Assembly (NCBI GenBank): GCA_963793425.1
Contig: CAWCAG010000005.1
Location: forward strand, 778,174 to 842,173
Direction of reading: 5' to 3'
Source of the DNA: an uncultured cyanobacterium
GTDB taxonomy: Bacteria > Cyanobacteriota > Cyanobacteriia > Cyanobacteriales > CAWCAG01
DNA length: 64,000 nt
Under the pieces are notes generated by a model. That model saw only the letters and a list, made by a program, of their open reading frames with translations. It searched no databases and had not been told where the DNA came from. The stretch's first letter is position 1. Each line of letters opens with the position of its first letter. The translations under genes and the position numbers were made by a program. Shown here piece by piece: positions 1 to 64,000 of the stretch.

Positions 1-122
1 TCTCTATCTCTAATAAGAGTTTTTCTGTAGAGGGTTGTTCTTCTTGCTGCATTGCCCAGGATAAGATTCATTTTTTTGTGTAAATTCGACTAAGCCCCTT
101 CAGACTAGGCAATGATATATTT

Positions 123-165
123 TTACCTATTACCTATTACCTATTACTTATTACTTAATTACTCA
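123..165. repeat. heptamer array TTACCTA x3 / TTACTTA x2 (+ partial)
   Basis: ttaccta ttaccta ttaccta ttactta ttactta, directly downstream of the SiaC-like gene's stop. Confidence 0.85.
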
Positions 166-170
166 CTCCC

Positions 171-515
171 TCATGCCCATTCTAATTCTAAATTAGGCAT
201 TAAGCGTTGAAGGTTTTTTAAAGATTTCCCCTGCCAAGGAACCTGCTTAGATCCCTGTACTACCATAGAAACATCCTTTTCCTGGCGGACTTTAATAACA
301 AATTTTGATAAAACATTAATACCTGAACTATTAAGAAACTGCAAGTCTTGCAAATTCAAAGTAATAATGGGAGACTTTTGTTCAAGGACTTGGTGTAGTA
401 ACTCAATAATTGGTGCATATTCTTCCATACCACTAAGTCTTAGAGTCCCTTGACAGTTTACCGTTGCTGTAGATTGTTTATAGCAAATACTGTATTCTTT
501 TGTCTTAATCTCCAT
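171..515 (-). CDS. small DUF1987/SiaC-like (slr1659-like) partner-switch protein
   Basis: 114-aa ORF with a purine-rich GGGGGAG just upstream. LNLQDLQFLNSSGINVL resembles the LxYLNTSS core of SiaC/DUF1987. It is the third gene of a PP2C / GHKL-kinase / small-protein triplet. Confidence 0.55.
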   Translation of the reverse strand: MEIKTKEYSICYKQSTATVNCQGTLRLSGMEEYAPIIELLHQVLEQKSPIITLNLQDLQFLNSSGINVLSKFVIKVRQEKDVSMVVQGSKQVPWQGKSLKNLQRLMPNLELEWA

Positions 516-530
516 TTCTCCCCCTGTAAG

Positions 531-1112
531 CTATAACTTTAGCTGTACCAATGTGGTTAAAGCAACTATTTCTGGATTTTGCTGCACCGTCTCCAATTTC
601 CAGCCCACCTTTGCCATATAATCATTGATTATGGTTAGAAAGCCTAACCCAGAGTTGGTATCGTTGTCACCCTGAGCATTTTCTTCTAATTGCAGAATAT
701 ATAATTCTTGGGGATCGTAGGTTGCTAGTTTGTTGATAAAAACTTTAAGTTTATCTTGGTATTGAGAACTAATACTATTAGTAGTAGAAAAAACCACTCT
801 ATCGCGGTGAAAATGCAAGCTAATACTGATCGGATAATCCTTTTCTTCATCATTGAACTTCATGGCATTTTCTAACAATTCATTGGCAATATAACTAACA
901 GCACCTTTAATCTCTGCTTGATGCTCCATCTCATTTAACTCAATTTCATTGTTAAGAAAGAAAGTGGTTAAATAGTCTCCTAAAAAATCAGCCGATAAAC
1001 CATTGTTGCGCCAACGTTTCTTGATGGGAACTGAGCTAGGTGAAAATTGCAGGATCAAATATTCTTGAGTTGCAGGTAGATTGTGTCCGTAGTCTCCAAA
1101 TACTTGCTTCAT
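531..1112 (-). CDS. minimal GHKL-type Ser/Thr kinase-like protein (SiaB/RsbW-like, slr1658-like)
   Basis: 193 aa. ELLENAMKF looks like an N-box and SGLGFLTI like a G-box. The start overlaps the upstream stop as ATGA (1109-1112), suggesting translational coupling. Confidence 0.55.
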   Translation of the reverse strand: MKQVFGDYGHNLPATQEYLILQFSPSSVPIKKRWRNNGLSADFLGDYLTTFFLNNEIELNEMEHQAEIKGAVSYIANELLENAMKFNDEEKDYPISISLHFHRDRVVFSTTNSISSQYQDKLKVFINKLATYDPQELYILQLEENAQGDNDTNSGLGFLTIINDYMAKVGWKLETVQQNPEIVALTTLVQLKL

Positions 1113-3601
1113 GGTAATTCAATTATTTCTAACCCTTTTCTTTTAATTGCCACCAAAGTAATATCATCATAAACTTTTTGTTCTCCAATATATCCTTTAA
1201 CATGGCTGATCACCTCAGAACAAACTTCCTCTACCGATGCAGACCAATTTTGTTGGATTACTTTACACAATCTTTCTATGCCATAGTGCAAACCCTGCTC
1301 ATTTTCAGCTTCAGTAATGCCATCTGTATAAAGTATTATTCCATCTCCTGGCCCTAACTCTACCTTTGTTTCTGCTAAGAACTCAACTACATCTTCAATT
1401 AAACCTAAAGGAAAACCTAAATCAATGGTATCAATCCGCTCAATTTCGCCATTTTGGCGTACTAAAATGACTTCTTCATGCTGTCCACTCAAGGTGAGAA
1501 TACCTGCTTGGTAGTCAAGTAAACAAAGGGTAAGATTTTTTTCGGAACTCATACGTTGGACATTTTCATACACTGTCCAATTAATGGCTTCTAGGTACTT
1601 TTTGAGATCAGTCTCACCATTGGCTAAGAGGGTTCGTACAGCAGTTTGTACCATCAACATTAGTACTCCACTCTCTAATCCATGGCCGGTCACATCGCCG
1701 ATACCAATTTTAATCCTGCCGTTATGATAGATGACATCATAATAATCTCCTCCCACTTCCTGGGCCGGTTCCATGAAACCAGCTATTTCTAATTCTGGTA
1801 TTTTTTTAAGTTCCTCTTGATTAGGAAGAATCATAGTTTGCAGACGGCGAGTAATATCTACTTCTGAACTGAGGCGTAGGTTTTCTTGTTGCAGTCTTTG
1901 ATTAAGGGTGGTAATTTCTAAGTTAGCTTGAGCTAAAGCTTGTTGGGCTTCTTTGCGATCGCTTATATCTCGAAAAATGCCAGTGTAAAATCCCCCAGAG
2001 GCTAATTTTGCTTCTGATAAGCTAGCTTCTAAAGGTAGGGTTGAATCGTTAGCTTGCTTACCAACAACTTCATGTAAACCTACTCCTAATAAATTCTCTA
2101 AGGAAATATCTTCCGGCAATTCTAAAAGTTGATACATCGACATTCCGACTAAATTACTAAGAGGATAGCCGAAAATCACTTCTGCACTAGGATTAGCCAT
2201 AATAATTTGTAAATCTAGTTTGCTGAAGGTAATGATGGCATCAGTAGCGGTTTTAAAAAGTGCTTCAGTGCGGCTTATAGCTTCTTCTAAAGCATCCATT
2301 ACCTGGTTGTAGCGTTCGGCAATTAAGCCGACTTCGGTAAAGGGTTCTAGGGGAACACGCAAGCTTAAATCTTGGGTTTGAGCTTGCAAATCCATAACCT
2401 TAAATAAGTCATGAATTTCTGTTTTAGCACGATGTTCTGATATATTTAGACCAACTTTTTCTTGTTCTAAGGAAACTCGTAAAGGGAAGAAGCGGTTAAG
2501 AGTGCGTAGTAACAAGTAACTTAAACCAAAAGACCAGACAAAACAGACAAAAATCCCCAACAATTGTACTAATATTTGGTTTCCTTTCGTTAACCCCGTA
2601 GCTAACAAATCCGCTTTACCAAACAAAGCCACAGCCAAAGTTCCCCACACCCCAGCCCCGGCATGAACGGCGATCGCATCTACTGCATCATCAATACGCC
2701 AACGCCGAAGCCAATAGGAAACAAGTATAGTAACTCCTGCACCAATTGAGCCAATAATTACCGCTTCTGCAGTGTTGACGACATTACAGTTAGCCGTAAT
2801 CGCCACCAATCCGGCTAGGGAACCATTAATCAATATTTCTACTTCCGGGATTTTGTGCTGCTGCCAACCAATTATTCCGGCGGTAATCATCCCTGCCACC
2901 CCAGCTAAGACAGTGTTAACAATGATGCCAGGGACTTGCTCATTTAATTCTAAGGTACTGCCACCATTGAAGCCTAACCAGCCGATCCACAATAACATGG
3001 CTCCTAAAACAGAAAATTGTAAATTGGAGCCGTGAATCTTACGGGGCCTTCCTTCAGGGGGAAATCTGCCAGTGCGAGAACCAATAACGAATAAAGCGGC
3101 TAAACCTACCCAACCTCCTACGCTATGAACAACTGTAGAACCAGCAAAATCTAAAAAACCAAGTTGTTTTAACCACCCGGCTTGGTTCCAACTCCAATGG
3201 CCAAAAAAAGGATAAATTGTACTGGAAACTAAAACTGTGGTGGTTAGGTAGGCCCCAAACTTCATGCGCTCCGCCACTGCCCCTGAAACGATGGTGGCAG
3301 TAGTGCTACAAAACATGGCTTGGAAGAGGAAGAAGGCAGCTTTTTGAGCTTGGGAGTCTAAATTGACCAAAAAGTCTGTTGAGCCAACCCAGCCCCCTTG
3401 GGAAACCCCGAACATCCAGGCATAACCAAATAGCCAAAAGCAGGCTACGGAAATGCCGAAATCTGCTAAGTTTTTCACCGCAACGTTAATACTATTTTTG
3501 GAGCGGGTTAACCCAGACTCCAAACACATAAATCCTGGTTGCATTAAAAACACTAAACCAGCAGAAACCAGGAGCCAGAGGATGTTGATAGTTGTCTCCA
3601 T
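1109..3601 (-). CDS. ammonium-transporter (Amt) domain fused to PAS and a PP2C/SpoIIE phosphatase
   Basis: 830 aa. The N-terminal ~400 aa carry Amt signatures (LVFLMQPGFMCLESGLTRSKNSINVAVKN, STVVHSVGGWVGL, GLNISEH). A PAS-like segment and coiled coil follow, then PP2C motifs (GGDYYDV, GDVTGHGLESG, LYTDGITEA). Confidence 0.85.
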   Translation of the reverse strand: METTINILWLLVSAGLVFLMQPGFMCLESGLTRSKNSINVAVKNLADFGISVACFWLFGYAWMFGVSQGGWVGSTDFLVNLDSQAQKAAFFLFQAMFCSTTATIVSGAVAERMKFGAYLTTTVLVSSTIYPFFGHWSWNQAGWLKQLGFLDFAGSTVVHSVGGWVGLAALFVIGSRTGRFPPEGRPRKIHGSNLQFSVLGAMLLWIGWLGFNGGSTLELNEQVPGIIVNTVLAGVAGMITAGIIGWQQHKIPEVEILINGSLAGLVAITANCNVVNTAEAVIIGSIGAGVTILVSYWLRRWRIDDAVDAIAVHAGAGVWGTLAVALFGKADLLATGLTKGNQILVQLLGIFVCFVWSFGLSYLLLRTLNRFFPLRVSLEQEKVGLNISEHRAKTEIHDLFKVMDLQAQTQDLSLRVPLEPFTEVGLIAERYNQVMDALEEAISRTEALFKTATDAIITFSKLDLQIIMANPSAEVIFGYPLSNLVGMSMYQLLELPEDISLENLLGVGLHEVVGKQANDSTLPLEASLSEAKLASGGFYTGIFRDISDRKEAQQALAQANLEITTLNQRLQQENLRLSSEVDITRRLQTMILPNQEELKKIPELEIAGFMEPAQEVGGDYYDVIYHNGRIKIGIGDVTGHGLESGVLMLMVQTAVRTLLANGETDLKKYLEAINWTVYENVQRMSSEKNLTLCLLDYQAGILTLSGQHEEVILVRQNGEIERIDTIDLGFPLGLIEDVVEFLAETKVELGPGDGIILYTDGITEAENEQGLHYGIERLCKVIQQNWSASVEEVCSEVISHVKGYIGEQKVYDDITLVAIKRKGLEIIELP

Positions 3602-3848
3602 AATGAGTCGGGGAATTTATTGTTAGAGTGCAACTAGTTTAAGCACAATTATCTCTGTTGGGAAGCTAAGCTAGTCTCAAGATAATAGTTTTTTGGAAAT
3701 TCCCCGCTAATTATCTTTCATCTCACTCAAGTTGAACATTAAGCGAACGTGATCGCAGACGAAGGTGTTCGACTATAGAAATAAGGAAGGGGTGGTTTAT
3801 GGTAACAAAAATAATGGGGACAACTAGGTACTACTAGTCTATTAATTC

Positions 3849-6668
3849 ATGCAAATTTCAACTTCTTGTCTCAAACTACCTGCCCTGGAACAAATTATTA
3901 ATTCCAATCCTTTAGTTGTACCTCCTAATGCCTCAGTTAGAGATGTGATGACTTTTCTGCTCCAGGGGCAAAAAGGTACTCGTGGTGAATTTTGTGCTGT
4001 TGTTGAAGAGCAAGGGAAAATCCTAGGAATATTGGCTCAACAAGATGTTATTAAGTTAGCAACATTGGAAAAACGTTGGGAATTTTTTACTGTTGCAGAT
4101 GTAGTAGAGAAAAACCATGTTGTTTTAGCTGAGGCTCAATATAATGATGTTTTTCAAGTTTGTAGTTTGTTGCGCCAATATGAAACTGACTACTTACTAG
4201 TTGAGGATCAACAAGGTAGCTTGAAAGGAGTGATAACCTCTGAGTTAATCCTCAATTCTTTGCAGGGAAGTCATATTTGGCAACAGGGTTTTGTTGGTGA
4301 GGTAATGAATACTGATGATTTCAGCGTTACTCCCCAAACTTCATTGCTTCAAGCTGCTCGATTAATGTCTGAAAACGAGAGAGATTGGGTGATTATTGCT
4401 CAAGATGTTCAACCTTTGGGATTGGTGACAACTAAAGATATTATCCAGCACCAACTTAATAGCTCTGATTTGGCACAAGTCCAAGCTTTGGCAGTAATGA
4501 ATACTCTCCCATCAAAAGTTTTAGCAGAAGATTCTTTGGATTCAGCATGGCAGAAAATACAGCAAAATAGTTGGCAACCATTATTAGTTACAAATAGTCA
4601 AGGAGCATTACTAGGAACTTTAACTCAAGCTAGTTTTTTACGATGCCTTGAACCCAGGGAAATGTATAGTAAACTTGAGTTGTTATACCGAGAAAATCAA
4701 CAGCTTAGAAGCGAAAAAGCTCAGCTTTTAAAATCTCAATCTCATGAAACAGAAGCAGAATTAGAAGGAGCAAAAGACCAACTTCAAGCCGTTTTAGATG
4801 CTATGCCGGGAACTATTTCTTGGATTGACTCTGATTTATGTTATTTAGGAGTTAACAAACAATTAGCTAGTCTTTTTAATAAACCGACAGAAGGTTTTGT
4901 TGGTAAAAAAATTGGCTTTTTTAAAGAAAACGATGAATTTGGTTATCACATGGAACGTTTCTTTGCTAGTTCTCAGCAAGAATCTTCCTTAGAAGTAGAA
5001 ATGCAAGTTGGTGACTCATTTAATAATTATTTAGTTGTTACTCGTAAGTATAATCATAATCGAGCGGCTGTGGCTGTAGGGGTTAACATAACTGACCGCA
5101 AAAAGACAGAGATGGCTTTGGTTAAAAGTGCTGCTACTAATCGCGCTCTAATTAATTCTATTCCTGATTTAATGTTCTGCTTTAATCATGATGGTATATT
5201 CCTAGATTATAAAGCAGCAAAAGATTATGAAGCAGCAGTTTCTCCAGAAGATTTTTTAGGTAAAAGAGTAAATGAAGTGCTGCCACCACAAATATCTCAG
5301 TCAGTTTTGCAATGTATAAAGCGGGCTTTACAAACCAAAGAAATACAGTCTTTTGAATATCAGTTACCTCGAAGTTATCAGGATAACAAGATCAGAGATT
5401 GGGAAGCCCGTCTTTTTGTTAGCAATGAAAATGAAGTTATGGCTATTATAAGAGATATTACAGAACGCAAACGTTCGGAAACTGAATTACGTCGTCAAAG
5501 TCTTAAATCTCGACTATTCGCTGAAATTAGCTTGAAAATTCGCCAATCTTTGCAATTAGAAGAAATCTTACAAACCACCGTTACAGAAGTACAGCAGATA
5601 TTTCAAGTAGACAGAGTTTTAATTTATCATTGCTTAGCTTCTGGGCTAGATAAAGTTATTATGGAGGAGGTTTTATTAGGTTGGCCAAAAACTTTAGGGA
5701 TGTCTTTTCCCCAAGAAGTATCCTTTCAAAATCACCAAGATAGTTGGAGACAAGGAGAAGTTTTAGCTATTGCTGATTTGGAGAAAGAATATGGGAAAAC
5801 TTCACCGTCTATAGTCGCTTTCTGGCAAAATTGGTTTGTTAAAGCGAAGTTGGTTGTACCTATTTTACAACAAGAAAAACTTTGGGGCTTAATCATAGTT
5901 CATCAATGTTCTAGTTGCCGACATTGGAGTAATTTTGAGACAGAACTATTACAGCAGCTAGCTGATCAAGTAGGTATTGCTATTTCTCAAGCCCAACTTT
6001 TAAAGGAACAGCAAGAAAGTGAAGCGATGATTCGAGCATCTCTACAAGAGAAAGAGGTTTTGTTAAAAGAGATTCACCATCGAGTTAAGAATAATCTCCA
6101 GGTCATTTCTAGCCTTTTTTCTTTACAGTCTTATTATCTTGAAGATTCTAAAGCTTTGCGAGTACTTGAAGATAGTCAAAGTAGAGTCAAAGCCATGGCT
6201 TTAATTCATGAAAAAATCTATAACTCTCAAGATTTGTCTAAGGTCAATTTTGCTAAATATATCCAAGATTTGGCAAACTATTTATTTCATGCTTACGAAC
6301 CTAACCCCCAAGTAGAGTTAGAAATTGATGTCGAGCCTGTCTCCCTAAATTTAGATACGGCTACTCCTTGTGGACTGTTGATCAACGAAGTTATTTCTAA
6401 TGCTCTTAAATATGCTTTTCCTAATAAAAAGAAAGGTAGGATCTGGATTAAGCTTTATTATTTAAACCAGGAAAAAATGGTTTTAGAAATAGGAGATAAT
6501 GGGGTTGGCTTTCCTCCAAACCTTGATTTGGAGGAAACGGAATCATTGGGTCTTCAGTTAGTAAAAGATTTAGCTCAGCAGTTAAAAGGTAAACTAGAAA
6601 TAAATTGTCACCAAGGAACGCGATTGAAAATCACATTTTCTGAATTACAATACCGGAGACGAATGTAA
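3849..6668 (+). CDS. sensor histidine kinase: CBS x4 - PAS x2 - GAF - HisKA_2 - HATPase
   Basis: 939 aa. N-terminal CBS pairs, PAS segments ending in ITDRKK/ITERKR, and a GAF domain. HisKA_2-type H-box EIHHRVKNNLQVISSL and ATPase motif GDNGVGFP. Confidence 0.85.
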   Translation: MQISTSCLKLPALEQIINSNPLVVPPNASVRDVMTFLLQGQKGTRGEFCAVVEEQGKILGILAQQDVIKLATLEKRWEFFTVADVVEKNHVVLAEAQYNDVFQVCSLLRQYETDYLLVEDQQGSLKGVITSELILNSLQGSHIWQQGFVGEVMNTDDFSVTPQTSLLQAARLMSENERDWVIIAQDVQPLGLVTTKDIIQHQLNSSDLAQVQALAVMNTLPSKVLAEDSLDSAWQKIQQNSWQPLLVTNSQGALLGTLTQASFLRCLEPREMYSKLELLYRENQQLRSEKAQLLKSQSHETEAELEGAKDQLQAVLDAMPGTISWIDSDLCYLGVNKQLASLFNKPTEGFVGKKIGFFKENDEFGYHMERFFASSQQESSLEVEMQVGDSFNNYLVVTRKYNHNRAAVAVGVNITDRKKTEMALVKSAATNRALINSIPDLMFCFNHDGIFLDYKAAKDYEAAVSPEDFLGKRVNEVLPPQISQSVLQCIKRALQTKEIQSFEYQLPRSYQDNKIRDWEARLFVSNENEVMAIIRDITERKRSETELRRQSLKSRLFAEISLKIRQSLQLEEILQTTVTEVQQIFQVDRVLIYHCLASGLDKVIMEEVLLGWPKTLGMSFPQEVSFQNHQDSWRQGEVLAIADLEKEYGKTSPSIVAFWQNWFVKAKLVVPILQQEKLWGLIIVHQCSSCRHWSNFETELLQQLADQVGIAISQAQLLKEQQESEAMIRASLQEKEVLLKEIHHRVKNNLQVISSLFSLQSYYLEDSKALRVLEDSQSRVKAMALIHEKIYNSQDLSKVNFAKYIQDLANYLFHAYEPNPQVELEIDVEPVSLNLDTATPCGLLINEVISNALKYAFPNKKKGRIWIKLYYLNQEKMVLEIGDNGVGFPPNLDLEETESLGLQLVKDLAQQLKGKLEINCHQGTRLKITFSELQYRRRM

Positions 6669-6670
6669 CC

Positions 6671-7765
6671 ATGAAACCAACAAAAATTCTCATTGTTGAA
6701 GATGAGATTATCACCGCTAGGGATATATCTTTAAAATTGCAAAAGCTTGATTATCAGGTAGTTGGTATTGCTGATTCTGGAAATGTTGCCCTGGAAAAAG
6801 TAGCTGAATATGAACCAGATTTAGTGCTGATGGATATAGTTTTGCAGGGGGATATAGATGGTATAGAAGTGGCTCAACAAGTTCGCCATTCCTTCAATAT
6901 TCCTGTGATTTATTTGACTGCCTATGTTGATCAAGAAACTTTACAAAGAGCTAAAATAACTGAACCTTTTGGTTATATTCTCAAACCTTTTAAAGGGCAA
7001 GAATTACGTACCCATATCGAAATTGCTTTGTATAAACATAAGTCAGAAATAGAAATCCGTCGTGCTTTAGCTAAGCAAAAAGAATTAAATGAGCTTAAAT
7101 CTCGATTTATTACCCTTGCTTCCCATGAATTTCGTACTCCTTTAACAGCGATTCTCGGCTCTACTGAATTGCTGAGACATTATGGAGAAAGTTTACCACA
7201 AAATAAAATAAATCATTATCTTGAAAAAATCAAAGCTACTATTAAAGGAATGACAAATACTTTAGATAGTATTTTAACTCTTAGTCAAGCAGAAGCGGAT
7301 AAAATTATTTTTAAACCAGTCCCTTTGAATTTGGGTGAAGTTTGTCAAGATGTGGTTAGAGAGTTTCAAGGAGATGAGGAGGAAGAGAAAAGGATTGTTT
7401 TTATTGATAAATGTCTATTAAATTCTGTTTTAGCAGATAAGAATTTAATTCGTTATATTATGACTAATTTATTAGTTAATGCGATTAAATATTCTCCTAA
7501 AAATAGCAAAATATTGTTTTCTTTAATTTGCCAACAGGAAGAAGCTATTTTGACAATTGAAGATAGGGGAATTGGTATCCCATCAGAAGAGTTGGATAAG
7601 CTGTTTGATTCTTTTTATCGGGCTAGCAATGTAGGAGATATTCCAGGAACTGGTTTAGGTTTATCTGTAGTTAAGCAATTAGTTGATTTGCATGGTGGCA
7701 ATATAAAAGTAGAAAGCGAGTTAGCAAAAGGAACAACTTTTACAGTTGCTTTACCGTTAGGGTAG
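6671..7765 (+). CDS. hybrid response regulator / histidine kinase (REC-HisKA-HATPase)
   Basis: 364 aa. REC motifs (ILIVEDE, DLVLMDI, KPF), H-box SHEFRTPL and ATPase motifs EDRGIGIP and GTGLGLS. It starts 2 nt after the upstream stop. Confidence 0.9.
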   Translation: MKPTKILIVEDEIITARDISLKLQKLDYQVVGIADSGNVALEKVAEYEPDLVLMDIVLQGDIDGIEVAQQVRHSFNIPVIYLTAYVDQETLQRAKITEPFGYILKPFKGQELRTHIEIALYKHKSEIEIRRALAKQKELNELKSRFITLASHEFRTPLTAILGSTELLRHYGESLPQNKINHYLEKIKATIKGMTNTLDSILTLSQAEADKIIFKPVPLNLGEVCQDVVREFQGDEEEEKRIVFIDKCLLNSVLADKNLIRYIMTNLLVNAIKYSPKNSKILFSLICQQEEAILTIEDRGIGIPSEELDKLFDSFYRASNVGDIPGTGLGLSVVKQLVDLHGGNIKVESELAKGTTFTVALPLG

Positions 7766-7905
7766 AGAGTGAAAGTATTTCCACTTATAAATAAACTAAT
7801 AATTTCGAGTATTTACGGCTTACTCATGGAACTTTATTTCTGCTATAGTATAATACTAGTTGATTATATGTAAAAAATATGGATACATACTATACAGATT
7901 AGATA

Positions 7906-9515
7906 ATGCACAGAATTATTTCTTCCCATCTAAAGACCTTCTCTAAAGAGCATGAAATTGAATCCAGTAAAGAAACAGAAAGGTTTGAGCATTTTGTTAA
8001 TTACTGCATAGCCTCCAAATATTATTCTGGACGTATAGATACATCTGATATTACTACTGATAATGATGATGCAGGTATAGATGGAATCATTATCATTGCT
8101 GACGGAGAGTTAATTACTACAGAGGAAGAGATTAGTGATATTTTCGAGTCTCATAAAAGGAATATTGAAATAGATTTTATTTTTGTACAAGCTAAGACTT
8201 CAGAAAAATTTGAGAAGAGTCAAATTACAAACTTTGGTGAAGGAGTATATGACTTTTTAAGTGAAGACCCAGAGTTGCCTCACGGCGATTTACTGTTAGA
8301 AGCTCATAAAATATTTAGTAAGATAATTGATAATGTTTCTAAAGTGAAAGGTGGAAAACCTAATGCTAAGACTTACTTTGTTACAACTGGCATATGGGAC
8401 GAGCCTAGAGAGTTATCTGCATCCTTAAAGACAAATCAAAAAAAAATAGACAGCACGGGGTATTTTGGAAAAGTAGAATGTCTAAAAATAGACAGAGATG
8501 AATTAATTAAACTATGGAGCAGTATTCATCAACCAGTCGAGGCGACAGTGAGAGTTAAAGGATATGTTCCCTACGAGAATATCAAAGGAGTCGAAGAAGC
8601 TTATATCTGTGTTATTCCGGCTAAGAATTTCATCAACTCTATCCTAAAAGATGATGAAGAGCATATTAAAAGTGGGATTTTTGATGAGAATGTGAGAGCT
8701 TTTTTGGGGGCAGATAATTCTGTAAACTCAAACATCAAAGCTACTCTAAATTCAAGCGAAAAAAGAGATCGTTTCGCTATTTTAAACAACGGAATCACCA
8801 TTGTTTCACCAGATGTGAGAGTCCAGAGTGATAGCATCAGCATATTTAATTATCAAATTGTTAATGGTTGCCAGACAAGCCATGTGTAGCAGATGAAAAA
8901 TTCTTGTCCCTTAAGTCAAAAGCAAAAAATGTAGAAGTTTATTTTAACAGTTGTAATGATGATGTAAATGAGGATTCAAAAATCTATTTTGAAAGGAGAG
9001 AAAAGCAGTATGCTGGTATGGGAATATCAGACTCAAAGATTTTTGATATAAGAACTGTAGCCCGTGCTTTTTCTGCAATGTTCCTAGAAATTCCTCATAC
9101 AGCAGCAAACTATCCAACACAGATTTTTCAGCAGTCAGGAAATAAATTGTTTCAAGATGAACATAATGAAATTGCTTATTATTGTTCAACCCTTGCTTTC
9201 TATAAGTTTAAGAAGCTTTTCAATAGCAAAAAACTTCCTAAAAACTCTATAAAATACAAATGGCACACACTAATGCTATTAAAGTATGTGATAAAGGATA
9301 AAGAAGACACCCCAAAGTTAGAGTCAAAAAAAATAACAAAGTACTGTCAAGATATTATTAAAGTTTTAAGTAGTCCTCGCGAGGAGTTTATAGACAAATA
9401 CGAAAGGTGCATGGAAATAATAGAAGCAGGTGGCTGGGTGAGTAAAGATAGGCTAAAGACTTCTAAGCATACTGAAGAGTTAAAGCAAATCTTAGCTGGT
9501 AAAAAAGTTAAATAG
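7906..9515 (+). pseudogene. AIPR-family abortive-infection protein, split into two frames (7906-8889 and 8868-9515)
   Basis: The N-terminal part has DAGIDGIIII...IDFIFVQAKTS (D...QxK nuclease-like) and the AIPR hallmark IVNGCQTS. A stop follows immediately at 8887-8889. The reading continues in another frame with an AIPR-like C-terminal region (YFERREKQYAG...). The DNA is AT-rich. Confidence 0.65.
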
Positions 9516-9625
9516 TGAGTTGTTTGCAGAACAATTTCTTGAATACGTAATCTTCGCCGTAATTTGGAAGGTGCAAACTCCGTCATTTAAAATCTAGCTA
9601 CATAGCACAATACTCCTTTTAGATT

Positions 9626-10252
9626 ATGAGCATCCTTTCCCCAACGGCACAACCCGAATCCCAAACCCCAAACTCCCCGGAAACACGATACTATTCTCCA
9701 GAGGAATATCTCGCTTTAGAAGAAGCGGCAGATTATCGAAGCGAATACATTAACGGGGAAATTTTAACTATGGCAGGAGGCTCTACTAATCATAATCAAG
9801 TTGCTGGCAACTTATACATTGAACTCGGCTTTGCTTTCAAAAAGCTAGATTACCGAGTATTTATAGCCGATGTACGTTTGTGGATTCCCGCTAAAAATAC
9901 TTATACTTATCCTGATGTAATGGTAGTCAAAGGAGAACCAGAGTATCATAATAATCGCACTGATACCATTACCAATCCTTCACTAATTATCGAAGTACTC
10001 TCAAAATCAACTCAAAGTTACGACCGCGATCTTAAATTTCGCAGCTATCGTAGCATACCAACATTCCAGGAATATTTACTCTTTGAGCAAGATGAAATTT
10101 ATGTAGAACAATATGTTAAAACAGATACTAAGCGCTGGTCATTGCAGGAATATGATGAAACAGATGAAGCAATATCCTTTGCTGCTTTAGAAGGCAAAAT
10201 TGCCCTCACTGATGCTTATAACAAAGTGAAATTTGCCCAAGAAGTACTTTAA
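9626..10252 (+). CDS. Uma2-family (DUF820) putative endonuclease
   Basis: 208 aa. YYSPEEYLALEEAADYRSEYINGEI...MAGGSTNHNQVAGNLY is typical of the cyanobacterial Uma2 family. Confidence 0.8.
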   Translation: MSILSPTAQPESQTPNSPETRYYSPEEYLALEEAADYRSEYINGEILTMAGGSTNHNQVAGNLYIELGFAFKKLDYRVFIADVRLWIPAKNTYTYPDVMVVKGEPEYHNNRTDTITNPSLIIEVLSKSTQSYDRDLKFRSYRSIPTFQEYLLFEQDEIYVEQYVKTDTKRWSLQEYDETDEAISFAALEGKIALTDAYNKVKFAQEVL

Positions 10253-10334
10253 CTTTTGAATCACTGACTTAACGTTGTTCCTTGCTCTCAACAAATAGGC
10301 TACATTGAGGAAGTGTGCTTTTCAACAAGATTAA

Positions 10335-12158
10335 ATGACCATCCCTGCAAATTCACCCAGGAAAAGAAACCGCGAGAATGATTGGCGGTTGTTTCTAAAA
10401 CTTCTTCCCTACGCCCGTCGCAATCAAACAATCTTCTTTGTTTCCCTCGCTTTATTAATTCCCCTTTCTTTAGCTGGGGCAATCCAACCTCTGATTATTG
10501 GACAATCTATATCGCTATTGCGAGATGAACCTAGTTGGGGTTTTCTACAAGATTTGAGTTTAGCAGAAGGATTAAATACCCTTGTGGGCTTACTTTTGCT
10601 AACTATAATTTTACGGTTATTATTTAGTTCCCTCCAAGGCTATTTAGTACAGAAAGTAGGACAAGAAATCACCGCAGGAATTCGTGAGGACTTATTTGCC
10701 CACGTTACTTCCTTAGCAATGCGTTTCTTTGATAAAACCCCTGTAGGGAGGCTGGTAACACGCTTAACTAGTGACGTGGAAGCTTTGGGAGATGTTTTTG
10801 CTACTGGGGCAATTGGCATTGTTAGCGACATCGTTAATATTTTAATTATTATTGTCACCATCTTTTTATTGCAATGGAAATTAGCTTCCTTGCTTATTTT
10901 GATGTTGTTACCCATGACGGCTTTAATTATTTACTTTCAACATCAATATCGCCAAGCTAATTATAAAGTAAGAGAAGAACTTTCTACCCTTAATTCCATG
11001 TTGCAAGAAAATGTAGCTGGTATTAATATTGTGCAGTTATTTCGCCGGGAAAGCTTCAACGCGAAGATGTTTCGCCGGGTTAACCTCAGTTATCTCAAAG
11101 AAGTAGATAAAACTATCTTCCACGACTCAGCTATATCTGCTTCTTTAGAATGGATTTCTTTAGTAGCGATCGCAGGAGTATTATTATTAGGAGGTCGGGC
11201 TGTTTTAGGAGAAACTCTTACCTTCGGAGTCTTATCAGCTTTTATTCTTTATGCCCAGCGTTTCTTCGATCCTTTAAGGCGATTTGCTGAGAAGTTTACC
11301 ATGTTGCAAGCTGGTTTCACTGCTATTGAACGCATCAGCGAATTAATGAGTGAACCTGTAGAGATTAAAGATGCTGAAGGGTTACAGCTTAAAAATTTGC
11401 AAGTTAATAATTCCCTCAGTTCTAGCAAAAGTGGTGAGATTAAATTTGAGAATGTTTCCTTTGCTTACAAAGACGATGATTATGTCATCAAGAACTTAGA
11501 TTTTACCATCCATCCAGGAGAAAAAATTGCTTTAGTTGGGCCAACCGGGGCTGGGAAAAGTTCAATTATTCGCCTTCTCTGTCGCCTTTACGAACCTACT
11601 AAAGGGCGTATTATTATTGATGGCATTGATATCCGCGACTTAACCCAAGAAGAATTACGTCGTCATGTTGGTGTCATACTTCAAGAAAGTTTTCTTTTTG
11701 CCGGAGATGTGAAGCGTAATATTACCTTGGGAGAATCCTATAACTTAGAAGAAGTTAAGCAAGCTGCGATCGCCACGAATATTGATAACTTTATCCAACA
11801 ACTACCCCAAGGTTACGCGACTCAATTAAGAGAAAGGGGTACTAACTTATCTGGAGGACAAAAACAACTCCTCGCTTTTGCCCGTGTTGCCATTCGTGAT
11901 CCTCATATTTTAGTTTTAGATGAAGCCACAGCAAGTTTGGATGTGGGGACAGAAGCCTTAATTCAAGAAGCTTTAGAGAGCATTTTAGCAGAAAGAACCG
12001 CTATTATTATCGCTCACCGCCTTTCTACCATTCGCGATGTAGATCGGATTTTTGTACTTAAACGAGGCGAGTTAATCGAGTCAGGAAGTCATGAAGAGTT
12101 ATTGAATCAAGGGGGTATGTATGCAAGTTTGTATCGTTTGCAAATGCTTGAAGATTAG
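10335..12158 (+). CDS. ABC exporter, fused permease/ATPase
   Basis: 607 aa. Six-TM N-terminal half, Walker A GPTGAGKSS, signature LSGGQKQ and Walker B ILVLDEATA. Confidence 0.9.
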   Translation: MTIPANSPRKRNRENDWRLFLKLLPYARRNQTIFFVSLALLIPLSLAGAIQPLIIGQSISLLRDEPSWGFLQDLSLAEGLNTLVGLLLLTIILRLLFSSLQGYLVQKVGQEITAGIREDLFAHVTSLAMRFFDKTPVGRLVTRLTSDVEALGDVFATGAIGIVSDIVNILIIIVTIFLLQWKLASLLILMLLPMTALIIYFQHQYRQANYKVREELSTLNSMLQENVAGINIVQLFRRESFNAKMFRRVNLSYLKEVDKTIFHDSAISASLEWISLVAIAGVLLLGGRAVLGETLTFGVLSAFILYAQRFFDPLRRFAEKFTMLQAGFTAIERISELMSEPVEIKDAEGLQLKNLQVNNSLSSSKSGEIKFENVSFAYKDDDYVIKNLDFTIHPGEKIALVGPTGAGKSSIIRLLCRLYEPTKGRIIIDGIDIRDLTQEELRRHVGVILQESFLFAGDVKRNITLGESYNLEEVKQAAIATNIDNFIQQLPQGYATQLRERGTNLSGGQKQLLAFARVAIRDPHILVLDEATASLDVGTEALIQEALESILAERTAIIIAHRLSTIRDVDRIFVLKRGELIESGSHEELLNQGGMYASLYRLQMLED

Positions 12159-12297
12159 AGTTAGCTAATAAATCCTGCATCCTGAAAGTGATTAAACCTG
12201 GTGAAAGTTAGTTAGAAAGTAGCTTATTGCTTAACTACGCTCAATGTGAGCCAGCTTTAGGCTACAATTAAAGGCTGTGATTATTTTTCTTAAGACA

Positions 12298-12660
12298 ATG
12301 AAAACTGAAGAAATCATCCGCTCTATAGAAGCAGAACATATTAAAAAGGATCTGCCTACTATCCATATTGGCGATACCGTCCGGGTTGGGGTACGGATTC
12401 GCGAAGGCAACAAAGAAAGGGTACAGCCTTACGAAGGTACAGTCATTGCCCAACGTAACGGCGGTATAAGTGAAACCATCACTGTCCGCAAAGTCTTCCA
12501 AGGAGTAGGAGTAGAAAGGGTCTTTTTGCTTCATTCTCCTCGTATCGACAAAATTAAAATTATCCGCCGTGGTAAAGTTCGTCGAGCTAAATTGTATTAT
12601 TTGCGCGATCGCGTTGGTAAAGCAACTCGTATTAAACAGCGTTTCGACCGCTCTATTTAA
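12298..12660 (+). CDS. rplS: 50S ribosomal protein L19
   Basis: The track ORF starts at 12277, but the ATG at 12298 ([11 protein letters not shown]...) fits the L19 N-terminus. [27 protein letters not shown]. Confidence 0.93.
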
Positions 12661-12730
12661 ACAACTTGTGCCGCATTGAGTTACAATAAACGAGAGACAG
12701 GCTTAACTTTGGAGTAAAATCCGAAGCTCT

Positions 12731-12803
12731 GCGCTCTTAGTTCAGTTGGTAGAACGCGGGTCTCCAAAACCCGATGTCGGGGGTTCAAGTCCTCCAGGGC
12801 GCG
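12731..12803 (+). tRNA. trnW: tRNA-Trp (anticodon CCA)
   Basis: Cloverleaf folded by hand. Acceptor gcgctct/agggcgc, D arm gttc-agttggta-gaac, anticodon stem cgggt/acccg with loop ctCCAaa, and T arm ggggg-ttcaagt-cctcc. No 3' CCA is encoded. It sits in the classical position upstream of secE-nusG. Confidence 0.93.
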
Positions 12804-13020
12804 CTCTCAAAAAGCAATAAAACAAGTGCTTTTATCTTGGCTAGTCCTAGTAAAAGCATCCCCTGACCTGTGTTAGACTTCAATGTAAGAGATAACGCAA
12901 TTTCTGGGAATGTAATTAAAAGTGAGTGCAGAACTTTAAAACCTTAGAGTTCTTAGATTTTGTACTTTATAAATTCCCACATCATAAGCTATTCGGAATT
13001 AACGGGGGAGGGAATGGATA

Positions 13021-13260
13021 GTGGCAAAAAAAGACGTAGCACCAAAAGAAATAGCAACGGCTCAAGAAAGCAAAAGTTCTTCTGGGTTAGGTAAATTTTT
13101 CCAAGAAACTCAAGAGGAACTAAAAAAAATAGTTTGGCCATCTAGACAGCAGTTGATCAGCGAATCAGCCGCTGTAATATCAATGGTGATCTTGGTTGCT
13201 ACACTTATTTATTTTATCGACAAACTCTTCGCATGGGGAGCAGAGAAGGTATTCGGATGA
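13021..13260 (+). CDS. secE: preprotein translocase subunit SecE
   Basis: 79 aa with a GTG start preceded by GGGGGAGGG. Single C-terminal TM and KKIVWPSRQQL motif. Its position before nusG is typical. Confidence 0.85.
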   Translation: MAKKDVAPKEIATAQESKSSSGLGKFFQETQEELKKIVWPSRQQLISESAAVISMVILVATLIYFIDKLFAWGAEKVFG

Positions 13261-13880
13261 GTTTTGCAGAAGATGAGTCACCAGAAATACCAGAACAAGA
13301 GGCTCAAAGAAAACCAAAAAGCGGTCGCTGGTATGCCGTACAAGTCGCTTCTGGTTGTGAGAAGCGGGTAAAAGCCAACTTAGAGCAGCGCATCCATACC
13401 CTAGATGTGGCTGACAAAGTTTTTCAGGTACAAATCCCCCATACACCAACGGTAAAAATCCGTAAAGATGGTTCTCGCCAACATAGTGAGGAGAAAGTTT
13501 TTCCTGGCTACGTTTTAGTTAAAATGACCATGGACGATGACGCTTGGCAAGCGGTGAAAAACACCCCTAATGTCATCAACTTCGTCGGTGCAGAACAAAA
13601 GCGCCGTTATGGTAGGGGGAGAGGCCATGTTAAACCAATGCCTCTAAGTCCAGGGGAAGTAGAACGTATCTTCAAACAAACCCAAGAACAAGAACCAGTA
13701 GTCAAAATCGACATGGCTGTGGGAGACAAAATTGCTGTTCTCTCTGGGCCATTTAAAGAATTTGAAGGAGAAGTAATTGAAGTTAGCCCAGAAAGGAGCA
13801 AATTAAAAGCACTTCTCTCTATCTTTGGGCGAGATACACCAGTAGAATTGGAATTTAATCAGGTTGAGAAACAAAATTAA
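13257..13880 (+). CDS. nusG: transcription termination/antitermination factor NusG
   Basis: The ATG at 13257 overlaps the secE stop (ATGA). [25 protein letters not shown] and a C-terminal KOW domain. Confidence 0.93.
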
Positions 13881-13882
13881 AG

Positions 13883-14308
13883 ATGGCAAAAAAAGTTGTT
13901 GCGCTGATTAAGCTAGCCTTACCAGCAGGGAAAGCTAACCCAGCTCCTCCCGTAGGCCCTGCATTAGGTCAACATGGTGTCAACATCATGGCATTCTGTA
14001 AAGAATACAACGCCCGTACTGCTGACCAAGTAGGAACGGTGATCCCCGTAGAAATTTCGGTTTATGAAGACCGGAGTTTTACCTTCGCCCTAAAAACTCC
14101 ACCAGCCTCAGTTTTGATTCGTAAAGCTGCGGGGGTGGAAAAAGGAGCGAGTGAACCAAACAAACAAAAGGTTGGTACAATTACCCGCGCCCAACTCCAA
14201 GAGATAGCCCAAACAAAAATGCCTGACCTTAATGCTAATGATATTGAGGCAGCGATGAAAATTGTCGAAGGCACTGCTCGTAACATGGGCGTTGGCGTTG
14301 AGGGTTAA
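13883..14308 (+). CDS. rplK: 50S ribosomal protein L11
   Basis: 141 aa. [30 protein letters not shown]. Confidence 0.95.
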
Positions 14309-14376
14309 AGTAAAATTAAGCATAAAAGCAAACTAGGGGAGAAGCCAAAGCTTCGTTAAGACCCAAGGAGAAATAA

Positions 14377-15093
14377 ATGGCCAAAAAACTATCCCGTCGC
14401 ATCAAAGCGGCTTTAGCAAAAATTGAAGACCGGGCTTACGAACCCTTAGAAGCTATCAACCTCATGAAGGAAACAGCCACAGCCAAGTTTGAGGAAACGG
14501 CTGAGGTGCATATCCGCTTAGGAATTGATCCTAAATATACAGACCAACAGCTACGAACTACTGTTAGCTTACCCAAAGGTACAGGACAAGAAGTACGGGT
14601 AGCAGTAATTGCTAGGGGTGAAAAAGTCACCGAAGCCCAAGAAGCTGGCGCTGATGTGGCGGGTTCAGAAGAATTGATTGAAGAAATCCAAAAAGGTATG
14701 ATGGATTTCGATATCTTAATTGCTACCCCAGATATGATGCCAAAAGTAGCCAGGTTAGGCCGCTTACTGGGTCCTCGTGGCTTAATGCCCTCCCCAAAAG
14801 GAGGAACTGTCACAGCAGATTTACAAAGTGCGATCGCCGCATTTAAAGCTGGTAAATTAGAATTTCGCGCTGACAGAACAGGCATTGTTCATGTTATGTT
14901 TGGTAAGGTATCTTTCCCCAGTGAAGACCTTTTGGTCAACCTCAAAGCCTTACAGGAAACTGTAGAACGCAACCGTCCACCGGGAGCGAAAGGCCGTTAC
15001 TGGCGGAGTATGTATGTTTCTTCCACTATGGGACCATCTGTAGAGGTAGATATCACTGCTCTTCGAGACATAAAAACCCTTGAAGCTGCTTAA
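14377..15093 (+). CDS. rplA: 50S ribosomal protein L1
   Basis: 238 aa. Typical L1 sequence ([21 protein letters not shown]). Confidence 0.95.
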
Positions 15094-15267
15094 AAATAAG
15101 GAGAATTTGCTCAATAGCATTAACTAAACAATTAAATCGGCTTATGCCAAAGACAGCAGGGGATAGCTTACTAACTTAATTATCCTGCCGAGGTTAATGC
15201 CTGGAGTTTATGTCATCACGAATTACGGCGGTGGTGTATATCTAAAAACTCTGAGCAAATTCTTAAC

Positions 15268-15297
15268 AACCCCGGCATCAAGTCGGGGTTGATTTTT
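15268..15297 (+). terminator. intrinsic terminator/attenuator hairpin in the rplA-rplJ spacer (L10-leader region)
   Basis: Stem aaccccg / cggggtt (7 bp) with a 9-nt loop, followed by gaTTTTT. It lies in a 274-nt spacer ahead of rplJ. Confidence 0.55.
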
Positions 15298-15306
15298 GGG
15301 GTTTAA

Positions 15307-15350
15307 TGTAGCCTACGGCAAGGAAGTGCGCCAACAATGATCAATGAAAT
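15307..15350 (+). repeat. dispersed ~25-45-nt repeat (TGTAGCCTAnCGGCAA...GCG...AATGnTCAATG), copy 1
   Basis: It matches 52261-52300 over ~40 nt and 52062-52086 over ~25 nt. Confidence 0.5.
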
Positions 15351-15367
15351 AAGGAGGTGAAAAGAAT

Positions 15368-15934
15368 ATGGGACGAAGCTTTGCAGATAAGCAAGAAGTT
15401 GTTGCCAATCTAATCGAAGAATTGAGCGATACTCAACTGGCCTTAGTTATAGACTACAAAGGTTTATCCGTTGCTGAAATTAGCGAATTGCGGAATCGCT
15501 TACGTCCGACTGGTACTACTTGCAAAGTCACTAAAAATACTTTGATGAATATTGCCATCAAAGAGGACGAAAACTGGCAACCAATGCAGGAATTTCTCAA
15601 AGATTCCTCAGCATTTTTGCTAGTTAAAGATGACCTTGGTGGTGCAATCAAGGCCTACCAAGGATTTCAAAAAGAAACTAAAAAAACCACCTTCCGTGGT
15701 GGTGTGATGCAAGGGAGGGCCTTAAGCGAAGACGATGTTAAGGCGATCGCGGAACTACCATCGAAAGAGGAACTTATGGCCAAAATTGCTGGCGGACTCA
15801 ATGCCTTAGCTACCAAGTTAGCTGTAGGTATCAACGAAGTACCAACTTCTTTGGGTCGCGGCATCAACGAAGTACCTGGTTCCCTAGGTCGAGTCTTACA
15901 AGCTGTTTCTCAGCAAAAAGAAGGCGGCGAATAA
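15368..15934 (+). CDS. rplJ: 50S ribosomal protein L10
   Basis: 188 aa with AGGAGG upstream. Typical L10 N-terminal half and position before rplL. Confidence 0.93.
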   Translation: MGRSFADKQEVVANLIEELSDTQLALVIDYKGLSVAEISELRNRLRPTGTTCKVTKNTLMNIAIKEDENWQPMQEFLKDSSAFLLVKDDLGGAIKAYQGFQKETKKTTFRGGVMQGRALSEDDVKAIAELPSKEELMAKIAGGLNALATKLAVGINEVPTSLGRGINEVPGSLGRVLQAVSQQKEGGE

Positions 15935-15983
15935 TTATTTACGCCCCTAAATCCAAATTTAAAACAATACAAGGAGAGTCTAA

Positions 15984-16379
15984 ATGTCTGCTACAACCGA
16001 CGAAATCTTAGAAAAATTAAAATCCCTAACCTTATTAGAGGCTTCTGAATTAGTTAAACAAATTGAAGATACCTTTGATGTCAGTGCTGCTGCTCCTGTG
16101 GGCGGTATGATGGCCATGGCTCCTGCTGCTGCTGGTGGCGGTGCATCTGCGGCTGAAGAAGAAGAGCAGACCGAATTTGATGTTATTTTAGAAGACTTCG
16201 GTGCTAACAAAATTGCTGTCCTAAAGGTAGTACGTTCTATCACTGGTTTAGGTCTTAAAGAGGCTAAAGAAGTCGTGGAATCTGCTCCTAAGCCTGTTAA
16301 AGAAGCCGTAAGCAAAGAAGATGCTGAAGATATGAAAAAGCAGCTAGAAGAAGCTGGTGCTAAGGCTAGCGTTAAGTAG
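15984..16379 (+). CDS. rplL: 50S ribosomal protein L7/L12
   Basis: 131 aa. Ala/Gly hinge and [24 protein letters not shown]. Confidence 0.95.
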
Positions 16380-16388
16380 AAGAAAGTT

Positions 16389-16419
16389 TGTAGAGACGTT
16401 GTTGTTTCGCGTCTCTACA
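16389..16419 (+). terminator. hairpin downstream of rplL (tgtagagacg / cgtctctaca)
   Basis: Perfect 10-bp stem with an 11-nt loop, 10 nt after the rplL stop. There is no trailing T-run, so terminator function is uncertain. Confidence 0.35.
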
Positions 16420-16428
16420 ACTTAGCTT

Positions 16429-17481
16429 GTGGAAAATAAGCTATTGAAAATTAACTGGAAATTTTCAGCAATTCTTGCTTTAGGAATCGTACTCTTGCCT
16501 TTTCCTGCCCTTGCAAATGTAGGAACACCTTTGATATGGGCTAGAATTTCACATCTCCTACTCGGCAATGCCATTATTGGTTCAGCAGAAGCATTCTTAC
16601 TGACAAAACTGTTTCATACTCCCAAATGGCCATCAGTTTGGCTACTATATGCCGCTAACTACCTATCGGCTTGGGTAGGAGCATTCTTGCTCACAAATAG
16701 GCTATCTAGTATCCCCAGTATTACTATTGAGAATGCCCAAATCTGGCTCTGGATCTGCGTTCCTTTCGCTTTTGCAGTCACGTTATTGATCGAATACCCC
16801 TTCTTTTGGTTTCTACTCCGGAAGCAGGAAAGGTCAATTACTAAAGCTATTAAGGCGACACTAATTATTCACGGCATTAGTTATCTGCTGTTATTCGGTT
16901 GGTATAGCTTATCTAGCCAAACAAGTATGTTAACTCAGCTTGAGGTAGTCGCAGCCCAGGAGATACAGCCCCAGGAAGAATATGAGCTTTATTTTATTAC
17001 CCCTGATGGCAAGCAAGTTATTCGTTCAAACCTTGAAGGGAAAAACCAAAAGGTTGTCAAGGATCTTGAAGCTATAGAGAGAGATAGCAAACTTGTTGTA
17101 CGCCAAGACGAAGAAAGTAGATTTGATCTTCTTGTCGATAACGAGGTTATCCTTACTAATTTTGCCTCTCTAGCCGGCGATCGTCCCCAATTTTATGAGG
17201 AAGTAACCAAGCTTACTGAAAATAGTGACTGGGAATACCGTACTATAGTTTGGGCAGCAGGAGGAATTATTGGTAATAACCAGAAAGAGAATTCAGGATT
17301 CCAATTTGCCATTGAGACACCTTTTGCAGCTTGGAGGGTAAGCAATGCGACTCACCTTGAAGGGGATGCCGTTGTCTTTCAACTTGGAGACAATCAAGTG
17401 TGTATCCTACAGCCTCAAGAAAAAATTATAGCATTGATTGCACGGGGCAAGGAACCAGTTGTGGTGAAACCTAAATCATAA
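16429..17481 (+). CDS. hypothetical membrane protein (4-5 TM N-terminal half, soluble C-terminal half)
   Basis: 350-aa ORF with a GTG start. The first 170 aa contain hydrophobic segments. I recognise no family. Confidence 0.55.
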   Translation: MENKLLKINWKFSAILALGIVLLPFPALANVGTPLIWARISHLLLGNAIIGSAEAFLLTKLFHTPKWPSVWLLYAANYLSAWVGAFLLTNRLSSIPSITIENAQIWLWICVPFAFAVTLLIEYPFFWFLLRKQERSITKAIKATLIIHGISYLLLFGWYSLSSQTSMLTQLEVVAAQEIQPQEEYELYFITPDGKQVIRSNLEGKNQKVVKDLEAIERDSKLVVRQDEESRFDLLVDNEVILTNFASLAGDRPQFYEEVTKLTENSDWEYRTIVWAAGGIIGNNQKENSGFQFAIETPFAAWRVSNATHLEGDAVVFQLGDNQVCILQPQEKIIALIARGKEPVVVKPKS

Positions 17482-17631
17482 ATTGAGATTATGTAGTGGC
17501 AACCAATATAAACTAAAATTATTTCCCAGGTGATAATTGTTAAAATAAATCTTGCTCTATCAGGTAGTAATAAAATACTGATAATTATCAAGAGTATCAA
17601 CTATCATTTTATGATAACAATGAAAGCCAGA

Positions 17632-18960
17632 TTACAAAAGATTCCGTGCTTTAAGGCGTAAATATTGTTCAACTAACTCTTCACTAATTTGATTAGCTGG
17701 GGCATCAAGGACAAGAACACCTTTTTGTTTAAGTTGGGCGAAAGCAACTTCTCTTTGGGATAATAAATCTAAAGCTACCGCCCGGCTATAAGCTGTTTCT
17801 ACTTTCCCTTGTTGTTTGTTTTCGATGGTGTTGGCAGTATGGGCAATTACATCAACTTGGGGATCGCGGAGAGTAACGCATAAAGGTAAATAACGGGGAG
17901 TTAAACGCATTAAAGAAGCGAGAAGTTCAGCAGAAGCCGTGGTATCAACTATATCAGTAATTAATACTACCAAAGCACGACGAGTTTGCTGATTAACTAA
18001 TTTGGTAATCGCCCCCATATAATCTGGTTCTAATAATACTGGTTGAATGGGAGTCAGGCGTTCAATTAATTTGGGGAGATGGTTTTGTCCCCTTTCTGGA
18101 GGTATCCAAGTGGTAACTTCTCGATCAAAAACTCCTACTCCCACGCGATCGCCTCGATTTAATCCAGCTAAGGCTAAAGAAAGAGTTGCATTTAAGCCCC
18201 AATCAAAACGGGTTAAGCCTTGTACTTGGGCTGTCATTAAGCGCCCTCGGTCTAATAAAATAATTAAGGTTTGCTCTTTTTCTGGTTCTAAAACCCTAAC
18301 TAAAGGGCGAGAACGACGGGCAGTTGCTTTCCAATCAATTAATCTGGTATCGTCACCAGTGCTATATTCCCGCAATTCGCTAAATTCTGTTCCTGTTCCT
18401 AAACGCTTCGCTTGGCGCATTGAACCAGTATTTTCTAAAGCAAGGCGAATAGAAAGCGATCGCAAGCCAATTAAGTCAGGATAGACAGCTACTTTTTGTT
18501 GCGCCGATACCTGCCAATCGTACCATCCTAAACCCCAAGGTCCTAATTGCCTAACCTGTATATTTCCCCAAAGGAATTCCCCTCGACTGTTTGGGTAAAC
18601 TGTGTAAGTAAGTTCCTCGCTTGTATTAGAGGCAAGGGTTTGTTGAAGAGTAGATTGGGGAACATTAAACTGGAGAGGGTAGTAATCTTTAATAAGGACA
18701 GAGGCAGGAGTTTTTGATGATCGCAGGGATAATGTTACACGATTGTCTCGACCGACAGAAAGCCTTTCTGTGTGATGGCGCTTAATTTCTACTCGGTTTG
18801 CTTTAACTCTCAAAGCATCTATGACACCTAACAGTAAGACTACAGCATCATAAATTAGGACAACCACCACTGCTATTTGTAAATTTTTCAAAATAGCCAC
18901 AAAAATAGCGATCGCTATTCCTAAACTTAAGAGTAAGTAAACTAAGCGAGAAGGAATCAT
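17632..18960 (-). CDS. DUF58 domain protein (vWA-like, MoxR-associated family)
   Basis: 442 aa. Two N-terminal TM segments and the hallmark REYSTGDDTRLIDWKATARR. Confidence 0.8.
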   Translation of the reverse strand: MIPSRLVYLLLSLGIAIAIFVAILKNLQIAVVVVLIYDAVVLLLGVIDALRVKANRVEIKRHHTERLSVGRDNRVTLSLRSSKTPASVLIKDYYPLQFNVPQSTLQQTLASNTSEELTYTVYPNSRGEFLWGNIQVRQLGPWGLGWYDWQVSAQQKVAVYPDLIGLRSLSIRLALENTGSMRQAKRLGTGTEFSELREYSTGDDTRLIDWKATARRSRPLVRVLEPEKEQTLIILLDRGRLMTAQVQGLTRFDWGLNATLSLALAGLNRGDRVGVGVFDREVTTWIPPERGQNHLPKLIERLTPIQPVLLEPDYMGAITKLVNQQTRRALVVLITDIVDTTASAELLASLMRLTPRYLPLCVTLRDPQVDVIAHTANTIENKQQGKVETAYSRAVALDLLSQREVAFAQLKQKGVLVLDAPANQISEELVEQYLRLKARNLL

Positions 18961-18982
18961 AGATAAAGGAACTGATTAAAGT

Positions 18983-20041
18983 ATGAAGTTATTTCATAAT
19001 GGGCTTAAAGATTTATTATTACTCAATAAATACAGTTCTGGGAAAAAGATTGGTTTTCTCTCTATTGAAACTGATTTACCAGAGCTATTTGTCAAGCTAA
19101 CTAAAGCTTTACCTAGCTACGCCTTTGGTTTACATATTCGTCGGGAATATCGCCATATTATGATGGCATTGAGGGGATTTCAACTTCAAGATGCTGAGGC
19201 TTTATTTGTGTTTGAAATTTATTCTCAACATTTACTATTAACTCTTCCTTTATTAGCCTTAACAGGAAAAGAAGTTTTACTAAGTTTACATGGCAATCAA
19301 CAATTTGCTATGAACAGTAAAGTTAAATATTTAGGTTTACTTTATCTCAAGTTGTTTTTAAATCTACCTACTTTTAAGGCTTTAACTTTAGAAATAGATG
19401 ATGATGTTATTCCAGAGAAATATCAATTACCAGATAACTCCAAACTAATTATTCCTCATCCTATACTTAGTGATATTAAACCTAATTTGAAACCAGGGGA
19501 AAGATGGCCAGAAGAACGCCCGATTAAAGTTGGCGTAGTTGGTATGATTAGGGCAGATAAACCTATTGCTAAACTTATTGAGGAATTGCAGCAATATATT
19601 ACTCAATCTCAACATAATTGTGAGTTAATTATTGGTACTCCTTTTTGGCAGAAACCAGATTATTTAAATGAAATAAATGCTACTCTTGTCGATACAGCAA
19701 AAGAGGAAGATTACCTCAAAGTTTTACAACAAATTGATATTTTAGTTATTCATTATGACCAAGAGCGCTATTATTATCGTACTAGTGGCGTAATCAGCGA
19801 TGCTGGGAGTTGTGGTTGCTATATTGTTGCTTCTGATTATCCAGTTATTAAACATCAAGTTGACTGGCCTGTTAAAATTGGCTCAACCTTTAAAGAGTTT
19901 GGAGAAATAGGTTCAATTATTGATGCAGCAATTCCACAAATTCGTTCTCAAGGACAAGACAATCACTGGTTATGGCGAGAAGGAAGAAATGCCGAGGCGA
20001 TCGCTAAAATTCTTTTTCAAAACTCTCAATTGTCTGATTAA
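18983..20041 (+). CDS. hypothetical protein, possibly a GT-B-fold glycosyltransferase-like protein
   Basis: 352-aa ORF. The only hint is a C-terminal segment YRTSGVISDAGSCGCYIVASDYPVI that resembles GT4 nucleotide-sugar binding motifs. Confidence 0.4.
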   Translation: MKLFHNGLKDLLLLNKYSSGKKIGFLSIETDLPELFVKLTKALPSYAFGLHIRREYRHIMMALRGFQLQDAEALFVFEIYSQHLLLTLPLLALTGKEVLLSLHGNQQFAMNSKVKYLGLLYLKLFLNLPTFKALTLEIDDDVIPEKYQLPDNSKLIIPHPILSDIKPNLKPGERWPEERPIKVGVVGMIRADKPIAKLIEELQQYITQSQHNCELIIGTPFWQKPDYLNEINATLVDTAKEEDYLKVLQQIDILVIHYDQERYYYRTSGVISDAGSCGCYIVASDYPVIKHQVDWPVKIGSTFKEFGEIGSIIDAAIPQIRSQGQDNHWLWREGRNAEAIAKILFQNSQLSD

Positions 20042-20078
20042 GTCTTAAATAAACCCTATGTCTCATAATAAATGTTCT

Positions 20079-20324
20079 ATGACTGTAGTTGTCAAACTAT
20101 TTGCTGCTTTTCAAGAAGCTTATAGTTCTTCGGAATTGCAACTTGAATTACCTTCAGAAACTACTGTATACGGAGTATTAGAAAGGTTAATTAAGGAACA
20201 TCCAGAATTGGAGAAATGGCGAAATTTAACTCGTTTTGGAGTCAATTTGCAATTTGTGGAACCCAATACTATTGTTCAGGATGGAGATGAAGTTGTACTC
20301 ATTCCTCCTGTAAGTGGTGGCTAA
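20079..20324 (+). CDS. moaD: MoaD/ThiS-family sulfur carrier (molybdopterin synthase small subunit)
   Basis: The ATG at 20079 (MTVVVKLFAAFQE) fits MoaD better than the track start at 20058. The C-terminus is ...IPPVSGG. Confidence 0.75.
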   Translation: MTVVVKLFAAFQEAYSSSELQLELPSETTVYGVLERLIKEHPELEKWRNLTRFGVNLQFVEPNTIVQDGDEVVLIPPVSGG

Positions 20325-20336
20325 TTTCATTGAACG

Positions 20337-20378
20337 TTAAACATTTAACCTTAATAGTAATAGTAAATGTTTAATTTT
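20337..20378 (+). terminator. AT-rich palindrome ttaaacattta / taaatgtttaa followed by TTTT
   Basis: Perfect 11-bp arms (20337-20347 and 20364-20374) between the convergent moaD and protease genes. The stem is weak because it is almost all A/T. Confidence 0.35.
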
Positions 20379-20427
20379 AAGTCCAAAGACAAGCATAAGC
20401 AAGAATGCTGTTTTATGTCTTTTGAAA

Positions 20428-21366
20428 TTAAAATTCGACTAAAATATTAGCTAAACGGCGATTACGAGCTACAGTAAGTACCATAGAATCAGGACGAGTA
20501 TTGAGGTAAGAAACTAACTGTCTGACATCTCGAAGGCGACGACGGTTAACTCCTACCAACTGATCTCCTGGTCTTAAACCGATGGAAGCGGCGACAGAAT
20601 TGCGTTCTACGGATTCGATAATCAAACTGGCTGCGTCAACAGAAATGCCTAAACGAGGTGCTTGAGAAGGGGCAGCAGCTACTTGTGGGGCGGTTCGATT
20701 GCGGTTTTGGGCGACAAATTGCTGTGCTTCTGTGGCGCTAGTAGCAAAGCCTATACCAATATTGCCTCTTCCCCCAGCACTGAGAATAGCTTTGTTAACA
20801 CCGATTAATTCTCCACGGGAATTCAACAAAGGGCCACCAGAGTTACCGGGGTTAATAGCAGCATCGGTTTGCAAATCACCATTTGGGGCAATGCGACTCA
20901 GGGTTCCTTGAGTAAAAGTTCCTGATAAACCAAAGGGGCTACCAATAGCATAAACTGTTTGACCAACTTTAATACTGTTGGCACTAGCAATGGGGATAGT
21001 GGGCAGGCGATCGCTAGTGTTTAAGCGTACTAAAGCCAGATCATTAGGACTATCAACAGCAATTACATTACCTTGGTATTCTTTACCTTCAGCAGCAATA
21101 ACTTTAACCACCCCTCGGTTGGCGTTTCTGATTACGTGTTCGTTGGTCAAAATCAGGCCTTCAGAACTAATAATACTGCCTGAACCTGCACCTCTACCAA
21201 CTTGAATTGTGACTACAGCAGGGCTAGCTTGATTATAAACATCAATACTAACTTGTTCATCACCGTTATACTGAGCAAGTAATCTGGGTTCAGAAGCTTC
21301 AGCTACCATAGGAATGGCAGCTAGACATAAGGAGAGGGCGTATACTGCGAAATTCTTGGGTTTCAT
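20428..21366 (-). CDS. HtrA/DegP-family (S1C) serine protease with C-terminal PDZ
   Basis: 312 aa with a signal peptide. The catalytic triad is seen as TNEHV, DLALV and GNSGGPLLN. A PDZ-like tail follows. Confidence 0.85.
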   Translation of the reverse strand: MKPKNFAVYALSLCLAAIPMVAEASEPRLLAQYNGDEQVSIDVYNQASPAVVTIQVGRGAGSGSIISSEGLILTNEHVIRNANRGVVKVIAAEGKEYQGNVIAVDSPNDLALVRLNTSDRLPTIPIASANSIKVGQTVYAIGSPFGLSGTFTQGTLSRIAPNGDLQTDAAINPGNSGGPLLNSRGELIGVNKAILSAGGRGNIGIGFATSATEAQQFVAQNRNRTAPQVAAAPSQAPRLGISVDAASLIIESVERNSVAASIGLRPGDQLVGVNRRRLRDVRQLVSYLNTRPDSMVLTVARNRRLANILVEF

Positions 21367-21609
21367 AGGTGCAGTAATTTAATTTGTGTGAGGGCTAGGA
21401 GTGATTAACTAATGTAGACGGGGCGAGAACAAAAGTGTTCCTGATTATAATTGATGAGTTAAAAACAAAAAAAGCTATTAACTATTAGTTTAAGGCAAAA
21501 ATATTTTCAATTAAACAAATAATACTAAGTTAGTAACTTATTATAGACCGAGCTATTGAAACTAATTTCTGCGATCGCTACAGTAGTGCAAAAGAGAGGT
21601 CAATAATAT

Positions 21610-22056
21610 TCAAGTCTTAACTAAAATAGAGCCCTCTTCCTCTTTCACTTCATAAGTTGGTAAAGGTTCTTGGGCAGGGCCTTTAAGTACTTCTCCATTA
21701 GGGGCAAACTTGGAACCATGACAAGGACAAACCAAATTCTTTGCCTCCCCGTCCCACTCAACAGTACAACCTTTGTGGGTACAGGCAGGACTAACAGCAG
21801 CTAGATTATTATCTTCACTACGAACAACAATTAAGTCATTTTTCTTTTGTAAAAGGTAGCCTGCTTGCTCTAACTCTGCTGTTGTTCCAGCTACCATAAA
21901 ACCATCTTCACGAAGTCCTTCAGTAGTAGGGGCTGCTTCAGGAGAAGTTTCGGTTTCAGCTTCTTCTGTCTCTGAGTTACAGGCGGCGATCGCAACGGGT
22001 AAAGAACTAGCTAAAATACCCACACTAACCCAACTTAAAAATTTACGACGTTCCAT
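21610..22056 (-). CDS. Tat-exported Rieske [2Fe-2S] protein (PetC3-like)
   Basis: 148 aa. Twin-arginine leader MERRKFLSW. Rieske boxes CTHKGCTV and CPCHGSKF. Confidence 0.85.
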   Translation of the reverse strand: MERRKFLSWVSVGILASSLPVAIAACNSETEEAETETSPEAAPTTEGLREDGFMVAGTTAELEQAGYLLQKKNDLIVVRSEDNNLAAVSPACTHKGCTVEWDGEAKNLVCPCHGSKFAPNGEVLKGPAQEPLPTYEVKEEEGSILVKT

Positions 22057-22083
22057 AATTGTTTCTTCTCTATTGGTTATTGT

Positions 22084-22995
22084 TCAACAACTAGTCTTTT
22101 CTATTTCAATTCCGTATTCAATTAATTGTTCTATATTTCCCTGAAGCTTTTTACATAAATCATCTAGAGGTAAATCGTTAGCATCTCTACCAAAAGGATT
22201 TTCGATTTCAATACCAATCGCTTCTACACCTAACAAAGCAAAACTTACTAAACCAACGGCTGGAATTGCTCCCCAACCTAAATCAGAGACGTAGGTAAAA
22301 GGCAAACCCAAACAGTAGATTAATAATAAGTGTCTTAAGTGAATAGAATAGGCTTTGGGTAAAGGGGTATTGAGAATTCGTTCGCAACCAATAAGTCCCT
22401 CACTTATCATATCTAAAGATTTATTCAATGTATCAAAAAAACGATCATTAATCAAACCTTCTTGATAATATATTTGACTAAAATAGTTTGCTAGCCAGTT
22501 ATTTATTCTCAGAGGTATATGAGTGACTTCTTCTAATTCTGAATACTGTTTGTTGTCAAGTAAATCAATAAGTTCAGCATTCAAATACTCTTTCCTTAAG
22601 TGAGTTTTAATTGCCACTATTAAAATGATAACTAATCTAATTTGCTTAATCTTCTCCCTTTGTTCTTCTTTTGTTTTAGCTGGAACAATAAACCAGATAT
22701 TTCTAGATAATATTCTACTATTATTGAGCAAACTGCCAAAAAGCTTTCTTCCTTCCCAATATCTGTCATAGGCGGTGTTTGTTCTAAAAACAATAAGTAA
22801 TCCTAAAACAATGGTGGGAATCAAAGTATTAATGATGGGCCTATCTACTGACCATCCTTCATAATAAGCAACAGTAACGAGGGCAGCAAAAATCATTGTT
22901 CCAGCTACCCGCCTCCAAATTGTCGGAATAACTGAACTTTTTAAATCGATTGCTAACCTGAACCAGGTAAACCACTTTTTTTGAGCAGAGGACAT
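22084..22995 (-). CDS. bestrophin-family (UPF0187) anion channel
   Basis: 303 aa. The hallmark VFRTNTAYDRYWEGRK plus 4 TM segments. Confidence 0.8.
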   Translation of the reverse strand: MSSAQKKWFTWFRLAIDLKSSVIPTIWRRVAGTMIFAALVTVAYYEGWSVDRPIINTLIPTIVLGLLIVFRTNTAYDRYWEGRKLFGSLLNNSRILSRNIWFIVPAKTKEEQREKIKQIRLVIILIVAIKTHLRKEYLNAELIDLLDNKQYSELEEVTHIPLRINNWLANYFSQIYYQEGLINDRFFDTLNKSLDMISEGLIGCERILNTPLPKAYSIHLRHLLLIYCLGLPFTYVSDLGWGAIPAVGLVSFALLGVEAIGIEIENPFGRDANDLPLDDLCKKLQGNIEQLIEYGIEIEKTSC

Positions 22996-23018
22996 ATTGT
23001 ATCTATTTGAAAATTGCT

Positions 23019-23348
23019 TTAAATCTTATTTGCTAAGTTTAAGTTATCTAATTCTTGCCAGAGAATATTAATAAATTCTTCTGTATTTTTTAGTTTCATT
23101 TCACCAAATGCTGCTAGTTCTTCAGGACTATATTGATGATCTTCTCCCATAACTTCCTGAATCCAATAGGGTAAATCGGTAGGATTCTCAATAAACATTT
23201 GGCTAATTTTTACGGCATCTTTACCTAAAGTTGTACCATCAAATGTTGTTGCTAAGCAAAACTTTAGTAACTTGGCTAAATTGCTTTGGGGGGGGATAGA
23301 AATTAAAAAAGCCATGTATTGAGCTAATGCAGATTTTGATAGGCTCAT
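23019..23348 (-). CDS. hypothetical protein
   Basis: 109-aa ORF packed tightly between the globin fusion and the bestrophin gene on the same strand. No family recognised. Confidence 0.5.
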   Translation of the reverse strand: MSLSKSALAQYMAFLISIPPQSNLAKLLKFCLATTFDGTTLGKDAVKISQMFIENPTDLPYWIQEVMGEDHQYSPEELAAFGEMKLKNTEEFINILWQELDNLNLANKI

Positions 23349-23407
23349 TGAAATTGCTCTCCATTATTAATTACTTGGTTTCCTATAAACAATGGTTAAA
23401 TAAACCA

Positions 23408-23797
23408 TCACGAATGTATAGAACCATCGGGCATGATAGCTCCTTTAAGATAAGCTTTTCGTAAATCAAATTCGTTTACCTTAGCATTTTTCAGGTTAGC
23501 ACCAGTTAAGTAAGTATTGTTAAGATCAGCACCGCTTAGATTAGCATGACTAAGATTCGTACCGCTTAAATTAGCATCTCTTAAATCAGCACAAACCAAA
23601 TTAGCATAACTTAAATTAGCGCTGCTAAGGTTGGTGTAACTTAATTTAGCAAAACCTAAGTTAGTACGCTCTAAATTAGCCCCAGTAAAGTTGACACGAG
23701 CTAAAAGAGCATTACCTAAGTTGGCATGACTAAGATTTGCATTGCTGAGATTAGTTTTAGTTAAATTCGCATCACTAAGAATCAGCTTTAGGTAAGT
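23408..23797 (-). other. pentapeptide-repeat coding segment, shifted one frame from the upstream globin ORF (probable 3' part of the same gene)
   Basis: The frame is open from 23797 to the stop at 23408. It encodes ...LSDANLTKTNLSNANLSHANLGNALLARVNFTGANLERTNL...ADLRDANLSGTNLSHANLSGADL.... No plausible ATG start exists; the track used an internal TTG. Confidence 0.7.
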
Positions 23798-25244
23798 TTA
23801 TTTTAGCTAAATCCGCATTAGGAGCAGTCAATCCTTTTAAGGTAACTCCATCTTCATTCAAATCTTGCAAAGCCAAAATTCTCGCATAGCTAACCTTAAC
23901 TCCAGTAGCATTATCTACTGTACTCCAAGCTTGATAGTGAAATTCTTTTTTGCGATCAGGTGTTTCTTTGATATATAAAACCAAGGCAACTAAAAGGCTA
24001 ATTGCATCTGCACCTTCTAAAAGTTCTGCTAGTAATGTTTCGTCATCCGCAGCTAGATATAAAAACGATAACAAAAAAGCTGAACCAACTGCCACAGCCC
24101 AGGTAGGTAAAGACCAAAATTTTTCTAAGAGTTTATCTAATATTAATTTAAGAAAAGAATCAAGGGAAGGAATTTTTTCTTGTTGTCGTTCCTTACTCCT
24201 CTTAAACTTCACCTTAAGATTATTAAAGGCTATTAAAGGCTTTTTAACAGCAAATTTTATTTTAAGTTTATCAAAAGCTACCAAAGGTTTTTTACTAGTG
24301 ACTTTACCCTCTTGCGGAGTTTTGCTAATAGTAGTTCCTTTTGCACCTTCAAGCATCATTTTGGTAACGGTGTTGTAGGTTTCTAACCAAGCTTGTTGAA
24401 CTTCATTTGTCCAATCTTCTTGTAGATAATCAGAGAAGGTTTGTAAGAGAACTTCCCCCACTAAAGGATAATACTTGGGTAATGTACCGTATTCTTTATG
24501 TCTCGACCCTAAATCAGTAAGAATCTGTCTTAATAATTCTGGTTGCCGTAAACTTTCTACTAACAAAACTAAAGAATTAAGAAACTTTTTTTCTTGCTTA
24601 ATAACATCAGTTTTGGCAAAGAGTTTTTCTGTTTCTGGATGGGCAGTAAATAAATTTTGATAAAAGCTAGCAACAAAAGCTTCGGCTTGAGGTTTTATGC
24701 CCTCAAAGCTTTGTTCAACAAGTTCGATTTGGCTCTTCTGAGATGATACAGGAGTTATTACTTTATCTGGTTTAATTGCTTGAGGTTTTGGGGCAATTTC
24801 TTCTGGAGTTAAGGTAATCTCCGATTGAGGTGCTACATCTACTCCTGCACCTTCAAGCATCATTTTAGTAGCAGTATTGTAGGTTTCTAACCAAGCTTGT
24901 TGAACTTCATTTGTCCAATCTTCTTGTAGATAATCAGAGAAGGTTTGTAAGAGAACTTCCCCCACTAAAGGATAATACTTGGGTAATGTACCGTATTCTT
25001 TATGTCTCGACCCTAAATCAGTAAGAATCTGTTTTAATAATTCTGGTTGCCGTAAAGTTTCTACTAACAAAACTAAAGAATTAAGCAGCTTTTTCTCCTG
25101 CTTATTCATATCAGTTTTAGCAAAGAGTTTTTCTGTTTCTGGATAAGCAACAAAGAGATTTTGGTAGAAGCTAGCGACAAAAGCTTCAGCTTGAGGTTTG
25201 ATTCGCTCAAAGCTTTGTTCAACAAGTTCAATTTCTAAAGACAT
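23775..25244 (-). CDS. tandem globin - globin - TM - (pentapeptide) fusion protein, truncated by a frameshift
   Basis: 489 aa. Two 129-aa 3/3-globin domains (FYQNLF.AYPETEKLF, KQEKK, GSRHKEYG, YYPLVGEVLL, QQAWLETY) aligned by eye to Vitreoscilla/flavohaemoglobin-type globins. Two TM helices follow, then YQAWSTVDNATG...ILALQDLNEDGVTLKGL, the usual lead-in to cyanobacterial membrane pentapeptide proteins. Confidence 0.8.
   Translation of the reverse strand: MSLEIELVEQSFERIKPQAEAFVASFYQNLFVAYPETEKLFAKTDMNKQEKKLLNSLVLLVETLRQPELLKQILTDLGSRHKEYGTLPKYYPLVGEVLLQTFSDYLQEDWTNEVQQAWLETYNTATKMMLEGAGVDVAPQSEITLTPEEIAPKPQAIKPDKVITPVSSQKSQIELVEQSFEGIKPQAEAFVASFYQNLFTAHPETEKLFAKTDVIKQEKKFLNSLVLLVESLRQPELLRQILTDLGSRHKEYGTLPKYYPLVGEVLLQTFSDYLQEDWTNEVQQAWLETYNTVTKMMLEGAKGTTISKTPQEGKVTSKKPLVAFDKLKIKFAVKKPLIAFNNLKVKFKRSKERQQEKIPSLDSFLKLILDKLLEKFWSLPTWAVAVGSAFLLSFLYLAADDETLLAELLEGADAISLLVALVLYIKETPDRKKEFHYQAWSTVDNATGVKVSYARILALQDLNEDGVTLKGLTAPNADLAKINLPKADS
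24342..25232 (-). repeat. tandem duplication of the globin module (24342-24728 and 24846-25232, period 504 nt)
   Basis: The two copies are about 92% identical at the protein level. A 156-nt stretch is identical at the DNA level (24373-24528 = 24877-25032). Confidence 0.9.
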
Positions 25245-25438
25245 TATTTGAAAATAATTAACACTATAACTTTGTATTCTTTTTCAGAACAGTATCAGTA
25301 GTTACAGTTCTTTTATCCATTGAACTAGGATTTTAATTGAGTTGCTTATCAGTAATTGTCGTTAAACAGCGATTTCTCTACTAAAATTAATAACAGAGGG
25401 AATATAGAATTAGTAGCTTTAGTGGTAGTAGTATCAAA

Positions 25439-25837
25439 ATGTTTGGTAAATTTCAACAAAGCAATATTCGTATAGAAGTAGAAGCACCAGCAAAAGTAAT
25501 TGGTGCTAGTCTCTTGCAACCTGCTAAATTGAGCAAGTGGCTTTTTCCTCAGCGTTTAGAATCGGGAATGCCAGAAAAGTTAGTTTCTGGCTTAAACTTT
25601 ACTAGTTGGACAGGGCCGGTAACTGTCCAACACCAAGTAGAAATAGCCAGCCCTAATTGCTTACGCCTGCTATTAAGCAAAGGTATTGATGGCTATCACG
25701 AATGGTACTGGGGAGAAGGTTGGGTACAATCTCGCTTAGAAGGAATTTCCTACCTACCCTTAAATCTTGGTCAAACCCTTAGCTTAGTTAAATTGCGTCA
25801 ATTCCTAACTTGGGAACAGGGAAAATTCAGTAAATAA
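25439..25837 (+). CDS. hypothetical protein (possibly SRPBCC-like)
   Basis: 132-aa ORF. No diagnostic motif recognised. Confidence 0.5.
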   Translation: MFGKFQQSNIRIEVEAPAKVIGASLLQPAKLSKWLFPQRLESGMPEKLVSGLNFTSWTGPVTVQHQVEIASPNCLRLLLSKGIDGYHEWYWGEGWVQSRLEGISYLPLNLGQTLSLVKLRQFLTWEQGKFSK

Positions 25838-25869
25838 GTAACAAGCGATACCAAAAGTAGACTCAATTA

Positions 25870-26502
25870 TTACTGACTTAACCAAGAAATAGCGCTTTTG
25901 ATCCATTCTTCTGGTTTAGGGTTTTTAAGTAGTTGATTGTCCTTACTTAAAGCAGACAATGCTTGGTCAATTTCTTCATTACTATAACCCAAAGCCAAAA
26001 GAGTCATTTCTACATCTTCTTGGATTTGTACTGAGGGGGTAGCCGCTAAACCTGTGGTAGTAATTCCTGTCATTTGTCGCCATTGAGACAACTTGGTTTT
26101 CAACTCTAAGGCGATACGTTCAGCAGTTTTTTTGCCTACACCAGGGGTTTTAGCTAAGGAGCGAATATTAGTTGTGACGATCGCTTGGACTAAATCTGTC
26201 AAACCTAAAGTATCAATTAAGGCGATCGCTAATTGCGCCCCAATGCCATTAACGCTGATTAGATGCCGAAACAAGTCTCTTTCCGCCCCAGAAGCGAAAC
26301 CGTAGAGGATAGGTTGTTCTTCCCGTACTTGTAGGTGAGTAAAGACTTGTACTGCTTCTTCTTTGCCTACTGGTAATTGTCGGGCAAAACGAGAAGTCGT
26401 TTGAATCTCGTAACCCATTTGGTTAACTTCCATAACCAAGATAACTTTGTTGGTAGTGGTTTTAACCACCTCTATGGCTTGCCCTTTAAGATAGCTGATC
26501 AT
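25870..26502 (-). CDS. ruvA: Holliday junction DNA helicase RuvA
   Basis: 210 aa. MISYLKG..., HhH motifs (VNGIGAQLA, TPGVGKKTAERI) and a C-terminal domain III. Confidence 0.9.
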   Translation of the reverse strand: MISYLKGQAIEVVKTTTNKVILVMEVNQMGYEIQTTSRFARQLPVGKEEAVQVFTHLQVREEQPILYGFASGAERDLFRHLISVNGIGAQLAIALIDTLGLTDLVQAIVTTNIRSLAKTPGVGKKTAERIALELKTKLSQWRQMTGITTTGLAATPSVQIQEDVEMTLLALGYSNEEIDQALSALSKDNQLLKNPKPEEWIKSAISWLSQ

Positions 26503-26685
26503 TAAGATTGATGGTTAAGGAAATTGCTGATGTTTAATCTTTTTACCATTCCCAGTACAGCTTTTCCACATCAAAGATGATTTCTTCCCTAACCCAGATA
26601 CTTGATGTTGCTGAAGAGGAATTGGGTTTGGGGAATCTGGGGGGAAATCTACTGATTACTTTCTCCTGATCTTCTCACCGCCTAT

Positions 26686-27462
26686 CTATAACTGAGGAGG
26701 ATAAGTTACTTCTTGAATTTGACCAAGTTTACCTAACTTCTTGGCTTTGTTTTGGTTATAAGCTACCAAAACCCCCCCGGCATTACCAGCAAGAAGAGTA
26801 ATACTCTCTTGGGCTTCCCAGGTGTGCTTTTTACCCTCTTTAACTGTCCCCTCAAACTTGGTTTTGCCATCTGCTACTACCCGTAACCAAGATTGATCCT
26901 CAACTGTCACATCCAATGTCACTGGTTGGTTTTGAACATCTTCTGATTGTTTTTTGTCTAGTTTAGATAGTCCTGATGTTTTTTTTGTATGAGTATCCTT
27001 TTGCTTATACCTAGCTGCTTCTTTTTTCTCCGGCTTTTGGTTATCTGCTACAGCTTGGGAATAATCCATATAGTTAGATACACTACTAACTGTGCCAACT
27101 ACCACAGCTACATAAAGAGCATACCAATGAACAGGACGGATTCTTAGCTTAGGGAAACGTCCCAAAGAAGGCTTGAGGAACTGAAAGTTAGAATCTTCAG
27201 GAAAATCCTTAGCCATTTTAGTGCCATTTAAACCCAAATGGTCGCCAAATTGCTTCAGCAATCCTTGAATATAAACTGATTCTGGTAATGCTGCTCTATT
27301 TCCTTCCTCAATTGCCCTCAGCAAACGTTCAGGAATCAAAGTTTTCCTGGCTACATCTTCTAAAGATAAAAACTTAGCCTCACGAGCCTGCTGTAGGCGA
27401 GAACCAAACTGCTTAAGCTTGTCAAGTTGTTCTTGGCAAAGATGAGCTTTATTCTCCTTCAT
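26686..27462 (-). CDS. rodZ: RodZ-like protein (HTH - TM - DUF4115)
   Basis: 258 aa. N-terminal XRE-type HTH, a single TM (WYALYVAVVVGTV) and a C-terminal beta-rich domain (SWLRVVADGKTKFEGT...). Confidence 0.65.
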   Translation of the reverse strand: MKENKAHLCQEQLDKLKQFGSRLQQAREAKFLSLEDVARKTLIPERLLRAIEEGNRAALPESVYIQGLLKQFGDHLGLNGTKMAKDFPEDSNFQFLKPSLGRFPKLRIRPVHWYALYVAVVVGTVSSVSNYMDYSQAVADNQKPEKKEAARYKQKDTHTKKTSGLSKLDKKQSEDVQNQPVTLDVTVEDQSWLRVVADGKTKFEGTVKEGKKHTWEAQESITLLAGNAGGVLVAYNQNKAKKLGKLGQIQEVTYPPQL

Positions 27463-28279
27463 ACATTAAATTCTCCTGGATGTCTTCTGGCGCTCTTGGT
27501 GATGTTAGATGCACTCTTTTTTGGAGAAAACGAATTTCAAATTCTTTAAGAAAACGATGGTTACCGCTAGACAAAATAGGTTCATTGTTATCTTGTAACC
27601 TAATTGGGCCAATTGCTGTGCGGTGAAGTTTAGTTACTTCAAACCCAAGTTGCTCAGCAACACGGCGAATCTGTCGGTTTCTCCCTTCAGTTAGGACTAC
27701 TTCTAAAAGAGTTTTGTTACTTACTTGCTTGAGAATTTCTACCCTAGCGGGTAAAGTTTTTTTCCCAGCGAGAATAACACCCTTACGCCAAGTTGCCAAT
27801 ACTGATTCTGGAGGATGGGAATTTACCCAAACATGATAAGTTTTAGGCAAATGATAGCGGGGGTGAGTTAAGCATAAAGTTAATGCTCCGTCATTAGTTA
27901 GCAGTAATGCCCCTGTAGATTCTACATCCAAACGTCCTACCGGATGAATGCCTTGTTCGCCCCTAAGCTTAGGGGGTAAAAAATCCAGTATAATAGGGCG
28001 ATCTTGGGGGTCGCTACAAGTCGTTACCACCCCGATAGGCTTGTTGAGCAGAAGGTAAACTGGTTGAGGGCGTTCAGCAAATTTGATGACTTTCCCGTCA
28101 ACCTTAAGTTTATCTTTTCTCAAATCAGCTTTCTGCCCTAATTGAACTACCCGATCGTTAAGGTACACTCGCCCAGAGAGGATCATTTGCTCTGCTTGTC
28201 GTCGCGAAGCAATCCCCCACTGGGATAAAATTTTTTGTACCCTTTCTACTCTGGGTTTTTCTAGCATCTCTTGTTTCAC
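27449..28279 (-). CDS. pseudouridine synthase, RsuA/RluB family (S4 + PseudoU_synth_2)
   Basis: 276 aa. S4 domain (RVQKILSQWGIASRRQAE) and catalytic GRLDVESTGALLLTNDG. Its 3' end overlaps the rodZ-like start by 14 nt. Confidence 0.85.
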   Translation of the reverse strand: MKQEMLEKPRVERVQKILSQWGIASRRQAEQMILSGRVYLNDRVVQLGQKADLRKDKLKVDGKVIKFAERPQPVYLLLNKPIGVVTTCSDPQDRPIILDFLPPKLRGEQGIHPVGRLDVESTGALLLTNDGALTLCLTHPRYHLPKTYHVWVNSHPPESVLATWRKGVILAGKKTLPARVEILKQVSNKTLLEVVLTEGRNRQIRRVAEQLGFEVTKLHRTAIGPIRLQDNNEPILSSGNHRFLKEFEIRFLQKRVHLTSPRAPEDIQENLMYEGE

Positions 28280-28508
28280 GCCATAAAGGGCGACTTGCCC
28301 TCATAATTTAGCTGAAGTTACTATTAACACTATGTAAGAATATTACAAAATCTGAAGAAAAAAAACTAAGGGCTGGTAAAAATCACTCTGATTTGACCAA
28401 ATAGCTAAAGTTTTGGGGATTTTCGATTAGTGATTGGTATTTCTATAGTTGGTATTTTGTATTACATATAACTTCCTCATTATTCCCTAAGAAATTCCTA
28501 TTGTTTAG

Positions 28509-29225
28509 ATGAAAAGCAAATCTTCCCAGTCTTTGATTAGCCAAGTTCTCTCTCCGGCTTTAAAACTATGGCTAGCAACTCAAGTAGAAGAAATAGCCAA
28601 ATTACAAATTAATATTTCCGGGAGCAATCGCCAAATTATAGGTGGTTACATTCCTAGAGTATCGCTAAAATGCGATCGCGCTATTTATCAAGGTTTGCAC
28701 TTAAGCCAAGCTGAACTGCAGGGTGAGAATATTCGTATTAATATAGGTCAAGTTATTAAGGGTAAACCCCTTCAATTACTAGAACCGATAGTAGTTACAG
28801 GAAAAGTTCTACTAGAGGAAAAAGATTTACAAGCTTCTTTGTCAGCAAACTTACTATCTGCTGCTTTAGCCAATTTACTTCCCTTATTTATTGCTGCTAG
28901 TCAAGAGCAATCCTCAAAGAAATTGTGGAAGGATAAGAGACTTAACTGGCAGGAAATAAAAATAGATGCGGGGAAATTAACCCTAAGAGGCACTTGTCAG
29001 GACGCTGAAGCCAAAGAAATGCCTATTTCGCTGTGTACCGGCTTAGATTTGACAAGTCCTCATGAATTGTCCCTTAGCCCTATTTCAATTGAAACACCAG
29101 AATTGGACTGTATCAGTATTAATAACTACAAAGTCGATTTGGGTGAACAAGTCCATCTTGAAGAATTAAAAGTAACTCCAGGTCAAGTTTTTTGTCGGGG
29201 AAGCTTGACGGTTATTAGTGACTAG
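28509..29225 (+). CDS. hypothetical protein, DUF2993-like
   Basis: 238-aa ORF. The N-terminal region resembles the DUF2993 (LmeA-like) family. This is a weak call made by eye. Confidence 0.45.
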   Translation: MKSKSSQSLISQVLSPALKLWLATQVEEIAKLQINISGSNRQIIGGYIPRVSLKCDRAIYQGLHLSQAELQGENIRINIGQVIKGKPLQLLEPIVVTGKVLLEEKDLQASLSANLLSAALANLLPLFIAASQEQSSKKLWKDKRLNWQEIKIDAGKLTLRGTCQDAEAKEMPISLCTGLDLTSPHELSLSPISIETPELDCISINNYKVDLGEQVHLEELKVTPGQVFCRGSLTVISD

Positions 29226-29255
29226 CGGGGGGATTGGGGAGCTGGGTAGAAAAGA

Positions 29256-29696
29256 TCAGCCATTAGCCATAACTCGAATAAACTCTAAAGGCAAGCCATC
29301 AGCATCAGCAATAAAAGCAACTTCATAAATGCAAGCGCCGATCATTTGTTGATTCGGCTCCAGTAGTATTTTCAAAGGTTGGAACTGTTCGGGGTTAGTG
29401 TTTGCTGCTTGGCGAAAGCTAGCTTCTAACTCTCTAAGCCAATTTGGTAAACTCTCAACAACGTCGGTTAGATCAAAAGAAAGATGGTAATACCCGACAT
29501 AATGCTCATCATTAAAGGCATCAGCAGCTGGTTTTGGTTCAGGAATTTGAATCAACTCAATTCTTCCACCTAAACCTTCTAGCCAACAAGCGAGGGTATA
29601 GCCTGTGGTAAAGCGTTCTCGAACAGTAAATCCCAACTGTTCATAAAATGTGATTCCTCGATTAATATCAGCAGTACGAATAGAAGCATGGTGCAT
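29256..29696 (-). CDS. VOC/glyoxalase-family protein
   Basis: 146 aa. MHHASIRTADINRGITFYEQLGF matches the VOC N-terminal motif. Confidence 0.7.
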   Translation of the reverse strand: MHHASIRTADINRGITFYEQLGFTVRERFTTGYTLACWLEGLGGRIELIQIPEPKPAADAFNDEHYVGYYHLSFDLTDVVESLPNWLRELEASFRQAANTNPEQFQPLKILLEPNQQMIGACIYEVAFIADADGLPLEFIRVMANG

Positions 29697-29702
29697 TTTT
29701 TT

Positions 29703-29796
29703 AATTGCTAATTGCTAATTGCTAATCGGCAAGGGTTAAAGGTTAAGGGGGCAATACTTTTTTCCTAGCTGCCTGCTGCCCTCTCCCTGCTGCCTT
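29703..29796. repeat. heptamer simple-sequence arrays (AATTGCT x3.5, AAGGGTT-like x3, CTGCCCT-like x4)
   Basis: The whole 101-nt spacer between two same-strand genes consists of 7-nt tandem units. Confidence 0.85.
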
Positions 29797-29797
29797 C

Positions 29798-30307
29798 TTA
29801 ATCAAATAAACGAAAATAAGGGTAGCGTACAGGAACTCCTGGTTCTTTTTCTAGATTAAAATTAATTACTTCCCAACAAGGATCTTCGTTAGGTTCTTCA
29901 CTAAAGGTTACAGGCAGTCCATAAAGTTTAGGGGACTGGGCATCAGAATTACCCCGCCAAGGAGTACTGCGTTCTAAATAAGTGCTAACTAATTCTCGAT
30001 AGCGATTAGCAATAATCACCTTAGTGGCCCTGTAGCCTTCTGTATAGAGTTTATCCAAAGCTTCGTGGATCTCAAAACGAATTCCATCGGGATGGGTATG
30101 TTGTCGATACCATTGTCCATCCCAAAGTCGCCAGTGACGACCAGACTGCAAATGAACAAGTTCGCCAGTTTTAGGATCTGCCTCAAAAGCACCGTGGCGC
30201 GGACAGAGATAGGTATCTGTGAGGGTCAAAGCGGGTATGGTTTGGCGACAGTGAGGGCATTTTATATCTGCGCCAAAGATAGGATACTGCAAACTTGCAT
30301 TCATCAT
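29798..30307 (-). CDS. conserved hypothetical Zn-ribbon protein
   Basis: 169 aa. CPHC...CPRHG cysteine pairs near the N-terminus. It resembles a cyanobacteria-restricted family, but I cannot confirm a name. Confidence 0.55.
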   Translation of the reverse strand: MMNASLQYPIFGADIKCPHCRQTIPALTLTDTYLCPRHGAFEADPKTGELVHLQSGRHWRLWDGQWYRQHTHPDGIRFEIHEALDKLYTEGYRATKVIIANRYRELVSTYLERSTPWRGNSDAQSPKLYGLPVTFSEEPNEDPCWEVINFNLEKEPGVPVRYPYFRLFD

Positions 30308-30412
30308 TGTGGGCGTATAATCATTTTTGAGCTAGTACTAGTGGCAGTGGCTATATTATATCTGCTAAACTCTTTGGCAATTGGTGAGTATTTTATACCT
30401 TGAGCAGCGAAA

Positions 30413-30958
30413 GTGAGTAAAGAACTCAATATTTTCTCCTCTGTTCCCTATTGGCAGCCTCCGGATCTTTCCTTAGCTGCATTTGTTGCCCCCAACGCGG
30501 TAATAGTAGGGAATGTTTCTTTAGGTTTGGGTTCTAGTGTTTGGTACAGCGCAGTGGTTAGGGGAGACGTAGAAAGAATTGCCATTGGCGAATATACAAA
30601 TATTCAAGATGGAGCTATTTTACATGGTGATCCTGGCAAACCTACGATTCTAGAAGAATACGTTACTGTAGGCCATAGGGCTGTAGTCCATTCAGCCCAT
30701 ATTGAAAAAGGCTGTCTTATTGGTATTGGAGCAGTAATTCTTGATGGGGTGAGAGTTGGTGCTGGTAGTTTAATAGGAGCAGGCTGTGTGGTGACGAAAA
30801 ATGTTCTCCCCGGTTGTTTAATGGTAGGAGTTCCGGCGAGAAAAGCACGAGGATTGAAAGAGGAAGAAATTGCTGGTTTAGTTGAACACGCTAAACGCTA
30901 TGAAAAGTTAGCTCTAGTCCACAGCGGCAAGGGAACAGATTTAGGATTTTACTGTTGA
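30413..30958 (+). CDS. gamma-carbonic-anhydrase-family / hexapeptide-repeat (LbH) protein
   Basis: 181 aa with a GTG start. VWYSAVVRGDV..IGEYTNIQDGAILHGD and repeated hexapeptide units. Confidence 0.8.
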   Translation: MSKELNIFSSVPYWQPPDLSLAAFVAPNAVIVGNVSLGLGSSVWYSAVVRGDVERIAIGEYTNIQDGAILHGDPGKPTILEEYVTVGHRAVVHSAHIEKGCLIGIGAVILDGVRVGAGSLIGAGCVVTKNVLPGCLMVGVPARKARGLKEEEIAGLVEHAKRYEKLALVHSGKGTDLGFYC

Positions 30959-31305
30959 TGTTCCGTTAGGCTAAAATCCCGAAACTGCCTAGCTTGTTGT
31001 TCTATACGATTAGCCAGACGATTTCCCACTAGATGACACAACTCAAAAATTAGTGGATCTTCTACGCTATAGTAAGCGGATGTCCCTTCACTACGACGAC
31101 TAAGAATTCCTGCTTGAAGCATAACTTTAAGGTGCTTGGAGACATTGGCTTGACTAGTTTGGGTAGCCTCTACTAAATCCTGAACGCACCTCTCACCATC
31201 CCTAAGTAAATTGAGAATGCGTAGGCGCATCGGCTCGCTTAGGACACTAAAATACTCAGCTATTTGCTGTACTACTTCTTGCGATACTGATTTTGCTAGT
31301 TCCAT
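30949..31305 (-). CDS. ArsR/SmtB-family transcriptional regulator
   Basis: 118 aa. LSEPMRLRILNLL...CVQDLVEATQTSQANVSKHLKVMLQAGIL. The 3' end overlaps the convergent LbH gene by 10 nt. Confidence 0.85.
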   Translation of the reverse strand: MELAKSVSQEVVQQIAEYFSVLSEPMRLRILNLLRDGERCVQDLVEATQTSQANVSKHLKVMLQAGILSRRSEGTSAYYSVEDPLIFELCHLVGNRLANRIEQQARQFRDFSLTEHQQ

Positions 31306-31361
31306 TTAACTAACCAAAAGTAATTAAACCCCAATTTTTTTGAATTCCATCAGTCATTGAG

Positions 31362-31853
31362 CTATGGCTCTGGATTCACTAACATTAGGGGTTGGCCGTA
31401 CTCTACAGGTTCTCCATTTTCTACCAAAACTTCAACAATTTGCCCAGACACTTCTGCCTCAATTTCGTTCATCACCTTCATCGCTTCAATAATACAAACA
31501 ATTTGTCCTTTAGTGATTTGGTCATTAACTTCTACAAAGGCAGCTTCATCAGGGGTAGGAGAGCGATAGAAAGTTCCTACCACCGGAGAGGTAATTTCTT
31601 CCCATTTCCCCTCAGAGTTTGGAGTTTTAGGCTCACCGGAGCCGTTGTCAGGAAGATTAGGACGAGATGGAGGCGCAGGGTTAGGAGCGAAAGTTAAATT
31701 AGCATTTTCCTGAGTAGATATATTTCTGGGCATTGTGGGAATGCCCTTACGTACCGTTAGCTCAAAATCATCGCTTTTGAGAGTTAACTCCGCAATGTCA
31801 GTTTGAGCAATTGAACTCAAAAGTTCCCTAAGCTGATTAAAATCTATAGGCAC
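31362..31853 (-). CDS. accB: acetyl-CoA carboxylase biotin carboxyl carrier protein
   Basis: 163 aa with a Pro-rich linker. Biotinylation motif IIEAMKVMNEIE. Confidence 0.9.
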   Translation of the reverse strand: MPIDFNQLRELLSSIAQTDIAELTLKSDDFELTVRKGIPTMPRNISTQENANLTFAPNPAPPSRPNLPDNGSGEPKTPNSEGKWEEITSPVVGTFYRSPTPDEAAFVEVNDQITKGQIVCIIEAMKVMNEIEAEVSGQIVEVLVENGEPVEYGQPLMLVNPEP

Positions 31854-31956
31854 AAATCATACATCCCAATTCGATTAAGTTAGTCATCTTTTGCTTATTA
31901 CTAACCCATAACTTTTGACCAATGGCTCATTCATTCGGTGTCAACAATTCTTAAGA

Positions 31957-32514
31957 TTACTCTCTACCGAGATAAGAATCATTGCGGGTGTCAATTTTGA
32001 TTCGTTCCCCTATGGAAATAAACAAAGGAACCATAACCTGCGCTCCGGTTTCTAGTGTAGCTGGTTTAGAACCGCCAGTGGCGGTATCGCCTTTAACACC
32101 AGGATCGGTTTGGGCTACCTCTAGGACTACTGAGGTTGGTAATTCTACTTCCAAAACTTGCTCATCCCATTGCACTATGTTAACTTCCATACCTTCGGTA
32201 ATGTATTTAACGCGATCGCCAATTTTATCTGGGTTGAGACGAGTTTCTTCAAAAGTCTCCATATCCATAAAGACGAACTGATCACCATCTTTATAGGTAT
32301 GTTGCATAGTCCGTTTTTCTAAGTTGGCTTGGGGTACAGTTTCCCCTGCTCGGAAGGTACGTTCGACAACGCTACCAGTTTGAGCATTTTTTAGTTTGGT
32401 TCGTACAAAGGCAGAGCCTTTACCTGGCTTGACGTGGAGAAATTCCACGACTCGCCATACTGCTCCATCCAACTCAATTGTTACGCCGGGTCTAAAATCG
32501 TTACTTGAAATCAT
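31957..32514 (-). CDS. efp: elongation factor P
   Basis: The ATG at 32514 ([10 protein letters not shown]) is the typical EF-P N-terminus; the track start at 32529 is probably too early. The efp-accB order is common in cyanobacteria. Confidence 0.93.
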
Positions 32515-32700
32515 GAAGCTTTTTCGCAAGCCTGAACAATCCAGGATTACATTTTACCCCCCCAGTGGCGATCTATCTAAAGAAGCTCGGAAAAATACCA
32601 TAGTCGGTAAATACACAATGGGAGAGCGGTTGTCTACACTAGAGTACTAAAGGAGAATCTGTCAAGATAATGGTAGTTCAATAAAAAAGCAGCATTTCTT

Positions 32701-33000
32701 ATGAAAATTTCTGTAGAGTCCATTTATAATTGGTATCGCAATACTTTACGCAATCCTAAGTATCGTTGGTGGGTAATTTTAGGCTCCTTAATGTATGTTT
32801 TAAGCCCTATTGATCTTGCCCCGGATTTTCTGCCTATCGCTGGATTCATTGATGATGGTGTAGTGTTAACCCTATTAATTACTGAGTTATATCAACTAGC
32901 CCTCGATTTCGCCAAAAATCGCCAAAATGTTTCTCAAGCAACCGATGAGAAAGCTGGCGGCAAAGATGCAGTTGATGTTGATGCCATTCCCGTTGATTAG
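32701..33000 (+). CDS. DUF1232 (YkvA-like) membrane protein
   Basis: 99 aa. Hallmark SPIDLAPDFLPIAGFIDDGVV. Confidence 0.75.
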   Translation: MKISVESIYNWYRNTLRNPKYRWWVILGSLMYVLSPIDLAPDFLPIAGFIDDGVVLTLLITELYQLALDFAKNRQNVSQATDEKAGGKDAVDVDAIPVD

Positions 33001-33007
33001 TTAAGGA

Positions 33008-33040
33008 AGTAGGGAGTTGGGGAGCTAGGGGGCTAGGGAG
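33008..33040. repeat. octamer array (AGCTAGGG-like x4)
   Basis: It fills the 47-nt spacer between convergent genes. It is the reverse complement of the CCCTAGCT array at 59370-59425. Confidence 0.8.
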
Positions 33041-33047
33041 ACAACAA

Positions 33048-34589
33048 CTAGTTGTTGGTCATTAACAGCTTCAAAACTTTCCATAAATACTGAGATAAAG
33101 TATGAGCATCCACACCTAACTCACTACGTTCCTTTGCAGCCATAATTCCGGCTTGAGCGTGCCACCAGGCTGCTGTAGCAACTATAGCTTCTAAAGGATA
33201 ATCAGAGGTCATTTGCTGCGCTAACAGACCTCCTAGCAAGCCTGTGAGGACATCTCCACTACCTCCCCTGGCCAAAGCAGGGGTACTTTGAGGAACGACC
33301 CAAACCCTACCGTTAGGATGGGAAATTATAGTTTTCGCACCTTTTAATAAAATTACTGTACTGCTTTTTTGAGCAGCTTCTTGTACCGCTTTGATTCTAT
33401 CTTGGTCAGAATTAGCTGCATCAGGAAATAAGCGTTCAAATTCTCCTAAATGAGGAGTTAGTATAGTTGAGGATTTTCTGAGCTTTAAAACCTCCATCGT
33501 CCCCATTTGAGCAACAATATTCAAACCGTCAGCATCTAAAACTAAAGGAATTTCAGTCTTGAGTACTGTTTGCACAACAGAGGTGGCATCTTTGGTTAAA
33601 CCAGGGCCACAAGCGATCAGATTAAACTGACTTAAATCAGCAATTTCTGAAGGAAGTTCGGCGATCGCCCCGGTTTCATTTTCCGGACAACCAATAACTA
33701 AAGCTTCTGGTAAATGACTAACCAATATAGGTTTAAGAGATTCCGGGACAGCGATAGACAGCATTCCTACACCACTAGTCCTTGCCCCCAATGCTGTTAA
33801 AATTGCCCCTCCACTATAACGACGAGAACCACAAATCAAGAGTAAATGCCCTTGTTTATATTTGTGGGTAATTTGTGGTCTAGGCAAAGGAAAATATTTA
33901 GTAATGTTACTGGCTACAGCAAGTTGAATCGGTGGCGGCTTCCCCAAAACTGACCAGACATTTTTAGCCGGAATACCAAAACTGATTAACTCTGCCTTAC
34001 CGATATAATCTAAAGCTTGATCTTGATAAAAAGCTAGCTTCCATAAACCTAAACATAAAGTATGGGTTGCTTTTACCGCCGTACCAAGAATTTTTCCTGT
34101 ATCTGTATCAATACCTGAAGGTAAATCAATACTAACTACGGGTTGATTCCAAAAATTAAGTTGATTAATATCCTCTGCTAGTTTGCCAGAAATAGACCGA
34201 GTTAAGCCAAAACCAAACAGTCCATCAATAATTAACTCACAGGTGTATAAAGCCTGAATCTGTTCAGAAGAAGGTATACCTAAACTCGCTGCGTAATTAG
34301 CATGACTTATTGTTAATTCCTTAAGCTTGCTGATAGGGCGATAGAGAAAAACTTGATAGCCGAGCAAATGTAGCTCTCTGGCCACAGCTAAAGCATCTCC
34401 TCCATTATGACCTGGGCCTACCAAAACCCCAACGCGAGATACTTCAGAAAGAGGATAAAGTTCAATGACGCGAGTAACTATTAACCCCGAAACCTTCTCC
34501 ATTAAAGCCGCCACGGGCATTCCCGCATCAAAGATTTGCCCCTCGATTTGGCGCATTTGTTCGGCATTAACTACAACTTTATCGGTCAT
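33048..34589 (-). CDS. nnr: bifunctional NAD(P)H-hydrate epimerase / ADP-dependent dehydratase
   Basis: 513 aa. YjeF_N (GPGHNGGDALAVAR) and a carbohydrate-kinase-like YjeF_C (GGSGDVLTG). Confidence 0.9.
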   Translation of the reverse strand: MTDKVVVNAEQMRQIEGQIFDAGMPVAALMEKVSGLIVTRVIELYPLSEVSRVGVLVGPGHNGGDALAVARELHLLGYQVFLYRPISKLKELTISHANYAASLGIPSSEQIQALYTCELIIDGLFGFGLTRSISGKLAEDINQLNFWNQPVVSIDLPSGIDTDTGKILGTAVKATHTLCLGLWKLAFYQDQALDYIGKAELISFGIPAKNVWSVLGKPPPIQLAVASNITKYFPLPRPQITHKYKQGHLLLICGSRRYSGGAILTALGARTSGVGMLSIAVPESLKPILVSHLPEALVIGCPENETGAIAELPSEIADLSQFNLIACGPGLTKDATSVVQTVLKTEIPLVLDADGLNIVAQMGTMEVLKLRKSSTILTPHLGEFERLFPDAANSDQDRIKAVQEAAQKSSTVILLKGAKTIISHPNGRVWVVPQSTPALARGGSGDVLTGLLGGLLAQQMTSDYPLEAIVATAAWWHAQAGIMAAKERSELGVDAHTLSQYLWKVLKLLMTNN

Positions 34590-34632
34590 AGATCTCAGTT
34601 ATTACCTTGTCAATTATCTGTACTGTTGCCTT

Positions 34633-35556
34633 TTATTTATGGTACAAACGGGCATCCATACCAACCCAGTGAAAATAACTATTCCAGCGTTCTGCTAAAG
34701 ACCGGGTAGCGAAGGGACCCACAGCAACATGGGAACCGATAGGGCCTTGTTTTTGTCTAATGGAGCGTGAGTTTATCCCCGATTCTGCTACTTTAGCAGC
34801 AATCGTGGGTAAATCTTGGCGTGAGGCCGGAATAATTACAAAGTAACCTTTTTCCTCATTTCTTTGTTGAATATTGTTGCTGTTGTTGAGGACGGTGGGA
34901 GTTTCATTATTACTGGGGTTAACCTGGGGGACAGTGGGAGTTGTATCGTTGCTGGGGTTAACAGGGGGAGTTGGTTGAGGCTGACGATAAACTGGTGCGG
35001 GATAGCTAGTATTATTAGGTCTACTAACAGCAACATCTACAGGTACAACCCTAGCCTGGAAACCTTGGCTTTCTAAAACTTCTACTCGGCGTTGGGCATT
35101 ATATCTTTCTGAAAATAATCCTGCTTGAATTGTTCCTTCTTTACCTCGAATAAAAGCTTGTGGTTCAATATTTTGAATCTGAGTTAGCAAAAGTGAACTA
35201 TCTCCTTCTACCTCAACTCGATAGTAATCTGAATAAGTTGTACTAGGACTTGGTGTTGGAGTAGAGGGCCGACTATTAGGAAGAGGTATTGTAGGTACTT
35301 GATAGTCAGGCTCTTGGTTATTGTTTTCTGGTTTTGGGGTGATAGTTGGCGGTTGTTGAGGAGGAAAGTTAAGGTCGTTAGGGCCTGGGGGCAATTCTTC
35401 AATAATCAATGGAGGAGAAGGTGTATCTTGAGCTACACTGAAAGAAGAAGGAGCAATGAGTATATATCCTCCTAGAAGCATTGATAGCCAACTCAAGTAA
35501 ATTCTCACTTGAGACATAGGTAAGGAAGTAAATTTCACTACTTTACTTTTATCCAT
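34633..35556 (-). CDS. secreted Pro-rich protein with two SPOR-like domains
   Basis: 307 aa with a signal/TM segment and low-complexity P/T/N linkers. Two segments (YYRVEVEG...ARVV and GYFVIIPAS...ARLY) look SPOR-like. Confidence 0.5.
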   Translation of the reverse strand: MDKSKVVKFTSLPMSQVRIYLSWLSMLLGGYILIAPSSFSVAQDTPSPPLIIEELPPGPNDLNFPPQQPPTITPKPENNNQEPDYQVPTIPLPNSRPSTPTPSPSTTYSDYYRVEVEGDSSLLLTQIQNIEPQAFIRGKEGTIQAGLFSERYNAQRRVEVLESQGFQARVVPVDVAVSRPNNTSYPAPVYRQPQPTPPVNPSNDTTPTVPQVNPSNNETPTVLNNSNNIQQRNEEKGYFVIIPASRQDLPTIAAKVAESGINSRSIRQKQGPIGSHVAVGPFATRSLAERWNSYFHWVGMDARLYHK

Positions 35557-35691
35557 ATTCGTTACTTATTGCTATTTGCGATCGCAAGGTTATTGCTTAT
35601 TTAGTATTAGGCTTGTCTGTGAATTTTAATCTTATTTAGATGTCAGGTTAAAAAAATTTAGTTCCTTAACAGCAGCAAAATTGATAATTCC

Positions 35692-36741
35692 ATGAAGAAA
35701 GTAGTAGTCGGACTCTCCGGCGGAGTAGATAGTTCTGTTGCAGCGGCTGTCCTCCATAACCAAAAATATGATGTAGTTGGTCTTACCCTTTGGTTAATGA
35801 AGGGTAAAGGGCAATGCTGTTCAGAAGGAATGGTTGATGCTGCTTTTATTTGTGAACAACTAGAAATTCCTCACCATATAGTTGACAGTCGAGAAGTTTT
35901 CCAAGCAAGTATAGTTGATTATTTGGTTTCTGGTTATGAAGCGGGGATTACCCCTTTACCTTGTTCTCAATGTAATCGGGCAGTTAAGTTTGGCCCCATG
36001 TTGAACTATGCTCAAAAAGAGTTGGGTATTGACCGCATTGCTACTGGTCATTATGCCCGTATTCGCTACGATGAAAATAGTAAACGCTATCAGTTATTGA
36101 GGGCTGTTGATCGCAACAAAGACCAGTCTTATTTTCTTTACGATTTAACCCAAGAAATGTTAGCGGGAACCGTTTTTCCTTTAGGTGAACAAACTAAAGA
36201 AGAAACCCGACGTATTGCGAACCAGTTTAATTTAAAAACCGCTGACAAACCAGAAAGCCAAGACTTGTGCTTAATTGAGGCACATGGTTCCATGCAAAAA
36301 TTCTTAGATCGCTACATTAACCAAAAACAAGGAGATATTGTTGACCAAAAAGGTAATATCTTAGGGTATCACCAAGGAGTTCATCACTATACCATTGGGC
36401 AAAGGAAAGGTTTAGGTATTGCTGCGGCTGAGCCATTATATGTCCTTGCCTTGGATGCTGTTATGAATCGAGTTATCGTCGGCGATCGCGCTAGTGGAGG
36501 GCAAGAAGAATGTACAGTTAGTAGGATGAATTGGGTTTCTCTAGCTCAACCAACTACTCCCTTTAAAACTCAAGTACAAATACGGTATCGTTCTTCTGCT
36601 GTTGCGGTTCAGGTTATTTCTTTAGAAAACTCTCGCCTCAAATTGGTATTTGACGAACCTCAGTTTGGTGTTACTCCCGGACAAGCGGCTGTGTTTTACG
36701 ATGGGGAAATTCTTCTTGGTGGTGGCATTATTGAAAAATAG
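35692..36741 (+). CDS. mnmA: tRNA 2-thiouridine(34) synthase
   Basis: 349 aa. PP-loop [13 protein letters not shown], plus QDLCLI and DQSYFLY motifs. Confidence 0.95.
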
Positions 36742-36779
36742 AGGCAACTGAAATTTAAGAGTAATATTATAGAAAAACA

Positions 36780-37994
36780 ATGTACTCAAAACTGAGTTCG
36801 TTAGTTAAACAAACCTTGCCCAATCCACCAGACATCAAAAGGGCAAAGCGACTCCATCAAGAATTGTGGAATGATGCGGGCTGGGATACAGATTATGTGG
36901 TTTTGACCCATACTTCTTGTTTAATTGCTACCTTTGGTTTGATTAGCAATAGTGCTGCGGTAATTATTGGGGCAATGTTGGTGGCTCCTTTGATGTTACC
37001 TCTAAGAGGGTTAGCTTTTAGCGCTTTGGAAGGGGATTTATCGTTATTTCGTAAGGCTTTGCTAGCCATCATGGGAGGAACTCTTATCTCCATTGTTTTA
37101 TCTTCTCTAATTGGCTTAATTGCCGGCATTCCAGAATTTCAGTCAGAAATTCTCAATCGTACCCAGCCCAACTTAATTGACTTAGGCATTGCTGTGGCCG
37201 CAGGCTTAATTAGTGGTTTTGCTAAATTGCGTCCTCGACTCAGCGATGCTTTAGCTGGAACCGCTATTTCAGTAGCTTTGATGCCTCCTTTATGTGTCGT
37301 TGGTTTGTCTCTCTCCCAAGGTTACGCTTCTTTAGCCACAGGAGCATTTCTACTCTACGTTACTAACCTTTTGGGTATTACCCTAGCTTGTATGCTGGTT
37401 TTTATCATTGCTGGCTATGCCAAAATGAACCACGCTTTGGGTGTCACTTTTGGTTTAACTGCGATTTTAGTTTTTCCTTTAGGAGCTAGTTTTTTACAGC
37501 TAGTTGAAAAAGCTCAGTTAGAAAAAGCCATTCAAGATAAATTAGTTCGAGAAACTGTTACGGTGGGGCAACAAGAAGTAGAACTATTAAGAACAAAAGT
37601 GAATTGGACTACTCAGCCTCCTATAGTTTATCTCAGCTTGCAAGTAGGAAAACAACAGGGAAAAGAAGAAGTTGAAATTACCCCCAAGCAAGTTCAGGAA
37701 GTTGAAAAATTTATCTCCGCAGCAACAAGCAAAAATTTTGAGCTGGTTTTTCTCGTTAATGATGTCAAAATCATTACTGCCCAAGAATATCAGCAAGTAG
37801 AACCAGAACAAGTGCCTATAACGCAATCAGAACCTTTACAAAAAGATATTAAACCTCAGCCTTCAGAAGAAAAAGCAGTCCCGGAAACTTCACCTCAAGA
37901 ACAACTAAAGGAAAGCCCAACAGCCGAAACTTCTCCGGAAGTTGAACCCAAAAAAGAACCAAAGGAAATTCTCCCACCTTTAATTCCGCAGTAA
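36780..37994 (+). CDS. DUF389-family membrane protein
   Basis: 404 aa. IIGAMLVAPLMLPLRGLAF and a repeated TM core, with an acidic/Pro-rich tail. Confidence 0.7.
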   Translation: MYSKLSSLVKQTLPNPPDIKRAKRLHQELWNDAGWDTDYVVLTHTSCLIATFGLISNSAAVIIGAMLVAPLMLPLRGLAFSALEGDLSLFRKALLAIMGGTLISIVLSSLIGLIAGIPEFQSEILNRTQPNLIDLGIAVAAGLISGFAKLRPRLSDALAGTAISVALMPPLCVVGLSLSQGYASLATGAFLLYVTNLLGITLACMLVFIIAGYAKMNHALGVTFGLTAILVFPLGASFLQLVEKAQLEKAIQDKLVRETVTVGQQEVELLRTKVNWTTQPPIVYLSLQVGKQQGKEEVEITPKQVQEVEKFISAATSKNFELVFLVNDVKIITAQEYQQVEPEQVPITQSEPLQKDIKPQPSEEKAVPETSPQEQLKESPTAETSPEVEPKKEPKEILPPLIPQ

Positions 37995-38112
37995 AATGTG
38001 TTTGCTTTGTTGTCATTGGAAATCGAACACAACTTATACAAAAAAAGAACATTAAGCGAACGCGATCACAAATCCCCATCTCTGATACTGAGTTTAATGA
38101 GTAAAATGAAGC

Positions 38113-38616
38113 TTGGAATCTACTATGACGCTTCTCCAGAAGAATTCTAATACCAACCAAAGAAATGCTTGCTACTTCACTCCTAAGCAGTTATTGAAGC
38201 AATATTTAGCGGGAGAGAGAGACTTTCGCAAGATTGTTTTTAGTAATTTGATTCTCCGTTGGAGTGATCTCCAAGAAATAGATTTAAGCGAAGCTTGCCT
38301 TCATCTTTCTATTTTAGAAGGTTCTAACTTCTCCAAAAGCAACCTAGTAAAAGCTGATTTGAGTAAAGCTAGCCTTGTTGCTGCGGATTTAAGTCAAGCT
38401 GATTTGAGGTCGGCTAATCTTCAAGAAGCTAATTTAAACGGGGCTAACTTAACCGGTGCGAATTTAACTGGTGCTAACCTCTCAGGAATCAACTTAGCAC
38501 AGGCAGATTTAACTGATGCAATTATGCCCAATGGACAAATTTATGCCCATAGGAAAATAGCTTTTGCCAAACGTAGTTCCCGATTATTATCTTTATGGCA
38601 ACAAGCTTGCGCTTAA
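38113..38616 (+). CDS. pentapeptide-repeat protein
   Basis: 167 aa. A(D/N)LxX repeats (ADLSKASLVAADLSQADLRSANLQEANLNGANLTGANLTGANLSG). The ATG at 38125 is a more likely start than the TTG at 38113. Confidence 0.85.
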   Translation: MESTMTLLQKNSNTNQRNACYFTPKQLLKQYLAGERDFRKIVFSNLILRWSDLQEIDLSEACLHLSILEGSNFSKSNLVKADLSKASLVAADLSQADLRSANLQEANLNGANLTGANLTGANLSGINLAQADLTDAIMPNGQIYAHRKIAFAKRSSRLLSLWQQACA

Positions 38617-38695
38617 GAAGACAGTAGGGAGCATAAAAACCTGAAAAGCAAACCCACCTAGCAAGCTTTCTCCTGCTCCCTGCTCCCCCTAACTC

Positions 38696-41302
38696 TCACT
38701 TTGATGTCATAGTCCAAACTCCATCCCAATCTCCATCTGGAGGCTCAGCTAGGAAATGCTGACAGCGCTCCATATGTAGCTTGGCTGCTTTATTATCTTT
38801 ATCTATACCCATAACTTGGGCAAACTTACCTACTGCACCAACAAAGTCGCGGCTGAGGTAAAGCTTTCTACCTTCATGATAAAATTCAACAATTTGCTCT
38901 TGTTGGGGGGAAAGGGTATCTCCTTTTTTACCTAGCAATTCGTAAACAGATACAGGTAAGTTCTTTCCTTTAACTTTAATACGATCCAACTCTCTTACAA
39001 TTACTTGGTCGCGACAAGGTTCATAAGTATTTTCGCTAATAATAATATCGCAGCCATATTGCTTACTGGCGCTTTCTAAGCGGGAGCTTAAGTTTACTCC
39101 ATCACCAATGGCAGTGAACTCCATCCGCTTACTAGAACCGATGTTACCACTGATTACTGAGCCAGAGTTGATCCCAATACCAATACGGATAGGAACCTTA
39201 TTTTCTTTTAACCTTGCTTCATTGAATATTTCTAAGCGTTCACGCATTTCTAAGGCCGTTTGTACAGCTTTCCAGGCATGATCTTCTAAGGGTAAAGGAG
39301 AGCCGAAAACGGCCATAATTGCGTCGCCGATATATTTATCTAAGGTTCCTTTATGCTTAAATACTGCCTCAACCATACTTTCAAAGTAACCGTTGAGCAT
39401 ACCCACAACTTCTTCAGCTTTGAGTTTCTCTGTCAAGCTGGTGTAGCTACGAATGTCAGAAAAGAGGACGGTTACTTCTTTGCGATCGCCCCCTAATTTC
39501 GCATCCCCTAGTTTGAGTAACTCTTCAGCTAATTCTTGGGTCATGTAACGGTACATAGTACTCTTGAGGCGCTTTTCATCAGAAATATCCTCCATAACCA
39601 CTAAAGCCCCATAAACATTGCTAGCATCCCTAGCATCGCTGATGGAGTTAATGGAGAGGTTAACGCTATGTTCTTCTTCGTCTGCGAGTAAGGTACGATC
39701 TGGATAATACTGTTCTCGACTAGAGCGATCGTCACTAGGAGATAGGGCTTTATTAAACCAGCCTGCAAATTTCCCTTCTTTGATATTAATCAAATCAACG
39801 ACCTTTTGCCCTTCTAGAGCTTCTAGATCGTCAAAGCCTAATAAATATTTTGCTCTTTCATTAGCAGCGATAATACGTCCTGCTTTATCTGTAGAAATCA
39901 CTCCGTTAGTTAAACTCCGCAAGATATCCCTCTGCATTTGTTCTTGCTGTTTAACTTGGTTGAAAAGCTTAGCATTTTGTAGGGCTACCCCAGCTTGAAT
40001 GTTGAAAGCTTTCATGAATTCTTGGTCACTGCCATTAAAACTCGCTTTCCAACATTCGGGGGCTTCAGGCCAGGTATCAGGATCGTAAGGAGGATATTCT
40101 CCTTGCCGCTTTTTGTTTAATAGTTGGGTGACACCAATTAATTTACCGTCGGCATTGAACACAGGCATACAGAGAAGACTACAGGTACGATATCCTGTTT
40201 TCGGATCAGTTTTCTTAGCATTTTCTGCATCGGGATGGTTATAAAGGTCAAAACCAATGTTGAGAATTTCTCCTGTTTCTCCTACTTTCCCTGCAAATCC
40301 GACACCAACGGAAACTCGGATTTCTTTTAAAGACCCGCCGGGCATGGGGATCTTTGTCCAGAGGTCGTTTTTATCTTCATCAATTAACCAAAGTGTGCTA
40401 CGGTCAGCACTCATCAGCTTTTTGGCTGCATCCATCACTGTTCTTAAGGTGGCATCTAAATCTAAGCTGCCCTTACTCAAGGAGTTAGTGGCCTCAATTA
40501 AAGCATTGGCTGCCCGCTGTCTTTGAGTCGCTTTATAAAAAGAGCGGGAAGATTCTAATATGAGTTGAATTGAGGTGGCAAATTCATTAAATAATTTAAC
40601 GTCTTCCTCTGTAAATCCTTCTTTGTTAACCTTCTCGTCTAAAGGAGCATCAGGAGTTACATCAGGCTGTAATTTATTAATTAACTGCACTACAGCCACT
40701 AGTTTTTGCTGGGTGTCGAGTAGAGGCAAAACTAGCATCGTATAGGTACGATAGCCATTTTTTTTGTCGAATTTTTTCGCTGAGGCTGAGCGGTAGTCGT
40801 CATAAAAATCGTAGGGGATGTTGACAACTTCTTTAGATTCAGCTACTGCTCCGGCAATACCTATACCAATAGGAATACGAATTTCTATTGGTTTACCATC
40901 TTCTCCCTTCGCCACAATAGAAACTAGTTCATCTTCATCATCATCTAATAAGTAAATGGTAGTTCGATCAGCCCCTAACAATTCTCCAGTTTTCAAGGAG
41001 ATGGACTGCAACATTTCATCAAGAATGGCATCAAAACCCTGGCTATCCAGCACATTATCTAGCATGGATAGGGTTTGATTCACGATACGCAGTTTGTCTT
41101 CTACGCCATCAACAACTTCTTCAAAAGATTCTTTACCTAAAGGAGCAAGGAAGGTCGAAAAACTGCCTCCTGTTGTGGCTAAGGAACTGCCAGAAGAGGA
41201 TTGATTGACATTATGATGATTTTCGCCGCCTACGACTTCAGCTTCTAGGGTTTGACCGTCGTGTGGTTTTAAAGATGAGGATTGAGAAGATGCAGCAGTC
41301 AT
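38696..41302 (-). CDS. class III adenylate cyclase, GAF-GAF-PAS-cyclase architecture (CyaB1/CyaB2-like)
   Basis: 868 aa. Two GAF domains, a PAS domain, cyclase motifs (VTVLFSDIRSYTSLTE, KYIGDAIMAVFG, RIGINSG) and a TPR-like tail. Confidence 0.88.
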   Translation of the reverse strand: MTAASSQSSSLKPHDGQTLEAEVVGGENHHNVNQSSSGSSLATTGGSFSTFLAPLGKESFEEVVDGVEDKLRIVNQTLSMLDNVLDSQGFDAILDEMLQSISLKTGELLGADRTTIYLLDDDEDELVSIVAKGEDGKPIEIRIPIGIGIAGAVAESKEVVNIPYDFYDDYRSASAKKFDKKNGYRTYTMLVLPLLDTQQKLVAVVQLINKLQPDVTPDAPLDEKVNKEGFTEEDVKLFNEFATSIQLILESSRSFYKATQRQRAANALIEATNSLSKGSLDLDATLRTVMDAAKKLMSADRSTLWLIDEDKNDLWTKIPMPGGSLKEIRVSVGVGFAGKVGETGEILNIGFDLYNHPDAENAKKTDPKTGYRTCSLLCMPVFNADGKLIGVTQLLNKKRQGEYPPYDPDTWPEAPECWKASFNGSDQEFMKAFNIQAGVALQNAKLFNQVKQQEQMQRDILRSLTNGVISTDKAGRIIAANERAKYLLGFDDLEALEGQKVVDLINIKEGKFAGWFNKALSPSDDRSSREQYYPDRTLLADEEEHSVNLSINSISDARDASNVYGALVVMEDISDEKRLKSTMYRYMTQELAEELLKLGDAKLGGDRKEVTVLFSDIRSYTSLTEKLKAEEVVGMLNGYFESMVEAVFKHKGTLDKYIGDAIMAVFGSPLPLEDHAWKAVQTALEMRERLEIFNEARLKENKVPIRIGIGINSGSVISGNIGSSKRMEFTAIGDGVNLSSRLESASKQYGCDIIISENTYEPCRDQVIVRELDRIKVKGKNLPVSVYELLGKKGDTLSPQQEQIVEFYHEGRKLYLSRDFVGAVGKFAQVMGIDKDNKAAKLHMERCQHFLAEPPDGDWDGVWTMTSK

Positions 41303-41615
41303 ATCTCTTCACGAAAACTTGGGTGAGAATGTAAAAATACTTAAGCAAATGAGCGTACTTTAAAGGGAATTAATTTTCAAGCTAAGGGTTTTCCTCTGAA
41401 TATATAGATAAACTAATCCCTAGTGTACTCTTATGAATTTATTTTGAACACTAATTCAACTTTGATGTTTTAGCAACAGTATTATTAATATTAGTTTGCC
41501 ATGGTTACAATCAATCCTTAATTTCTGGCTAATTTGTAGATACAAAGCGAAAAAATTAGGTCAGAGCTTAATTTATCCCTAGTTTTTCTTGACTCCAGTT
41601 TATTTTTCCCATTAT

Positions 41616-43415
41616 CTAATCACTAACTGCTAATTTCTGCTCCTGACGATGGGCAGCAGCTTTAGAGAGTAGAGACTCAGCAAAAGCCATAGCTTCTTGA
41701 GCCGATTGTCCTCCAGCTAATTGAGCTAGTTCTTCTTGGCGACGCAGGCTGTCTTTTAAGCTGGTAACTCTAACCACAGTGCGAATCTCTGGTGTTTCTG
41801 AAACAAATTCGCTTTGAGGGATTTTGTTACTCTTAGCTTCTCTTTGCCCTAAAGATAAGCGATCAATAACTTCCTTGTCTACCCGGAAGTGAACATCTGC
41901 CATTGCTGCAATTAGGGGTTGGTGGGTGACGCAAAGAATTTGGTGGTTTTGACTTAGTTGATGGAGTTTTTCGGCAATCGCTTGAGCTACTCTACCAGAA
42001 ACCCCGGTATCTATTTCGTCAAAGACTAGAGTGGCAGCATTTTCTTCAGAATCAGTAAAACAGGCTTTTAATGCTAATAAAAAGCGGCTCATTTCTCCTC
42101 CTGAAGCCGTTGAAGATAGGGGCTGTAGCTTTTCACCAGGATTAGGACTAAACTGAAAAATAACGCGATCCCCGCCGGAATAACTAGGGTCATTAGGGGT
42201 GATTTGGCACTCAAATTTTACCTTTTCCATTGCTAAAGGTTTAAGTTCCGCAATTAACCTTTTTTCCAATTGCACCGCTGCTTTTTGTCGCAATTTAGTT
42301 AGTTTTTGGCAGTCCTTTGTTAATTTTTCCTGACATTGGGCGTATTCTTGTTCTAATACCTCTAGGGCTTGGCTATCATCGGTGAGTTCTTCTAATTCTG
42401 CTTGAAGCTTACGATAATAGGCGATCACTTCAGGAAGGTTGGGGCCATATTTGCGGCAAATTTGTTTGAGTAGGCTAACCCTTTCTTCCAAGATGGCTAG
42501 TTGTTCGGGATCGGTTTCTAGACTATCTCCGTAGGCATTTATTTGCTGTCCTGCGGCTACAACTTCCATGAAAGCGCCTTTGATGGTTTCTAAAAGCGGT
42601 TCCAAACTACGATCATATTCTGCCATCTCCGTTAAGATAGCTTCTCCTTTACCCAAAAGATCCGCTACAGCTACTCCATCACTATCATTTTGATAAAGCA
42701 GTTGATAAGTTTGGTAACTTAGGTTTTGCAGTTCAACGACATGGGAAAGCCGATCTCTTTCTATTTCTAATTTGCTTAATTCGTCGGGATCACTCAAATT
42801 AGCTTCTGCTAGTTCCTGAGTTTGGTATTCTAGCCAATCTAGCCTTTGCAAGCGCTCTTGTTCTGATTGGCGGCGTTTAACTAGGGCTTGTTGTGCTTCT
42901 TGATAAACTTTATAGGTCTTACCGACTTTCTGTCTTTGTTTGAGCAGAGGTTCACCTCCATAATAATCTAGTAGTTGTCGCTGAATAGCTGGGACCATAA
43001 GCTGTACAGTTTGACCCTGGGCTGTAATTTCTACTAAACGAGGGCGCAGTTGTTCCATAAAAGCGCGATTAACCAAAACACCGTTGACACGAGAGCGCGA
43101 TCGCAAGCTCCCTTTGCCAACGGCAATTTCTCGACAACAAATGATACTCCCTTCATCTAGGGGATCAATTTCTTGCTCTTGTAACCATTCTTCTAAAGCC
43201 CTGTCTACTTGAAAGGTTGCTTCGACTATGGCTTTTTTAGTGCCGGTGCGAATTAAGCGATTATTTACCCTTCCTCCTAAGACAACATCAATGGCATCGA
43301 GAATAATTGACTTACCCGCACCAGTTTCGCCAGTTAAAACATTGATACCAGTTCCTAAATCTACCTCTAGGTGGTCAATCAAAGCAAAATTACGGATTTG
43401 CAAGGAAAGAAGCAT
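41616..43415 (-). CDS. recN: DNA repair protein RecN
   Basis: 599 aa. N-terminal Walker A GETGAGKSI, a long coiled coil, SGGEMSR and LVFDEIDTG. Confidence 0.95.
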   Translation of the reverse strand: MLLSLQIRNFALIDHLEVDLGTGINVLTGETGAGKSIILDAIDVVLGGRVNNRLIRTGTKKAIVEATFQVDRALEEWLQEQEIDPLDEGSIICCREIAVGKGSLRSRSRVNGVLVNRAFMEQLRPRLVEITAQGQTVQLMVPAIQRQLLDYYGGEPLLKQRQKVGKTYKVYQEAQQALVKRRQSEQERLQRLDWLEYQTQELAEANLSDPDELSKLEIERDRLSHVVELQNLSYQTYQLLYQNDSDGVAVADLLGKGEAILTEMAEYDRSLEPLLETIKGAFMEVVAAGQQINAYGDSLETDPEQLAILEERVSLLKQICRKYGPNLPEVIAYYRKLQAELEELTDDSQALEVLEQEYAQCQEKLTKDCQKLTKLRQKAAVQLEKRLIAELKPLAMEKVKFECQITPNDPSYSGGDRVIFQFSPNPGEKLQPLSSTASGGEMSRFLLALKACFTDSEENAATLVFDEIDTGVSGRVAQAIAEKLHQLSQNHQILCVTHQPLIAAMADVHFRVDKEVIDRLSLGQREAKSNKIPQSEFVSETPEIRTVVRVTSLKDSLRRQEELAQLAGGQSAQEAMAFAESLLSKAAAHRQEQKLAVSD

Positions 43416-43553
43416 TTAATTTCAGTTAAAAATCTATTTCTAAAGTTGTAGCGATCCCCATACAGGAAAAGTTTTTTTCATACTAACGTTGACAGCCAAG
43501 ATTGTTACAATACTTCACAGGGAAAAAAGCTCGCGTTAGTTAATTTAAAGATT

Positions 43554-45560
43554 ATGAAAGAGAACAATTTATCATTAGCTTCATATAAAAAAGATTCAGT
43601 TCCTGCTACACAAGCAAATCTAGAAATGAATCCAGATTTGCCACCATCGCCCCCCCAAGTATCTACAGTAGAGCGTTACGATCCCAATTTCATTAAACAA
43701 CATTATCGCCGTCGTCCTCTGAAAGTATTAGGAAGGGCTGTGGCGATTGTTGCCCCTTTTCTTTCTTTTGGGATCAAGCTATGGTTAGACAAAATTACGG
43801 GGCAAGTTGCTAAAAAACGCCAGAAACGAGCAATTAGATTAAGAGAAGTTATAACTTCTCTTGGTCCCACCTATATTAAAATTGGTCAAGCTCTTTCGAC
43901 ACGCCCTGACTTGCTTCCCCCCACTTACCTCGAAGAGCTAGTTAAGTTACAAGATCAACTACCCCCTTTCCCTAATGAAGTTGCTTTTCAGTTAATTGAA
44001 GAAGAATTGGGAAAGCATCCCCACGAAATTTTTGAGCAACTTTCTCCTGATCCCGTTGCTGCGGCTTCTTTGGGACAGGTTTATAAGGGTAAGCTTAAAA
44101 CTGGAGAAGATGTTGCTGTTAAGGTACAACGTCCAGATTTAATTGAAAGAGTTGCTTTAGATATTTACTTAATGCGTAACTTAGCTGAGTGGGCGCAAAA
44201 TAATATTAAGCGGGTACGCAGCGATTTAGTTGGTATTACTGATGAACTAGCAGCACGGATTTATGAAGAACTAGATTACTCTTTAGAAGGGCGTAATGCT
44301 GAGCATTTCGCTGAACTATACGATTATTTACCAGAAATTTATATTCCCCAAATTTATTGGGATTATACTGCCAAGCGTGTCCTAACCATGGAATGGATTG
44401 TGGGGACGAAGTTAACCAACCTCGAAGCAATTCAAGCCCAAGGTATTGATGCTGCATATTTAGTAGAAGTGGGAGTTGAATGTTCCTTGCGGCAGTTATT
44501 AGAACATGGATTTTTCCATGCAGATCCCCATCCTGGTAATTTATTAGCTACTCCCGATGGTAAACTCGCTTACCTAGATTTTGGCATGATGAGTACCATT
44601 AAACCCCATCAACGCTATGGTTTGATTGAGGCGGTGGTTCATTTGGTTAACCGAGATTTTGAATCCCTAGCTCGTGATTATGTCAACCTGGAGTTTTTAA
44701 CTCCGGATACTGATCTTAGACCCATTGTTCCTGCTTTAGCTGGGGTGTTTAATAATGCTCTTGGAGCCAGTGTTGCAGAATTAAACTTTAAGAGCATCAC
44801 TGATCAAATGTCCGATGTGATGTACGAATTTCCCTTCCGAGTGCCAGCTTATTATGCTCTGATTATCCGCTCTATGGTCACTCTCGAAGGGATAGCTATC
44901 AATATTGACCCCAACTTCAAAGTACTCAGTAAAGCCTATCCTTACATCGCTAAGCGCCTTCTCACTGATCCTTCCGAAGAGTTACGCTCTTCTTTGCGGG
45001 ATCTTCTTTTCCAAGATGGTAGCTTTCGTTGGAATCGTTTAGAGAATCTTCTTCGCAATGCCCGTAGCAGTCAGGATTATGATTTTGCCAATGTTCTCAA
45101 CCAAGCTATAGATTTTCTCTTTTCTTCGCGAGGGGATTTTATCCGCGATCGCTTAACCAATGAGATTGTTAAAGCTTTGGATACTTTAGGGAGGCGTAGT
45201 TGGTTTAATTTTTCTTCTGGGTTACGACAACAGATTGGTATGGCGGTGCAGGAAACTCCTCCTGATTTAGAGGGTAATTCCCAAAGTCTTGAACATATCA
45301 AGCGTATCTGGGGTATTTTACAAGAAACCCCTGGCTTTGAAGCTAATACTGTTTTAAACCTGATACCTAAGTTGTTAGCTAAACCCGAAACTCAAGCAAT
45401 GGGACAAAAAATCGCTAGTGGTTTAGCTCAAAGGGCAGCAGCAAGATTGATTCGTCAATGGCTTTTGGAAGATGAGCTTACGAATGCCAAAGCGACTCCG
45501 AAAGTTACTGTGGTTCGAGAACAACCTCAGTTGAGCCTTCCCCCAGCAAGAGTTGTTTAG
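43554..45560 (+). CDS. ABC1/UbiB-family atypical kinase
   Basis: 668 aa. AAASLGQVYKGKL, VAVKVQRP and FFHADPHPGNL. Confidence 0.9.
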   Translation: MKENNLSLASYKKDSVPATQANLEMNPDLPPSPPQVSTVERYDPNFIKQHYRRRPLKVLGRAVAIVAPFLSFGIKLWLDKITGQVAKKRQKRAIRLREVITSLGPTYIKIGQALSTRPDLLPPTYLEELVKLQDQLPPFPNEVAFQLIEEELGKHPHEIFEQLSPDPVAAASLGQVYKGKLKTGEDVAVKVQRPDLIERVALDIYLMRNLAEWAQNNIKRVRSDLVGITDELAARIYEELDYSLEGRNAEHFAELYDYLPEIYIPQIYWDYTAKRVLTMEWIVGTKLTNLEAIQAQGIDAAYLVEVGVECSLRQLLEHGFFHADPHPGNLLATPDGKLAYLDFGMMSTIKPHQRYGLIEAVVHLVNRDFESLARDYVNLEFLTPDTDLRPIVPALAGVFNNALGASVAELNFKSITDQMSDVMYEFPFRVPAYYALIIRSMVTLEGIAINIDPNFKVLSKAYPYIAKRLLTDPSEELRSSLRDLLFQDGSFRWNRLENLLRNARSSQDYDFANVLNQAIDFLFSSRGDFIRDRLTNEIVKALDTLGRRSWFNFSSGLRQQIGMAVQETPPDLEGNSQSLEHIKRIWGILQETPGFEANTVLNLIPKLLAKPETQAMGQKIASGLAQRAAARLIRQWLLEDELTNAKATPKVTVVREQPQLSLPPARVV

Positions 45561-45574
45561 GAGCTTGCTTTTTT
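45545..45574 (+). terminator. intrinsic terminator of the ABC1 kinase gene
   Basis: Stem agcaag / cttgct spans the stop codon and is followed by TTTTT. Confidence 0.55.
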
Positions 45575-45714
45575 ATCCCTTGAGATAATATTATGTATAT
45601 GGTAGAAAAGATGGGCCCTGAAAAGAAGTTTTTAAAAACATTCTTGGGTTTGAGAAATTCTGAAGCTTAAAAAATCGCAGCAATATTTAGTAGGAGTTGA
45701 TGACAAGATTGTCT

Positions 45715-45743
45715 GGGGCGGGGAAATCTCGCCCCTAGTTTTT
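45715..45743 (+). terminator. GC-rich hairpin plus T-run 20 nt upstream of the fghA start
   Basis: Stem ggggcg / cgcccc with a 9-nt loop, then tagTTTTT. Confidence 0.5.
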
Positions 45744-45762
45744 GATAATCCCCTTAAGTATT

Positions 45763-46614
45763 ATGGCTAATTCCCTCAACCTGAAAAAGGAACATCGTTG
45801 TTTTGGCGGCAAAGTTGCTTACTATAGCCACAAATCTCAAGCTTGTAACTGTGAGATGAATTTTGCGGTTTATCTTCCTCCGCAAGCCCAATTTCAAAGA
45901 GTCCCCGTACTTTATTATCTTTCTGGTTTAACTTGCACAGAAGATAATTTTATCCTCAAAGCGGGGGCGCAACGCTGGGCAGCGGAGTATGGTTTAATGT
46001 TGGTTGCTCCTGATACCAGTCCCCGTAATACCAATACTCCTGGAGAAGATGAAGAATGGTTTTTGGGTACTGGTGCTGGTTTTTATCTTGATGCTACTGT
46101 TGCACCCTGGCAGGAACACTATCAAATGTATAGTTATGTGGTGCAAGAGTTACCAGATTTAATCGCAGCCAACTTTCCTGTTAAACCAGAAAAGCAAGGG
46201 ATTTTTGGTCATTCTATGGGAGGACATGGGGCCTTAATTTGTGCTTTAAAAAATCCTGGCAAGTATCAATCAGTTTCTGCTTTTGCCCCCATTGCGGCCC
46301 CAATATCTACTACATTGGGACCACAGGTATTTACTACTTATTTGGGTACGGATTGTAATTGGTGGAAGGCTTACGATGCTACTGAATTGGTGAAGGAAAC
46401 TCAGCTTGATACTTTAATTCTTATCGATCAGGGTAAAGCTGATTCTTTTTTCCTGGACAATGAACTCAAGCCTGAAGTATTTGCCCAAGCTTGTGAAGAA
46501 GTTGGTCAAACTTTGGAGTTACGTTATCACGAAGGGTACGATCATGGTTATTTCTTTGTGAGTAGTTTTATTGAAGATCATCTGCGTCATCATAGTGAAA
46601 TTTTGAATGGTTAG
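45763..46614 (+). CDS. fghA: S-formylglutathione hydrolase (esterase D)
   Basis: The ATG at 45763 ([11 protein letters not shown]). [16 protein letters not shown], the nucleophile elbow [10 protein letters not shown] and EGYDHGYFF. Confidence 0.85.
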
Positions 46615-46672
46615 TTTAAAGCAGAAAGATAGAATCTATAATTAACGCGATGTTATCAAAATAATTATAAAA

Positions 46673-47659
46673 ATGTCTCGCCAAAATAGTAAAACCTTTG
46701 GAGATTGGGCTTATTTAGCGATCGCCAAACATTTCCGCAAAATGAGTAAATATGAAGCAGGGGTATTGGCAGATAAGAATCCGGAAAAATTACATAAAAT
46801 GCGTATTGGTATGCGGCGTTTACGCAGTGCTATTAGTGGTTTTGCCCCGGCAATTAATTTACCTAAACCAGCTAGGGAAAAAAACGTCGCCCATATCGCC
46901 CGTAAGTTAGGAGAGTTGCGAGATCTTGATGTTTTGCAGAAGACTTTGCAAGAAGGTTATTATTCAGAGTTACCTAAAGCCGAAAGAAAGCATTTAGATA
47001 AAATTTTTAAACAGTTAGCAAAGCAACGTCGTACAACTTTTAAAGAAGTTGAAGCTACCCTCCAAGGAAAAAAATACCAGAAGCTACAAAAATCATTTCA
47101 AGATTGGTTACAAGAACCTCAATTTCAGGCGATCGCCGCTTTAGAGGTTAAGCAGATTTTACCAGATTTGCTTTTGCCTCAAGTTAGTCAATTACTTCTT
47201 GATCCAGCTTGGTTAGTGGGTGTTAAAGTGCGAGGGGGAGAATGTATTTTTCCTGAAGAGTTAGAGCGAAAGCAAGTTGAAGAGATTTTAGCAATTCAGG
47301 AAGAGAAGCTGCACAAATTGCGTAAACGAGCCAAAAAGACCCGCTATCAAATGGATTTATTTACCCAATTTTATGGTGAAAAATATCAAGTTTATCTCAA
47401 TAAAGTTAAAGATATGCAAGGGGTGTTAGGAGAATTTCAAGATAGTTTTGTTTTGAAGGATTTTTTAAACAAGTGTTGTAATGGCAAGGTGGAAAAAGAT
47501 TTGCCAACTTTGACAGCATCTCTACAAAATAAACGCTATGAGAAATGGCAAGAATGGCAAAACTTTCAAGGCTATTTTCTTGATTTAGGTAATAGAAAAG
47601 ATTGGCGATTGGTGATTAATGATTGTTCTTCTGAGATGGTAGAGAAGACAGTAGAATAA
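46673..47659 (+). CDS. CHAD domain protein
   Basis: 328 aa. LHKMRIGMRRLRSAI and KLRKRAKKTRYQMD helices are typical of CHAD. Confidence 0.8.
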   Translation: MSRQNSKTFGDWAYLAIAKHFRKMSKYEAGVLADKNPEKLHKMRIGMRRLRSAISGFAPAINLPKPAREKNVAHIARKLGELRDLDVLQKTLQEGYYSELPKAERKHLDKIFKQLAKQRRTTFKEVEATLQGKKYQKLQKSFQDWLQEPQFQAIAALEVKQILPDLLLPQVSQLLLDPAWLVGVKVRGGECIFPEELERKQVEEILAIQEEKLHKLRKRAKKTRYQMDLFTQFYGEKYQVYLNKVKDMQGVLGEFQDSFVLKDFLNKCCNGKVEKDLPTLTASLQNKRYEKWQEWQNFQGYFLDLGNRKDWRLVINDCSSEMVEKTVE

Positions 47660-47834
47660 TACTTTTTTCGGTTCTACCGAACTTGCAATGTGAAAGCAAA
47701 AAACAAGAAAATAGATACTCAGGCTTTAAATATATAGTTTTATGTCTATAAAGTTTATCCAGCTTGCATTATAGCTCTTTCAAAGATTAAATGATAGTAA
47801 AAATAAAACTACTATTTAGACTTAACTTATACAA

Positions 47835-48419
47835 ATGCCATCGAATCCTCAACTAAACCTCATGACAAACTTACTTCAATTAGAAGGAGTTACCGTTAAA
47901 CATTATCAGTGTATAGAGAGTATAGGCATAGTCTTACACATAGAAAAAATAGAGAAAAAAGCTACCTGCACTAACTGCGGTGCAATAACTGAAAAACTCC
48001 ATCAGAATAATCAGCTAACGATTAGAGATTTACCTTGGGCAACTCAACCAGTGTATCTCAAAATTAATCGTCGCCAAATGAGATGCTCGCAATGTGGCAA
48101 GAAATTTAATGAATTAGACTTGAGCGAAGAGCAAAAGATTAAATTGAACCAAGTCAATAAAGTCTCACCTCTTCTGGGTAAAATGCACAGATTAAAAGAG
48201 GAATTTAGAACTATATTTGAACAGAGCCAAGACTGGAGTGAAGGATTATTAGAAATAGCTAATTGGTGCGCTCAAGCTTACTCGTATTTCCCAAAAAGCT
48301 GTGGAACAATAAGGCGTTGGATGGGAGAGATTATAGCCTACTTTGACTCCCGTACAACTCAAGGAGTAGTGGAAGGAATTAACAACAAGTTGAAGTTGAT
48401 TAAGATGAAGAAAGTATAG
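47835..48419 (+). mobile_element. internally deleted ISL3-family transposase relic
   Basis: 194 aa. The N-terminal zf-ISL3 part (CTNCG...CSQCGKKF) is joined directly to the C-terminal end of the DDE_Tnp_ISL3 domain ([31 protein letters not shown]). The ~200-aa catalytic core is absent. I found no convincing terminal inverted repeats. Confidence 0.7.
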
Positions 48420-48472
48420 TTGTAGAAGATAAAAATAAAGGGTCAAGTCTACAAAAAATCTACATTACTGAT

Positions 48473-49051
48473 TTGGCTTACACTAATCAAAAATCAACGG
48501 TAGAGAAAATTTGGCGAGTTGATTTAGAAAAAGAAATTCCTGGTATTTCAACTAAAGATGCAACACCGGAAGTAGCCTTACTAGTCTTACAAAAGTTTTC
48601 CTGCAATGAAAATACAGTAGTTGAAGCAAATGAAGAATATAGATTAACGGTAGTACTAATAGAATTAAAATCGTCCTTGCAACCAGCAAAAGAGAAGAAG
48701 GGTAAATTGAAAAACGGTTCTTTAACCCAAATAGAAAATAAGTTTAAGTGTGCTATTAATCGTATTTATCTATTGCTTACTCTCAACAATCATGGCAATC
48801 TAAATAAGGGTTATGAAAGTGCTAATATTCATCTAGATTTTCGTGGCATTATTGCTTATAACAGAAATAAAATCCAAGGAGATGATGGAAGCGAACTTTG
48901 TCAAATTCTTAATAAAGCTAAGAAACATCCTCTCTTGTCTTGCTCAACTATACTTAGCCCTAAAGATAAAATTGAAGTAGGTTTTTTTGCAAATCCCGAC
49001 GCTGATAGTAACAGCTTTTCTATAGCCTTGGGAGATTTACTAAAAAAGTAG
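48473..49051 (+). CDS. orphan hypothetical protein, possible PD-(D/E)xK-like fold
   Basis: 192-codon ORF with a TTG start and no internal Met. VVLIELKSS could be an ExK nuclease motif. The DNA is AT-rich and the ORF sits next to the IS relic. Confidence 0.35.
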   Translation: MAYTNQKSTVEKIWRVDLEKEIPGISTKDATPEVALLVLQKFSCNENTVVEANEEYRLTVVLIELKSSLQPAKEKKGKLKNGSLTQIENKFKCAINRIYLLLTLNNHGNLNKGYESANIHLDFRGIIAYNRNKIQGDDGSELCQILNKAKKHPLLSCSTILSPKDKIEVGFFANPDADSNSFSIALGDLLKK

Positions 49052-49074
49052 AGACTTTTGCTTCTAAACTTGTC

Positions 49075-49692
49075 TCAAGGTTCTACAATCACAGGAGTAC
49101 CCATTTCTACTTCCTTAAACAAGGCTACTACGTCTTCGTTACGCATTCTGACGCAACCATTAGAAGCGGCTTGACCGATAGAGTCACGGTTGGGAGTACC
49201 ATGAAAGCCTATGTAGTCTTTGCCATCTGTCCAAAAGCCAATCCATCTTAAACCGAGAGGACTATTTTCTCCCGGAGAGAAAACTTCTCCTGTCCAAGGA
49301 TTTTCCCAAGCAGGATCAATAATCATTTGAATTATTTTATACTCTCCTTTTGGTGTAGGAGTACTATTTTTGCCAATTGCCACAGGATAGCTAACTTCTA
49401 TTTCTTTACCCCGATATAAATAAACTTTGCGCTCTCTTAATTTAAGTACTAAACGTCTAGTTTGAGATACTTCTGGAAAATAGAGAGAAGCTTCTTTTAA
49501 AGGAGGTAACTTGGGCTTTAGTTTAATGGTTTCCAGTAAGGCTTCTAATTCAGCATTCATTTCTATTTGAGCAGGATTGGAAGCCGTACTTGTCTGTTTT
49601 TGACCAACCAGTATTAAAGTAAAAATACTAAAGCAAATAACAGATAATTTGCTCAGCCAGGCTTTAACTGAGAAGTTGAGAAGTTTATCCAT
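49075..49692 (-). CDS. L,D-transpeptidase (YkuD domain)
   Basis: 205 aa with a signal anchor. Catalytic GFHGTPNRDSIGQAASNGCVRM. Confidence 0.85.
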   Translation of the reverse strand: MDKLLNFSVKAWLSKLSVICFSIFTLILVGQKQTSTASNPAQIEMNAELEALLETIKLKPKLPPLKEASLYFPEVSQTRRLVLKLRERKVYLYRGKEIEVSYPVAIGKNSTPTPKGEYKIIQMIIDPAWENPWTGEVFSPGENSPLGLRWIGFWTDGKDYIGFHGTPNRDSIGQAASNGCVRMRNEDVVALFKEVEMGTPVIVEP

Positions 49693-49786
49693 CTATTTCC
49701 TGGGGCTGGTTGTTGACAATGCGGTATTCTACTCAATGATTTGGCTATCAATTTTAAGCTGGAAAGTGCATATTCCTAAAAAAGCT

Positions 49787-50449
49787 ATGTTTAATTATTT
49801 TCTGAGAAGATTTTTTCCTCTTGTTACTTTATTCTTTTGTTTATTTTACCTCTCTGGTTGTGATCGCGTGGCTCAAAAAGAAAAACAATTGCAAACAGAA
49901 GCAGAAATTGCTCGCGATCATCAATTTAAAAAAGAATGCCAATTATTAAGAGAAACCATGGATACAGTTAGTACCGAAATTGGCTTTCCTTCTACGAAAG
50001 TTAACTTAGATATCAAAGAAAATGCTTCACCAATTTTATTGACTGCTTCTTCTCGATTGGCCGCTAGTCATGCAGAAGAAATTCCTGAAAAAATCAAAGT
50101 TGCTTTAGAAAAGCTTTACCAATTAAAATTAACTGAGCAATCTATTAAAAAGCATCGTGAGGAGATAACTTTCAAGCTCAACCAACTCAAAGAGATGATA
50201 GAAAGTTCCCGCCCAGAACTAGAACAAATTAGAGAATCTGTGACTTTACTTGCTAACATTGATATAGATACCTCTTCTGCTGAGTATAAACAAGCTCAAG
50301 AATTAATTGGAAAAGCAGCTAAAGCAGAAACAGTTCCTACTAATTTAACAGCAATTAGACGACACGAAAATGAGTTAAGCGAATTAAAAATCAAGTTGTT
50401 TTCTCAACAATGTTTACTAAACAAAGAGCAAGACTCAGATATTGAATAA
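49787..50449 (+). CDS. putative lipoprotein, coiled-coil rich
   Basis: The ATG at 49787 gives MFNYFLRRFFPLVTLFFCLFYLSGCDR, with a lipobox LSGC. The track start at 49649 overlaps the divergent gene. Confidence 0.55.
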   Translation: MFNYFLRRFFPLVTLFFCLFYLSGCDRVAQKEKQLQTEAEIARDHQFKKECQLLRETMDTVSTEIGFPSTKVNLDIKENASPILLTASSRLAASHAEEIPEKIKVALEKLYQLKLTEQSIKKHREEITFKLNQLKEMIESSRPELEQIRESVTLLANIDIDTSSAEYKQAQELIGKAAKAETVPTNLTAIRRHENELSELKIKLFSQQCLLNKEQDSDIE

Positions 50450-50488
50450 ATATATAGCAATTGATAAATGTTTAATGTTTAATGATCA

Positions 50489-52021
50489 ATGATTTCTAAG
50501 ACTCGTGGCGCGATCGCTGCCGGACATCAGAAAACGGCAGAAGCTGGACAAGCAATGTTTGCTTTAGGAGGTAATGCTTTTGATGCTGCCGTAGCAGCAG
50601 TATTGGCTGCTTGTGTGACAGAGCCTTGTTTAACTTCAGTGGCAGGGGGAGGATTTTTACTTGCTCATACTCAAGATAATCAACAACTTTTATTTGATTT
50701 TTTTACTCAAACTCCCCAGCAAAAAAAGCCTCTTTCCCACCTTGATTTTTATCCTGTTGAAGTTAACTTTGGTGGCGCGAAGCAAATCTTTCATATTGGT
50801 AAGGGGGCAATGGCTGTGCCGGGTAATCTGGCAGGCTTATTTACCGTACAGGAGAAGCTAGGTAAATTACCCTTTGAGGAAGTAGCCCAACCCGCTATTG
50901 ATTATGCCAGTAAAGGAGTAGAAATCAGTAAGTTTCAAGACTTTTGTTTGACAATTCTCGAACCAATTATTAGCGCTTCTCCTGAGTCAAGAAACTTGTT
51001 TTTCTCTCAAGGAAAAAGATTACAAGCCGGAGATATTTTCAAAAACTCAGATTTTGCGATTACTTTAAAGCATCTAGCTAAACACGGAGTAAAAGAGTTT
51101 TATGAAGGAGAAGTTGCTCGACAGTTAGTTGAAGATTGTCAAAAACAAGGAGGACATCTAACTTTAGAAGACCTACAAAGCTACCAAGTAATTATTAGGC
51201 AACCCCTCAAAACCCATTATCGTGGCTACCAAGTTATTACCAATCCATCTCCTAGTTCCGGGGGAACATTAATTAGTTTTTCCCTACAACTATTAGCAAC
51301 AATTAACTTAGCTAACCTCGAATTTTCTAGCCAAGAACACTTACAAATTCTAGCTCAAGTAATGAGTTTAACCAATATAGCCAGGGAAAGCAAACAAGAT
51401 GACTTTCCTGACAATTTCCTGGCTTTAGAACATTTACAAAACTATCAAAAAAGCTTACAACACAACGCCAATAAATTGGGCGGTACTACCCATGTTAGCG
51501 TCATTGATGAGTTAGGAAATGCTGCTAGCGTCACTACTTCTAACGGGGAAGGTTCTGGTTATATTATTCCTGGCACAGGAATTATGGTTAACAATATGCT
51601 AGGCGAAGCAGATTTAAACCCCAAAGGATTTCATAATTGGCCAACAAATCAGCGCCTTACTTCTATGATGGCTCCCACTATTATTCTTCAAGAAAATAAT
51701 CCTCAGTTTGTCCTTGGTTCGGGAGGTTCCAATCGAATCAGGACAGCAATCTTACAGGTTATTTCCAATTTAATCGATTTTAAAATGAGTTCTCAATTAG
51801 CAGTAGAAAGTCCCAGAGTACACTGGGAAAATAATTTATTCCACGTTGAACCTATGGCTAATCTAGAAGTTATTGATAACCTCAAATTACCAAACTCTAG
51901 CCAAGTCGTTTTATGGCCAGAAAAAAATATGTTTTTTGGTGGAGTTCATGGAGTAGAAGTTACTAATAACGCCCTATTTGGTGCAGGAGATTCTCGGCGT
52001 ATGGGAGTATTTCTGAAGTAA
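50489..52021 (+). CDS. ggt: gamma-glutamyltransferase
   Basis: 510 aa. The autoprocessing/catalytic site is GGTTHVSVID. Also GSGGSNRI. Confidence 0.9.
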   Translation: MISKTRGAIAAGHQKTAEAGQAMFALGGNAFDAAVAAVLAACVTEPCLTSVAGGGFLLAHTQDNQQLLFDFFTQTPQQKKPLSHLDFYPVEVNFGGAKQIFHIGKGAMAVPGNLAGLFTVQEKLGKLPFEEVAQPAIDYASKGVEISKFQDFCLTILEPIISASPESRNLFFSQGKRLQAGDIFKNSDFAITLKHLAKHGVKEFYEGEVARQLVEDCQKQGGHLTLEDLQSYQVIIRQPLKTHYRGYQVITNPSPSSGGTLISFSLQLLATINLANLEFSSQEHLQILAQVMSLTNIARESKQDDFPDNFLALEHLQNYQKSLQHNANKLGGTTHVSVIDELGNAASVTTSNGEGSGYIIPGTGIMVNNMLGEADLNPKGFHNWPTNQRLTSMMAPTIILQENNPQFVLGSGGSNRIRTAILQVISNLIDFKMSSQLAVESPRVHWENNLFHVEPMANLEVIDNLKLPNSSQVVLWPEKNMFFGGVHGVEVTNNALFGAGDSRRMGVFLK

Positions 52022-52047
52022 TAAGTAATAAGTAATAAGTAATAAGT
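52016..52047. repeat. heptamer array AAGTAAT x4.5
   Basis: It starts inside the last ggt codons and covers the stop codon. Confidence 0.85.
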
Positions 52048-52061
52048 TTGAAAATTTTCTC

Positions 52062-52086
52062 TAGCCTGACGGCAACCCTCCGCGCA
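52062..52086 (+). repeat. dispersed repeat (TAGCCTGACGGCAAC...GCGC), copy 2
   Basis: It matches 15307-15332 and 52261-52286. Confidence 0.5.
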
Positions 52087-52097
52087 CTGTGTTGGTA

Positions 52098-52132
52098 ATT
52101 AGCGATTAGCAACTAGCAACTAGCAATTAGCC
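52098..52132. repeat. heptamer array A(T/C)TAGCA x5 (reverse complement of the TTGCTAA family)
   Basis: attagcg attagca actagca actagca attagcc. Confidence 0.85.
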
Positions 52133-52133
52133 A

Positions 52134-52238
52134 TCACTTTTGTGTCCAAAAAGTAGTAAACATCATCAACATCGCACCTATAAAAATTATCACTCCAAGT
52201 CCACCAGCAATATAGTTTAGTAATTCAGTATTTTCCAT
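52134..52238 (-). CDS. candidate 34-aa single-TM micro-protein
   Basis: ATG...TGA ORF below the track cutoff: MENTELLNYIAGGLGVIIFIGAMLMMFTTFWTQK. One clear hydrophobic helix. No obvious SD and no family recognised. Confidence 0.3.
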   Translation of the reverse strand: MENTELLNYIAGGLGVIIFIGAMLMMFTTFWTQK

Positions 52239-52260
52239 AATTTCAACCATAAATGTTTAA

Positions 52261-52300
52261 TGTAGCCTAACGGCAACGCTTACGCGAATAATGTTCAATG
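52261..52300 (+). repeat. dispersed repeat, copy 3 (tgtagcctaacggcaacgcttacgcgaataatgttcaatg)
   Basis: It matches 15307-15350 over ~40 nt. Confidence 0.5.
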
Positions 52301-53278
52301 TTCAATGATATTAGCATTGGCATTCCTTCGTAACATTTTAGGCTTAATTCTCCTCAAAGCTGAAGCAGGAAATCTTTGTTGCCATTCTTCTTCGGTAATT
52401 TCTGCTAATTCTGTTAATTTGGGAGCAACATTACCAGGATAGGGTTGAAAATCTTCCACATCAGTTTCTTGAGCAAAACGCTGATTCCAAGGACAAACAT
52501 CTTGACAAATATCACAACCTGCTACCCATCCTTCTAAATGGGGTTGGACTGATTTTGGTAACTCCGTATCTCGATTTTCGATGGTATGATAAGCAATGCA
52601 GCGATTAGCATCCACAACAAAAGGTTGGACAATAGCATCCGTAGGACAAGCTTCTAAACAGCGAGTACAAGTGCCGCAATGTTCTGTATGGGGAGTATCC
52701 GGTGATAAGACTAAATTAGTAACTATTTCCCCTAAAAACACCCAACTACCATATTCTCTCGTAATTAAATTACTATTTTTAGCCACCCAGCCAATTCCTG
52801 CTTGTTGGCTCCAAAATTTATCTTGTATTGGCGCAGTATCAACATAATAACGTGCTGTCACCTCTTCTTCTTTCCCTTCTTCCTGCAACCAAGCCGTCAA
52901 AGCTTTCAGTTTCTTCTGCATAACTTTGTGATAATCCCTTCCCCAACCATAACGGGATATTTTCCCGTATTTTTTCCCTTCTGGTCGCTGATGGGGGGTA
53001 TAGTAATTCAGAGCCAGACAAATCACTGATTTAGCCTCTGGCAGCTCGAAGCGCTTAGGATGAGCCATCCAAGCCATATTAGCTTGATACCCCAAACTTA
53101 ACCAATTCTGAAGGGAAGCAGCAGCAGCCTGGTGAGACTCAGTTGCCGCTTCAACAGAAGCAACACCTACTTCATGAAAACCAATAGCTAGAGCTTGTTC
53201 TTTAAGTAAAGAACTATCAATGTTCACTGTACTTAAGTTTGCTTTATTTCTGGTAGAGTAGTTTCCAATTTTAAACAA
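52295..53278 (-). CDS. queG: epoxyqueuosine reductase
   Basis: 4Fe-4S motifs CGTCTRCLEACPTDAI and CDICQDVCPWN. The track start at 53278 overlaps the upstream gene by 46 nt. An in-frame GTG at 53227 (VNIDSSLLKEQA...) is an alternative start. Confidence 0.88.
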   Translation of the reverse strand: MFKIGNYSTRNKANLSTVNIDSSLLKEQALAIGFHEVGVASVEAATESHQAAAASLQNWLSLGYQANMAWMAHPKRFELPEAKSVICLALNYYTPHQRPEGKKYGKISRYGWGRDYHKVMQKKLKALTAWLQEEGKEEEVTARYYVDTAPIQDKFWSQQAGIGWVAKNSNLITREYGSWVFLGEIVTNLVLSPDTPHTEHCGTCTRCLEACPTDAIVQPFVVDANRCIAYHTIENRDTELPKSVQPHLEGWVAGCDICQDVCPWNQRFAQETDVEDFQPYPGNVAPKLTELAEITEEEWQQRFPASALRRIKPKMLRRNANANIIEH

Positions 53279-53664
53279 TTACGACCATTTACTTGTAAGC
53301 GGTATTCCACTCTATCCATCAAACGGTTCATAATTAACCAACCATAACCGCCTTCTTGCTTATCATCAGGTTTCGGCGGCAAATAGGTTGAGAGATCAAA
53401 ACCCTTGCCGTAGTCCCAAATTTCTACAGCAATATCCCGCTCTTTCAATTCTAGGCAAACTAAAACAGGTAAATTGGGTTGATCCTTATGGGCATGACGT
53501 ACTACGTTCGAGTAAGCTTCTACTAAGGCTAAGCGTATCCGATTTTGTTGACTAGGCCAATCAACAGAATCACCTAACTCTAGAGTCAAAGAGTCAATTA
53601 ACCAACACTCAACAACCTTGAGAAACTTCAACTCACTTGGTACGTGTAGTTCAGTCTTCATCAA
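53233..53664 (-). CDS. RsbW-type anti-sigma factor / Ser-Thr kinase (HATPase_c_2)
   Basis: 143 aa. LALVEAYSNVVRHAH and GGYGWLIMNRLMD. It starts on the base next to the stop codon of the upstream PP2C gene. Confidence 0.75.
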   Translation of the reverse strand: MMKTELHVPSELKFLKVVECWLIDSLTLELGDSVDWPSQQNRIRLALVEAYSNVVRHAHKDQPNLPVLVCLELKERDIAVEIWDYGKGFDLSTYLPPKPDDKQEGGYGWLIMNRLMDRVEYRLQVNGRNCLKLETTLPEIKQT

Positions 53665-55377
53665 CTACATAACCTCCAGAGATAAAATAGTTTGGTCATC
53701 TTCTTGGACTTTATTGGTGTATTCTCCCAAGTGCTTTAGTAACTCGTCCAAGTTTAAAGGATCGGACTCTTGGAGTAGTAATTGCCAAAGACCTTGTTGA
53801 TTTAGCATTGAGCTAGCCTGGATTGTTTCATCCGCAGCCCCATTAGATTTGTTTACCATTGATCTTGTCACAGTTGCTTCTGTAATGCCATCACTAGTTA
53901 AAAGAAAAATATCACCCTGTTCTAAAGTTGAGTTACCCGCTTTCCCTTTCCAATCTTTAAGGATACCGAGGGGAATACCGCGAGTTTGTAAATAGTTTGG
54001 TTCTACTGTTATCTCTTTACTAGCATTTTTCCTCTGTTCAGCAACGGTACGATGCGACCAGAGCATAGGATAAATATGACCCGCATTAGCATAAGCTAGC
54101 TGGTTGGTGCTAGGAGTATAACGGGCTAAAACCATAGTTATAAAGCAGTTGGTGCTGAATAAATCTTCTGACATACTGCGGTTGAGGTTTTTCATCACTT
54201 CTTCTGGCTCTGGAGAAACTTCTTGGGCAACTTCTCTCCTCAGTACAGAAATGGCACTGGCCATAAATAAAGCCGCAGGTACACCCTTACCAGAAACATC
54301 AGCCACTGCCAACCAAACATCTCCTTGGGGATGGACATAAACTTCAAAGAAGTCTCCCCCTACTTCCCTAGCTGGGAAACAGCTAGCTTGGACAAAAACC
54401 CCTTCAACTTCTGGCCAGCTTTGACGTAAGATATTATTTTGAATCTGTCGAGCCACTTCTAATTCTGCTCGCATTTTTTCAGCTTGCTGTTGAGTTCTTT
54501 GTAAAAGCCTAGCTTGAGAAATTGCCAGGGCTGCTTGTTCACTCACAGCTTCTAGTAACTCAATATCAGATTCATCTTTAGCTGTAGCACTATCGATTTC
54601 ATAAAGAGAGAGAATTGCTAGTAATTCTTGCTGGCAGATTAGTGGCACAGCCAAGTGAAAGCAGTTTTCTTTACCAGTTTCTGCTGAGGTCAGCTTTTTA
54701 GTTTTTTGGCTCGATAAAACCTCTTGAAGCAAAGACTCTTCTTCTTGAGCAGAAATATCCCACTGGGCAACATTATTAATTTGAAAAGAGAAAGACTCTG
54801 GTAATATTTCCTGACCACTAATCGGCCGCAGCACTCCAGCTTTGGCCCCAAAATTCTCACCAATGGTTTTGACAATGGTTTGGGCCATACTGCTGTAGTC
54901 TAAGGATTCGCGAATTGTGTTAGTAATTTCATTTAATAACTCTTCGCGCCTCAAAACACGCCGCAGTTCATTAGTTCTTTGTTTAACAACCCTATAGGTA
55001 TCTGCTGCTTGTTGAACTACTGCTTTGAGCTTTTCAGGATTCCAAGGTTTGGTGATGTATTTGAAAACTTTACCGGAATTAATTGCTTCTACCAGGTCTT
55101 CAACATCGGTGTAACCAGTAAGAAGAATACGAATTGTATCGGGAAACCTTTCTACGGTTTTGCTTAAAAATTCTGTGCCATTCATAACTGGCATACGTTG
55201 ATCTGAGATGATTACAGCCATCTCTCCTTCCTTGTCAAGAATTTCGAGGGCGCTAAGGGCCCCATCCGCTTTACGAACTCGAAAATCTCGCCGGAAAGTC
55301 CGATAGAGCAAGTCTAAGTTGTCAGGCTCATCATCCACCACCATTAAATTAAGTTTGTTGCGGTTTGCCTGACTCAT
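53665..55377 (-). CDS. response regulator - GAF - PP2C/SpoIIE phosphatase (RsbU-like)
   Basis: 570 aa. REC (LMVVDDEPDNL, ISDQRMP, KPW), a GAF-like middle region and PP2C motifs (GGDFFEV, ADVSGKGVPAAL, LTSDGITEA). Confidence 0.85.
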   Translation of the reverse strand: MSQANRNKLNLMVVDDEPDNLDLLYRTFRRDFRVRKADGALSALEILDKEGEMAVIISDQRMPVMNGTEFLSKTVERFPDTIRILLTGYTDVEDLVEAINSGKVFKYITKPWNPEKLKAVVQQAADTYRVVKQRTNELRRVLRREELLNEITNTIRESLDYSSMAQTIVKTIGENFGAKAGVLRPISGQEILPESFSFQINNVAQWDISAQEEESLLQEVLSSQKTKKLTSAETGKENCFHLAVPLICQQELLAILSLYEIDSATAKDESDIELLEAVSEQAALAISQARLLQRTQQQAEKMRAELEVARQIQNNILRQSWPEVEGVFVQASCFPAREVGGDFFEVYVHPQGDVWLAVADVSGKGVPAALFMASAISVLRREVAQEVSPEPEEVMKNLNRSMSEDLFSTNCFITMVLARYTPSTNQLAYANAGHIYPMLWSHRTVAEQRKNASKEITVEPNYLQTRGIPLGILKDWKGKAGNSTLEQGDIFLLTSDGITEATVTRSMVNKSNGAADETIQASSMLNQQGLWQLLLQESDPLNLDELLKHLGEYTNKVQEDDQTILSLEVM

Positions 55378-55638
55378 TTACTCACTCCAGTTTGGCGATC
55401 CATTGAAAAAGACATCAGTGCGCTTATATTTTAAGAGCTTGACTGGCAAATTTTGCACCAACAAAAAGCTTACCAGCCAAATACCAGGACAATTAATCAT
55501 TTTAGATGCTAGTAAGGTTTAATTTCCGTAAGAGTCATTACCAACCCAATTAAAGAGTGGTTTGTTGGAGATTTGCTTCATAACTAAAAATAAGCTTAGT
55601 AGGTGAAGATTATATTATCGCTTGCTTTTTTCATCTCC

Positions 55639-56364
55639 TCAACCAACTAATCCTGAACGAAGAGCGCGAACAGCAGCTTGGGTGCGGTCATCAGCACATA
55701 ATTTGTTTAAAATATTACGAACGTGAGTTTTAACGGTTCCTACGGTAATAAAAAGTTTTTCAGCAATTTCAGCGTTGCTACAACCTTCGACAATAAGTTG
55801 AAGAACTTCTAGTTCCCTTTCCGTAAGAGGATAGGCTTCAATAAGTTGACTATATTCTGGCTCAGCAGCATTGATTCTCACTTTCCCTGGGTTCCCCGAA
55901 GGTACAGGGTTGGTTTCAGTGGAGGAACCTTTGGTTTGCGAGAGAATAATTCTGGCGATCGCCGGATCGATCCAAGCATTGCCCTCATGGGTTAATTTAA
56001 GTACCTCGATTAAGCGATCAAAGCTCATATTCTTCATACAGTAAGAATCAGCCCCAGCCGCAAAAGCAGCCAAAACAGCTTCTTCGTTATCGTGTAAAGT
56101 CAAAATCAAAATTTTGATTGGTTTTGATTCCCCTGATGAGGAATTTTCTTTTGATTTGCGAGTTAGCTCTATACCATCGATATCTGGCAGACCAATATCG
56201 ACTATACCGATATCAGGTTGGTAAGTTTCCAACAATTTTAAACCTTCAGTCCCATTAGCCGCTTCACCAACCAATTCGATCTCATTGGACTGTTGTAGTG
56301 CAGTCCTAAGTCCGACTCTAGTTAGATCGTGGTCTTCAATGAGAGCAACACGAATTTTACTCAT
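55639..56364 (-). CDS. NarL/FixJ-type response regulator (REC + LuxR HTH)
   Basis: 241 aa. IRVALIEDHDL, DIGIVDIGLPD and LTERELEVLQLIVEGCSNAEIAEKLFITVGTVKTHV. Confidence 0.9.
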   Translation of the reverse strand: MSKIRVALIEDHDLTRVGLRTALQQSNEIELVGEAANGTEGLKLLETYQPDIGIVDIGLPDIDGIELTRKSKENSSSGESKPIKILILTLHDNEEAVLAAFAAGADSYCMKNMSFDRLIEVLKLTHEGNAWIDPAIARIILSQTKGSSTETNPVPSGNPGKVRINAAEPEYSQLIEAYPLTERELEVLQLIVEGCSNAEIAEKLFITVGTVKTHVRNILNKLCADDRTQAAVRALRSGLVG

Positions 56365-56639
56365 CTTGAAAACGTTTCCCCAAAAAACTCTAATAACTAA
56401 TCAATAAAGTGTAGTATCTTCTCTAGCCTTTAGTTCAGATTGTCACAAATTACAGAAAATTGTCGTCAATACTTTGGTGAGCAATCAAAATTAAATTACT
56501 CTTAATATTTAACCTATCTTTAAGTTATGGGATGGTTAATTGGGCGTTGATTACTGACATAAAAGTCCTTAAATTTGTTTGACATGGGAAATAATTTTGC
56601 TGCTTTAGTATAAGTACTTTGAACTAGTAAGACAATCAA

Positions 56640-59339
56640 TTGAGACTAATTGATAGGAATGAAACCGTGAAAATTCTGGTGGTAGAAGATGATGAAATTG
56701 AACGTATGGTGCTGTACAAAGCCCTAATTAAAGCCAGGGCTGATATAGAAATGGAATCAGCCAATACCTGTGAGAGTGCTATTGCCAGCTTAAAACAACA
56801 AAGAGATTTTGAATGCGTTTTCCTGGACTACAGGTTGCCAGATGGTAGCGGCAGAGAACTAGTTGAAAAAATTCGTCGTGCAGAGATTAAAGTCCCCTTG
56901 GTGGTTTTAATCGCCCAAGGAGATGAGCATTATGCTGCTGATTTGATTAAAGCTGGGGCTTCTGATTATATTCCCCAAAGAAAAGTTTCTTCTGAGAGTT
57001 TGGCTCGTAGTCTTCACAATTCAGTACGCTTATACCATGCTGAGCAACAAGCTGATTTTGCGAATCGACGCTTGCAAGAAAGCGAGGAGATGTACCGCTT
57101 AGTTGTTGAAGGTTCTAATGATGGTATTTGGGATTGGGATCTTGATAGCCATAAAGTTTATGCCAATGATCGCCTTTTGGAAATGGTCGGTTTATCTCCC
57201 CAGGGAGTGACTGTTAATTATCAGCTCTTAAAAAAGTTATTACATTTAGGTGATCGCCTGAAGATTAGTCGGGCAGTTCGCGCTCATTTAAGGAAGCAAG
57301 CTAAGTTTGAGGTAGAGTTTCGGCTACGTCATGTGAGTGGGGAATACCTTTACTGTGTGGCGAGGGGAAAAGCCCAAAGGGATAGTAGCGGTAAGCCCCT
57401 AAGAATGTCTGGTATCGTTAGTGATATTACTGAGCGTAAACGCACAGAAGGGCGGACTCGCTTTTTAACTGAGGCCACGGAAGTTTTATCAGCTTCTTTA
57501 GATTATCAAACTACCCTAGAAAATCTTGCTCAGCTAGCTGTTCCTCGTTTAGCAGATTGGTGTGCTATTGATGTGGTTGATTCTCAGGGAGATTCTCGCC
57601 GTATCGCTGTTACCCACATAGAGCCTAGTAAAGAGGCTTTGGTGCGGCAGCTAGATTGCTCTGATGAGACAAAAGGTTATTGTCCTGTGGTTGGTTATGG
57701 CCAGGTTATTCATCGGGGCAAATCCGCTGCTTGTTTTTATGTTTCTGAAGAAAATTTAGCCCAAATAGCCAGGAATGAAGAACATCTAGAAAGACTCAAA
57801 AGTTTAAATATTCATTCTTATATTTGTGTACCCTTGAAAACTGGGGAAAGAACTTTAGGCTCTATTTTGTTTGTTTGGAGCGAATCTGGGCGCTGCTATA
57901 CCCAAGATGATTTTAAGCTAGCAGAAGATTTGGCCCATCGCGCAGCTTTGGCTATAGAAAATGCTCGACTGTTTCAAGAAGCCCATCAAGCGAGTGAGGA
58001 ACTACGCCAAGCTAATGCCATTTTAGGGGAACAACAACAACAACTACGTACTCTCCAGCAACTAACAAATTTATTGAATCATCGGCTCACAGATTTACCA
58101 GATTTGTTGCGGGTGATGGCCCGCTCTGTGTGCGAAGCTATTCCTGGAGCGCAGATTTGTTTTATTGCTTTATTTAATACTCAATGTAACCGTATGATGC
58201 TGACGGTGACTGCGGGGGTGGGGGAAGAAAGCCTCAGCTTGGAGGATGCTTCTTCTTCTAAGAGTTTGTTACGTCAAGTTTTTTTAACCGGGCAACCCAA
58301 GTTAATTCAAAGTCCTCAACAAGAAACAGGTTCAGCAAAAAGTTTGCCTCAGACGATTTATGCCGTACCAATCAAATCTGTGAAGTCAGGAAGTTTAGGA
58401 ATTTTGGCCATTGGTAATTGGGAAAATCCTACGGCTTTTGATAAAGAAGGACAATATCTTTTAACTGCTGTGGGAGAACAAGCTGCGATCGCCATTGATA
58501 ATGCTCGTTTGATTAATACCCTGGAAGAGAGGGAAGAGCGTTTAGAGTTTCAAAATCAAATTTTAGCAGAGCAAAATCAGGAGTTAGAAAGTCAGCGCTA
58601 CCAAATTCAACTGCAAAATTTGCAACTAATGGAAGCGGCAAAGATGAAGTCGCAATTCTTAGCAGTAATGTCCCATGAGTTGCGTACCCCCATGAATGCT
58701 ATTATTGGCTTTTCTCAAGTACTTTTACGTAAGAAAAACTCTGATACCCTAAGTGCCAATCAAGTACAGATGTTGGATAGAATTTATAATAATGGCAAGA
58801 CTCTTTTAGATTTAATTAATCATATTCTTGACCTTTCTAAAGCAGAAGCAGGACGTTTAGAATTACAAATTAAAGATTTTGATATTGTGCAGTTAGTGAG
58901 GACAACTATTGAGGAATTACGTCCTTTAGCTGATGAGAAATATTTAAGTTTAACATTTGATGTTAAGCTCAAACATTCTCGTGTTTGTAATGATAGCCTC
59001 CGTTTACGACAAATTGTCGTTAATCTCCTTTCTAATGCTATTAAGTTTACTGACAGAGGAAGCGTTGAGGTATTGATCCAAGAGGTAGATGAAGAGCATT
59101 TAGAAATAGCTGTTAAAGACACAGGTATTGGTATTAACGGGGAGCAGAAAGAGTATATTTTTGAAGAGTTTCGCCAAGTAGATCAAACCACGACCCGCAA
59201 ATATTCTGGTACGGGTTTAGGGTTAGCAATTACTGAGTCTTTGGTTAAGTTGATGCAAGGAGAAATTAGTGTAGAAAGTCAGCTTGGTGAAGGAGCTACT
59301 TTTAAGGTTAAGTTGCCTTATCGGGTTAGGTGTTGCTAA
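56640..59339 (+). CDS. hybrid sensor kinase: REC - PAS - GAF - GAF - HisKA - HATPase
   Basis: 899 aa from the TTG at 56640. An in-frame GTG at 56667 (VKILVVEDDE) is the more typical REC start. H-box SHELRTPMN. ATPase motifs KDTGIGI and GTGLGLAI. Confidence 0.9.
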   Translation: MRLIDRNETVKILVVEDDEIERMVLYKALIKARADIEMESANTCESAIASLKQQRDFECVFLDYRLPDGSGRELVEKIRRAEIKVPLVVLIAQGDEHYAADLIKAGASDYIPQRKVSSESLARSLHNSVRLYHAEQQADFANRRLQESEEMYRLVVEGSNDGIWDWDLDSHKVYANDRLLEMVGLSPQGVTVNYQLLKKLLHLGDRLKISRAVRAHLRKQAKFEVEFRLRHVSGEYLYCVARGKAQRDSSGKPLRMSGIVSDITERKRTEGRTRFLTEATEVLSASLDYQTTLENLAQLAVPRLADWCAIDVVDSQGDSRRIAVTHIEPSKEALVRQLDCSDETKGYCPVVGYGQVIHRGKSAACFYVSEENLAQIARNEEHLERLKSLNIHSYICVPLKTGERTLGSILFVWSESGRCYTQDDFKLAEDLAHRAALAIENARLFQEAHQASEELRQANAILGEQQQQLRTLQQLTNLLNHRLTDLPDLLRVMARSVCEAIPGAQICFIALFNTQCNRMMLTVTAGVGEESLSLEDASSSKSLLRQVFLTGQPKLIQSPQQETGSAKSLPQTIYAVPIKSVKSGSLGILAIGNWENPTAFDKEGQYLLTAVGEQAAIAIDNARLINTLEEREERLEFQNQILAEQNQELESQRYQIQLQNLQLMEAAKMKSQFLAVMSHELRTPMNAIIGFSQVLLRKKNSDTLSANQVQMLDRIYNNGKTLLDLINHILDLSKAEAGRLELQIKDFDIVQLVRTTIEELRPLADEKYLSLTFDVKLKHSRVCNDSLRLRQIVVNLLSNAIKFTDRGSVEVLIQEVDEEHLEIAVKDTGIGINGEQKEYIFEEFRQVDQTTTRKYSGTGLGLAITESLVKLMQGEISVESQLGEGATFKVKLPYRVRCC

Positions 59340-59425
59340 TTGCTAATTGCTAGTTGCCAATTGCTCTCTCCCTAGCTCCCTAGCTCCCTAGCTCCCTAGC
59401 CCCCCAGCTCCCAAGCTCCCCAGCT
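59333..59425. repeat. two abutting simple-sequence arrays: TTGCTAA x4.7 (59333-59365) and CCCTAGCT x7 (59370-59425)
   Basis: Together they occupy the entire spacer between two convergent genes and overlap both stop codons. Confidence 0.9.
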
Positions 59426-60182
59426 AATTAACAGTAAAGCCACCATCTACGGTAATTCCTTGCCCTAAGACAAAAGAAGCTTCAGGGGAAGATAACCAAA
59501 CCACTGCATCGGCAATTTCTTCTGGTTTACCAAATCTGCCAATAGGATGCAAAGACTTCGTTTGTTCTATGAGGGCAGCATCTCTTTCTAGAAACTCTTC
59601 TAGCATTCGAGTTTCAGTGAACCCTGGACAAACTGCATTAATCCGAATCTCTTGTTTGGCGTATGCTAAGGCAGCAGACTTCGTTAAACCCAGTACGGCG
59701 TGTTTAGAAGCAACATAGATTGCATGGCCAGGAAAGCCGACTAGACCAGCAATAGAGGCATTATTAACAATAGTCCCACCCCCGTTGGCTAACATATATT
59801 CAATTTCACATTTCATGGAATACCAGACTCCTTTAACGTTGACACCCATCACCAAATCGAAAGTTTCTTCCTTTTGATCTGGGAGCATAGCTTGAGGATC
59901 TTCTACTCCAGCATTGTTAAAAGCAGCGTGCAACCCACCGTAAGTATCGACTGTGTATTTGATTAAGTTTTGGACATTTTCAAATTTAGTTACATCTGCT
60001 TGACAAAAGCTAGCTTTACCCCCAGCTTTTTGAATTAGTTCAACGGTTTCTTGACCACCTTTTTCATGATGATCACCAACTACTACGGATGCCCCTTCCG
60101 AAGCAAATTTGAGGGCAGTAGCCCTACCAATACCAAAACTGCCACCAGTAACTAATGCCACTTTGTCAACAAATCGATCCAT
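59424..60182 (-). CDS. short-chain dehydrogenase/reductase (SDR)
   Basis: 252 aa. TGGSFGIGRA, NNAG and YVASKHAV. Confidence 0.9.
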   Translation of the reverse strand: MDRFVDKVALVTGGSFGIGRATALKFASEGASVVVGDHHEKGGQETVELIQKAGGKASFCQADVTKFENVQNLIKYTVDTYGGLHAAFNNAGVEDPQAMLPDQKEETFDLVMGVNVKGVWYSMKCEIEYMLANGGGTIVNNASIAGLVGFPGHAIYVASKHAVLGLTKSAALAYAKQEIRINAVCPGFTETRMLEEFLERDAALIEQTKSLHPIGRFGKPEEIADAVVWLSSPEASFVLGQGITVDGGFTVN

Positions 60183-60354
60183 AGATTTAACCTATTAAAC
60201 CCTAGTTTATTCGTACACTCTTAGCTTGCAAACCAACATTCTCTGCCCTACATTTAATCCCCATCAAGGGCGACCCAATTAGTTTAATTTATCGGTGGCT
60301 AAAATAACAACAGACGGTCGCCCCTACATTATGGTATTTCTTCCGAATAAATAT

Positions 60355-60540
60355 CTAAACCCCTCTTGTTATTAATCCTCTCAGAGAAGTAATCAAGACT
60401 GCGATCGCAATAATAATAGCGGCTGGTGTGTCTCCATGTTCTAGTAATGTTGCCAAGTTAATTTCGATGGTTGGTTCAGGAATAGTGATTACTTGGTTGG
60501 TGGGGATTTGATTGTTTAATTGAGTTTCTTGGCAAGTCAT
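60355..60540 (-). CDS. hypothetical small protein with C-terminal TM helix
   Basis: 61-aa ORF divergent from the HTH-NTPase gene. AAIIIAIAVLITSL is hydrophobic. There is no other support. Confidence 0.3.
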   Translation of the reverse strand: MTCQETQLNNQIPTNQVITIPEPTIEINLATLLEHGDTPAAIIIAIAVLITSLRGLITRGV

Positions 60541-60690
60541 GATGATTAATTACTCTGTGTGTTTATTGTTATTAACATCATCTCTTGCAGTCCATATGAA
60601 AGTCAGTAGGGCGATGTTAGAAGATTAGCAAAATGAGAATGTAAGCTATTGTAAGATTTGAGATACGGTGCAAATTATCCGTCCTAACTT

Positions 60691-61704
60691 ATGGCACAAG
60701 AAGAACAGAAACAGCTAATTGAAATATTAGAAGCACAACAGGGTAAATTTCTTAACGATAGTGAGAAAGCTGTTTTGCAAGGAATGTTGGCTGGGCAAAC
60801 TTACGAAGTTGTTAGTAAGGAAATTCCTTTAGATTACAATTATGTGCGGCAAATTGGCAGCAAATTGGTTAAAGATATTGGTGAAATTTTAAACAAAAAA
60901 GTCACGAAAAACACTCTTGCTGCTGCAGTAGAACAGCTTTTAGGGCAACAATTAAAACAAGAACCAAAATCGCAGCCCTTAAATCTTGATAATCCTTTTA
61001 TTCCTACTAGCGGAATTATTGAAACGCCACAGCTATTTTTCAATCGCGAGAAGGAAATCAAAGATATTTTTGAGTTACTAAATAGTCGTTCTAGCGTAGC
61101 TGTAATTGGAGAAAGACAAGTTGGTAAGTCTTCTTTACTTCAAGCCATTTTTCGTCAAGCAGAAACTCAATTACAACCTCCCCGTCGTCCTATTTACTTA
61201 CATTTGCAAGGAATTAGTAATGAGGAGGATTTTTATGCTTATCTTTGTGATGAAATTGATATTCCTCTGCAAACAGGTTATCAGTTAACTCGTGCTTTGA
61301 AAAAGCAGCATTTATTGTTACTTATTGACGAAATTGAAAAGATGAATGGGCCAGGTTTTACCCGTGATGTGAGAGAAAAACTTAGGAGTTTAGCAGAAGG
61401 AGAAAATGCGCCTTTGCGTTTAGTAGTGGCGGCGCGGACACCTTTAACAGAATTATTTCCCGACGATGAGCCTGGTAAAACCTCTCCCTTAGCTAACATT
61501 TGTCCACCCGTAGAAGTTCCGATTTGGCCAGAAAAAACAGCCCGTGATTTTATCCAATCTCGTTTAGCCATGTCCCCATTAAGTTCAACAATTACTTTCT
61601 CCGATTCAGAAATAGAAAGTCTATTAAAAGAAAGCAACTGTCACCCTCAAAAGCTAACCAGATTGTGCAATAAACTATATAGCAGCAAAAAAGGAGAAAT
61701 CTAA
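60691..61704 (+). CDS. P-loop NTPase (AAA/ATPase_2-like) with an N-terminal LuxR/sigma70-r4-like HTH
   Basis: 337 aa. The N-terminus LNDSEKAVLQGMLAGQTYEVVSKEI...YVRQIGSKLVKDI looks like an HTH. Then NPFIP...FFNREKEIKDIFELL, Walker A VIGERQVGKSSLL and Walker B LLLLIDEIEKM. Confidence 0.7.
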   Translation: MAQEEQKQLIEILEAQQGKFLNDSEKAVLQGMLAGQTYEVVSKEIPLDYNYVRQIGSKLVKDIGEILNKKVTKNTLAAAVEQLLGQQLKQEPKSQPLNLDNPFIPTSGIIETPQLFFNREKEIKDIFELLNSRSSVAVIGERQVGKSSLLQAIFRQAETQLQPPRRPIYLHLQGISNEEDFYAYLCDEIDIPLQTGYQLTRALKKQHLLLLIDEIEKMNGPGFTRDVREKLRSLAEGENAPLRLVVAARTPLTELFPDDEPGKTSPLANICPPVEVPIWPEKTARDFIQSRLAMSPLSSTITFSDSEIESLLKESNCHPQKLTRLCNKLYSSKKGEI

Positions 61705-61778
61705 CCCATAATCAACACATGATCTGGAATGTTGTAAGCATATACCGCCCACGAATAAATTCGCTGTCTCATAGCAAA

Positions 61779-61907
61779 AGTCATCTGAAGATGACTAGGA
61801 TACTGGTTTTTGGTAATTTGGTTACACTCTTTCCTAGGAAAAATCCCAGCACTGGTAGTCATCTTTAAGATGACTTAGGCTATTAGCCAGGGATTTTAAT
61901 CCTTGGC
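61779..61907. repeat. cluster of three short perfect or near-perfect hairpins (MITE-like dispersed-repeat module)
   Basis: agtcatc-tgaa-gatgact (61779-61796), agtcatc-tttaa-gatgact (61857-61875) and gccagggat-tttaa-tccttggc (61886-61907). The cluster lies in a 287-nt non-coding spacer. Confidence 0.6.
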
Positions 61908-61991
61908 GGGTTGAGTGAATAAGCAATTCATCTCTTTTTTGCAGCCTTCCAAGTTGTGTCAACAAAACCTACAACTCCCTACTCCTTAACC

Positions 61992-64000
61992 ATGACAGTT
62001 CCTCGCCTAGACTTAGCCCCAAAACTAAAGCGCCCTTTATCTCTTTGGAATCCTTTAGATTATTTGCGTTTACTCTATTGGGTGTTTTATTTTCCACAAG
62101 CTTTGCGATGGTATGGGGAAACTTTTGGTAGTGGGGTGAGTTTGAGTGATAAAAAGACTTGGCGAGAAAAATGGCAGTTGTTAACTGAGGATACTGTACA
62201 GCTTAAGTTTTTGCTACAGGGTTTGTTACTAACTTTTGTTGCACCATTACTGTTTTATTGGCTATTGGAAAGACGAGGAATTAATATCAGTTGGTTTGGT
62301 GTTGCGGTTGGTATTGCAGTAGGTGTTTTATTTTGCGTTTTGTTGAGCGTTGCAAATGGTGTTGAGGTTGGTATTGCAGCAGGGGTTTCGTTTAGCATTT
62401 CGTGGGGCATTTTGTTTAGCGTTGCGGTTGGTATTGCTGGAGGTGTTGCCACGGGAATTGCAGCATTCGCTGTCTTTAGTGTTGCAGGAGGCATTCCGTT
62501 AGGTGTTGTGACAGTTGCAGCATTCGCTGTCTTTAATGTTGCGATAAGTCTTGTGGCAGGTGTTTCGTTTAGCGTTTCGTTTGGAATTACAATAAGCTTA
62601 AGCATACTTCGCTTAGAAGCCTGGCTACTTGGCACAATCTTTTTCCCAAATCAGTTGTGGCAAACAAAACTAACTTGGAGTAGGACTACCTATCTTCCCT
62701 TGTTTGCCCTCTCCTCTCAGATCAAAACATGGATCAATCAAGATGAGTCAATTGCTATAGATAATATCAATCAGATTCTACGCTATACTCTCCAATGGAT
62801 TCCTGTAGTCAATGCTATTAACCAAGCACTAGCAGTAACTCCCAATGAACGAATTATTTGGCGAGTTACTCAGCTAACAAAATCTCCTTTTGACTGGAAG
62901 TTAATTCACCTTGCTTCTACTTCTTTGCAAGAAGAAATGAAATTGAGGGTTGTAGATATTCTTTTCTTGTTTTCTGGTCATTTGCAGCGTAGAATAATCC
63001 GTTTCTATCGAGGTACACGCCTTGACACATTCCCTCGTGCTACTGCTGCTGGCTTCTGGTATCTCCACGAAAAAGAACCCGCAAAAGCCCTGAAAGCATT
63101 CACTATTGTTCGTTCTCTGCTGTATGGCGAAGAACTCTTCATCCTTGCCCAAACCCTGACTAATTTCCACGAAATCCAAACCCTAAAAGACATTGCAGCA
63201 ATACCTTTGCCTACTCCTCCCCTGGAACCTTGGTTACGCCCCACAACCTGGGAAGCTATAGCAAAATTCCGACGGGCTATTGAAGATATCAAAGTAGTCC
63301 AATCTGGAACCTCTCGCGCCGCTAGATCCTTGGCTTTGAACCGCGCCCAAGGGGCATTGAAAGAAATATTAGATAACAAAGAAACTCTACCAGAAGCGGA
63401 AAGAGAGTTAATCATTGACATTGCTGCCACTTGGCAAGAAACTCTCCTCAGCATCACCGCAGAAATTGGTGAACTCGCCATCACCCAACCAGTAAAAAAT
63501 CCCTACATTGTTGGTGATCCTGTCACCGGGCAGCTTTTCCAAGGTAGAGAAGACATTCTGCGGCAATTAGAAGAACTTTGGGTAATGGGGGAACAACTGC
63601 AATCTGTGGTAATTTATGGGCATCGCCGCATGGGAAAAACCTCTCTGTTACTCAATGCTTCCAACTGTGTAGGAACAGGAATTAAAGTAGCCTTTATTAA
63701 CTTGCAGATATTAGGAAATTGCCCTCAAGGAGTAGTTGATATTTTAATTGCGATCGCCGATAGTATTTCTGAAGCAATTAATCTGCCTCCACCCCCAGAT
63801 GAAGAAATGCTCAGACTGCCCCAACGTGCTTTTAGACGTTACTTAAAGCAAGTAGAGGAAAAACTTAACCAAGAAAGCTTAATCGTTGCCTTAGACGAAT
63901 TTGAGAAAATTGAAGAATTAATCACAGCAGGTAAACTTTCCCCTGACTTCCTGGGTTTCCTCCGAGGTTGTGTACAACTTAGTTCTCGCATTGCCTTTGC
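61992..64000 (+). CDS. multi-TM glycine-zipper repeat domain fused to a P-loop NTPase (partial, continues past the window end)
   Basis: Not in the supplied track. My translation from the ATG at 61992 has no stop over 669 codons. It contains about 110 aa of G/A/V/F-rich TM repeats, then NPYIVGDPVTGQLFQGRED, Walker A YGHRRMGKTSLL (~63618-63650) and Walker B LIVALDEFEKI (~63879). Confidence 0.8.
   Translation, partial: MTVPRLDLAPKLKRPLSLWNPLDYLRLLYWVFYFPQALRWYGETFGSGVSLSDKKTWREKWQLLTEDTVQLKFLLQGLLLTFVAPLLFYWLLERRGINISWFGVAVGIAVGVLFCVLLSVANGVEVGIAAGVSFSISWGILFSVAVGIAGGVATGIAAFAVFSVAGGIPLGVVTVAAFAVFNVAISLVAGVSFSVSFGITISLSILRLEAWLLGTIFFPNQLWQTKLTWSRTTYLPLFALSSQIKTWINQDESIAIDNINQILRYTLQWIPVVNAINQALAVTPNERIIWRVTQLTKSPFDWKLIHLASTSLQEEMKLRVVDILFLFSGHLQRRIIRFYRGTRLDTFPRATAAGFWYLHEKEPAKALKAFTIVRSLLYGEELFILAQTLTNFHEIQTLKDIAAIPLPTPPLEPWLRPTTWEAIAKFRRAIEDIKVVQSGTSRAARSLALNRAQGALKEILDNKETLPEAERELIIDIAATWQETLLSITAEIGELAITQPVKNPYIVGDPVTGQLFQGREDILRQLEELWVMGEQLQSVVIYGHRRMGKTSLLLNASNCVGTGIKVAFINLQILGNCPQGVVDILIAIADSISEAINLPPPPDEEMLRLPQRAFRRYLKQVEEKLNQESLIVALDEFEKIEELITAGKLSPDFLGFLRGCVQLSSRIAF

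What the first reader, a model, noticed from the sequence alone, without database searches (positions are those of the whole stretch)
1..3601. Ammonium-transporter domain fused to a PP2C phosphatase, with a SiaB/SiaC-like partner-switch pair
One 830-aa protein combines a complete-looking Amt/MEP domain, a PAS-like region and a PP2C/SpoIIE phosphatase. It is translationally coupled (ATGA overlap at 1109-1112) to a minimal GHKL kinase-like protein. Fifteen nucleotides later comes a 114-aa protein whose LQFLNSS core resembles DUF1987/SiaC. The order phosphatase - kinase - small phosphoprotein mirrors the SiaA/SiaB/SiaC module of Pseudomonas aeruginosa, where the fourth gene encodes the output diguanylate cyclase. 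Here a fourth minus-strand ORF starts at 71 (MNLILGNAARRTTLYRKTLIRDR...) and leaves the window, so the output is unknown. Amt-like domains acting as ammonium sensors fused to signalling outputs are known. I am not aware of an Amt-gated Sia-type partner switch having been characterised.
Basis: partly seen in the sequence, partly recalled or inferred. Interest (0 to 1): 0.6.

Follow-up and report, generated by a model that had tools for sequence, protein, structure and literature searches.

The report
Ammonium-sensor phosphatase switch controlling cAMP cyclase
A cyanobacterial four-gene cluster joins an ammonium-receptor membrane domain fused to a protein phosphatase, a kinase-like protein, a small phospho-switch protein and an adenylate cyclase, which suggests an untested route from external ammonium to cAMP.

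Summary
The fourth ORF was read in the wrong frame. The true fourth gene starts at window position 52 and encodes a 474-aa coiled-coil/PAS/class III adenylate cyclase.

- **Amt domain:** it is of the ammonium-receptor type. Its best solved relatives are Sd-Amt1 and Ks-Amt5, and it carries the complete published N1/N2 sensing signature.
- **PP2C domain:** all four catalytic motifs are present.
- **193-aa and 114-aa proteins:** they score above cut-off for the NCBIfam slr1658 and slr1659 families. Their predicted folds match SpoIIAB/SiaB and SiaC best. They score below cut-off for the SiaB and SiaC sequence families.
- **Conservation:** Amt-PP2C followed directly by slr1658/slr1659 recurs in 7 of 8 sampled genomes that carry the fusion, and in several metagenomic loci with different flanks.
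- **Output link:** the cyclase carries an N-terminal stalk motif (DLEILLETTTEHSD). Across 401 genomes this motif co-occurs almost perfectly with slr1658, usually right beside the pair. It also heads diguanylate cyclases and histidine kinases.

Most likely this is a SiaABCD-like partner switch with an ammonium input and a cAMP output. I class it as a new variant of a known kind. No step has been tested biochemically.

The parts
1109..3601 (-). 830-aa sensor phosphatase: Amt (ammonium-receptor type), linker, PAS, coiled coil, SpoIIE/PP2C
   Evidence: ORF. Pfam and NCBIfam domains. Full-length homologues at 57-94% identity.
2402..3601 (-). Amt domain (residues 1-400). Pore residues F97, W138, D151, H159, F211, S215, H313. 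N1/N2 sensing residues Q21, E28, N44, D47, F48, T103, S106. Exit-constricting N259.
   Evidence: Best PDB hits are Sd-Amt1 8qj3 (E 2e-114) and Ks-Amt5 6eu6 (E 1e-89), against AmtB at 3e-41. A regex for the published signature matches residues 21-106. The signature is taken from PMC11152129.
1934..2272 (-). PAS domain (residues about 444-556)
   Evidence: PAS_9 at E 3e-7 and TIGR00229 at E 1e-9. Close relatives P0002, P0003 and L030 (717 aa) lack it.
1139..1723 (-). PP2C/SpoIIE phosphatase domain (residues 627-821) with intact metal-binding motifs
   Evidence: SpoIIE at E 1.4e-38. Alignments to Rv1364c 3ke6 and SiaA 6k4e. 80 of 81 fused homologues keep all four motifs.
531..1112 (-). 193-aa slr1658-family GHKL kinase-like protein (SiaB/SpoIIAB fold plus a conserved ~55-aa N-terminal extension)
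   Evidence: NF052618 at 271 bits against a cut-off of 200. AF2 pLDDT 81.8. Foldseek top hits 1tid, 6kko_A and 8ih8. Family invariants are listed.
171..515 (-). 114-aa slr1659-family SiaC/STAS-fold protein. Predicted phospho-acceptor is S63, within the invariant LNSSGI.
   Evidence: NF047705 at 170 bits against a cut-off of 100. AF2 pLDDT 95.1. Foldseek top hit is SiaC 6k4f. The family profile aligns FLNSSG with SpoIIAA FMDSSG.
1..52 (-). First 17 codons of the 474-aa stalk-motif/PAS/class IIIb adenylate cyclase. The rest lies outside the window, at G000:C5:776801-778173.
   Evidence: ORF L003 12628..14052(-). Guanylate_cyc at E 2e-18 and PAS. Best PDB hit is CyaB 3r5g, with residues D241, K281, D285, T349, N356, R360. 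Orthologues are aligned.
53..170 (.). 118-nt spacer between the slr1659 gene and the cyclase gene. It contains a heptamer tandem repeat at 123-154.
   Evidence: TRF finds period 7 with 4.6 copies. The repeat is dispersed across the genome, with 57 matches. No promoter or terminator above chance.

Best explanation
This is a four-gene, sigma-less partner-switching module with an ammonium input and a cAMP output.

1. The 830-aa protein is an ammonium receptor. Periplasmic NH4+ passes the normal Amt selectivity filter and occupies the N1/N2 side sites, as in Sd-Amt1 and Ks-Amt5. The resulting change is passed through the linker, PAS and coiled coil to the C-terminal PP2C domain and alters its activity.
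2. The 193-aa slr1658 protein is a SiaB/SpoIIAB-like GHKL serine kinase that phosphorylates the 114-aa slr1659 protein on S63. The PP2C removes that phosphate.
3. Unphosphorylated slr1659 binds the conserved DLEILLETTTEHSD motif on the N-terminal coiled-coil stalk of the adjacent 474-aa PAS-class III adenylate cyclase. This stabilises the active cyclase dimer, by analogy with SiaC on the SiaD stalk, so that the cAMP level follows ammonium availability.

Shown here:
- domain identities and intact catalytic and sensing residues;
- predicted folds;
- conserved gene order;
- co-occurrence of the stalk motif with the switch.

Inferred:
- ammonium binding without transport;
- the sign of the response;
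- kinase activity, and S63 as the site;
- which small protein docks on the stalk.

My step odds are: parts identified correctly 0.9; phosphorylation cycle on slr1659 0.7; cyclase is the output 0.7; slr1659 rather than slr1658 is the stalk binder 0.5.
For: **Input**
- The Amt domain is far closer to the two solved ammonium receptors than to transporters.
- It has the complete QX6EX15NX2D[F/T]X54-60TX2[S/T] signature.
- N259 aligns with the exit-blocking Asn-269 of Sd-Amt1.
- The genome has two other Amt genes (490 and 481 aa) that fail the signature (N for Q21, V for D47) and can serve uptake.

**Switch**
- The PP2C catalytic motifs are intact.
- The PP2C domain is 58-64% identical to PP2C domains with other sensor N-termini that sit directly beside slr1658/slr1659 pairs.
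- Family membership comes and the folds.
- N62-S63-S64 is invariant in 39 sequences and lies at the start of helix 2. This matches SiaC N67-T68-S69 (PMC8457831) and the SpoIIAA phospho-serine.

**Linkage**
- The phosphatase and kinase genes overlap by 4 nt.
- Amt-PP2C is followed by slr1658 within 21-457 bp in 7 of the 8 sampled genomes that have the fusion.
- The same order occurs in L004 and L027-L032, with different flanks.

**Output**
- The cyclase follows the pair in four loci at 60-92% identity. Its stalk motif is invariant in all four.
- The motif occurs twice in the GGDEF proteins of L032 and G344, which lie inside such clusters.
- In 401 genomes, 57 have both the motif and slr1658, 15 have slr1658 only, 1 has the motif only and 328 have neither. 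By my hand count of the coordinates, the motif ORF lies within about 2.5 kb of slr1658 in 46 of the 57.
- Four cluster representatives fuse stalk motif, GGDEF and an slr1658-like domain in one chain.
- Direct Amt-cyclase fusions exist. The Limnothrix fusion has a CHD scoring 269 bits against this cyclase, and the same genome holds a decayed copy.
- The cyclase keeps its catalytic residues and has the K281/T349 pair typical of adenylate cyclases.
Against: - Nothing here is biochemical or transcriptional.
- The slr1658 family lacks a canonical G1 box: an invariant N112-S113 stands where DxGxG is expected. Kinase activity is therefore not assured.
- The AmR signature also occurs in plant AMT1 proteins that do transport (PMC11152129). 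Transport is not excluded.
- The cyclase has one motif copy, whereas most bearers have two.
- The 118-nt spacer before the cyclase could hold its own promoter. The scan was uninformative.
- In the f4-family genomes that carry Amt-PP2C, the pair has no adjacent output, and the only motif bearer is a small stalk-GGDEF protein elsewhere. The cAMP output is therefore lineage-specific.
- The motif shows no detectable sequence similarity to the SiaD stalk.
- In Synechocystis, an slr1658 mutant has a transcriptional phenotype of unknown route: pgr5 is up about 1000-fold.
Confidence: 0.55

Rival explanations
1. RsbW-type wiring. The slr1658 protein, not slr1659, binds the cyclase stalk and holds the enzyme inactive, as an anti-sigma factor holds sigma. 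Dephosphorylated slr1659 pulls slr1658 away and frees the cyclase. The parts and the input are the same; only the docking partner differs.
For: - The 193-aa model matches the anti-sigma factors SpoIIAB, UsfX and RsbW as well as it matches SiaB.
- The slr1658 family has a strongly conserved ~55-residue N-terminal extension (invariant W34, R35, N36) that SiaB and RsbW lack. It could be a docking surface.
- Four cluster representatives fuse stalk-GGDEF to an slr1658-like domain.
Against: - The 114-aa model is closest to SiaC, which is the stalk binder in the solved SiaC-SiaD complex.
- Its invariant N62-S63-S64 mirrors the SiaC residues that contact the stalk.
- A fusion of kinase and enzyme fits equally well with slr1659 shuttling between two sites on one chain.
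Confidence: 0.2
2. The cyclase is only a neighbour. The Amt-PP2C/slr1658/slr1659 triad acts on another target, such as a transcription route as suggested by the Synechocystis slr1658 mutant, or another enzyme encoded elsewhere.
For: - In five sampled Amt-PP2C genomes and in loci L028, L029 and L031, no output gene follows the pair.
- The Synechocystis slr1658 mutant shows huge pgr5 induction by an unknown route.
- This genome has a second motif bearer, a 782-aa multi-PAS protein at C7:123735-126083.
- A 118-nt spacer separates the cyclase gene from the pair.
Against: - The cyclase follows the pair in four loci down to 60% identity, with different flanks in L027.
- It carries the motif that tracks slr1658 across 401 genomes and usually sits next to it.
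- The genomes without an adjacent output still have exactly one motif-bearing enzyme elsewhere.
Confidence: 0.12
3. Transceptor or self-regulation. The Amt domain is a working ammonium channel, and the fused PP2C mainly tunes uptake or reports flux, so ammonium transport is the primary function. A variant of this reading is that slr1658 is a pseudokinase, so no phosphorylation cycle exists.
For: - All canonical pore residues are present, including the twin His, the Phe gate and the Trp/Ser site.
- Proteins with the N1/N2 signature include genuine plant AMT1 transporters.
- The G1 box of slr1658 is non-canonical.
Against: - The closest solved relatives mainly bind ammonium rather than transport it.
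- N259 aligns with the residue that constricts the exit in Sd-Amt1.
- Two transporter-type Amt genes exist in the same genome.
- The same PP2C subtype is attached to unrelated sensors (CHASE, PilJ, kinase-AAA-GAF) next to the same pair, which argues for a signalling output.
- The N-box and G2 box of slr1658 are invariant.
Confidence: 0.1

Closest known systems
SiaABCD of Pseudomonas aeruginosa (PP2C SiaA, kinase SiaB, phosphoprotein SiaC, diguanylate cyclase SiaD; PDB 6k4e, 6kko, 6k4f, 7e6g)
   Same: - Gene order: sensor-PP2C, small GHKL kinase, small STAS-like phosphoprotein, dimeric cyclase with an N-terminal stalk.
- No sigma factor.
- Fold matches to SiaB and SiaC.
- An N-S/T-S phospho-site at the start of helix 2.
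[quoted passage not shown]
   Different: - Sequence scores are below cut-off for SiaA (54 against 700), SiaB (25 against 85) and SiaC/DUF1987 (18.2 against 24.5).
- The input is an Amt ammonium-receptor domain, not the SiaA periplasmic sensor.
- The output is a class III adenylate cyclase, not a GGDEF enzyme.
- The stalk motif is unrelated in sequence.
- slr1658 has an extra conserved N-terminal extension.
Sd-Amt1 of Shewanella denitrificans (PDB 8qj3, 8qj4, 8qpf) and Ks-Amt5 of Kuenenia stuttgartiensis (PDB 6eu6): ammonium receptors
   Same: - The Amt module has the N1/N2 ligand set, a constricted exit and a C-terminal fused transducer.
- They are the strongest sequence matches in the PDB.
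- The published signature is met.
   Different: - The transducer is a PP2C phosphatase feeding a partner switch, rather than a diguanylate cyclase (Sd-Amt1) or a histidine kinase (Ks-Amt5).
- A PAS domain lies in the linker.
- No HAMP domain is detected by Pfam in this protein.
Amt-PP2C fusions of SAR11 (Amt-GI5, SAR11_0049/0050; PMC11796062)
   Same: Same two-domain idea, Amt plus phosphoprotein phosphatase. It was proposed in print to be an ammonium sensor.
   Different: - That paper found no partner proteins and judged the fusion exclusive to SAR11 within its marine data set.
- Here the fusion is cyanobacterial and has a PAS domain.
- It is translationally coupled to its presumed kinase and substrate, and is followed by an output enzyme.
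slr1658/slr1659 of Synechocystis sp. PCC 6803 (NCBIfam NF052618, NF047703, NF047705; Zer et al. 2018 Plant J, cited in PMC7555055)
   Same: The 193-aa and 114-aa proteins are members of these families, with scores above cut-off.
   Different: - For Synechocystis I found only a mutant phenotype: iron-starvation recovery and pgr5 de-repression.
- I found no mechanism, no named input and no Amt-fused phosphatase in the papers searched.
BgrSTUWV-BgrR of Sinorhizobium meliloti and HptB-HsbR-HsbA-HsbD of P. aeruginosa (partner switches that control diguanylate cyclases; cited in PMC8457831)
   Same: In both, a STAS-type phosphoprotein regulates a nucleotide cyclase rather than a sigma factor.
   Different: Different sequence families, c-di-GMP output and different inputs. 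I did not compare the sequences here.

Membership tests
Ammonium receptor (AmR) subgroup of Amt/Rh (Pfluger et al. 2018, 2024) | Canonical Amt pore: Trp/Ser vestibule, Phe gate, twin His | tested here: met
   W138, S215, F97, F211, H159 and H313 align with AmtB W148, S219, F107, F215, H168 and H318.
Ammonium receptor (AmR) subgroup of Amt/Rh (Pfluger et al. 2018, 2024) | N1/N2 ligand signature QX6EX15NX2D[F/T]X54-60TX2[S/T] | tested here: met
   The regex matches residues 21-106 (Q21, E28, N44, D47, F48, T103, S106). The signature comes from PMC11152129. The genome's two other Amt proteins fail it.
Ammonium receptor (AmR) subgroup of Amt/Rh (Pfluger et al. 2018, 2024) | Cytoplasmic transducer domain fused to the C-terminus | tested here: met
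   PAS plus SpoIIE/PP2C at residues 444-821.
Ammonium receptor (AmR) subgroup of Amt/Rh (Pfluger et al. 2018, 2024) | Binds NH4+ without sustained transport; ligand-dependent output | not testable with these tools
   This needs SSM electrophysiology or activity assays. The only support here is alignment of N259 with the exit-blocking Asn-269 of Sd-Amt1.
slr1658/slr1659 regulator pair (NCBIfam) | Scores above the curated cut-offs of NF052618/NF047703 and NF047705 | tested here: met
   271 and 243 bits against cut-offs of 200 and 100; 170 bits against a cut-off of 100.
slr1658/slr1659 regulator pair (NCBIfam) | The two genes adjacent, next to a SpoIIE-type PP2C gene | tested here: met
   Found here, in L004 and L018-L032, and in the coordinates.
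SiaABCD system | Sequence membership in SiaA (NF038263), SiaB (NF038262) and SiaC/DUF1987 (PF09345) | tested here: not met
   54 bits against 700, 25 against 85, and 18.2 against 24.5.
SiaABCD system | SiaB-like and SiaC-like folds | tested here: met
   Foldseek: 6kko_A at E 6e-5, TMq 0.51; 6k4f at E 1e-4, TMq 0.71; 7e6g_F at TMq 0.75.
SiaABCD system | Output is a GGDEF diguanylate cyclase activated by stalk binding | tested here: not met
   The fourth gene is a class III cyclase. Stalk binding itself cannot be tested here. GGDEF outputs do occur in related clusters.
Classical RsbU/RsbV/RsbW or SpoIIE/AA/AB partner switch | Anti-sigma kinase that sequesters a sigma factor encoded in or near the operon | tested here: not met
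   No sigma-factor gene lies in the 14 kb downstream or 6 kb upstream. The STAS Pfam score of 20.9 is below the cut-off of 22.6.
GHKL serine protein kinase | N-box, G1 box (DxGxG) and G2 box for ATP and Mg binding | tested here: inconclusive
   The N-box (E78, E81, N82, K85) and the G2-like S154/G157 (within SGLG) are invariant. The G1 position holds an invariant N112-S113 instead of DxGxG.
Class III (IIIb) adenylate cyclase | Two metal Asp, substrate Lys plus Thr/Asp, transition-state Asn and Arg | tested here: met
   D241, D285, K281, T349, N356 and R360 in the alignment with P. aeruginosa CyaB 3r5g. Nucleotide specificity is inferred from these residues only.

The most novel reading that the evidence does not exclude
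slr1659 is a general, phosphorylation-gated "stalk clamp". It docks on the portable DLEIxLETxTEHxD coiled-coil motif and switches on whichever dimeric signalling enzyme carries that motif. Among the top 100 motif bearers, 46 have GGDEF, 21 have histidine-kinase domains and 14 have class III cyclase domains.

In this organism the clamp is driven by an Amt ammonium receptor and aimed at an adenylate cyclase. To my knowledge, which is limited to the papers searched, that would be the first partner switch shown to control a class III cyclase. It would also be a PII-independent route from external ammonium to cAMP in a cyanobacterium.
Probability: 0.35. Interest if true: 0.75.

Novelty: new variant of a known kind. 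Interest (0 to 1): 0.6.

Why it matters
**Ammonium sensing.** Cyanobacterial nitrogen sensing is usually explained through 2-oxoglutarate, PII and NtcA. A membrane receptor for external ammonium wired to a second messenger would add a separate, fast input.

**Annotation.** In the hits that carry a source name, these proteins are named almost always just "ammonium transporter" (a few also "histidine kinase"). At least 80 clusters at 90% identity among the top 120 hits carry the phosphatase. Uptake capacity may therefore be overestimated and a sensor class overlooked.

**The slr1658/slr1659 pair.** It occurs in 72 of 401 sampled cyanobacterial genomes. The only published functional data I found are the Synechocystis slr1658 mutant phenotypes. 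This locus provides:
- a defined candidate ligand (ammonium);
- a defined candidate output (cAMP);
- a short stalk motif that makes the input-to-output path directly testable with purified proteins.

**Generality.** The locus also suggests how one switch can be re-aimed at c-di-GMP, cAMP or histidine-kinase outputs by moving a roughly 20-residue motif.

Tried and rejected
Rejected. It closes after 37 codons.
- **HAMP domain between Amt and PAS.** By eye, EVGLIAERYNQVMDAL looks HAMP-like. Pfam finds no HAMP in this protein even at E 10. HAMP (PF00672) is listed only for some PAS-less homologues. Left as a lead.
- **Sequence-level link of the two small-protein profiles to SiaB and SiaC in the PDB.** Not detected. 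Only fold search shows the link.
- **Stalk-motif profile against the PDB.** Only generic coiled-coil peptides match, through the first half of the profile, at 22 bits or less. SiaD is not found. The motif is therefore not homologous in sequence to the SiaD motif. The generic half of the profile could add noise, although the genome hits span positions 1-48.
- **Promoter and terminator scan of the operon and the 118-nt spacer.** Nothing above the shuffle expectation.
- **Adjacency as a universal rule.** Rejected. Amt-PP2C stands alone in Lyngbya CCY1209, Limnospira, a Pseudanabaenaceae MAG and Hormoscilla, and lies 105 kb from the pair in G344.
- **Divergent CBS-PAS-GAF kinase at 3849-6668 as part of the module.** Rejected. 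It is next to the operon only in close relatives and not in L027.
- **My first strict-signature count.** It was limited to the first 160 residues and undercounted. Over full length, 82 of 120 homologues match.

Full report
**1. Observation**

The window is G000:C5:778174-842173 of a 5.28-Mb cyanobacterial assembly. On the minus strand lie:
- an 830-aa ORF at 1109..3601;
- a 193-aa ORF at 531..1112;
- a 114-aa ORF at 171..515.

The first two overlap in ATGA. The second and third are 15 nt apart.

I fetched 14 kb beyond the window edge. The real fourth gene starts at ATG 52 and encodes 474 aa.

**2. The sensor phosphatase**

Pfam and NCBIfam give three domains:
- Ammonium_transp, residues 8-393, E 8e-123;
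- PAS, about residues 444-556;
- SpoIIE/PP2C, residues 627-821, E 1.4e-38.

Against all PDB sequences, the Amt part matches the ammonium receptors Sd-Amt1 (E 2e-114) and Ks-Amt5 (E 1e-89). These are far better matches than Af-Amt1 (4e-59) or AmtB (3e-41).

From those alignments, the pore residues of AmtB are all kept as F97, W138, D151, H159, F211, S215 and H313.

Pfluger et al. 2024 (PMC11152129) define the receptor class by two internal NH4+ sites, N1 and N2. They propose the signature QX6EX15NX2D[F/T]X54-60TX2[S/T]. A regex finds it at residues 21-106. N259 aligns with Asn-269, which narrows the cytoplasmic exit in Sd-Amt1.

The same genome has two further Amt genes (490 and 481 aa) that fail the signature. 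They can account for uptake.

One caveat comes from the same paper: signature-bearing proteins include plant AMT1 transporters. Transport is therefore not excluded.

The PP2C domain aligns with Rv1364c and SiaA. It keeps GGDYYD, GDVTGHG, YTDGITE and YDDITL. Of 81 fused homologues, 80 keep all four motifs.

**3. The two small proteins**

*Family membership.*
- The 193-aa protein scores 271 bits on NF052618 (slr1658 family, cut-off 200). It scores only 25 bits on the SiaB family (cut-off 85).
- The 114-aa protein scores 170 bits on NF047705 (slr1659 superfamily, cut-off 100). It is below cut-off on STAS (20.9) and on SiaC/DUF1987 (18.2).

*Predicted folds.* I built AlphaFold models from alignments of 46 and 39 homologues. 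They reached pLDDT 81.8 and 95.1.
- Foldseek places the 193-aa model with SpoIIAB, SiaB (6kko_A), UsfX and RsbW.
- It places the 114-aa model with SiaC first (6k4f, 7e6g, 6kkp; TM 0.71-0.75), then with anti-sigma antagonists.

*The slr1659 family.* L61-N62-S63-S64-G65-I66 is invariant, and S63 begins helix 2. The family profile aligns FLNSSG with SpoIIAA FMDSSG, where the first Ser is the phospho-site. In SiaC, N67-T68-S69 at the start of helix 2 contacts the SiaD stalk, and phospho-T68 blocks binding (PMC8457831).

*The slr1658 family.* The N-box and a G2-like box are invariant. N112-S113 stands where the G1 DxGxG box is expected. A conserved ~55-residue N-terminal extension (W34, R35, N36) has no counterpart in SiaB. 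Kinase activity is thus plausible but unproven.

**4. The fourth gene**

The 474-aa protein has a PAS domain (residues 65-185) and a class III cyclase domain (residues 233-403, E 2e-18).

Its best solved relative is P. aeruginosa CyaB (E 3e-28). D241, D285, K281, T349, N356 and R360 are in place. This predicts an active class IIIb adenylate cyclase.

**5. Conservation of the arrangement**

*Abundance of the fusion.* Amt-(PAS)-PP2C proteins are numerous. At least 80 clusters at 90% identity appear among the top 120 hits. They come from many filamentous cyanobacteria and from Beggiatoa, and where a source names them they are called "ammonium transporter".

*Sampled genomes.* In an even sample of 401 genomes of the phylum, 8 carry the full-length fusion. 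In 7 of these 8, an slr1658 gene lies 21-457 bp downstream.

*Individual loci.*

| Locus | What follows Amt-PP2C |
|---|---|
| L004 (94% identical MAG) | slr1658, slr1659, cyclase |
| L027 (69% identity, different flanks) | slr1658, slr1659, cyclase |
| L030 (no PAS) | slr1658, slr1659, cyclase |
| L028 | a second CHASE-PP2C, then the pair; no output gene |
| L029, L031 | the pair, with an extra PP2C upstream; no output gene |
| L032 | a GGDEF gene, then the pair |

All these pairs pass the NCBIfam cut-offs. The fusion stands alone in Lyngbya/Limnospira, a Pseudanabaenaceae MAG and Hormoscilla.

*PP2C subtype.* The PP2C domain itself is 58-64% identical to PP2C domains with quite different N-termini that also sit beside slr1658/slr1659 pairs. 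The phosphatase-pair link is therefore general and the sensor is exchangeable.

*This genome.* It has a single pair.

**6. The link to the cyclase**

The four orthologous cyclases share an invariant N-terminal segment, DLEILLETTTEHSDTIEAEL. I tested the idea independently in five ways.

1. *Related clusters.* The GGDEF protein inside the L032 cluster has two copies of the motif. So does the one between the PP2C and the pair in G344.
2. *Genomes without an adjacent output.* Five of the Amt-PP2C genomes (G008, G014, G092, G194, G328) lack an adjacent output yet have a motif match elsewhere. Where I read the ORF (G008, G014, G328), it is a 243-278-aa stalk-GGDEF protein. G394 gave only a weak single-sequence match.
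3. *Library search.* A 50-position profile of the motif finds 365 clusters in a 1.8-billion-protein library. Of these, 150 have E of 1e-10 or better, and most have two matched stretches. Among the top 100, 46 have GGDEF, 21 have HisKA plus HATPase and 14 have class III cyclase domains.
4. *Triple fusions.* Four representatives are fusions of stalk motifs, GGDEF and an slr1658-like domain.
5. *Phyletic profile.* In the same 401 genomes:

| | slr1658 present | slr1658 absent |
|---|---|---|
| Motif present | 57 | 1 |
| Motif absent | 15 | 328 |

By my hand count of the listed coordinates, the motif ORF lies within about 2.5 kb of slr1658 in 46 of the 57. These genomes are related to one another, so the counts are not independent events. 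The pattern still spans about 30 genera.

Two further observations tie Amt sensors to class III cyclases:
- Direct Amt-PAS-cyclase fusions exist in Dapis, Okeania, Phormidium and Limnothrix. The Limnothrix CHD scores 269 bits against this cyclase.
- This genome holds a deletion remnant of such a fusion at C9:245270-246275.

**7. Mechanism**

The best-supported reading is a SiaABCD-like partner switch:
- ammonium occupancy of N1/N2 alters PP2C activity;
- slr1658 phosphorylates slr1659 on S63, and the PP2C dephosphorylates it;
- free slr1659 clamps the cyclase stalk and favours the active dimer.

Class III cyclases, like GGDEF enzymes and histidine kinases, work as dimers. This would explain why one motif serves all three enzyme types.

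I cannot say whether ammonium turns the phosphatase on or off. The main rival keeps all the parts but makes slr1658 the stalk binder, as in RsbW.

**8. Comparison and novelty**

- Amt receptors fused to a histidine kinase or a diguanylate cyclase have been solved and studied.
- Amt-phosphatase fusions were noted for SAR11 without partners (PMC11796062).
- SiaABCD and two other switches control diguanylate cyclases.
- For slr1658, I found only Synechocystis mutant phenotypes, plus a computed interaction network that happens to group Slr1657-1660 with the Amt3 protein Sll0537.
- No paper in the library mentions DUF6272 or the slr1658/slr1659 superfamily names.
- None of the papers I read from the search on partner switching and adenylate cyclase describes a partner switch controlling an adenylate cyclase.

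The locus is therefore a new combination of known module types: ammonium receptor input, slr1658/slr1659 switch, cAMP output.

**9. Limits**

- All functional statements are inferences from sequence, predicted structure and gene context.
- No expression data could be obtained.
- The promoter and terminator scan was uninformative.
- Multimer modelling was not available.

Noticed in passing
window 123-154 (spacer between the slr1659 gene and the cyclase gene): A heptamer tandem repeat (TTACCTA, 4.6 copies; TAGGTAA on the gene strand). The same repeat is dispersed over the genome, with 57 matches to the region found. It looks like the short tandemly repeated heptamers typical of filamentous cyanobacteria.
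   Followed up: partly
G000:C9:245270-246275 (outside the window): A 227-aa N-terminal half of a receptor-type Amt (MQPGFMCLESGLTRSKNSINVAVKNLAD...) runs straight into the C-terminal half of a class III cyclase domain in another frame (DKYIGDAIMALFS...). It is apparently a deletion remnant of a direct Amt-cyclase fusion. Its cyclase part is a close paralogue of the 474-aa cyclase.
   Followed up: partly
G000:C7:123735-126083 (-), outside the window: A 782-aa multi-PAS protein carries a variant of the stalk motif (DLELLLETTTDHSSFMEAEL, around residue 239). It ends in a coiled coil with no recognisable output domain. It could be a second target of the switch or a truncated enzyme.
   Followed up: no
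protein ids P0369, P0449, P0450, P0467 (representative library): Single polypeptides of 467-528 aa combine one to three stalk motifs, a GGDEF domain and a C-terminal slr1658-like domain. The output enzyme and the kinase-like partner of the switch are thus fused in one chain.
   Followed up: partly
L028 7611-9476, L029 3522-4895, L031 3382-4683, L034 3466-4947: In other cyanobacteria the Amt-PP2C gene has a second PP2C gene with another sensor (CHASE, PilJ or none recognised) directly beside it. This suggests several inputs converge on one slr1658/slr1659 pair.
   Followed up: no
window 3849-6668 (+): A 939-aa CBS-PAS-GAF-HisKA_2 histidine kinase is divergently transcribed from the operon. The same neighbour is present in the close relative L030, and a similar-sized gene in L004, but not in L027. 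It is probably not part of the module.
   Followed up: partly
whole genome G000: The genome encodes many class III cyclase paralogues. At least a dozen ORFs score above 120 bits against this cyclase domain, several of them in proteins of 1100-1900 aa. Weaker hits in that list may be GGDEF domains.
   Followed up: no
P0082-P0120: The same receptor-type Amt-PAS module is fused in other cyanobacteria to histidine kinases (Lyngbya PCC 8106, Planktothrix, Spirulina) or to class III cyclases. Where sources name them, they are mostly named only "ammonium transporter"; two are also named histidine kinase by UniRef.
   Followed up: partly

Follow-up and report, generated by a model that had tools for sequence, protein, structure and literature searches.

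What does a haem globin do when it is built into a membrane protein that ends in a pentapeptide-repeat (PRP) domain? The question is raised by a locus in a 64,000-nucleotide stretch of DNA from an uncultured cyanobacterium (contig CAWCAG010000005.1, hereafter the window). We refer to its globin gene as gene 1 and to the small protein encoded next to it as p109; features of the locus are collected in Table 1. From the comparisons below, the gene 1 product would consist of cytoplasmic N-terminal tandem haem globins, a Lys-rich tether, a two-helix hairpin and a cytoplasmic PRP beta-helix.

Table 1. Features of the globin-PRP locus (positions in the window; residues of the 611-aa gene 1 product)
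Feature	Position	Strand	Basis or remarks
Small Rieske protein	21610..22056	-	Next same-strand gene; Pfam Rieske in conspecific contigs
Bestrophin-family channel gene	22084..22995	-	23 nt after p109; Pfam Bestrophin_2, E 2.6e-81
p109, 109-aa conserved partner	23019..23348	-	59 nt downstream of gene 1, same strand
PRP beta-helix (predicted; ~26 pentapeptides, net charge +2), broken by frameshift	23408..23822	-	Pfam PF00805; stop TGA 23408-23410
Frameshift site	23775..23781	-	Extra T (23780 or 23781): GCTGATCTTAGT -> GCTGATTCTTAGT; TAG 23775-23777 in frame
Juxtamembrane lead-in (427-474: KETPDRKKEFHYQAWS...SYARILALQDLNEDGVTL)	23823..23966	-	Densely packed invariant columns
Predicted membrane hairpin: TM1 376-399, acidic loop 400-412 (net -5), TM2 413-426	23967..24119	-	Kyte-Doolittle peaks ~388 and ~415; flank charges
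Lys-rich linker (303-375, net charge +12)	24120..24338	-	Charge count; amphipathic helix directly before membrane
Two 16-aa linker units	24198..24293	-	Residues 318-333 and 334-349
Globin domain 2 (171-302)	24339..24734	-	Pfam Globin, best stretch 193-297; Y195, F209, Q217, H249
Inter-globin linker (135-170), predicted disordered	24735..24842	-	AF2 pLDDT <50 at 150-169; poorly conserved in homologue alignments
Globin domain 1 (1-134)	24843..25244	-	Pfam Globin; TyrB10 Y27, PheCD1 F41, GlnE7 Q49, HisF8 H81

A single gene split by one base

The preliminary description read positions 23408-25244 of the minus strand as a single open reading frame. This does not hold: the globin/TM part and the PRP part sit in two frames, the first (489 aa) terminated by the TAG at 23775-23777 and the second a +1-shifted frame of 129 codons from stop to stop (23408-23797). 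If one T at 23780/23781 is skipped, the sequence encodes a 611-aa protein that is identical to P0123, which comes from another assembly. Read through the frameshift, gene 1 matches a Pleurocapsa PCC 7319 protein (WP_019507993.1) with 74% identity at 100% coverage and homologues in many genera with 50-60% identity, and more than 100 homologues among the matches listed carry both Pfam families at ~100% coverage. We retrieved 80 homologous loci from many genera for neighbourhood comparison, so the architecture recurs in other genomes, where the preliminary description had proposed to look for it. Together, the full-length homologues and these loci exclude a misassembled fusion of two genes, a concern raised earlier. 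The reverse was found, with parts that are normally fused being split here by a single-base insertion, and we take the globin-TM-PRP fusion to be normally one gene.

Is the extra T real? It is the sole indel relative to one conspecific assembly (L013) across 5.8 kb. It is also absent from four others (L014, L015, L105 and L106), and all five have GATC where the window has GATTC and encode an intact 611-aa gene 1. Two of the five are otherwise 100% identical to the window over 1.8-2.0 kb, and the PRP frame is otherwise undamaged. The unbroken site is a GATC motif, a type that tends to attract base-calling errors in long reads if it is methylated. The T is therefore probably an assembly or base-calling error, although the five assemblies compared may not be mutually independent. 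It is less likely that the window records a very recent truncating mutation, which would leave either a 489-aa globin-TM protein that lacks its PRP domain or a young pseudogene. The T is present in the sequence as given, and the assembly is not riddled with indel errors, with no further indel in ~19 kb compared with conspecific contigs. In addition, an in-frame linker TAG independently splits the gene of Limnoraphis robusta BA-68, whose 91%-identical relative has an unbroken copy, and PRP-less membrane-anchored tandem globins occur naturally, so a truncated product might still function. A programmed +1 frameshift was ruled out because the five near-identical assemblies show no shift; a slip at TCT-TAG would also swap a conserved core Leu for Ser. 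In all, gene 1 of the source genome is probably intact and was mis-called as truncated.

Tandem globins of the flavohaemoglobin lineage

Pfam Globin (PF00042) matches gene 1 well above its threshold in two stretches (E 4.1e-35, 121.2 bits versus a cut-off of 22), in agreement with the two 3/3 globin domains first recognized by eye. The two domains are ~90-93% identical to one another and are encoded by a 300-nt direct repeat (95% identity, 504-nt spacing) that contains a 156-nt perfect run. The distal Gln and proximal His motifs had also been read correctly. Across 76 homologues, H81/H249, F41/F209 and Y27 are invariant, and conservation is at least 90% for Y195, Q49 and Q217. These haem-pocket residues align with those of Hell's Gate globin I (HGbI), flavohaemoglobin and Vitreoscilla Hb. 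HGbI (3s1i/3ubc) is a close structural relative, being 37% identical (3s1i, E 4.8e-23) and sharing the TyrB10/GlnE7/HisF8 pocket; the AF2 model of domain 1 (pLDDT ~90) matches 3s1i with a TM score of 0.92 and an rmsd of 1.3 Å. Haem binding is predicted here, and bacteria do have non-haem globin folds (compare the RsbR N-terminal domain and phycobiliprotein-like folds), so one might ask whether the domains serve purely as structural or interaction modules. We consider this very improbable, since both domains keep the proximal His, TyrB10, PheCD1 and GlnE7 with few or no exceptions in the 76 sequences, and since the resemblance is to an O2-binding globin.

The lineage of the globins matters, since they had at first been placed beside the globin-coupled sensors. 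Protoglobin (PF11563) reaches 23.8 bits, under its cut-off of 25, whereas Globin and the pentapeptide profile PF00805 pass theirs. The best NCBIfam match is a flavohaemoprotein N-terminus (NF009805; E 2.4e-36, 125.5 bits versus a cut-off of 432), which spans profile positions 4-139 of 399 only, and the NCBIfam search found no FAD/NAD(P)H reductase domain in the gene 1 product. Because Protoglobin falls below its cut-off, a flavohaemoprotein is the best NCBIfam match and the nearest structures are F-type, we assign the globins to the flavohaemoglobin (F) lineage rather than to the sensor (S) lineage, in which the classical globin-coupled sensors fall. They thus share their lineage with the NO dioxygenase flavohaemoglobin Hmp/FHP (1cqx, 1gvh), which unlike gene 1 has an FAD/NAD reductase domain; the flavohaemoprotein score is accordingly far under its cut-off. 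F-type bacterial globins are usually viewed as soluble or as flavohaemoglobins. Indeed, HGbI, Vitreoscilla Hb (1vhb) and thermoglobin (7dih) of the F family are soluble, single-domain, standalone proteins, whereas gene 1 and its homologues tether one to four copies to a membrane hairpin and a PRP domain and come with an obligate small partner.

The globin copies appear to be homogenized within each protein. Globins of the same protein have a median identity of 82%, whereas orthologues agree at 69-71%, and in 13 of 68 proteins the two domains group as sisters. The copies evidently evolve in concert, and the family offers a testable route to how tandem globin arrays stay homogeneous.

From tether to beta-helix

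The preliminary description had the globins followed by a Lys-rich linker with a 16-aa tandem unit, two TM helices and a lead-in typical of cyanobacterial membrane pentapeptide proteins, and all three parts are borne out. The two linker units agree in 10/16 aa and 32/48 nt. The 48-nt repeat is weak in DNA and was undetected by TRF, and the homologue alignment marks the doubling as lineage-specific. In the AF2 model the linker is disordered at 304-360 and helical at 362-378, and helices at 381-398 and 412-447 cover the two hydrophobic segments. The positive-inside rule predicts an N-in/C-in hairpin, which would leave both the globins and the PRP domain in the cytoplasm. The juxtamembrane lead-in is the best-conserved stretch of the globin-TM-PRP family in the alignments. 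Standalone membrane PRP proteins of 280-300 aa have it as well (YQAW...ALQDLNEDGV); these two-TM proteins resemble gene 1 in TM2 plus lead-in (HYxAW...SYAR..ALQDLNEDGVSL) and in their MPDGS C-terminus.

The PRP domain itself is clear from the profile match (PF00805, E 1.6e-33, 114.3 bits versus a cut-off of 20.2) and from a 15-nt periodicity in its coding DNA. The AF2 model (pLDDT 98) has one strand per five residues from 475 to 605, which predicts a right-handed quadrilateral beta-helix. Foldseek places it with HetL (3du1, top match), Np275/276 (2j8k) and MfpA (2bm4), at E values of 4e-9 to 3e-6; Rfr23 (2o6w) has the same fold. A surface cysteine, Cys551, is invariant and specific to the globin-fused subfamily. 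The HetL-type and standalone membrane PRPs of cyanobacteria lack this residue, and they also differ in having neither globins nor p109. In Pfam and NCBIfam searches the C-terminal part matches pentapeptide families alone, with no MCP, GGDEF, kinase, STAS or cyclase transmitter. A DNA mimic of the Qnr/MfpA type was rejected, given the net charge of +2 and scores of 24-47 bits for those models against cut-offs of 240-500. With gene 1 as the query, dozens of pentapeptide-repeat stretches were matched per cyanobacterial genome. Cyanobacteria have PRPs in great abundance, hardly any of them of known function, so the family gives an entry to the role of membrane PRPs.

Distribution and gene neighbourhood

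Collinear homologues of full length were found in ~6% of the cyanobacterial species sampled. Partial matches with long open reading frames, which could have carried other N-terminal domains on the TM-PRP module, proved to belong to the globin-TM-PRP family as well, with one or two globins. The preliminary description did not recognize the combination, and the literature that we searched likewise contained no description of the fusion. It is not rare, however, and is routinely annotated in databases, as "globin domain-containing protein" or "hemoglobin-like flavoprotein/YjbI pentapeptide".

The most constant neighbour of gene 1 is p109. In 75 of the 80 loci a homologue of 105-109 aa flanks gene 1, on one side or the other. 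In a sample of 401 genomes, many of them Microcoleus and with counts uncorrected for phylogeny, the two genes co-occur in 22 of 23 genomes. Judging from this linkage, p109 is an obligate partner of the globin-TM-PRP gene. It has no match in Pfam or NCBIfam, and its AF2 model (pLDDT 77), with six short helices and an invariant cysteine in the sequence, has no fold match in the PDB (best E 0.9). A profile search of 1.84 billion proteins returned only 31 clusters and no informative fusion; P0130 is a spurious repeat protein.

Other neighbours are more variable. The bestrophin gene adjoins the gene pair in 12-13 of the 80 loci, from at least seven genera, and is thus recurrent, not universal; no terminator-like site was seen in the intergenic gaps. 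The Rieske protein is a species-specific neighbour, with a homologue in 0 of 80 related loci. RuvA, a 132-aa open reading frame and a trypsin-like protease were considered as conserved neighbours and are absent from all 80. Across loci, the neighbours include EF-hand enzymes, cyclases and cNMP-gated MscS. NOX5-like genes are present in 9 of the 401 genomes (the same phylogenetically uncorrected sample), and 7 of these 9 carry the gene 1/p109 pair within a few kb. An EF-hand NO synthase adjoins the globin-PRP gene in two loci (L058 and L069). In another genome, G008, a dCache-HAMP-nucleotide cyclase beside NOX5 carries a fused globin of the gene 1 clade. Searches of the source genome found neither NOX5 nor NOS, so the island context is not directly applicable there. 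What is new here is p109 as an obligate partner without family or fold match, together with the frequent proximity of the pair to a NOX5-like NADPH oxidase, EF-hand NO synthase, bestrophin and other Ca2+-switched genes.

Working array or sensor?

How, then, might the module function? Our tentative preference, held at somewhat less than even confidence, is that the locus is a conserved cyanobacterial two-gene module in which the globin array is a membrane-docked, O2/NO-reactive working part. At the membrane, the array would bind O2 and react with NO, perhaps also with superoxide or peroxide, much like a reductase-less, membrane-docked NO dioxygenase or an O2 buffer. The TM-PRP module and p109, a protein not seen outside the pair, would dock it to a particular partner in the membrane, and the two-gene module would form the fixed core of a variable island of Ca2+-switched sources of oxidants and NO (NOX5-like oxidase, EF-hand NO synthase) and of channels (bestrophin, cNMP-gated MscS). 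A working array is favoured over a tuned sensor by the variation in globin copy number from one to four, by the concerted evolution of the copies, and by related tandem globins that have a C-terminal membrane anchor only and no output domain. It also has a precedent in syNOS of Synechococcus PCC 7335, whose globin domain provides for NO oxidation beside a Ca2+-dependent NOS (PMC6104048). syNOS (PDB 9q15) likewise puts a cyanobacterial F-type globin in a Ca2+-dependent NO setting, though its globin lies inside the synthase itself, whereas gene 1 encodes a separate membrane protein in a genome without NOS. Against a working array, catalytic NO dioxygenation needs a reductase, and none is fused or consistently linked; in addition, both haem binding and topology are predicted only.

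A haem-based sensor is a close rival that we consider comparably likely, if slightly harder to credit. The ligand (O2, NO or CO) or redox state of the globins would alter the PRP helix, which would then bind or release p109 or another target and so regulate the Ca2+, ROS and cNMP neighbours. The PRP domain, its surface Cys and p109 are all strictly conserved, which suggests a role beyond passive anchoring. The lead-in is strictly conserved too, PRP domains are protein-docking scaffolds with HetL as the top fold match here, and an invariant Cys is found both in the PRP domain, where it is exposed, and in p109. The same-clade globin of G008, on its dCache-HAMP-cyclase beside NOX5, indicates sensing, and many of the neighbours noted above are signalling proteins. 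HGbRL (3wfw) provides a precedent, as an F-lineage globin joined to Roadblock/LC7, a domain with a putative role in regulation or interaction, though it is soluble, with a single globin and a different partner domain. Gene 1 also resembles globin-coupled sensors (HemAT, DosC, AfGcHK, GsGCS) in that a globin at the N-terminus leads into a C-terminal module of another kind, and GsGCS of Geobacter is itself membrane-bound, with a transmitter function that is not known (PMC8076648). However, the globins of those sensors are of the S lineage (protoglobin-like), whereas those of gene 1 are tandem and F-type, and the PRP domain is no known transmitter. A ~60-residue disordered tether and the hairpin separate it from the globins, which makes allosteric coupling hard, and AF2 shows no fixed inter-domain geometry (pTM 0.37). 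One to four copies with concerted evolution would be unusual for a sensor, and the tail-anchored relatives have no output domain. If the sensor reading is true, gene 1 would add a new output type to the globin-coupled sensors.

The working array remains our preferred reading. A more speculative one, which we think unlikely, makes the p109/globin-TM-PRP pair the regulatory core of a bacterial counterpart to eukaryotic Ca2+-ROS-NO signalling. Haem state, set by O2, NO or oxidant load, would be relayed through the PRP domain and p109, perhaps by the invariant cysteines, and in filamentous cyanobacteria would control Ca2+-activated NOX5, NO synthase, bestrophin and cNMP-gated channels. If so, the pair would represent a new haem-sensor class whose output is a pentapeptide-repeat domain, and would include a new fold for a small protein. 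The recurring link to NOX5 and NO synthase in itself offers a handle on why cyanobacteria keep eukaryote-like, Ca2+-switched oxidant enzymes.

Reading frame of the globin-pentapeptide gene

The preliminary description had assigned two globin domains, a Lys-rich linker, two transmembrane (TM) helices, and a pentapeptide-repeat domain (PRP) to a single ORF. The domain assignments held up but the single ORF did not: the pentapeptide part lies outside the 489-codon globin frame, in a second frame that is +1 relative to it, so the region is two overlapping frames (see the table). The first frame matches Pfam Globin (PF00042, E = 4.1e-35) in two stretches, and the second matches Pfam Pentapeptide (PF00805, E = 1.6e-33). 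If one T of a TT is omitted (GCT GAT [T] CTT AGT on the minus strand), the two frames form a single protein of 611 aa, to which our residue numbers refer.

Clustering at 90% identity groups the 489-aa product with a 611-aa protein (P0123) that is identical, letter for letter, to the read-through protein. Over 5.8 kb, its contig (L013, GCA_049790975.1) matches the window at 99.6% identity, with gene order unchanged and the extra T as the sole indel. Two contigs from metagenome-assembled genomes (L014, L015) and two Logan run assemblies, L105 (SRR28062984, 1.99 kb) and L106 (SRR28062985, 1.80 kb), all read GCTGATCTTAGT; the two Logan contigs have zero mismatches to the window besides the gap at the extra T. 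An 11.9-kb Logan contig from another part of the window has 5 mismatches and 0 gaps. Because these conspecific assemblies lack the extra T, the gene is intact in the species. The extra T is probably an error of assembly or base calling; a private mutation of very recent origin is less likely. Without the T, the site reads GATC, a motif that is a typical spot for methylation-linked long-read errors. A programmed +1 frameshift is excluded, since the relatives need no shift. The window's own copy adds little beyond this probable assembly error.

A second, independent split of globin array from TM-PRP module occurs in Limnoraphis robusta BA-68: in its orthologue, which has three globins, the linker that joins the last globin to the TM hairpin is interrupted by an in-frame TAG, with a possible GTG restart immediately after. 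P0001, an intact 793-aa protein 91% identical to this orthologue, has Ser at that position.

Positions of features in the window and in other loci
Feature	Location	Strand	Details
Globin-PRP gene	window, 23408-25244	-	two overlapping frames
Globin frame	window, ATG at 25244, TAG 23775-23777	-	489 codons
Pentapeptide frame	window, 23408-23797	-	129 codons, stop to stop
TT with extra T	window, 23780/23781	-
p109	window, 23019-23348		109 aa; 59 nt downstream of globin-PRP gene
Divergent ORF	window, 25439-25837	+	132 aa; just upstream of globin gene
GAF-GAF-PAS-nucleotide cyclase	window, 38696-41302	-	868 aa; ~15 kb from globin gene
Tandem di-globin paralogue	own genome, outside window, G000:C7:560992-561831		~298 aa
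Tail-anchored-looking membrane globins, no other domain	L004, 276-1643	-
Tail-anchored-looking membrane globins, no other domain	L006, 853-2442	-
Tail-anchored-looking membrane globins, no other domain	L012, 358-1080	+
In-frame TAG, L. robusta orthologue	L021 (= L095; G334:C64), 1081-1083 region
Cyclase with C-terminal globin	L108, 4175-6778 (G008:C1, ~5547-5550 kb)		867 aa
Unusually large island	L109 (G233:C9:16500-35500)

A chimeric F-type globin

Both globin domains are of the 3/3 type, and the motifs aligned by eye in the preliminary description (FYxNLF, distal Gln, GxRHxxYG) match Hell's Gate globin I (HGbI) residue for residue. HGbI is also the nearest solved structure (3s1i; E = 4.8e-23, 37% identity), on which the intact protein, as modelled by AF2 (mean pLDDT 81; globins ~90, PRP 98), superposes with a TM-score of 0.92 and an rmsd of 1.3 Å. 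The haem pocket is conserved: across 76 full-length homologues both proximal histidines (H81, H249) are retained without exception, as are PheCD1 (F41, F209) and Y27, while Y195 and both GlnE7 are conserved in at least 90%. The domains are thus likely to bind haem. They are ~90-93% identical to each other in protein; in DNA, the repeat spans 300 nt (95% identity, spacing 504 nt), of which 156 consecutive nt match perfectly.

At the domain level, the protein belongs to the flavohaemoglobin-type (F lineage) 3/3 globins and to the pentapeptide-repeat proteins. In NCBIfam, the globins match best to the N-terminal third of flavohaemoprotein, at a score far under the family cut-off, but unlike a flavohaemoglobin the protein carries a PRP and no reductase. 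It also differs from classical globin-coupled sensors, having neither a sensor-type globin nor a known transmitter. The chimeric F globins listed in a 2020 review on the diversity of globins are flavohaemoglobins only (PMC7475203), and our full-text literature search found no description of a globin-pentapeptide protein, nor of the p109 partner and island context discussed below. The suggestion that the combination is undescribed therefore stands for the literature searched; the architecture itself is not unseen, since the family is present in databases under generic names. The globin-PRP family is an uncharacterised chimeric globin.

The 16-aa tandem linker unit is present as described (residues 318-333 and 334-349; 10/16 aa and 32/48 nt identical), in a weakly conserved linker that is predicted to be disordered. 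Its duplication is lineage-specific, with a single unit in the Pleurocapsa orthologue. The two TM helices correspond to hydrophobic segments centred at ~388 and ~415. Given a net charge of +12 on the flank before TM1 and of -5 on the acidic loop, and a basic KETPDRKK just past TM2, the positive-inside rule would place both the globins and the PRP in the cytoplasm. The lead-in (HYEAW...SYAR..ALQDLNEDGVSL) is, as proposed, common to standalone membrane PRPs of 280-300 aa, as is the MPDGS C-terminus. The PRP beta-helix of the AF2 model superposes on HetL, Np275/276, and MfpA. C551, which the repeat register suggests is exposed, is invariant in the globin-fused subfamily, whereas standalone membrane PRPs lack it.

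Distribution and concerted evolution

The same architecture was found in other genomes: a word-seeded HMMER search gave, among the matches listed, more than 100 proteins of 590-700 aa with both Pfam families at ~100% coverage. The Pleurocapsa PCC 7319 homologue is 74% identical, and those in Planktothrix, Microcoleus, Nostoc, Calothrix, Scytonema, Tolypothrix, Halomicronema, and others are 49-61% identical. Scanning one genome per species gave 219 stretches encoding relatives, from which 80 loci were taken for analysis. The distribution is patchy, with a strong match in 23/401 genomes and 10/156 genera in an even sample of cyanobacterial species; the gene was not found in a relative from the same genus (G001). 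That relative does hold an equivalent (L008) of a tandem di-globin paralogue in the window's own genome, which is 44% identical and has no TM helices or PRP. Two pairs of globin-PRP and p109 genes, 58-60% identical, are on contigs labelled 'Actinomycetota bacterium MAG69' (L026, JBLNEP010000031.1) and 'Candidatus Obscuribacterales' (L024, DATNRE010000467.1); they are typical of filamentous cyanobacteria, and the contigs are probably mis-binned or mislabelled.

The number of globins is variable: 68 proteins have two, 6 have three, 2 have only one, and 1 has four. First and second domains are a median 82% identical within one protein (60-96%), compared with 71% (first-first), 69% (second-second), and 68% (first-second) between orthologues, and in a domain tree 13 of 68 proteins have their two domains as sisters. 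Sequence comparison thus indicates that the copies evolve in concert, which implies recurrent intragenic conversion or re-duplication. Related cyanobacterial proteins from three loci (L004, L006, L012) have between one and three globins from the same clade, a single C-terminal TM helix, and no PRP, which makes membrane tethering a theme of this globin clade.

An obligate partner, p109

The globin-PRP gene has an obligate partner, p109, a homologue of which adjoins it in 75 of 80 loci. ORF clustering placed p109 in 72 loci, on the same strand in all but one: upstream in 53 (typical gap ~133 nt), downstream in 14 (gap ~60 nt), and overlapping in the remaining 4, based on crude ORF calls. That p109 is kept despite altered gene order argues for functional coupling. 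All 22 of the 401 genomes with p109, one copy each, are among the 23 globin-PRP carriers (Fisher 2.5e-35, in a test that ignores kinship), and it was not found in genomes with only standalone TM-PRPs or soluble globins. One genome with tail-anchored triple globins (G014) has a divergent, unlinked copy. The protein has no match in Pfam or NCBIfam and, in a set of 1.84 billion proteins, accounts for just 31 clusters (50% identity). Its AF2 model has six helices at moderate confidence and no fold match in the PDB; invariant residues include Lys26, Cys31, and Tyr61-Trp62.

Gene neighbourhood

Besides p109, the 80 loci have no universal neighbour, though several genes recur across genera: a histidine-phosphatase/EF-hand protein (21 loci), a bestrophin (12 loci and the window), a NOX5-like EF-hand NADPH oxidase (11 loci, 7 genera), and a 464-aa protein with a weak GATase match (10 loci). 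Further EF-hand enzymes among the neighbours are NO synthases (L058, L069), Erv1/Alr thiol oxidases, and PLP decarboxylases; MscS channels bearing cNMP-binding domains were found there as well. Of the 401 genomes, only 9 have a NOX5-like gene, and in 7 of the 9 its contig also has the globin-PRP/p109 pair, no more than a few kb away (Fisher 2.6e-8, likewise in a test that ignores kinship). In one unusually large island (L109), p109 directly follows NOX5 and the globin-PRP gene is 14 kb away; between them are SLOG, GTP cyclohydrolase II, OMP-decarboxylase-like, SDR, bestrophin, OprB porin, dCache-HAMP-cyclase, and cNMP-gated MscS genes.

The window's genome has a minimal version, in which the globin-PRP gene and p109 are accompanied by a bestrophin gene and a Rieske gene particular to the species; the gaps show no terminator-like site. 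Neither NOX5 nor NO synthase was found anywhere in this genome. A GAF-GAF-PAS-nucleotide cyclase is also encoded in the window, ~15 kb from the globin gene and with no evident link to it. The divergent 132-aa ORF is kept in conspecific contigs, with no Pfam or NCBIfam match and no homologue in the 80 related loci.

Possible function

How might such a protein work? We tentatively favour a working array, in which the globins would act at the membrane, binding O2 and consuming NO or oxidants, and the TM-PRP module and p109 would dock them to a membrane partner. This reading is favoured by the variable, homogenised copy number, the tail-anchored relatives without an output domain, the flavohaemoglobin/HGbI-type pocket, the closeness to NO and superoxide sources, and the precedent of the syNOS globin (PMC6104048). 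Against it, no linked reductase was found. Somewhat less probable, but possible, is a haem sensor with PRP and p109 as its output, which would fit the strict conservation of PRP, Cys, and p109, the signalling genes nearby, and the cyclase-globin fusion in G008. However, the globins are F-type, a disordered tether of ~60 residues and a membrane hairpin separate sensor from output, and the inter-domain geometry is undefined in the AF2 model (pTM 0.37).

In G008, a Nostocaceae genome without the pair, the fusion is a candidate globin-regulated cyclase: a dCache-HAMP-adenylate/guanylate cyclase whose C-terminal domain is an F-type globin from the same clade. Its gene directly follows that of a NOX5-like protein and precedes those of a cNMP-gated MscS channel and EF-hand proteins.

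Follow-up and report, generated by a model that had tools for sequence, protein, structure and literature searches.

The locus and its two NTPase genes

The window analysed here is a stretch of 64,000 nucleotides from an uncultured cyanobacterium, at the right-hand end of which lie two co-oriented genes, A and B (Table 1), preceded by a divergent 61-aa open reading frame (ORF). The three ORFs of the original prediction were found at the positions given there, and the NTPase motif layout common to the two proteins could be read from the translations: NPFIP (residues 101-105), FFNREKEI (116-123), GERQVGKSSLL (140-150) and LLLLIDEIEKM (208-218) in P1, and NPYIV (503-507), FQGREDI (516-522), GHRRMGKTSLL (543-553) and LIVALDEFEKI (630-640) in P2. 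Gene B runs past the end of the window, and its full sequence, from the ATG at 61992 to the window-equivalent position 64610, was taken from a public contig whose sequence matches the final 1 kb of the window exactly; the protein P0121 (872 aa) was 100% identical to gene B.

Table 1. Features of the gene A-gene B locus (positions in the window)
Feature	Position	Strand	Remarks
Gene A (P1)	60691..61704	+	337 aa; N-terminal HTH and short nSTAND1-type NTPase
Gene A N-terminal HTH (residues 1-90), HTH_VMAP-M9 type	60691..60960	+	precomputed Pfam PF26355
Gene A Walker A, GERQVGKS (residues 140-147)	61108..61131	+	GKS in 72/74 homologues
Gene A Walker B, LLLLIDE (residues 208-214)	61312..61332	+	Glu not conserved across family
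MITE-like imperfect palindrome in the gene A-gene B spacer	61745..61909	.	inverted repeat I1
Gene B (P2)	61992..64000	+	first 669 of 872 codons; 610 nt more past window end
Gene B N-terminal motif (residues 1-45), VPRLDLAPKLKRPLSLWNPLDYLRLLYWVFYFPQALRWY	61992..62126	+	many invariant columns, 35 sequences
Gene B membrane region: TM (residues 69-92) and G/A/V-rich glycine-zipper-like repeat (96-206)	62196..62609	+	hydropathy
Gene B all-helical middle domain (residues 237-492)	62700..63467	+	pLDDT 75-93
Gene B AAA+ module, ATPase_2/ORC-Cdc6-like	63486..64000	+	lid and winged helix past window end
Gene B Walker A, GHRRMGKT	63618..63641	+	
Gene B Walker B, LIVALDE	63879..63899	+	

In an AF2 model (pLDDT 85.5), the NTPase of gene A consisted of an AAA+ base and lid, with neither a winged helix nor sensor repeats, and the best PDB matches of the model by Foldseek were 2qen, 2fna and ORC/Cdc6. 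Against Pfam, gene A scored 43.2 bits with AAA_22, above the cut-off, and 33.5 bits with nSTAND1 (PF20703; cut-off 27.1), the latter over model positions 13-161 of 379 only; its homologues scored 24-38 bits with nSTAND1. The chain stops after the AAA+ lid, at residue 337 (homologues: 330-450 aa), and lacks the arrangement of effector or EAD, NTPase and sensor typical of nSTAND1 proteins. Walker B carried DE in 27 of 72 homologues, the Glu being replaced in the remaining 45 (DN 28, DK 12, other 5), and the GxP region, which has the family consensus GGHPQ with an invariant P319, reads C-H-P in the window protein. The helix-turn-helix (HTH) that had been predicted at the N-terminus was recovered by the precomputed PF26355 assignment, by a weak match of the family profile to GerE 1fse (E 0.0036) and by five modelled helices (residues 3-17, 23-33, 38-44, 49-67 and 73-90; pLDDT about 85). 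The N-terminus of the window protein gave no match in a local Pfam scan, and some homologues matched GerE or Sigma70_r4_2 directly.

Across cyanobacterial orders, members of the gene B family shared 50-55% identity along the entire protein, and of the two partners gene B is the constant one. Residues 1-45 were the most conserved stretch of its N-terminal half (35 sequences). The membrane repeat domain expected at the N-terminus was found as a TM helix at about residues 69-92 and a hydrophobic repeat (96-206) that is almost uncharged, rich in G, A and V, contains 25 small-xxx-small motifs and is encoded by a 57-60-nt tandem repeat; the uncharged stretch measured 22 to 169 aa among homologues, and the membrane region was modelled with a pLDDT below 50. 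The helical middle domain, for which neither a Pfam match nor a PDB sequence match was found, was confined to proteins of about 820-1035 aa and is a candidate sensor or interaction domain. No Pfam model covered the N-terminal 500 residues, and the N-terminal half occurred in one architecture only. In the ATPase module, the Walker B sequence DEFE (35 sequences) and the GxP motif (G734-Q735-P736) were invariant; the score with ATPase_2 (PF01637) was 31.4 bits, just below the cut-off of 33.2, and precomputed annotations place PF01637 on most members of the family. Foldseek returned 2qen (TM 0.61), 2fna, Cdc6/Orc1, RuvB and the NLR RPP1, and the model shows a winged helix (helices 817-840, strands 844-853), which the model of gene A lacks. 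Database names of the family are generic ('AAA family ATPase', 'ATP-binding protein', and for some members 'helix-turn-helix domain-containing protein').

The NTPase cores of genes A and B are distant homologues, with a similarity beyond chance. P1 and P2 were aligned by BLASTP at 33% identity over 63 aa (E 9e-5), while hhalign of the family profiles aligned 209 columns (P1 98-320 to P2 499-737; probability 95.6%, E 1.2e-8, 23% identity), with the GxP motifs in register; the best structural matches common to both models were 2qen, 2fna, ORC/Cdc6 and NLRs. Since this similarity is real but distant, the term 'paralogues' in the original prediction holds at the superfamily level and not in the sense of a close relationship. 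STAND NTPases were reportedly defined by Leipe et al. in 2004 by Walker A and B motifs, a GxP motif in a helical domain and then a winged helix; Walker A and B were found in both proteins here, and a GxP motif follows the core in the helical domain of gene B and of the gene A family.

Most of the 287-nt gap between the two genes is taken up by the 165-nt palindrome (RNA fold -62 kcal/mol, z -5.7), which matched no Rfam family; with nhmmer, copies turned up in the corresponding spacer at about 13 other loci and in about 20 other places. Because this insert separates genes A and B, their co-transcription in the window is uncertain. The divergent 61-aa ORF does contain the predicted hydrophobic segment, at its C-terminus, but is not a component of the module: it is an orphan, with no relative but itself among 5.8 billion proteins, and is absent from the closest related locus.

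Conserved pairing and exchange of gene A

The 80 loci in which gene B was compared came from different cyanobacterial species, and four of them had no upstream sequence; in 74 of the 76 testable loci a gene A homologue lay directly upstream on the same strand, and it was absent from two with ample upstream sequence (L031 and L082). The two genes overlapped in 25 of 72 measured pairs, 15 of these by 4 nt. Reciprocally, all seven testable gene A homologues were followed by a same-strand gene of 770-980 aa, confirmed as gene B in one case. Genes A and B were the only gene families common to most loci, their adjacency spanned several cyanobacterial orders, and every named match was a cyanobacterium, nearly always a filamentous one. 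The genes are a conserved two-gene module of filamentous cyanobacteria, and the linkage originally predicted was borne out, the pair being neither unlinked nor scattered among related genomes. It is true that both domains come from very large superfamilies and that the direct similarity between A and B is weak, as might be expected of unrelated neighbours, or scattered NTPases of large families, standing side by side by chance; such an explanation has next to no credence given adjacency in 74 of 76 loci over several orders, frequent 4-nt overlaps, the reciprocal result (7/7) and a gene B N-terminal half restricted to one architecture, and it is refuted by the synteny data.

The loci were flanked by housekeeping genes in a stable, lineage-specific synteny, with no defence islands or mobile elements. 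No relatives were found in viral contigs (IMG/VR) and no match was found on a cyanobacterial plasmid, the sole plasmid match being distant and partial (Acinetobacter; 25.7% identity over 45% of gene B). The original prediction had suggested running defence-system predictors, and no known system emerged above noise: PADLOC-DB v2 and the NCBIfam anti-phage models gave no full-length match, and the weak partial matches were confined to the P-loop/NTPase region. Those to PDC-S01, PDC-S27 and PDC-S60 of PADLOC and to NCBIfam DS8 and DS41 were local P-loop similarities over about 100 residues (E 1e-6 to 1e-3), and membership in these candidate systems was rejected (for DS8, 23.7 bits relative to a cut-off of 790).

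The N-terminal domain of gene A varies across the family and is its putative output position. At least eight classes of N-terminus were seen: HTH_VMAP-M9 (26 loci, and the window), CHAT (17), unassigned helical (10), Xre-like (8), trypsin (3) and GerE (2), and further HEPN_Swt1 and EAD9. These classes were polyphyletic on the gene B tree. Where trypsin and CHAT had been swapped, the gene A NTPase stayed 81-92% identical, which indicates displacement of the domain; between HTH_VMAP-M9 pairs and unassigned or CHAT pairs, gene B was 80-95% identical but identity in the gene A NTPase fell to 50-59%, a sign that gene A had been replaced in its entirety. Two Nostoc loci in synteny had flanking DNA 91-93% identical and gene B 84% identical, yet gene A could not be aligned save for its last 200 nt. 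Gene A is exchanged like a cassette between loci that are otherwise syntenic. Kaur et al. 2020 (PMC7159879) put repeated displacement of the effector within a preserved operon first among the marks of conflict systems, and this was the pattern found here, with at least eight gene A classes beside a constant gene B; HTH_VMAP-M9 and EAD9 are themselves part of the network of domains found in conflict systems (PMC7159879).

Possible functions of the pair

In our best explanation, to which we assign a probability of roughly 55%, the pair is a membrane-anchored, two-subunit AAA+/STAND-like nucleotide switch of the prokaryotic conflict kind (immunity or programmed cell death). Gene B would be the constant core, held in the membrane by its TM helix and glycine-zipper repeat and carrying the helical domain and an ATPase with a winged helix that, by its motifs, appears catalytically intact, while gene A would be the exchangeable partner, a minimal NTPase without a sensor of its own and with an N-terminal output domain. 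On perceiving a cue at the membrane, gene B would set off ATP-dependent assembly, in which the NTPase module of gene A may co-assemble with gene B like the unlike subunits of ORC/Cdc6 or RFC, both of which form rings of unlike AAA+ subunits, and this co-assembly would cluster, and thereby activate, the N-terminal domains. As the output domain in the window is an HTH, the output here would be DNA binding; in other lineages it may be a CHAT or trypsin protease or a HEPN RNase. The Walker B motifs, invariant in gene B and often without the Glu in gene A, speak for a division of labour between the two subunits, as does the lack of a winged helix and of sensor repeats in gene A. The conflict role, the physical interaction, the direction of signalling and the nature of the cue are what we infer beyond these observations.

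The STAND-rich conflict or signalling system of the original prediction is favoured by the replacement of the HTH with CHAT, trypsin and HEPN domains and by the cassette swaps, and is weakened by the absence of a defence-model match and the housekeeping context. Its conflict side is further opposed by the strong conservation of gene B, which is unusual for a component of an arms race, and about two thirds of the gene A versions are HTH-like and not destructive, which plain regulation fits equally well. The housekeeping flanks, the lack of viral relatives, the weak matches to defence models and the two loci without gene A also count against it. Ordinary signal transduction would draw on several of the same observations. 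Here gene B, as a membrane sensor ATPase, would hold or release gene A, a small ATP-dependent transcription factor, and the module would adjust cell physiology to envelope, osmotic or filament status in a MalT/MalK-like manner. We regard this as rather unlikely, even though HTH-like N-termini prevail (26 HTH_VMAP-M9, 2 GerE, 8 Xre-like and 10 possibly HTH, of 69 classified) and include that of the window, the loci are syntenic amid housekeeping genes, gene B is strongly conserved and significant defence-model matches are absent. CHAT, trypsin and HEPN domains in the slot of the HTH are hard to square with one regulatory function, the replacement of whole gene A between strains with 90-95% identical gene B suggests diversifying selection, and the HTH_VMAP-M9 and EAD9 domains are those of the conflict network (PMC7159879).

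The roles might also be reversed, so that gene B would be the executioner, with a glycine-zipper array that permeabilises the membrane on ATPase-driven oligomerisation, and gene A the variable sensor or trigger, its HTH sensing foreign DNA and its proteases or RNase acting as relays. This was the polarity of the original prediction (gene A sensor, gene B effector), and the array of gene B does lie N-terminal to the ATPase, where STAND proteins usually carry their effector; it also contains many small-xxx-small motifs and ranges from 22 to 169 aa among homologues. We consider it improbable: CHAT, trypsin and HEPN typically serve as effectors or in processing and not as sensors, no sensor repeats can be recognised in gene A, and in known systems the core is kept constant and the effector is usually variable (PMC7159879), the constant gene here being B. 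The roles first assigned to the two genes were unsupported, and the constant-versus-variable pattern points, if anything, to an output domain on gene A.

The two-ATPase module has apparently not been described before. In the most far-reaching reading, which we offer tentatively and hold to be somewhat short of probable, the pair would be a hitherto undescribed system, peculiar to multicellular cyanobacteria, for immunity, programmed cell death or kin discrimination, built of two unlike AAA+/STAND subunits, with gene A alleles kept or exchanged by recombination at a fixed chromosomal locus. Glycine-zipper-anchored gene B would then provide in trans the sensing and assembly that single-chain STAND proteins have in cis, and the strain-polymorphic mini-NTPase of gene A would deliver outputs that can be exchanged (HTH, caspase-like or trypsin-like protease, HEPN RNase). 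Innate immunity in animals, plants, fungi and bacteria relies on STAND and AAA+ switches, and to our knowledge nearly all known bacterial ones are single polypeptides combining effector, NTPase and sensor. In the present module these roles are split over two homologous NTPases, of which one is embedded in the membrane, and the effector-bearing subunit shows cassette-like polymorphism at a stable locus. If the conflict role is true, a split, hetero-oligomeric design joins the repertoire, and with it a tractable case for the control of cell death or phage defence in multicellular cyanobacteria; if the role is regulatory instead, the pair would represent a widespread, unstudied membrane-to-DNA signalling route in filamentous cyanobacteria.

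Comparison with known systems

The archaeal ATPase_2 proteins (PF01637; 2qen PABY2304 and 2fna SSO1545) and ORC/Cdc6 have the AAA+ base, the lid and, in the case of gene B, the winged helix in common with the pair; unlike gene B, they are soluble and have no TM helix, glycine-zipper region or helical middle domain. MalT, a STAND ATPase, carries a LuxR HTH and is held back at the membrane by its membrane-associated ATPase partner MalK. MalT/LAL-type regulators resemble gene A in the fusion of a LuxR-like HTH to a STAND-type NTPase, but the order of the domains is reversed, gene A has neither the winged helix nor the sensor supersecondary repeats of MalT, and the homology is known at the superfamily level only.

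Among conflict systems, gene A resembles the nSTAND1-centred counter-invader systems (Kaur, Iyer, Burroughs, Aravind 2021, eLife, PMC8195603) in that its NTPase scores above the Pfam nSTAND1 threshold and that, in the sections of that paper considered here, they have the same kinds of N-terminal partner (caspase/CHAT, trypsin, LuxR-type HTH and EADs). As described in those sections, however, their proteins are single chains of about 1100-1600 aa that end in beta-propeller, TPR or FGS sensors, whereas gene A homologues are sensorless and of 330-450 aa, and the coupling of gene A to a separate membrane ATPase has no counterpart in the same sections (PMC8195603). A two-gene nSTAND2 system (Kaur et al. 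2021, Figure 6C, PMC8195603), going by its figure legend, also consists of two adjacent STAND-type NTPase genes and is predicted to be anti-invader; its NTPase family differs from those of genes A and B. No sequence relationship was found between the pair and the two-gene conflict system EACC1 (Kaur et al. 2020, eLife, PMC7159879), which is mainly actinobacterial; its constant component, a small domain with a single TM, has no ATPase, and its gene lies 5' of the variable one. EACC1 follows the same logic nonetheless, with a constant membrane part beside a variable, caspase-bearing part, and the TM segment of its constant component is rich in small or glycine residues (PMC7159879), as is the membrane region of gene B.

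Linkage of genes A and B in cyanobacterial genomes

A profile of the gene B family, searched against GTDB with one genome per species, returned 456 relatives, from which the best 80 loci (all cyanobacterial) were retained. Among these best 80 of 456, tblastn located a gene A homologue in 74 loci, co-oriented with gene B and ending just upstream of it. In four of the six loci with no detected gene A, the upstream sequence is shorter than 420 nt, and the other two (L031 and L082) genuinely lack a gene A homologue despite about 8 kb of upstream sequence; judging by these two, gene B may sometimes work on its own, or with a partner from another site. The ORF upstream of gene B in L082 encodes 463 aa and resembles an aminoacyl-tRNA synthetase by eye. 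The A-B spacer, measured in 72 loci, had a median of 128 nt; in 25 of these the two genes overlapped, by 4 nt in 15 cases and by 1 nt in 5. Two Okeania loci (L066 and L081) carry 2.2-2.4 kb of extra ORFs between A and B, and are the sole loci in which the pair is split by other genes. All-against-all clustering of the ORFs in the loci recovered only the gene A and gene B families as common to most of them.

The reciprocal search gave the same picture: all of seven gene A homologues taken from the protein database, which either were 44-64% identical or had a different N-terminus, were followed by a large same-strand gene. Six of these partners encoded 870-980 aa and were abutting, overlapping or at most 37 nt downstream, and the seventh had been called as two pieces (87 and 774 aa); the gene B N-terminal motif was read in one of the seven. 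The N-terminal half of gene B, compared with 1.84 billion representative proteins, matched 378 clusters, the full-length members of which were all about 820-1035 aa, indicating that this half is restricted to a single architecture. Linkage in both directions and this single architecture run against the unlinked or scattered arrangement that the original prediction had named as its refutation, and lend strong support to the A-B pairing hypothesis. Two copies of the pair were present in one genome, that of Mastigocoleus sp. MO_188.B34 (L032 and L086); the second gene B has only 46% identity to the query, with less glycine and more charged residues in its membrane region.

The divergent 61-aa transmembrane (TM) ORF, originally proposed as a third component, did not hold up, its sole match among 5.8 billion proteins being itself. 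At the corresponding place in the closest related locus is an unrelated ORF of 38 aa, and the likeness of the 61-aa ORF to divergent ORFs of about 110 aa in four loci does not extend beyond the TM segment and is below jackhmmer inclusion. Divergent small membrane genes, unrelated to one another, do lie just upstream of gene A, where the window has its 61-aa ORF, in many loci of the HTH class. In 23 loci (L007 and 22 others) the gene belongs to an N-terminally anchored family of about 180 aa, and in four (L067, L071, L079 and L052) to the tail-anchored one of about 110 aa; this may be synteny or a loose association. A signalling cluster lies directly upstream of the module in the window, and contains, in addition to the genes listed in the table, two response regulators (one with a GerE HTH, the other with a SpoIIE phosphatase), an HATPase_c_2 kinase and QueG; none of the cluster genes is conserved beside the pair in other loci. 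A functional link to the downstream ABC permease was likewise rejected, as none of the 80 loci contains a homologue of the window's 278-aa permease; the ABC genes near Nostocales loci are lineage-specific synteny.

Architecture of the two NTPases

ORF reading of the window placed all three ORFs where they had been predicted, and every motif listed for gene A (NPFIP, FFNREKEI, GERQVGKSSLL and LLLLIDEIEKM) and gene B (NPYIV, FQGREDI, GHRRMGKTSLL and LIVALDEFEKI) was found. Gene B was completed from L001, a public contig that matched the last 1 kb of the window identically and extended beyond it; database sources label the organism as a Spirulinaceae cyanobacterium MAG. Its product would be 884 aa if an upstream GTG (61956) were used, but the ATG is favoured by family N-termini such as MSQHQPVPRLNLAPKL and by the database entry for the full product (P0121), also of 872 aa.

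Features of the gene pair and its surroundings (window coordinates unless a contig or residues are named)
Feature	Position	Strand	Remarks
Gene A (P1)	60691-61704	+	337 aa
Gene A Walker B	61312-61332		DE
A-B spacer palindrome	61745-61909		165 nt, imperfect; inside 287-nt spacer
Gene B (P2)	ATG 61992 to past window end	+	872 aa
Gene B N-terminal motif			near-invariant VPRLDLAPKLKRPLSLWNPLDYLRLLYWVF.FPQALRWY
Gene B TM segment	residues ~69-92
Gene B G/A/V-rich stretch	residues 96-206 (62277-62609)		almost uncharged; 25 small-xxx-small motifs; 57-60-nt tandem DNA repeat
Gene B all-helical domain	residues 237-492		modelled confidently
Gene B AAA+ base, lid, winged helix	residues ~510-868		from model
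61-aa ORF	60355-60540	-	rejected as third component
126-aa PTATP-rich ORF	62255-62635	-	spurious
Upstream signalling cluster	~51000-60182 (L001 1613-9492)
Hybrid histidine kinase	56640-59339		899 aa; in upstream cluster
Short-chain dehydrogenase	59424-60182	-
Divergent ~180-aa family	L007 6029-6664	-
Divergent ~110-aa family	L067 6386-6745	-
Extra ORFs between A and B, Okeania	L066 5534-7982
Extra ORFs between A and B, Okeania	L081 5752-7982

Gene A matched Pfam families AAA_22 (43.2 bits) and nSTAND1 (33.5 bits; cut-off 27.1), both above thresholds, and precomputed annotations assigned PF26355 (HTH_VMAP-M9) to its N-terminus; the gene A family profile matched GerE weakly. Its AlphaFold model (pLDDT 85.5) begins with a domain of five helices, which a linker joins to an AAA+ base of five strands and a small helical lid; it has neither a winged helix nor repeats. 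The structures closest to this model were 2qen and 2fna, both archaeal ATPase_2 proteins, with ORC/Cdc6, MuB, RFC and a plant NLR ranking next. A transposition ATPase of the TniB/MuB type was considered and rejected, given that sequence matches were weak (TniB E 0.0027), that the structural likeness was of a general AAA+ kind and that no conserved transposase lay nearby.

Pfam searches of the first 500 residues of gene B returned no match, and a PDB sequence search with gene B gave nothing significant. The best structural matches of its AAA+/winged-helix module were RuvB, Cdc6/Orc1, 2qen (TM 0.61), 2fna and the NLR RPP1. The uncharged repeat varied continuously from 22 to 169 residues across homologues, which is hard to reconcile with a fixed polytopic bundle, and suggests an expandable glycine-zipper-like membrane segment; the model is unreliable in this region (pLDDT below 50). 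One helix length more or less would flip the topology, so the repeat may not be a conventional multi-pass domain. The PTATP-rich ORF is the antisense of the GVAxGVAx codon repeat of gene B, and a spurious twin of it occurs in 61 of the 80 loci.

Comparison of the sequences indicates that the two NTPase cores are homologous but distant: BLASTP aligned A and B over 63 aa (33% identity), profile comparison covered the entire gene A NTPase (209 columns, E 1.2e-8), and the STAND-typical GxP motif aligned across both, as GHP in the gene A family and GQP in gene B. In 45 of 72 gene A homologues the catalytic Glu that follows the Walker B Asp has given way to Asn (DN, 28), Lys (DK, 12), or Gln and other residues (5), whereas DEFE was invariant in gene B, with no exception.

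Exchange of gene A beside a constant gene B

Gene A homologues had the NTPase in common from the NPF motif onwards, and their N-termini fell into unrelated classes. The HTH_VMAP-M9-like class was represented by 26 loci plus the window, followed by CHAT (17 loci), a helical class without a Pfam match (10), an Xre-like class named from one source (8), Trypsin_2 (3) and GerE (2), the CHAT, Trypsin_2 and GerE assignments being confirmed by Pfam; three loci had singleton N-termini, and five had truncated genes in which the N-terminus was not classifiable. Two further versions came from the protein database: one with HEPN_Swt1, which has gene B next downstream, and one with EAD9 (entry P0020), the contig of which stops 125 nt beyond the gene, a stretch where none of the frames shows a gene B motif.

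These classes were polyphyletic on a tree of gene B C-terminal halves. Where trypsin and CHAT versions differed, the gene A NTPases were 81-92% identical, about the same as gene B, indicating that the N-terminal domain alone was displaced. In pairs of HTH_VMAP-M9 with the helical class without a Pfam match or with CHAT, gene B was 80-95% identical whereas the gene A NTPase was only 50-59% identical, which points to replacement of the entire gene A. Two syntenic Nostoc loci had 91-93% DNA identity in both flanks and 84% in gene B, whereas DNA similarity between their gene A copies was undetectable except in the last 200 nt (69% identical). Gene A can also outpace gene B in divergence within one class (for example, 59% versus 93% identity).

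The palindrome in the A-B spacer of the window folds strongly as RNA (-62 kcal/mol, z -5.7), and Rfam gave no credible match to it. It is a member of a dispersed family (about 120 nt) with copies in the A-B spacers of about 13 further loci and in about 20 unrelated intergenic regions; a conserved, module-specific RNA regulator was therefore rejected in favour of a dispersed repeat. Inner hairpins co-vary among the copies (AGTCATCT/AGATGACT in the window, AGTCCACT/AGTGGACT and AGTCCTCT/AGAGGACT elsewhere), and the best reading of the palindrome is a MITE-like element; cyanobacterial MITEs in this range of sizes are known (PMC3184786). It is over-represented in the A-B spacer. The A-B spacer of the closest related locus is only 37 nt.

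A proposed joint switch and its relation to known conflict systems

We argue that A and B work as a single machine, in which gene B would be the constant core and gene A would bear the output domain, on the grounds of their strict coupling and frequently overlapping frames, their homologous NTPase cores, the lack of a sensor in gene A, and an active site that is often degenerate in A and intact in B. The simplest mechanism would be the joining of the unlike AAA+ subunits in a mixed assembly, by analogy with ORC/Cdc6 and RFC. The output domain in the window being an HTH, the immediate action here would be DNA binding (regulation or tethering) rather than proteolysis. The original prediction had cast gene B as a membrane effector; this is possible, the glycine-zipper array being located where STAND proteins carry effectors.

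Whether such a machine serves conflict or regulation was weighed on several lines. The conflict-system reading is plausible but unproven. PADLOC and NCBIfam anti-phage models gave no significant match, IMG/VR viral contigs contained no relatives, and a plasmid search produced a single distant partial match, in Acinetobacter; the loci are situated among housekeeping genes in lineage-specific synteny (psbEFLJ, rpiA, ABC transporters and two-component genes), gene B shows strong conservation, and HTH-type outputs predominate, all of which counts against a role in conflict. For these reasons a purely regulatory module, in which the membrane ATPase controls a small MalT-like factor, is a serious rival, even if we consider it rather unlikely.

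Favouring the conflict-system reading, the effector and adaptor set of NTP-dependent conflict systems, as described by Kaur et al. (PMC7159879, PMC8195603), matches the gene A N-terminal repertoire (CHAT caspase-like protease, trypsin, HEPN RNase, EAD9 and HTH_VMAP-M9). A description of the A-B pair was not encountered in the accessible literature on nSTAND1 and VMAP-M9, on PF01637 in cyanobacteria and on glycine zippers in STAND proteins, the accessible text and supplement of Kaur et al. included. The nSTAND1 proteins catalogued there are long single chains with N-terminal domains like those of gene A and C-terminal beta-propellers, whereas gene A is short and its membrane ATPase is encoded separately; by this comparison the A-B pair looks like a split version of the nSTAND1 single-chain design. 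The module is best classed as a variant of STAND/AAA+ conflict or signalling switches, its notable traits being the split two-NTPase design, the partner with a membrane glycine zipper and a gene A that is polymorphic as a cassette.
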